From Thermoproteota archaeon (GTDB lineage Archaea; Korarchaeota; Korarchaeia; Korarchaeales; Korarchaeaceae): a DNA stretch of 18,010 bases. Positions within the stretch are counted from its first letter, which is position 1; each line of letters opens with the position of its first letter. Shown piece by piece: positions 1-18,010 of this stretch. The notes under the pieces are model-generated. The model was not told the origin of the DNA. It worked only from the letters and a program-made list of their open reading frames with translations, and made no database searches. Position numbers and translations under genes: made by a program. The stretch covers positions 1 to 18,010 of the forward strand of contig JAOZFH010000057.1 in assembly GCA_027491415.1 (NCBI GenBank), written 5' to 3'.

Positions 1-73
1 GGAGCTCAACGAGGTCGTCCGGAATGGCCCAAGCTCCACCGTGAATGACGATCACCGGCCTCAGCGCGACCAC
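1..73 (-). CDS. iaaA: Isoaspartyl peptidase/L-asparaginase (Ntn-hydrolase, asparaginase_2 family), 5' part only; runs off the left edge
   Basis: Absent from the ORF track. My translation of the minus strand from GTG at 73 gives (M)VALRPVIVIHGGAWAIPDDLVEL, the family's typical N-terminal IxxHGGA motif. An in-frame TGA at 91-89 bounds the start. Confidence 0.8.
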   Translation of the reverse strand, partial: MVALRPVIVIHGGAWAIPDDLVEL

Positions 74-97
74 CCAGAGGAGTCGCGGTCATATCAG

Positions 98-110
98 TTA
101 AACACTTTTG
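98..110 (-). promoter_or_regulatory. Putative BRE/TATA promoter of the asparaginase gene
   Basis: The minus strand reads CAAAAGTG-TTTAA, an AT-rich island in GC-rich DNA, with the TATA 25 nt upstream of GTG at 73. Confidence 0.5.
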
Positions 111-119
111 AAGATCTGG

Positions 120-560
120 CTTGCGGGCCCGGGGTGGGGAAGCTCGTCTCAGTGGCTACGGTTTCTCGTCAGATCTTCCCTCGAACATTCGCCTGGACAT
201 GGTGCCTGGTGGAATTCCCACCGCCACCTAACCGGCGCGCTGGGGTCTGGGCCGGTCTTCACTTCGGGTGAGCCGCCCTGGGGAAGGGATCTGGAGGCGA
301 GCTTGGAAGGGAGACGCCGACACGGGGTTCTACACTCCGTGAAGGTGCCGGGGGGTGAGTCTGCGCGGCCGGCGACACGGCCCATCCAGGAGCGGGGAGG
401 GGGAGACCCGCCGGCGGCGGGCGAGGGCTGCGAGCAGAGAGACGTCTTGGTCGCCGAGCTCAGCCTGGACGAAGGGTTCGCTTGAGTGGGCCAACGCTTG
501 GGACTGGGTTGCGGCGAGAGGGCAGAGAGACCCACGGAGAACTCGGCGACGAGTGTGAGA
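120..560 (+). pseudogene. Possible heavily decayed carbon-nitrogen hydrolase (nitrilase-family) remnant; alternatively a non-coding element
   Basis: No convincing intact ORF. Fragments in shifting + frames (GVGKL, QIFP, IPTAT, QRDVLVAELSLDE, EWANAWDW) occur in the order expected for the C-terminal half of CN hydrolases. Weak, by-eye similarity only. Confidence 0.25.
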
Positions 561-602
561 ACGAGTCGAAAAGCTGGGCGGCGCCTGAGACCGCTGCGCC
601 CA

Positions 603-609
603 TTTTTTA
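603..609 (+). promoter_or_regulatory. Putative TATA box (TTTTTTA) for the metallophosphoesterase gene; the T-tract could also terminate an upstream transcript
   Basis: T6A lies 25 nt upstream of GTG at 634 and follows an imperfect hairpin at 575-602. Confidence 0.45.
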
Positions 610-633
610 CGTCCCGACCTGGAGGTTGGGCTC

Positions 634-3117
634 GTGGTGAGCTTGTCCGGTAGGAGGTGCCAGCTCGCTCCCCTCATAGCCTTACTGGTTCTGGTGGCGA
701 TCCCAGCTCCCCACCCGGCTCAGGGGGGGTCTGGGGGAAGTTCGCTGGGGCAGAGGTACTGGATACCGGTCACGGTCGACTCCCCGGGGGTTGTATCCGT
801 CAAGGTCGACCTGAGGTCGCTCGAGTCCTCACTCCCGGCGGCCGGGAGGCTCGACCCCCTCACCGCCGCGGTCGTCGGGCCGGACGGCAGTAAGCTGAGG
901 CCGCGCGTGCAGCCGGGCCAGCTGAAGCTTATCGACGACCTGGAGTCCGGGGTCGACCTCTGGTCCGGGAGGAAGTGTCTTCTCAGGCCGAGCAGAGACG
1001 CGGCCGTCGGGAGCTGGGCGCTCGAGTTCCGGGCGGGAGCCGTGGAGGGTTCGTGGGTCAGGATCAACATCCCAGCCTCCGAGCTGTCGTCCCACAGCCG
1101 ACTGATCTTCTGGGGGAAGGGCAACTTCACGGCCGTGCTGAGGGACGCCACGCTCCCGCAGGAACTGGGATCCGCTTACGTGGCGTCCCCGGACTACCGG
1201 ATCGTCGAGATAGCCTACGATCCATCTCAGGTGTCCGAGAAGAGGCCCTACGCCCTGTTCCTGATCCCAAAAGACGTTACCGAGATCAACCGCGTGGACG
1301 AGGTCACCCTGGCCGGGGACTCGGTGACGCTCAGCTGGAGGGCCGAGTTCCCGGGAGAGTACAGGGTCCTGCTCGACACCGTCTCCTATCCGGGCCCGCG
1401 AGACGCGCTGCTGGGCCTTGAGTCTGGTCCGGAGGCCTCCTTCACCGTGGGTGAGCCCGAGGGGTTCGTGATTCAACCCTCCATCTCCGACGGCCAGACG
1501 CTCTCCGGCGTGGTGCAGCTCGAGGTCCAGGTCCAGGGGAACCTCTCCCCGATAGAGTGGGTTCAGGCCAGGCTGGACTACGTCGGGGTCGGGCAGGGGG
1601 AGTGGGAAGACCCCTCGTGGGGGGTCCTGCTGAACTTCACGCCGGCCGGGGGCGGCAGCTGGGTGGCTGAGTGGGACACTGCCCACACGACGTGGGACGG
1701 CCTCCACTCGATCAGGTTCAGGGCCGCCGAGGAGGGCGGCAGGGTTGCGGAGTCCGAGGTCTCCGTGTGGGTCTGGAATGTCGAGAACGGCACGAGGCTG
1801 GATCCCGACAGGACCGAGTTCTCATTCGTGGTAATCGGGGACAACAGGCCGTCGGGCGGGTGGAGGCAGCCCGGGGTCTACGAGCAGCTGCTTGCGGACG
1901 CCGTCAGCAGGGGCCCGGACCTCTACTTCAACGTCGGCGACGTGGTCTACAGCGGAGAGTTCAGGGAGTACGTTGACTTCGTCAGGGCCACCAGCGCCAT
2001 CAGGGCCCCCCTGTTCATAGCCATGGGGAACCACGAGGACTCGATCGGGAAGGAAGGCCAGGACAACTTTCTGCACTTCTTCGGCAAGCTCTTCTACTCC
2101 TTCGACTACGGGAACTCGCACTTCGTCATACTGAACGCCAACGTCGTGGGGCACAGGTACACCCTGAGCGAGCAGCAGATCGAGTGGCTCGAGATGGATC
2201 TGGAAGAGCACTCCAACGCGGAGCACGTTTTCGTGTTCATCCACCAGCCGGTCTACAAGTACGCGCACGGGCTTGAGGACCCGAGCGTGGAGAGCAGGCT
2301 CAGGCGGATATTTGAGAGCCACGGGGTGGACTGCGTGTTCCAGGGCCACGAGCACATGTTCTACTCCGGCGAGGAGGGTGGGGTCAGGTTCTTCATCACC
2401 GGGGGCGGCGGCGCCGAGCTCGACCCGCAGTACCCGCCCGACACGCTCTTCTTCCACTACATCCTCGTGAAGGTCCGCGGCGGGGAGGTCAGATACGAGG
2501 TCGTCAAGCCGCTGGTGCTGGAACTCTCGGATGTTGACGGGGGGGCGATCTTCACACACGAGGGAGAGTTCGTCGTGTCGGGGAGGACCCAGCCCTTCGC
2601 AAAGGTGCTGGTCGACGGGGAGGAGGTCAGCCCGTCCTCGAACGGCATGTTCAGGGTGAGGGTCCGCCTCCAGCCCGGGCTGAACGAGGTAAGGGTGAGG
2701 GCGGAGGCCGAGGGCAAGTCGGTCGAGAGGACCATCAGGGTCCTCTACAGGCCCGTGCCGACCGTGAGGCTGGGAGGTCCGGTCAGGCCGGGCGAGGAAC
2801 TCGAGGTCTCGGTCGGCTGCCTCGGCTCTCCGGCGCTCGGCGCGGTGGTGCGCCTGGACGGGGTGGAAGCGGCGGCCGACGCGTCGGGTAGAGCCAGGCT
2901 GGTCGTGCCTCGGGGGGAGGAGGAACTCCTTCTGGAGGTTCACGCGAGCGGGTGCCAGCCCTACGTGGAGATCCTGTACCCAGAGGCCGGCCCAGTCGGC
3001 GGAGGCGGCGTGGAGCTGCCGGGAGGGGTCGTGGTCGCCGTCGTGGTCATGGCGGCAGCGGCTGTGGCAGCGATAGTCCTGAGGAGGAGGGGCAGATCTT
3101 CCTCCCCCTCCACCTGA
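634..3117 (+). CDS. Secreted, membrane-anchored multidomain calcineurin-like metallophosphoesterase with Ig-like domains
   Basis: 827 aa. N-terminal signal peptide (RR followed by a hydrophobic stretch). Metallophosphoesterase motifs GDNR, GDVV, GNHE, HQP and GHEH. Ig-like segments (DGQTLSGVV...WDT...DGLHSI; VSGRT...VDGEEV...PGLNEVRV). C-terminal TM helix followed by RRR. Confidence 0.9.
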   Translation: MVSLSGRRCQLAPLIALLVLVAIPAPHPAQGGSGGSSLGQRYWIPVTVDSPGVVSVKVDLRSLESSLPAAGRLDPLTAAVVGPDGSKLRPRVQPGQLKLIDDLESGVDLWSGRKCLLRPSRDAAVGSWALEFRAGAVEGSWVRINIPASELSSHSRLIFWGKGNFTAVLRDATLPQELGSAYVASPDYRIVEIAYDPSQVSEKRPYALFLIPKDVTEINRVDEVTLAGDSVTLSWRAEFPGEYRVLLDTVSYPGPRDALLGLESGPEASFTVGEPEGFVIQPSISDGQTLSGVVQLEVQVQGNLSPIEWVQARLDYVGVGQGEWEDPSWGVLLNFTPAGGGSWVAEWDTAHTTWDGLHSIRFRAAEEGGRVAESEVSVWVWNVENGTRLDPDRTEFSFVVIGDNRPSGGWRQPGVYEQLLADAVSRGPDLYFNVGDVVYSGEFREYVDFVRATSAIRAPLFIAMGNHEDSIGKEGQDNFLHFFGKLFYSFDYGNSHFVILNANVVGHRYTLSEQQIEWLEMDLEEHSNAEHVFVFIHQPVYKYAHGLEDPSVESRLRRIFESHGVDCVFQGHEHMFYSGEEGGVRFFITGGGGAELDPQYPPDTLFFHYILVKVRGGEVRYEVVKPLVLELSDVDGGAIFTHEGEFVVSGRTQPFAKVLVDGEEVSPSSNGMFRVRVRLQPGLNEVRVRAEAEGKSVERTIRVLYRPVPTVRLGGPVRPGEELEVSVGCLGSPALGAVVRLDGVEAAADASGRARLVVPRGEEELLLEVHASGCQPYVEILYPEAGPVGGGGVELPGGVVVAVVVMAAAAVAAIVLRRRGRSSSPST

Positions 3118-4207
3118 CGCAGGCCCTCCCCCGCCTGAAGAGGTGGGCCCTCCACAGGCCAAGGGCCACCACCAGCCCGCCCGCGGGAAAGAGAACCACG
3201 GACACGGGGTCGGCTCGAGCCTCCCTAAATATTATCGGCGTGAGGGCGTGCGCAATCTCCGCAGTCGAGGCGAGCAGAGCCGCCTTCACGGGAACCAAGC
3301 CCAGAAGCGCCACCAGAAGCGCCAGCGGTGGCCAGGCGTACAAGGCAGCCAGTCCCGCGGCGACCCCGGCGGCGTTCACGGCGCTGAGGGGCGCGTCCCT
3401 GGAGGAGATCCTGGCCACGGCGTCCAGCGCCTCGCGGGCGGAGGTCGCCCACGTGGACCTGACCGCCCCCGCCCCCCTGAGCATGGTGACCCTGAAGCCG
3501 CGAGAGGCGAGCAGCCTCGCGAGATCCCTGTCCTCGACCGGGGAACTCCTCACCGCCCCGTGGCCGCCGACCCCCACGTACGCGCGGCGCCAAACGGCGA
3601 AGAAACCCCCGAACCCCCAAGACCTCTCGTCGGGCGACCCGACCCTCCACTGGGGAAAGAAGATTCTGATGGTCGCCGCCAGGGCGAGTTCTGCGGCGCA
3701 GGCCAAGCCCCGGCACGAGTAGGTCGGGGAGACCGTCGCGGCGTCGGCCCTCTCCAGCGCGTACACGATCCCAGAGACGGCCCACTCCGCGACCTCCACG
3801 TCGGCGTCGACGAACAGGAGCACCTCCCCCGAACTCTCTGAAAAGCCGATCCAGCAGGCCCACGTCTTCCCGAGCCACCCCTCGGGCGGTTCAGGGGCCC
3901 GGACGAGCCTGAACCTCGGATCCCCGGCCGCCGCCTCGAGGGCCTCTTCGGGAGTCCCGTCCGTGGAGGAGTCGTCGACGACGATGACCTCCAAATCGCC
4001 GTAGTCCTGCGAGAGCAGCGATCTCACACACCTGCCCACGCGCCCCCTCTCGTTCCTGGCCGGGACTATGACGGAGACCCTCGGACCTCCCCCAACTCTG
4101 GCGGGGTTGAGTCTCGGGATCCTCGACATGCCCAAGAGGGCCCGAACCGCCAGCCAGGCGTGGATCGCCCCTAGGGCGATCGTCAGGAGGGTCGCCGCGG
4201 CGCCCAA
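3047..4207 (-). CDS. Membrane-bound family 2 glycosyltransferase (HpnB/CrtQ/CruC-like)
   Basis: Motifs VSVIVPARNE, VDDSSTDGT, WLGKTWAC, FVDAD and VEDRDLA; N- and C-terminal TM helices; terminal WRGR. Start placed at TTG 4207, with a TATA-like element at 4232-4237. Confidence 0.88.
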   Translation of the reverse strand: MGAAATLLTIALGAIHAWLAVRALLGMSRIPRLNPARVGGGPRVSVIVPARNERGRVGRCVRSLLSQDYGDLEVIVVDDSSTDGTPEEALEAAAGDPRFRLVRAPEPPEGWLGKTWACWIGFSESSGEVLLFVDADVEVAEWAVSGIVYALERADAATVSPTYSCRGLACAAELALAATIRIFFPQWRVGSPDERSWGFGGFFAVWRRAYVGVGGHGAVRSSPVEDRDLARLLASRGFRVTMLRGAGAVRSTWATSAREALDAVARISSRDAPLSAVNAAGVAAGLAALYAWPPLALLVALLGLVPVKAALLASTAEIAHALTPIIFREARADPVSVVLFPAGGLVVALGLWRAHLFRRGRACVRWRGRKICPSSSGLSLPQPLPP

Positions 4208-4272
4208 GTCCCCGCACCAGCCGCGGCATTGTTTAATGCCGCAAGCGGGAGGGCGGGCGAGAGGAGTTAACT

Positions 4273-5262
4273 TTGCTGAGCGGCGTCTCATCCGCCATCG
4301 CAGCCCTGAGATTGCGCCTCAGAAGGCCCGAGATCCTGATAATAGCTCACGGGGACGTCGACGGCGTGATAAGCGCGGTGATAGCCGCTCGGGCGCTGGG
4401 GGATGATCCCACCTTCCTGTTCTCCGGCCCGAGGAGCGTCCACCGGACCCTGGCCACGATTCCCCCCGGCTCCGGCCGGATAGTCCTGGTGGACATCGGA
4501 GTGAACGCGAACAGGCTCGACGAGCTCGAGCGTCAGCTCGGGAGGTTGAGGGAGTCCGGGTGGAGCGTAACGTGGATAGACCACCATCAGTGGCCCGACG
4601 GGGCCGTAGAGAGGCTCTCCAAGTACGCCGACAGGGTGGTGGTGAGGCCGGCCCCCAGCGCCGCCCGCGTCGTCCTGGACGAGCTTGGAGGGGACGGCTA
4701 CGCGAGAGAACTTGTTAAGATTGCAGACGATGCGGACACGGCCACCTATCGGACGGAACTCGCCAGGATGTACAGGCCGCTCACTAGGATCAGGTCTAGG
4801 AGGGAGTACCTGCTCAGGAGCCTCCTAGAGGGCCGCCTGAACGACCCTAAGATCGCGGAGTGGGGAACGGAGAGCATGGACACCGAGAAGAGAGCCGTGG
4901 AGGAGGCTCTGGCGAGGGCTGAGGTTCGGGTCACCAAGTCAGGCAGGAAGTACGCCCTGATAGACCTGCGGCCCCGCGGCGGGCCCGGCTCGGCAGTCGC
5001 CAAGAAGATGGCCGCCGAGCACGGGGTGTCATTTTCCCTGGTGATCTACACCTGCGGGAGGTTCTCTCTGTACGCCGGGGCCGAGAAGGACATCAATCTG
5101 AGGCCGATATGCGAGGAGGCGGACGGCGGCGGGCATCCCTACGCGTGCGGGGGAAGGATAAGGCTCCCCCTCCACAAGAGGGTACTCTGCCGTCTCCTCG
5201 GGAGGAGGTACACGCCTCGGGAGATCGGAGAACTCGTGAGAAAGGTGGAAGAGCGGTTCTGA
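4273..5262 (+). CDS. DHH/DHHA1 family phosphoesterase (NrnA/RecJ-like)
   Basis: Motifs HGDVDG, VDIG, IDHH, DDAD and the DHHA1 signature GGGHPYACGG. GAGGAG precedes the TTG start. Confidence 0.9.
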   Translation: MLSGVSSAIAALRLRLRRPEILIIAHGDVDGVISAVIAARALGDDPTFLFSGPRSVHRTLATIPPGSGRIVLVDIGVNANRLDELERQLGRLRESGWSVTWIDHHQWPDGAVERLSKYADRVVVRPAPSAARVVLDELGGDGYARELVKIADDADTATYRTELARMYRPLTRIRSRREYLLRSLLEGRLNDPKIAEWGTESMDTEKRAVEEALARAEVRVTKSGRKYALIDLRPRGGPGSAVAKKMAAEHGVSFSLVIYTCGRFSLYAGAEKDINLRPICEEADGGGHPYACGGRIRLPLHKRVLCRLLGRRYTPREIGELVRKVEERF

Positions 5263-5306
5263 TCGGGGGCCAAGGGTGCCGAGGAATCCGCGACGGGCTG
5301 CTCAGA

Positions 5307-6197
5307 TCAGCCCCCGACCAGGCTTCGGATCAGTCGCCTCGCCCTGTTGACCACTTCACTAGGCTGGATGGGGCCACCCTCCGTTGCGTAGGTTGAGACG
5401 TATCTCGCCGGGACGACCTCAAAGACCGGGCACGCCAGCTCGACCCCCTCGGGCGGCTCGGGGAGCCCCTCGCACGAGGAGGTCTCGGGCCTCCGGAATC
5501 GACCCCAGACATCCACCTTCAGGAGGTCGGTGGTCACGACCAGCGGGACTTCGAAAGCGTCGCACGCCAGGGCCATAGAGAGCGTCCCGACTTTGTTCAC
5601 GAGGGATCCGTCGCCTAGCACCGCGTCGGCGCCGACCAGGCCAGCGTCGGCCTCTCCAACGTGGGAGGGTATCGCGGAGTCGGGAATCACCCTCACCCTC
5701 ACACTCACCGGGAGGGAGGCGAGCCTCCTGGCCGTCTGCAACCCCTCCCCGAGTGGCAGGCTCTGGGATACCACGATCTCCCTAAGTGACCCGGAGAGGG
5801 CCGCCCTTCTTAGGGTCTCGAAGGCCGTCGAGCTCCAGCTGAGCGTTACGACCCTCCGCACGCCCTTCATCTGCTCCGCAGCCACCTCGGCCGCCCGGAA
5901 CCTGGAGGAACGGACGTGCTCCCTCAGCGCCTCCAGCCTGCCCGCGACGCCTGCGGGCCACCCTAGGAGAGACTTCATCGCAAAGGCAAGGTTGAGGAGA
6001 GGAACCATCTCAGGGTGAGAGTCGCTGAGCGCCCTCACCTCCCTGAGGACGGCCTCCCTCGGCAGGCCCAGCCGCGCCGAATCGATGAGGAGGTCCAGCG
6101 CCCTCTGGAAGATCTCGGAGGCGCCGGAGCGCCTGTCCCTGGCGAGCTCCCTGAGGCCCTCAAGCGGGTCTCGCCCAGGACGGCTGACTTGCCCCAC
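5307..6197 (-). CDS. eIF-2B alpha/beta/delta family protein (archaeal aIF2B-like)
   Basis: Motifs DRRSGASEI, HPEMVPL, TLSWSST, SxPLGEG, VGADAV, NKVGT and FEVVP. Start placed at GTG 6197, about 25 nt downstream of a TTATAT box at 6221-6226. Confidence 0.85.
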   Translation of the reverse strand: MGQVSRPGRDPLEGLRELARDRRSGASEIFQRALDLLIDSARLGLPREAVLREVRALSDSHPEMVPLLNLAFAMKSLLGWPAGVAGRLEALREHVRSSRFRAAEVAAEQMKGVRRVVTLSWSSTAFETLRRAALSGSLREIVVSQSLPLGEGLQTARRLASLPVSVRVRVIPDSAIPSHVGEADAGLVGADAVLGDGSLVNKVGTLSMALACDAFEVPLVVTTDLLKVDVWGRFRRPETSSCEGLPEPPEGVELACPVFEVVPARYVSTYATEGGPIQPSEVVNRARRLIRSLVGG

Positions 6198-6276
6198 GCG
6201 AATCCCCTTGGAGAGAGAAGATATAACGAATATCCGCAATGAGCGAGCCGATTCCGCCCGTTCACACCGTTTCAAC

Positions 6277-6298
6277 GGGGGCCCTTTTTATGGCCCCC
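6277..6298. promoter_or_regulatory. Inverted repeat GGGGGCC/GGCCCCC enclosing a TATA-like CTTTTTAT in the divergent eIF2B-like/glmS spacer
   Basis: Perfect 7-bp arms at 6277-6283 and 6292-6298 with an 8-nt AT-rich loop. Confidence 0.45.
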
Positions 6299-6375
6299 CG
6301 GAAGGTCTACACTGCCGATACCATGCGAGCGAACGCTTCTTCAGGGGGGCCGCCGGCCCGGGGGGTGCGGTCACG

Positions 6376-8211
<1,836 letters not shown>

Positions 8212-8260
8212 GGTCAATCTTTTTGACGGCCCCCTTGGCCGGGCGTCGGGGGGTGAGCCC

Positions 8261-9619
8261 TTGCCCGAGATAGAGGAGATAGGGCCGCGCAGGGTTGAGA
8301 GGGTGGGCGCCCACAGCCACGTCAAGGGGCTGGGGCTCGACGAGAATATGAAGGCCCTGCCCGTGGGCGACGGACTCGTCGGCCAGCTGAGGGCCAGGGA
8401 GGCCGCAGGTCTGGTGGTGCAGATGGCCAAGGAGGGGAAGCTCAGCGGGAAGGCCGTCCTGCTCGCGGGGCCGCCGGGAACTGGGAAGACCGCCATAGCC
8501 CTCGGAATAGCCAGAGAACTCGGTGAGGACGTTCCGTTCATCCAGATGAGCGGCTCCGAGATCTACAGCGCCGAGAGGAAGAAGACCGAGGTGCTGATGG
8601 AGGCCATGCGCAAGGCGATAGGCGTCAGGCTCAAGGACGTCAGGAGGGTCTACGAGGGCGAGGTTACCAGCCTAGACATCAAGACGGGCTCGAGCCCGTT
8701 CAATCCGTTCGTCAAGGTACCGCAGAGCGCCGTGATATCCCTCAAGACCGACGAGGAGGAGAAGACCCTCAAGGTCGGCCCCAACGTCGCCCAGCAGCTG
8801 GTGGAGATGGGCGTCGAGGAGGGCGATGTGATCATGATCGACGCCGAGTCAGGCAGGGTCTCCAAGATCGGCAGGGCCGAGGGAAGGGGAGGCTACGACG
8901 TGGACGCGGTGAGGACCGTTTCCAGGCCCACCGGGCCCGTGCTGAAGGAGAAGGAGTTCGTCTACACCATGACGCTGGACGACCTAGACAGGCTCATGGC
9001 CAGGAGGAGGGGCGGGGGCTCCATCTTCAGCCTGCTGTTCGGAGCGGCCGAGGAGAAGGAGATAGACCCAGAGGTCAGGGCCGCAGTGGACCAGCAGGTG
9101 ATGGACTGGGTCAACGAGGGCAGGGGCGAGATAGTCCCCGGCGTGCTGTTCATCGACGACGCCCACCTCATGGACATCGAGGCCCTCAGCTTCCTGAGCA
9201 GGGCCATGGAGGGCGAACTCGTCCCCATAATCGTGATGGCCACCAACAGGGGCGTTACCAAGATCAGGGGGACCGACCTCACCGCCCCCTTCGGCATGCC
9301 CCTCGACCTGCTCGACAGGCTGGTCGTCATAACCACGAGCAAGTACTCGCCAGAGGAGATCGAGGAGATCCTCAGGATAAGGGCAAGGGAAGAGAAGGTG
9401 AAGGTGGAGGATGGCGCCCTCAAGCTGCTGAGGGAGCTCGGGGCCGAGAAGTCGCTGAGGTACGCGGTCCAGATACTCAGCATAGCCGGGGTCAGGGCCA
9501 GGTCCCTGGGCAGGGAGTCGGTCACCGAGGAAGACGTTAGAGAGGTGTCTCAGAGGTTCAGCGACCTCAGGGAGGCCGTGGAGCACCTCAAGAAGTACGA
9601 GAAGGAGATGCTCGAGTGA
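8261..9619 (+). CDS. TIP49/RuvB-like AAA+ ATPase (RuvBL1/2 homologue)
   Basis: AHSHVKGLGL, Walker A GPPGTGKT, SEIYS, Walker B LFIDDAH, ATNRG, DLLDRL and SLRYA. A GGGGTGA Shine-Dalgarno precedes the TTG start. Confidence 0.96.
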   Translation: MPEIEEIGPRRVERVGAHSHVKGLGLDENMKALPVGDGLVGQLRAREAAGLVVQMAKEGKLSGKAVLLAGPPGTGKTAIALGIARELGEDVPFIQMSGSEIYSAERKKTEVLMEAMRKAIGVRLKDVRRVYEGEVTSLDIKTGSSPFNPFVKVPQSAVISLKTDEEEKTLKVGPNVAQQLVEMGVEEGDVIMIDAESGRVSKIGRAEGRGGYDVDAVRTVSRPTGPVLKEKEFVYTMTLDDLDRLMARRRGGGSIFSLLFGAAEEKEIDPEVRAAVDQQVMDWVNEGRGEIVPGVLFIDDAHLMDIEALSFLSRAMEGELVPIIVMATNRGVTKIRGTDLTAPFGMPLDLLDRLVVITTSKYSPEEIEEILRIRAREEKVKVEDGALKLLRELGAEKSLRYAVQILSIAGVRARSLGRESVTEEDVREVSQRFSDLREAVEHLKKYEKEMLE

Positions 9620-9620
9620 C

Positions 9621-9653
9621 GGATGGGCGCTCCGCGCCCGCCATCCACTTTTT
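9621..9653 (+). terminator. GC hairpin plus T-tract after TIP49, in a convergent spacer
   Basis: GGATGG/CCATCC and GGGCGC/GCGCCC complementary arms, followed by T5 at 9649-9653. Confidence 0.55.
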
Positions 9654-9681
9654 CTGGCGAGCTTTTTGAGCAGGCCAGTCC

Positions 9682-10626
9682 CTATCCGGGATTTCCCCTG
9701 CCGAATGCGAGCCTCACTTTGAGCTTCACGGGGTAGCGCGAGTAGACCGGGTGAGCGGGTCTCTTCACGCGCTTGACCTCAAAGTAGGGGACGGTTCTCA
9801 GGAGTGGGTGATCTCGTCCGCACGGGTGAGAGTACATTCCACCCTCCCCGAGGAACTCGCCGTGATCGGATGTTATCGCAACCTTCAGGCCGTCGAGGGA
9901 TGAGAGCATCAGCGCGACGGATTCCATCACTACCAGTAGGTTCTCGCGATAGGCCTCCCTCAGGCCGGACACCCCGTGGGCCCTCCTAGTTGCGTCAAGC
10001 GGTGACAGAGGCGGCAGGCCCAGCGCATCGCGGAACCTCAGCGCCATGTCCATGCTCAGGCCGAGCCTCCCGAGTAGGCCCACGAGCTTTCCGGCGAGCC
10101 TGGCCAACAGCCTGTTTCCAGCTGAGTCGGCGGTCCCGGTGAGGACTATTCCCTTCACGAGTTGAGGCCTCTGGAAACCCGTGACGAAGTACCTAGGGGA
10201 GAGGTAGGGGGCGTGCGGCTGAATGTAGTGGGCTATCAGGCGCCTGCCCTTCCCTCGCTCAAGCTCGGCCAAGACAACGCGATTGACTGAGTCTGGCGTG
10301 ACCGTGCCGAGGTGAGGATCCCACGCACTCTTCCACAGATCGAGGACCCTGTCGAAGTGCTCCCTAGCGTTACAGCCAGCGACCTCTATCCCCAAGGAGT
10401 TGATGTAGGGGTTGGCCGAGACGTATGTGACGTCTGGGTAGCGGCCCGTGAAGGTCCGCCTGAACCACTCTGGGGTGCAGGATCCCTTGGACCTGACCCG
10501 ACGTAGGTCTCCCTCGAAGTACCTGCTGAACGCATCCTTGAAGGCATCGAACCTGCACGCGTCGAGGACTATCAGGAGATCCCAATCCTCGGCCATGGGG
10601 TCAAAGCCGTCCTCCGTTCCGGCCAC
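9682..10626 (-). CDS. Alkaline phosphatase (AlkP) superfamily, sulfatase-like hydrolase/transferase
   Basis: Motifs LIVLDACRFD, SKGSCTPEW, HYIQPHAPY, AYRENL, ITSDHGE and terminal H..VP. A TATA-like TTAATTTA lies at 10647-10654. Confidence 0.85.
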   Translation of the reverse strand: MAGTEDGFDPMAEDWDLLIVLDACRFDAFKDAFSRYFEGDLRRVRSKGSCTPEWFRRTFTGRYPDVTYVSANPYINSLGIEVAGCNAREHFDRVLDLWKSAWDPHLGTVTPDSVNRVVLAELERGKGRRLIAHYIQPHAPYLSPRYFVTGFQRPQLVKGIVLTGTADSAGNRLLARLAGKLVGLLGRLGLSMDMALRFRDALGLPPLSPLDATRRAHGVSGLREAYRENLLVVMESVALMLSSLDGLKVAITSDHGEFLGEGGMYSHPCGRDHPLLRTVPYFEVKRVKRPAHPVYSRYPVKLKVRLAFGRGNPG

Positions 10627-10698
10627 CTCGGGGGCCCTCTCGCGTGGTAAATTAAGGTGCTGGTGGGCTGGCCGACGAGCAGCCCACCAGCAGAGAGG

Positions 10699-11115
10699 TC
10701 AGTGGTCCGGCCTCTTCACCTCCAGCTCGGTCTCGAACTCGACGCAGGCCTCCTTGAAGAGGACCCCGACGGGGCAGACCTTCAGCGTGTCCTCCCAGAT
10801 CTTCCTGACCCTCTTCTCGGGCTCGCTGGACGTGACGATTCCCTTTATCTTACCGGAGGTGATGGTCCTCTCTCCCTGGGGCTTCTCCGCATCGACGATG
10901 ACCTCCATGTCCTCGAAGCTCAGCCCCTTACCCTTCGCCACCATCGCGAAGATCGTCGTGATGCACCCGGCTAAGGCCATCACCGCAAGCTCGAGGGCCG
11001 TAGGGGCAGTATCCGTTCCTCCCATGTCCTTAGGGAGATCAGTCACGACGCTGTGGCCCCTACCGTCGTCAATGACGGATCTAAATCCCTCAACCAGCTT
11101 GGACCGGGCCCTCAT
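10699..11115 (-). CDS. OsmC/Ohr family protein
   Basis: DLPKDMGGTDTAPTALEL and two conserved cysteines (LAGC...CPV). 138 aa from ATG 11115, with a GGTG Shine-Dalgarno. Confidence 0.9.
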   Translation of the reverse strand: MRARSKLVEGFRSVIDDGRGHSVVTDLPKDMGGTDTAPTALELAVMALAGCITTIFAMVAKGKGLSFEDMEVIVDAEKPQGERTITSGKIKGIVTSSEPEKRVRKIWEDTLKVCPVGVLFKEACVEFETELEVKRPDH

Positions 11116-11140
11116 TGGTAGGCACCGGAAAACACCATGG

Positions 11141-11156
11141 TTATGGATACTCATAA
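11141..11156. promoter_or_regulatory. Palindromic site TTATG-N6-CATAA, a candidate operator in the osmC/mptA divergent spacer
   Basis: The sequence TTATGGATACTCATAA overlaps a minus-strand TATA-like TTTATG. Confidence 0.35.
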
Positions 11157-11212
11157 AGTTGCTCAATCGGCAGGTTCATTACCACCCCCCCTCGGGGGGT
11201 CGCGAAAGGGAG

Positions 11213-12079
11213 ATGGCCCTCGACAGGCTTGGAGAGGAGGCCAGAGACATCCACGCAGACCCACCGACCCGAAGGATTCGCCTGAAGAGAGTAGGTGGGC
11301 TGGGGCTCAGGGTTCCGGTTCGAATTGGGCGGGAGAGCTACCCGGCGGAGGTCGACCTCTTGGTGGACCTCCCTGAGTGGCGCAGGGGGGTCGACCTCTC
11401 TAGGCAGAACAGGGCCCTCTACGAGGCTCTGTCCTCTGCTGAGGGCCCTCTGGAGCTGGCTAGGGCGACCGCCGAAGCCCTCCTAGAGAAGCTCGACTAC
11501 GCGTCGCGCGCCGAGGTGAGGGTCAGGCTGGAGGGCCTGAGGAGGGCCCCCCCGAACGACTCCTATGAGCCCTACGCGCTAGAAGCCTTCGCGGGCTTGG
11601 ACAGGGAGGGGGAGACTCTGGAGAGAATCGCCGTGGAGGTCACCGCGACCACAGCGTGCCCTTGCACTCAGGAACTCCTCCGAACCCTCTTCAGGCTCCG
11701 CGGCCTCGAATCCGTGGGACTCGCCACGCACACCCAGAGGGCGAGGTTCAGGCTTGAGATCGCAGCACACAGGATCGAGGGGGTTGGGGTGGAAGAGTTG
11801 ATCGAGGTCGTGGAGGGAGGCGCCAGCTCGCCCGTTAGAGCCGTGCTCAGGCGTCCGCAGGAGGCGGGACTCGTCTTATCAATGCTGGAGAACGCCCTGC
11901 TGGCCGAGGATGCCGTCAGAGAGATCGCGTTCAGGGCCGCGTCTCTAGACTTGCCCGACGAGGCGACGATCCGGGTGACCGTCAGGACTCAGGAGAGCGT
12001 CCACGCCCACGACATATTCGCGGAGCTTGAGGAGCGGGTGGGTCGAATCAGGGAGATCGCCCGCCTCGGCGGCGAGTGA
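11213..12079 (+). CDS. mptA: GTP cyclohydrolase MptA / FolE2 (GCYH-IB/IV family)
   Basis: Motifs LKRVG, VDLP..RRGVDLSR, TTACPC, THTQR, EDAVR and ESVHAHD. The true start is ATG 11213; the upstream part of the 543-aa ORF is antisense to osmC. Confidence 0.9.
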   Translation: MALDRLGEEARDIHADPPTRRIRLKRVGGLGLRVPVRIGRESYPAEVDLLVDLPEWRRGVDLSRQNRALYEALSSAEGPLELARATAEALLEKLDYASRAEVRVRLEGLRRAPPNDSYEPYALEAFAGLDREGETLERIAVEVTATTACPCTQELLRTLFRLRGLESVGLATHTQRARFRLEIAAHRIEGVGVEELIEVVEGGASSPVRAVLRRPQEAGLVLSMLENALLAEDAVREIAFRAASLDLPDEATIRVTVRTQESVHAHDIFAELEERVGRIREIARLGGE

Positions 12080-12875
12080 GTTCGGTTCCGGAGCACGTGC
12101 TGAACATCAGAGAGCCCAAGATCGCGCACTCCTCGAGATCCATGATCAGGTCCCCCTTGCCGAATCCCTCTGAGAGCTGAACGGCGGCGCCCCTCAGGAC
12201 GACGAAGGGGACCATCTCGCCTCCCTCGCCCATGGCCAAGTGGGCGGCCGACGCCAGTGAGTCAGCAACGTCGAGCTCGGTGATCCTCACCTCCCTCCCG
12301 TAGATGTCGGTCAGCCCCCTGTAATCTCTCAGGGGCTCCAGCCCGGCTACCCCTATCGCCAGGCCCACGGTGCCCCTCCTTAGCGGGAGGAGGCCGCTGT
12401 CCACTATCAGCACCCCCACCCTAACACCCGCGCGGCGCAGGATAGCCTCCCTGATCTCCCACGCCGCCCCGTCCGGGTCCCGGGGCCAGGCGGTGAGCGT
12501 CCCCGGCGGGGAGTTCTTGGCGTCGACTCCGGCGTTCGGAACCGCGGAGCCGGAGACCAGCGTGAGTGCGGCGTGTCTGACGCACCCTAGGATCTCGTCG
12601 GCCTCATTCACGACCGCCTGGGCGAACCGAGGGCCCAGTCCGGTGGACCTCGAGATGGAGAGGGCCAGCTCCCCTGGGCTCAGATCCTCCAGCCCGATGA
12701 TCCTGCCCTTTGAGGTGGAGACCGCCTTCGAAGCCACGGCCACCACGTCTCCGCTGCGAAGCGAGACTCCCTGCTCCTCGCAGGCGCTGAGGAGCGCCTC
12801 GACGAGGTCGTCCCCGGGAGCGATGGGCCGCCGAACGGGGATCGGAATTACCTCGATCCTCCTGAGCCCTGTCAC
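12048..12875 (-). CDS. cofE: CofE-family gamma-glutamyl ligase (F420-0:glutamate ligase homologue; possibly folate/pteroate glutamylating)
   Basis: Motifs IAPGDDL, GDVVAVASKAVS, NAGVDAKN, DPDGAA, IVDS...LRRG, DYRG..DIYGR and ADSLASAA...MGEG. Its GTG overlaps the mptE stop (GTGA). Confidence 0.88.
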   Translation of the reverse strand: MTGLRRIEVIPIPVRRPIAPGDDLVEALLSACEEQGVSLRSGDVVAVASKAVSTSKGRIIGLEDLSPGELALSISRSTGLGPRFAQAVVNEADEILGCVRHAALTLVSGSAVPNAGVDAKNSPPGTLTAWPRDPDGAAWEIREAILRRAGVRVGVLIVDSGLLPLRRGTVGLAIGVAGLEPLRDYRGLTDIYGREVRITELDVADSLASAAHLAMGEGGEMVPFVVLRGAAVQLSEGFGKGDLIMDLEECAILGSLMFSTCSGTELTRRRGGRSP

Positions 12876-13642
12876 CTCGGCAGCACCTCCGAGGGGTCCT
12901 CTACGACCTCTGCGCCTGAGCTCTCAAGGCCCCTAGCCGTGGGCAGGACGTAGACCCGTGCGCCGAGGTCGCGGGCCAGCAGCCCTATCATCCAAGCGGC
13001 CACGCCGAGCTTCGCCCTCTTGAACCCGAGATCCTTGCCCCTTAGGACGTCCAGGGGAGAAGAGGAGGTAAGGTCGACGCCCGCAAGGAGTATGCTATTC
13101 GCACCGGCCGCATGCGCCAGGAAGGCCGCCCTGTCCCCGTCGGTGAACCCCCCAAAGTTCCTCACCGGGCCGACAGGCTCAACCTGGGTTGTGGGGAGCA
13201 GCGTGGGGAGGCGAGGCACCCACTTCTGGAGCGCCGGGACGTTGTCCCCGTGGGCGTGTATCACCGGGACGGCGCCCATCTCGGCCAGCCTCAGGGTCAC
13301 GGCGTTCCTACCGTCCAGGTCAGACACGATCGCGTCGGGTACCCTCCCGAGCAGGGAGTAGGTCGTCATGGCGGCCCCGTCCGCCGCCAGCACCGGGAAA
13401 TCCACGCGCCCGACCGACCACGCGATCGTCGAGAGATCCCGCTCGAGGTTGGGACCGTTCCAGGCCACGAGGACTGGCCCTCCCGCCAAGAGCTCCTCCA
13501 GCTGGTGCGGCTCGACGGCCTTCCCACTCGCCAGGTCTGCCATGAGGCCGGCGGCCTTCCGATCCTCCTCCTCGCTGAGGCCCAGCATCTCGGCTATCCT
13601 CCTGTAGGTGGGCATCCACCAGCTCAGGTCTACGTCGAGCAC
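12872..13642 (-). CDS. mptE: 6-hydroxymethyl-7,8-dihydropterin pyrophosphokinase, archaeal MptE type
   Basis: W...Y.RI...LG...EED, NGPNL, AADGA, PDAIVSDLDG, IHAHGDN, TTQ and NFGGFTDGDRA. Confidence 0.92.
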   Translation of the reverse strand: MLDVDLSWWMPTYRRIAEMLGLSEEEDRKAAGLMADLASGKAVEPHQLEELLAGGPVLVAWNGPNLERDLSTIAWSVGRVDFPVLAADGAAMTTYSLLGRVPDAIVSDLDGRNAVTLRLAEMGAVPVIHAHGDNVPALQKWVPRLPTLLPTTQVEPVGPVRNFGGFTDGDRAAFLAHAAGANSILLAGVDLTSSSPLDVLRGKDLGFKRAKLGVAAWMIGLLARDLGARVYVLPTARGLESSGAEVVEDPSEVLPR

Positions 13643-13665
13643 CGCTCCGTGGCGCGCGGCCTCGC

Positions 13666-13672
13666 TTAAATT
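13666..13672. promoter_or_regulatory. Single TATA-like element (TTAAATT) between the divergent mptE and folP genes
   Basis: It is the only AT-rich tract in the 52-nt spacer and lies about 23-24 nt from both starts (GTG 13642 on minus, TTG 13695 on plus). Confidence 0.55.
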
Positions 13673-13694
13673 CCCTGCCGAGGCCCGTGAGGCG

Positions 13695-14930
13695 TTGCTC
13701 GCCGAGGCGGATCTGGGCGGAGTGCTGGTGGGCGACGGCCACCCCGTCCGTGTGGTCGGGGCCCTGAACGTCAGCCCCGAGTCGTTCTACAGGGGATCAG
13801 TGGCCGACGATACGGACAGGCTCATAGAGATGGCCGGGAGGATGGTGGACGAGGGCGCCGACATCATAGACGTCGGGGGGATGTCCACCGCCCCCTACCT
13901 GGACGCGAGGGTCTCGCCCGAGGAAGAGAGGGGGCGGGTCGTGGAGGCGATCTCCGCCCTCGCGGGCTCCATAGAGGTCCCGATCTCGGTGGACACCCAG
14001 AGGGCGCTCGTCGCCAGGGCCGCGCTGGAGGCCGGCGCCAGGATAGTGAACGACGTGTCCGGACTCACCGGAGATCCCGGAATGGCTCCTCTCATCGCCG
14101 AGTACGGGGCCTCCGCGATCGTGTGTGCCCACGGCAGGGTGAGCGATCCGAGCGACCCTATATGGGAGGTCAAGAGGCTCCTCAGGAACAGCCTCAGGCT
14201 CGCGGAGCTCGCGAACGTGCCCCTGGGCAAGGTTGTCGTCGACCCGGCTATAGGATTCTTCCGGGACACCGGCATACCCTGGTACCAGTGGGACGCGAGG
14301 GTGATCTCGGAGCTTGGCAGGCTCGCCTCGCTGGGCAGGCCGGTCCTGGTGGGACCCTCTAGGAAGTCGTTCATCGGGGCCATAGCGGGGGTGGAGCGAC
14401 CGGAGGACAGGCTGCCCGGCTCTCTGGCGGCTGCGGCCGTGGCCGTAGTGGAGGGGGCCCACGCCGTGAGGGTTCACGACGTCGCAGAGACCGTCCAGGC
14501 TGTCAGGGTGGCCGAGGCCCTCAGAAGGACGAGGAAGACAGCCAGGAGCGGGCGCTGCGAGGGGGTCGAGCTGAGGGGCCTCCTGGAGCGAGACCTGAGG
14601 GAGGTCATGGTGGACATGGGGGTGCACCCCGGCGGGGCCGAAATAATGGCCAGGAAGGGAGTGGGCCGGGTCCTCCTGATCCGGAACCTGCCGAACCCCG
14701 TGGCGCAGATACTGAAGCAGGAGGCGCTCTCCGCTGGCGGAGACGTCGCCACTCCGGCCGAGTCGCTGGTCGGCGGCCCCGACCTGAGGGTAGACGTGCT
14801 GGTCCTGGCCAACGACCGCCAGATCGACAGGATCGTCCAGAAGCTCTCTCTCATGGCCTCCCAGCAGTGGTCCTTCTCGTCGGAGATCGGGGGCCTGGTA
14901 AAGGTGATAGAGGAGCTGAGGGAAGGTTGA
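13695..14930 (+). CDS. folP: Dihydropteroate synthase with a C-terminal dihydropteroate-reductase-like domain
   Basis: DHPS motifs LNVSPESF, DVGGMST, ISVDT, NDVSG, DPAIGF, GPSRKSFIG and VRVHDV, followed by ~120 extra residues containing ILKQEALSAGGDVATP. Start placed at TTG 13695. Confidence 0.93.
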   Translation: MLAEADLGGVLVGDGHPVRVVGALNVSPESFYRGSVADDTDRLIEMAGRMVDEGADIIDVGGMSTAPYLDARVSPEEERGRVVEAISALAGSIEVPISVDTQRALVARAALEAGARIVNDVSGLTGDPGMAPLIAEYGASAIVCAHGRVSDPSDPIWEVKRLLRNSLRLAELANVPLGKVVVDPAIGFFRDTGIPWYQWDARVISELGRLASLGRPVLVGPSRKSFIGAIAGVERPEDRLPGSLAAAAVAVVEGAHAVRVHDVAETVQAVRVAEALRRTRKTARSGRCEGVELRGLLERDLREVMVDMGVHPGGAEIMARKGVGRVLLIRNLPNPVAQILKQEALSAGGDVATPAESLVGGPDLRVDVLVLANDRQIDRIVQKLSLMASQQWSFSSEIGGLVKVIEELREG

Positions 14931-15163
14931 CCGACATGCGCCGCCTGCTGAGGGTGGGGAGGGACGGGTCCCTCCGCCTGCCGGCCGAGCTCCTCGGGGC
15001 GGTGGGGGCACGTCCCGGGTCGCTGGTCTCGGTCGAGGTGGACGAGGTGGGTGGGGTTATCTCGCTGCGGACGCTCTCGATCCAGAGGCCTGAGATGAGG
15101 ATGGGGAGGGGGCTCACTCCAGAGGAGATAGGGGAGCTCATCGTGGCGGGGGCGAGGGCATGA
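14927..15163 (+). CDS. AbrB/MazE/SpoVT-like antitoxin (VapB)
   Basis: RVGRDGSLRLPAELLGAVGARPGSLVSVEV is a swapped-hairpin pattern. Start is TTG 14927 (overlapping the folP stop) or ATG 14936. Its stop overlaps the PIN gene start (ATGA). Confidence 0.8.
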   Translation: MTDMRRLLRVGRDGSLRLPAELLGAVGARPGSLVSVEVDEVGGVISLRTLSIQRPEMRMGRGLTPEEIGELIVAGARA

Positions 15164-15558
15164 AGTCGGCGGTCATCGACACCAACGTCTTGGTCTACGA
15201 CGCCTTCACCGATCAGCCGCTCCACGAGAGGGCCAGGAGCCTCTTGGACTCGCTGGATAGTTGGGTCATCCCGACCATCGTCTTGATCGAGCTGGCCTGG
15301 TTCGCTCGGGGGGCGGGACTCGGTGAGAGGGAGGCTAGGGGACTCGTGTTGGGCTACGCCCTCTCCGACAGGGCGGAGGTGGTGGAGGTAACCGCCGACG
15401 ATCTGGTCGACGCGCTCGCCTCCGCGCCGTCCATGATGGACCTAGAGGACGAGCTGATACTGTGCGTGGCCGAGAGGCTCCAGCTCCCCCTGGCCACCTT
15501 CGACTCTCGCCTCAGGAGGAGGGCCCACGGGAGGGGCGTCCCCCTGATCCCGGGGTGA
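15160..15558 (+). CDS. vapC: PIN-domain ribonuclease toxin (VapC)
   Basis: 132 aa with VIDTNVLV, IVLIEL, DLEDELI and LATFD, supplying the acidic PIN residues; translationally coupled to the antitoxin. Confidence 0.9.
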   Translation: MKSAVIDTNVLVYDAFTDQPLHERARSLLDSLDSWVIPTIVLIELAWFARGAGLGEREARGLVLGYALSDRAEVVEVTADDLVDALASAPSMMDLEDELILCVAERLQLPLATFDSRLRRRAHGRGVPLIPG

Positions 15559-15575
15559 GTGGGCGGGGTCGAGCC

Positions 15576-16658
15576 TTGAGCGTGCTTGAGGAGCTGGGGA
15601 TCAGGCTGATCTGGTTCGACAGCATGGGGGCCAAGAGCTCCTGCGTCGCGGTGGAGACGGCCGAGGGGCCCGTGGTCATAGACCCTGGGGCGTCCAAGAT
15701 GCAGCCGAGCTATCCCCTCCCCTCCGAGGAGAAGCTGCGGCTGAAGTCTCGGGCCCTGGGGGAGATCTACGGTTGGCTGAGGAATGCCCGGGCCGTCGTG
15801 ATAACCCACTACCACTACGACCACTACCTCGTGCCCGGGGAGGAGGGCGCTCCCCCGGACCCAGCGCCTTACCGCGGGAAGCTCATCATAGCGAAGAATC
15901 CCAACGCCTACATCAACGAGAGTCAGTGGAGGCGCGCCAGGGAGCTCTTCTCCTTGATCCTAGGGGCCTCGGGCGATCGCCTCGAGGGGCACCTGACGGG
16001 GCCGCGCCGAGAGGACTTTCCCGACCCCTTTGATAACCTGCCGCTGGCCTCGTCTGCCGAATTCGGGGACTACGCACCCAGGAGGAGGGAGCTCCTCGCC
16101 AAGGGGAGGAAGTGGTTCCAGAGGCTAGCCCAGGGCCTGTGGTCCTCGGGCCCGTGGGTCGAGGAGTTCGAGCTGAGCGACGGGACCAAGGTGGTCTGGG
16201 GGGACGGTCGGACCTTCGAGATCGGGGGCGTGAGGTTCGAGATCCTCGGGCCCTGGTTCCACGGCCTGGAGTACGACCGAACCGGCTGGGTCACCCCGGT
16301 CGTCGTCAGGGGGGGTGGGAGGGCCGCGTTCATCACCAGCGACGTCATGGGCCCGGAGATAGAGGACTACGCGGAGGCGGTGGCCTCGGCCAGGCCAGAC
16401 GCGGTGATCCTGGACGGGCCCCCGACATACCTGTTCCCCTTCATGCTCAACAGAATCAACCTCGAGAGGGCCGTCGAGAACGCAATCAGGATCGTCGAAG
16501 CTGAACCGGAGCTGGTCGTCTACGACCACCACCTCCTAAGGGAGAGGAGGTGGAGGGAGAGGGTTCACAGGGTGTTCGCGGCCGCGGAGAGGGAGGGCGT
16601 GACCCTTACAACGGCCGCGGAGGTCCACGGGAGTAGGCCGCTCATAGACACGCTGTGA
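15576..16658 (+). CDS. Metallo-beta-lactamase-fold hydrolase (UPF0282-like)
   Basis: Motifs DSMGAKS, IDPG, THYHYDH (HxHxDH), SDVMGP, DGPPTY and DHHLLR. Start is TTG 15576, or GTG 15555 overlapping the vapC stop. Confidence 0.85.
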   Translation: MSVLEELGIRLIWFDSMGAKSSCVAVETAEGPVVIDPGASKMQPSYPLPSEEKLRLKSRALGEIYGWLRNARAVVITHYHYDHYLVPGEEGAPPDPAPYRGKLIIAKNPNAYINESQWRRARELFSLILGASGDRLEGHLTGPRREDFPDPFDNLPLASSAEFGDYAPRRRELLAKGRKWFQRLAQGLWSSGPWVEEFELSDGTKVVWGDGRTFEIGGVRFEILGPWFHGLEYDRTGWVTPVVVRGGGRAAFITSDVMGPEIEDYAEAVASARPDAVILDGPPTYLFPFMLNRINLERAVENAIRIVEAEPELVVYDHHLLRERRWRERVHRVFAAAEREGVTLTTAAEVHGSRPLIDTL

Positions 16659-16662
16659 CGGC

Positions 16663-17451
16663 ATGACTTTTTCACGTCTGGTCAGCAGCGCCCCCCCGCA
16701 GTTGATCGACCCGATTGAGCTGGCGAGGAGGACGGAGGAAATCGTGGCGAGGGAGTCCGAAGGGGCCCAGCTCAGGAAGTACTACAGGTTCAGGCTGGAC
16801 AGGTGGTACGGCGGGGTGGCGACGGCCGACGCCGTGGGCTGCAACCTGAGGTGCGTGTTCTGCTGGAGCTGGAGATACGTGACCCGCCCAGACGCCCACG
16901 GGGAGTTCTACTCTCCCCAGCAGGTTGCGCGCAGGCTGGTGGGCATGGCGAGATCCAAGGGGATCCCAAGGGTCCGGGTGAGCGGAGCGGAGCCGACCAT
17001 CGGCAGGGAGCACCTCCTGGCCCTCCTAGAGCGCACCCTCGACTCGGACCTTCTCTTCATCCTGGAGACGAATGGGATCCTCATCGGGGCCGACGAGTCC
17101 TACGCCGAAGACCTCTCGAGGTTCAGGCACGTCCACGTGAGGGTGTCCCTCAAGGGCTGCACACCCGAGGAATTCTCTCGCCTCACGGGCGCGGCTCCCA
17201 GGTTCTTCGAGTATCAGCTGAGGGCACTGGAGAACCTGCTAGAGCACGGCGCGTCCTTCCACCCATCGGTGATGCTCGGATTCTCCACCGAGAAGGGCCT
17301 GCTCAACCTGGTCGACAGGCTGAGGGAGATAGACGAATCCCTGCCGAGCAGGCTGGAGCCTGAGCTCCTGATCCTCTACCCGGCTGTGGAGTCAAGAATA
17401 AAGAGGGCTGGCCTCCGGCCGACTGGATTCGTGCGCCCCGGGGAGGACTGA
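16663..17451 (+). CDS. Short radical SAM protein of unknown function
   Basis: CNLRCVFC (CxxxCxxC), SGAEP, LETNG and VRVSLKG; 262 aa, starting 4 nt after the MBL gene. Confidence 0.9.
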   Translation: MTFSRLVSSAPPQLIDPIELARRTEEIVARESEGAQLRKYYRFRLDRWYGGVATADAVGCNLRCVFCWSWRYVTRPDAHGEFYSPQQVARRLVGMARSKGIPRVRVSGAEPTIGREHLLALLERTLDSDLLFILETNGILIGADESYAEDLSRFRHVHVRVSLKGCTPEEFSRLTGAAPRFFEYQLRALENLLEHGASFHPSVMLGFSTEKGLLNLVDRLREIDESLPSRLEPELLILYPAVESRIKRAGLRPTGFVRPGED

Positions 17452-17493
17452 GTTCAGCCCAACCGGTCGATTCGTTTTTACCCTCCGCGAGGC

Positions 17494-17856
17494 ATGTCGG
17501 GCGCGATGACCCTGGTGGTGGAGGTCTCCCACAGAGCCGAGTTCGTGGAGCTCGTCCGAGGCTACGTGTCGGAGATGAGGCTGGCCCCCGTCCTGTTCTG
17601 GAGGGAGATCAGGGGGGAGTACGGCCCTGACGGGCCCGAGGCGGAGATCCTCTTCCTCGTGCCGGTCTACCCGCCGGACATAGACTGGGTTATCTGGAGG
17701 TACAGGGAGAGGGTGAGGGCCCCGCCCGGCTCGGGCGAGGCCGAACTCAGGTCCCTGGTGAACTCCGCCGTCGACTCCATGCTCAGGGACGTCGGGGCCG
17801 AGAGGGCGGTGAGGATAACCGGCATGAGCGTGGACGGGGAAGACGTCTGCCGCTGA
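17494..17856 (+). CDS. Hypothetical protein
   Basis: 120 aa with codon usage like its neighbours. TTTTTA at 17475-17480 would favour the second ATG at 17506. No family recognised. Confidence 0.7.
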   Translation: MSGAMTLVVEVSHRAEFVELVRGYVSEMRLAPVLFWREIRGEYGPDGPEAEILFLVPVYPPDIDWVIWRYRERVRAPPGSGEAELRSLVNSAVDSMLRDVGAERAVRITGMSVDGEDVCR

Positions 17857-17903
17857 CGGTTTTACCCGCGAACCCTCAATGTGCCAGGGAGGGGTCAAGG
17901 GCC

Positions 17904-18010
17904 TCAGTAGCCCCAGGAGCCCTGACCCTGCCCCCACCCCCGTCTGCCTCTCCCACGACCTCCCCTCATCCCCATGCCGCGTTCGCGACCCATCCCCATT
18001 CCTCGCCCCC
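17904..18010 (-). CDS. 3' end of a gene with a Gly/Arg/Met-rich tail (as in NifB/NifX-family or similar small proteins); enters from the right edge
   Basis: My translation of the minus strand gives ...GRGMGMGRERGMGMRGGRGRGRRGWGQGQGSWGY*, with the stop at 17906-17904. Absent from the ORF track. Confidence 0.65.
   Translation of the reverse strand, partial: GRGMGMGRERGMGMRGGRGRGRRGWGQGQGSWGY

Follow-up and report, generated by a model that had tools for sequence, protein, structure and literature searches.

An archaeal FolP with a C-terminal homologue of the Helicobacter-type FolP N-terminal domain: a candidate dihydropteroate synthase-reductase

RESULTS

The folP-like locus and its gene cluster

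The window, which is the whole stretch of 18,010 nucleotides analyzed here, carries a folP-like gene on the plus strand at 13695..14930 (stop codon included) that encodes a protein of 411 aa consisting of a dihydropteroate synthase (DHPS) barrel and a C-terminal reductase-like domain. The enclosing open reading frame (13608..14930, plus strand) encodes 440 aa when counted from its first GTG. The TTG at 13695 is the likely true start and was preferred because the three closest relatives (P0001-P0003; 406 to 411 aa), which were detected by a word-indexed protein search with this gene, begin at this position. A 52-bp divergent spacer precedes the gene; its sole AT-rich hexamer, a TATA-like TTAAAT read from the sequence at 13666..13671 on the plus strand, is located 24 to 29 nt upstream of the TTG and may be the promoter element.

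Divergent from folP is a gene for an MptE-like 6-hydroxymethyl-dihydropterin diphosphokinase (12872..13642, minus strand; PF01973 at 1.5e-16). The cluster also contains a gene for a CofE-like gamma-glutamyl ligase (12048..12875, minus strand), which matched PF01996 at 1.3e-61 and TIGR01916 with 189.5 bits and scored 92 bits, below the cut-off, with TIGR04132, and a gene for a FolE2/MptA-type GTP cyclohydrolase (GCHY-1; 11243..12079, plus strand), the enzyme of the first pterin step, for which the PF02649 match (1.7e-46) covers residues 266 to 525 of an ORF at 10448..12079. This association of folP with the MptE, GCHY-1 and CofE-like genes was conserved among relatives: the MptE-like gene adjoined folP divergently in every relative's locus with enough flanking sequence, and the GCHY-1 gene adjoined it in several.

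The host genome is a 63-contig draft of 96.3% completeness, such that absence of a gene means that it was not found. FolA-type dihydrofolate reductase (DHFR; PF00186), ThyA (PF00303), RibD_C (PF01872), FolC and CofD were not found in this genome, while ThyX (PF02511), SHMT and four CofE-like ligases, one of them in the folP cluster, were present. PF00186 was detected in 0 of 41 relatives irrespective of the presence of the C-terminal domain, and hence the absence of DHFR was dropped as co-occurrence evidence. The FolP frames of two more distant archaea, G034 and G037, were plain (300 and 287 aa, respectively), and neither the domain nor DHFR was found in either genome; reduced folate must therefore be reached by other routes as well in archaea.

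The barrel and the extent of the tail

The pterin-binding TIM barrel, at 13758..14477 on the plus strand, matched PF00809 over positions 2 to 244 of 244 at 2.9e-60 (residues 51 to 290 of the 440-aa ORF over the same profile positions, at 1.9e-59) and scored 225.1 bits with the DHPS equivalog model TIGR01496, above the cut-off of 162.6. Matches to the barrel were detected for 44 DHPS sequences from the PDB, down to 4.4e-47, and every one of these ended by residue 316 of the 440-aa ORF. Judged by these profiles, the barrel is a full-length, ordinary dihydropteroate synthase, and in this respect the protein resembles a monofunctional FolP of the E. coli type (about 280 aa), from which it differs in having a C-terminal domain of about 128 residues that is missing from all 44 of the solved sequences matched. 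As RFAP synthase (TIGR00144) was not found in the 96.3%-complete genome, p-aminobenzoate (pABA) is favored as the substrate of the barrel over the arylamine of the methanopterin route.

The initial annotation described a complete DHPS barrel followed by an extra tail, and both were recovered in the ORF translation, in which VRVHDVAETVQAVRVAEAL is followed in order by MGVHPGGAEIMARKG, IRNLPNPVAQILKQEALSAGGDVATP and DVLVLANDRQIDRIVQKL. The tail itself, placed by that annotation at 14560..14930, was upheld but its start was not, as position 14560 lies some 22 nt past the start of the domain and one base out of frame. The C-terminal domain is assigned here to residues 282 to 411 (14538..14927, plus strand), has a predicted alpha/beta fold and occupies residues 282 to 409 (14538-14921) in the full-length structural model. 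The family profile, A3, matched 14571-14918 at 2.1e-38, on the same strand and in the same frame as the barrel.

Conserved residues were identified in an alignment of 51 domains, spanning all three of the arrangements described below, and in a separate alignment of 20 proteins with the domain at the C terminus (C-type). These alignments delimited a core motif, K-Q-E-A-L-S-A-G-G-D (K341 to D350; 14715..14744, plus strand), in which K341 and L345 are family invariant and Q342 and G348 nearly so. Outside of this motif, the lysine of 'IMARKG' (K321; 14655..14657, plus strand) was present in 51 of 51 domains, and a glutamine (Q376; 14820..14822, plus strand) was invariant in the 20 C-type sequences. 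Thus K321, K341 and L345 were invariant, and Q342, G348, A352 and Q376 were conserved in at least 90% of the 51 domains; the protein studied here has all seven.

Searches of family databases with the tail did not detect any family in Pfam at E values of up to 10 (the best row was a FitA-like RHH model at 0.068) or in NCBIfam, and no flavin-binding family or motif was recognized in either. Comparison of PDB sequences with the 51-sequence profile produced only chance rows (best E value, 0.37). Matches in the ESM Atlas were to clusters of about 122 aa, either unnamed or automatically named 'dihydropteroate synthase' (0.88 to 0.91), and a search limited to named clusters lacking PF00809 gave no usable match.

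Homology to the Helicobacter-type FolP N-terminal domain

The tail had been proposed to be the same module as the N-terminal extension of Helicobacter-type FolP, an identity that was to be checked by a profile search against Helicobacter FolP N termini. With a profile composed of archaeal C-terminal copies only, and with E values on the scale of 1.84 billion proteins, residues 12 to 120 (approximately) of named Helicobacter FolPs were matched with 76 to 90 bits (E values of 1e-16 to 1e-21), including those of H. canis (81.7 bits; 3e-18) and H. hepaticus (75.9 bits; 1.9e-16). A further 66 Helicobacter-group FolPs of 380 aa scored 56.6 to 60.3 bits (E ≤ 1.9e-10), and the overall range for Helicobacter N termini was 56.6 to 89.8 bits. 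These 380-aa proteins are not called H. pylori here, as they agree with HP1232 in length only. Pairwise BLASTP between the tail and the Helicobacter-type domain gave E values of 7e-11 and 2e-10. An ILKQE-L-S-GGD-A core and the invariant lysines are common to the tail and Helicobacter FolP. These sequence comparisons establish the tail as a genuine homologue of the N-terminal domain of Helicobacter-type FolP, with the order reversed.

Domain order among relatives

Searched against 1.84 billion representatives, a four-sequence profile of the C-terminal domain yielded 431 proteins with E ≤ 0.001, which places the tail feature far beyond chance. A survey of domain order, as called for by the initial annotation, was performed on the best 150 of the 431 cluster representatives; the domain preceded a Pterin_bind barrel in 68 and followed it in 16, while 66 had no detectable barrel. 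The domain was present in 19 of 41 relatives and, across the phylum, in 21 of 43 genomes. In all 19 of these relatives, it was located directly downstream of the Pterin_bind match on the same strand, as in the gene studied here (barrel, 13758-14477; domain, 14571-14918), in agreement with the annotated position of the module after rather than before FolP. A locus search with the four-sequence alignment returned three close loci, and in each of the 12 relatives' loci read, a single open frame ran through barrel and tail. The open frame holding the domain match of relative G030 contains a TAA. One protein, P0118, was examined as a possible third architecture (GCHY-1 plus the domain) and was rejected; it is a contig-end fragment whose domain is almost the same as that at the N terminus of a FolP, P0113.

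In a tree of the barrels, 20 C-type and 41 N-type sequences were parted by one branch with 100% SH-aLRT support, and the tree of the domains likewise separated the C-terminal from the N-terminal arrangement cleanly. The order of barrel then domain is standard in this archaeal lineage and is also seen in other archaeal phyla; it may have arisen by an independent fusion or by permutation. No published description of the C-terminal order was found in the articles searched, and there was nothing on the tail domain in PMC8305020 or PMC3352284; the earlier suggestion that this arrangement was undescribed is consistent with that search.

Predicted structure of the tail domain

An AlphaFold model of the full-length protein had a pLDDT of 92.3 and a pTM of 0.89, with pLDDT values of 90 to 94 in blocks around residues 270 to 300, where the two domains join; a model of the tail domain had a pLDDT of 95.5. 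When the latter was compared by VIA-align with 48,161 representative chains, the top five were all from the ThyX family (96 to 109 residues aligned) with Z scores of 8.6 to 6.3, to be read against best scores of 7 to 8 that are typical for this tool even where a model has no clear relative. In a second list, the top 29 PDB entries were all from the ThyX family (Z scores of 9.2 to 7.0), and the next family scored 5.1. These matches covered approximately residues 9 to 130 of the tail domain and only about half of ThyX, with identities of 7 to 15%. Foldseek detected no match in the PDB at E ≤ 0.001; its ranking began with KH domains (E value of 0.02), and ThyX chains appeared at ranks 18 and 37. 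Residues 43 to 130 of the domain form a common two-layer alpha/beta arrangement that is similar as well to small PII-like and KH-like binding domains (Z scores of 4 to 5).

Homology to ThyX at the level of sequence was rejected for now: hhalign of the 51-sequence domain profile with a 28-sequence ThyX alignment, built from the relatives' loci, gave a probability of 0.9%, and there was no Pfam hit. The RHR tripeptide, the ThyX nucleotide-binding signature, was absent from the translation of the tail domain. By the VIA-align lists, ThyX provides the nearest solved fold to the modeled tail, and PDB entry titles for the ThyX matches show flavin and folate bound together; the tail is about half the size of ThyX, with neither sequence-profile similarity to it nor a significant Foldseek match. 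The modeled resemblance of the tail to the ThyX core is treated here as a lead.

DISCUSSION

H. pylori-type FolP is reportedly a bifunctional DHPS and flavin-dependent dihydropteroate reductase, termed 'DHFR2', according to work attributed to Levin et al. in 2004 and 2007. PMC1971073 attributes dihydropteroate reductase activity of FolP to the Helicobacter domain. The archaeal protein has the same two domains, including the homologous extra domain with its shared core and lysines, and its genome is like those tabulated in that paper in having ThyX and no folA (PMC1971073). It differs in that the barrel comes first and the small domain last, whereas the Helicobacter domain is N-terminal, and in that its host is an archaeon with an MptE-type kinase and a FolE2/MptA-type cyclohydrolase. 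A second comparison is with a haloarchaeal FolC-'alternative DHFR 2'-FolP fusion, named as such in a RAST role string in PMC11665356. This fusion is likewise an archaeal protein in which a module of that name adjoins FolP, and it comes from organisms studied for the bypass of DHFR (PMC11665356). By RAST role order alone, the module stands before FolP with FolC in front (PMC11665356), in line with the initial annotation, whereas the module of the protein described here follows FolP and FolC was not found in the genome.

The reading that we favor, and consider rather probable, is that of a two-domain folate enzyme in which the barrel makes dihydropteroate and the tail reduces it with reduced flavin, with no need for FolA. 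The divergently transcribed MptE-like kinase would supply hydroxymethyl-dihydropterin diphosphate, which the barrel would join to pABA; the tail would then take 7,8-dihydropteroate from the barrel and reduce it to tetrahydropteroate, dispensing with a FolA-type reductase. The CofE-like ligase at 12048..12875 is a candidate for adding glutamate to the pteroate product, a role proposed because FolC is missing. ThyX regenerates tetrahydrofolate, not dihydrofolate, and so thymidylate synthesis by ThyX would leave no need for a recycling reductase. The cell thus probably makes reduced folate without a classic dihydrofolate reductase. We infer the reductase function of the tail from homology and genome context; the use of flavin, the reduction step, the role of the ligase and a ThyX-like holding of flavin against pterin are putative in the same sense.

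A more ambitious extension, which we put forward only tentatively, is that the bypass domain is a miniature ThyX-fold module with reduced flavin stacked on the pterin ring in the manner of ThyX, and that the archaeal C-terminal version is old, has a single origin and belongs to a FolA-, FolC- and ThyA-free route to tetrahydrofolate. Four genes would constitute this route, encoding the FolE2/MptA-type cyclohydrolase, the MptE kinase, the DHPS-reductase and the CofE-like glutamate ligase.

An unlikely but coherent alternative is that the tail is a non-catalytic accessory of FolP, with an assembly, regulatory or ligand-sensing role (for example, for pterin, pABA or flavin), and that reduction is performed by another enzyme encoded elsewhere. 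The plain FolPs of G034 and G037, in genomes where DHFR was not found, make another reductase plausible in archaea, no cofactor motif was recognized in the domain, the PII-like and KH-like resemblance of residues 43 to 130 would suit a binding role, and many short proteins carry the domain with no barrel (66 of the best 150). Against this, the homologous Helicobacter domain is that to which dihydropteroate reductase activity is ascribed in PMC1971073, the conservation in both bacteria and archaea of the charged or polar residues K321, K341, Q342 and Q376 looks more like that of catalytic or binding residues than of an interface, and in genomes without FolA there is a tight linkage between the domain and FolP.

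Catalysis by the tail of a different step, as a flavin reductase, a reductase of dihydrofolate or another pterin, or an enzyme of ThyX-like one-carbon transfer, seems improbable to us. The ThyX-like fold belongs to a family that performs both methylene transfer and redox chemistry, and the lack of FolC together with four CofE-like ligases in the genome hints at an end product that is folate-like but non-canonical; yet fusion to DHPS in either order, in bacteria and archaea, speaks for the product of DHPS as the substrate, and the domain has neither a ThyX sequence signal nor the RHR tripeptide. Joining of two neighboring genes through faulty assembly or a frame error in the MAG, a concern raised by the 63-contig draft and the TAA of G030, is effectively refuted by the continuous frame in all 12 loci read, by independent database proteins of 400 to 431 aa from several sources (some on contigs of 0.69 to 1.9 Mb) and by the confident model across the junction.

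For most archaea outside of the halophiles, there is little documentation of how reduced folate is obtained when FolA is lacking. FolP with a reductase tail, as favored here, offers a concrete answer that can be tested, both in this lineage and in others, Asgard-related and Geothermarchaeales MAGs among them. Neither Pfam nor NCBIfam has a model of the domain, and the annotation of such proteins reads simply 'dihydropteroate synthase'; metabolic reconstructions therefore show a gap at the reductase step, which a domain model covering either orientation would close. The ThyX-like fold, if confirmed, would provide the first structural rationale for flavin-dependent pterin reduction by a 100-residue domain. 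Furthermore, if the tail is indeed a miniature ThyX, then ThyX and the FolP-fused reductase, both hallmarks of FolA-less microbes, would share one structural invention.

The fused folP gene

The gene occupies an open frame at 13608..14930 on the plus strand, which encodes 440 amino acids when counted from the first GTG. Its three closest database relatives, with tails 96, 82 and 64% identical to that of the window, are 406 to 411 amino acids long and have a start corresponding to the TTG at position 13695. Initiation at this codon gives a FolP protein of 411 residues, whose numbering is used here unless stated, and leaves a spacer of 52 bp to the start of the divergent MptE-like gene at 13642. 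The sole AT-rich hexamer in this spacer, TTAAAT (13666-13671, plus strand), lies 24 to 29 nt upstream of the TTG and would be compatible with an archaeal TATA box and a leaderless folP message. The whole Pfam Pterin_bind profile was matched at residues 51 to 290 of the 440-aa frame (E = 1.9e-59), and the score on the NCBIfam DHPS equivalog TIGR01496 was 225.1 bits against a cutoff of 162.6. A search of PDB sequences returned 44 distinct sequences, all of DHPS type, with no match extending beyond residue 316 of the 440-aa frame. The peptides quoted in the initial annotation were all found in this ORF.

Homology and distribution of the tail domain

The tail of ~130 residues matched no family in Pfam, the best hit being an RHH antitoxin (E = 0.068), or in NCBIfam; neither collection holds a family model for this domain. 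No PDB sequence was matched even with a profile of 51 sequences (best E = 0.37). An HMMER search of 1.84 billion representative proteins with a profile (A1) of the four closest tails detected 431 with E ≤ 0.001, of which 32 reached E ≤ 1e-10 and one reached E ≤ 1e-30. Domain arrangement was scored with Pfam and local profiles in the best 150 of these 431 matches. The domain preceded the Pterin_bind barrel in 68 (N-type), followed it in 16 (C-type) and was present without a detectable barrel in 66, mostly proteins of 77 to 175 aa that are either genes in their own right or pieces cut by contig ends. Among the N-type clusters, one bears the name dihydropteroate synthase, from Helicobacter zhangjianzhongii. 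A word-indexed search with a wider profile yielded 483 longer proteins; the 120 best-scoring ones were all 314 to 438 aa long with PF00809 and an N-terminal domain, and those with names were called 'dihydropteroate synthase', from Desulfotomaculum-like Bacillota, Margulisbacteria and Thermoplasmatota.

As a guard against circularity, the comparison with Helicobacter was made with a profile restricted to the 20 archaeal C-terminal copies, and E-values were calculated for a library of 1.84 billion. This profile matched the FolP proteins of H. canis (81.7 bits, E = 3e-18) and H. hepaticus (75.9 bits, E = 1.9e-16) and 66 FolPs of 380 aa found around the Helicobacter query (56.6 to 60.3 bits, E ≤ 1.9e-10), in all cases at residues ~12 to 120. 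Length is the only feature linking the 380-aa proteins to H. pylori HP1232. In BLASTP searches, the window's tail was 32% identical over 92 residues to residues 6 to 96 of a 380-aa FolP (E = 7e-11) and 38% identical over 74 residues to H. hepaticus FolP (E = 2e-10). The initial annotation had likened the tail to the N-terminal domain of Helicobacter-type FolP, and both the profile comparison and BLASTP upheld this. Judged by these sequence comparisons, the tail is a real and widespread domain, C-terminal in the window's FolP and homologous to the extra domain found N-terminally in Helicobacter FolP.

In some Helicobacter FolPs (P0114 and P0176 of H. zhangjianzhongii, 615 aa; P0300, 641 aa; P0301 of H. 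canis, 566 aa), an insert of ~230 residues separates the N-terminal domain (about 11 to 111) from the Pterin_bind barrel (350 to 590); this insert had no Pfam match at E ≤ 1e-5. Another database protein, P0118 (231 aa), is a contig-end fragment in which the small domain comes in frame directly after the second half of a GCHY-1 cyclohydrolase. As the small domain differs very little from the N-terminal one of the FolP P0113, P0118 may reflect read-through from one gene into its neighbor and is doubtful as a third architecture.

Reversed order in the archaeal lineage

The three nearest public loci were from Thermoproteota or Nitrososphaerota archaeon MAGs. The domain was detected in 19 of 41 genomes (the window's own and 40 relatives) and in 21 of the 43 genomes examined from the window's phylum. 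In all 19, the contig and strand that carried the Pterin_bind match also carried the domain match, directly downstream; two of these were cut by contig ends. Placement of the module after FolP, as claimed in the initial annotation, is thus the rule in this archaeal lineage. In two more distant archaea (G034 and G037), the DHPS matches were strong and the frames, of 300 and 287 aa, lacked the domain. Named C-terminal forms were found elsewhere in MAGs of Candidatus Geothermarchaeales and Candidatus Jordarchaeales, while Thermoplasmata have the N-terminal form (P0343), indicating that both orders exist in archaea.

In the barrel tree, a single branch, supported at 100% by SH-aLRT, divided 20 C-type from 41 N-type sequences. 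A free search of the domain tree (22 C-type, 69 N-type) required two changes; constraining all C-type sequences together gave a better tree (log-likelihood +18.2, p-AU 0.705). When 59 barrel-less rows were added, all 22 C-type rows fell within one group of 30 (86% support). The concordance of these trees, both unrooted and one based on a short domain, points to a single ancient divergence of the C-type and N-type forms. On such unrooted trees, the two orders could have arisen by permutation of a fused gene or by a free-standing gene having been fused twice independently.

Gene neighborhood and folate gene content

The window is a pterin/folate gene cluster. A FolE2/MptA-type GTP cyclohydrolase (GCHY-1, residues 266 to 525 of ORF 10448..12079, plus strand) is followed on the minus strand by a CofE-like ligase (12048..12875, PF01996) and the MptE-like pyrophosphokinase (12872..13642). 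The latter and folP diverged at all relatives' loci where the flanking sequence was long enough, and the cyclohydrolase and CofE-like genes adjoined folP in several relatives. Upstream of GCHY-1, the cyclohydrolase frame has 265 open residues without a family match (10448-11242, plus strand), overlapped by a 314-aa ORF without a Pfam match (9682-10626, minus strand) in a stretch of ~800 bp. An AbrB/MazE-like antitoxin (14936-15163) and a PIN-domain toxin (15160-15558), both on the plus strand, begin 6 nt past the folP stop; the pair has the same place in the closest relatives (loci L003, L005, L010 and L015-L017) and is absent there in more distant ones. A metallo-beta-lactamase-fold protein (15462-16658, plus strand, 398-aa frame), which close relatives also have after their toxin genes, and then a radical-SAM protein (16663-17451, plus strand) follow, neither with an evident link to the folate genes.

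The genome containing the window (1.78 Mb in 63 contigs, 96.3% complete) was searched for folate-related families, every one of which was detected in the expected control genomes. DHFR (PF00186), ThyA (PF00303), RibD_C (PF01872), FolC (TIGR01499), CofD (PF01933) and RFAP synthase (TIGR00144) were not found in this 96.3% complete assembly; ThyX and SHMT were found, as were four CofE-like genes (the window's copy and C56:36846-37583, C56:61720-62457 and C60:15254-15886). The folate-cluster copy scored above the TIGR01916 CofE cutoff and reached 92 bits on TIGR04132, 'putative folate metabolism gamma-glutamate ligase', below that model's cutoff; this ligase may glutamylate pteroate rather than F420. 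The genome's gene pattern is that described for H. pylori in PMC1971073, in which FolA is absent and FolP is fused to 'Dhfr2', as the small extra domain is called.

The ThyX of this genome (C61:13345-13710, L002) and those of relatives (loci L030-L051) are ~300 aa long and match the Thy1 profile in two separated pieces, at roughly positions 8 to 80 and 55 to 187, a pattern suggestive of an insertion specific to the lineage. In more distant relatives, ThyX is of the ordinary kind and 218 to 266 aa long.

Predicted fold

An AlphaFold model of the tail from the 51-sequence alignment (pLDDT 95.5, pTM 0.81) predicted two short strands, two helices and then a beta-alpha-beta-beta-alpha-alpha unit; in a full-length model from 20 C-type sequences (pLDDT 92.3, pTM 0.89), the domain spanned residues 282 to 409. 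Foldseek gave no match to the tail model at E ≤ 0.001 and listed KH domains first, with ThyX chains at ranks 18 and 37 having the top TM-scores. In an exhaustive VIA-align search of 48,161 representative chains, the top five were all of the ThyX family, with Z scores of 8.6, 7.7, 7.3, 6.8 and 6.3 (best values of 7 to 8 being common by the tool's own warning), 96 to 109 of 130 residues aligned and an rmsd of 3.0 to 4.8 Å. They included H. pylori ThyX with FAD and dUMP; later rows had Z ≤ 6.2 and covered residues 43 to 130 only. Among the best 1000 Foldseek chains, VIA-align ranked 29 consecutive ThyX entries (Z of 9.2 to 7.0) before the next at 5.1. Identity in these matches was 7 to 15%, about half of ThyX was covered, and hhalign of the domain profile against 28 ThyX sequences from relatives gave a probability of 0.9%. 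Given these values and the commonness of such Z scores, the consistent fold-level resemblance of the predicted tail to ThyX, a flavin- and folate-binding enzyme, is a lead and not homology. A link between the FolP domain and ThyX was not found in the literature searched.

Function of the tail

The analysis established a DHPS barrel with a 'DHFR2'-homologous domain in reversed order, conserved lineage-wide, alongside ThyX without FolA, ThyA or FolC. By analogy with Helicobacter, the tail is probably a reductase. Absence of FolA does not by itself mark the domain as one, since PF00186 went undetected in all 41 relatives, among them genomes lacking the domain and genomes lacking FolP altogether. 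In the 51-domain alignment of all arrangements K321, K341 and L345 were invariant and A337, Q342, G348, A352 and Q376 at least 90% conserved, all eight being present in the window's tail. It is less likely that the tail is a noncatalytic accessory, and catalysis of a different reaction is more improbable still. An artefactual fusion can be dismissed as barrel and domain shared one frame, barrel first, in 12 of 12 translated relatives' loci. In one relative (G030), a TAA lies within the frame.

A bifunctional DHPS-reductase is already known, and archaeal MAGs commonly have it in the C-terminal arrangement; this arrangement was in no paper found by a literature search that stopped short of Levin 2004/2007, de Crécy-Lagard 2012/2014 and supplements. 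The Helicobacter fusion, discussed in PMC1971073 and PMC10764224, is reported to reduce dihydropteroate by means of reduced flavins and to be able to replace DHFR. The product of ThyX is tetrahydrofolate, so a recycling reductase would be unnecessary. As a reductase, the archaeal tail would likewise reduce the product of its own barrel, with flavin and pterin possibly held in a ThyX-like manner. The neighboring CofE-like ligase may attach glutamate in place of FolC.
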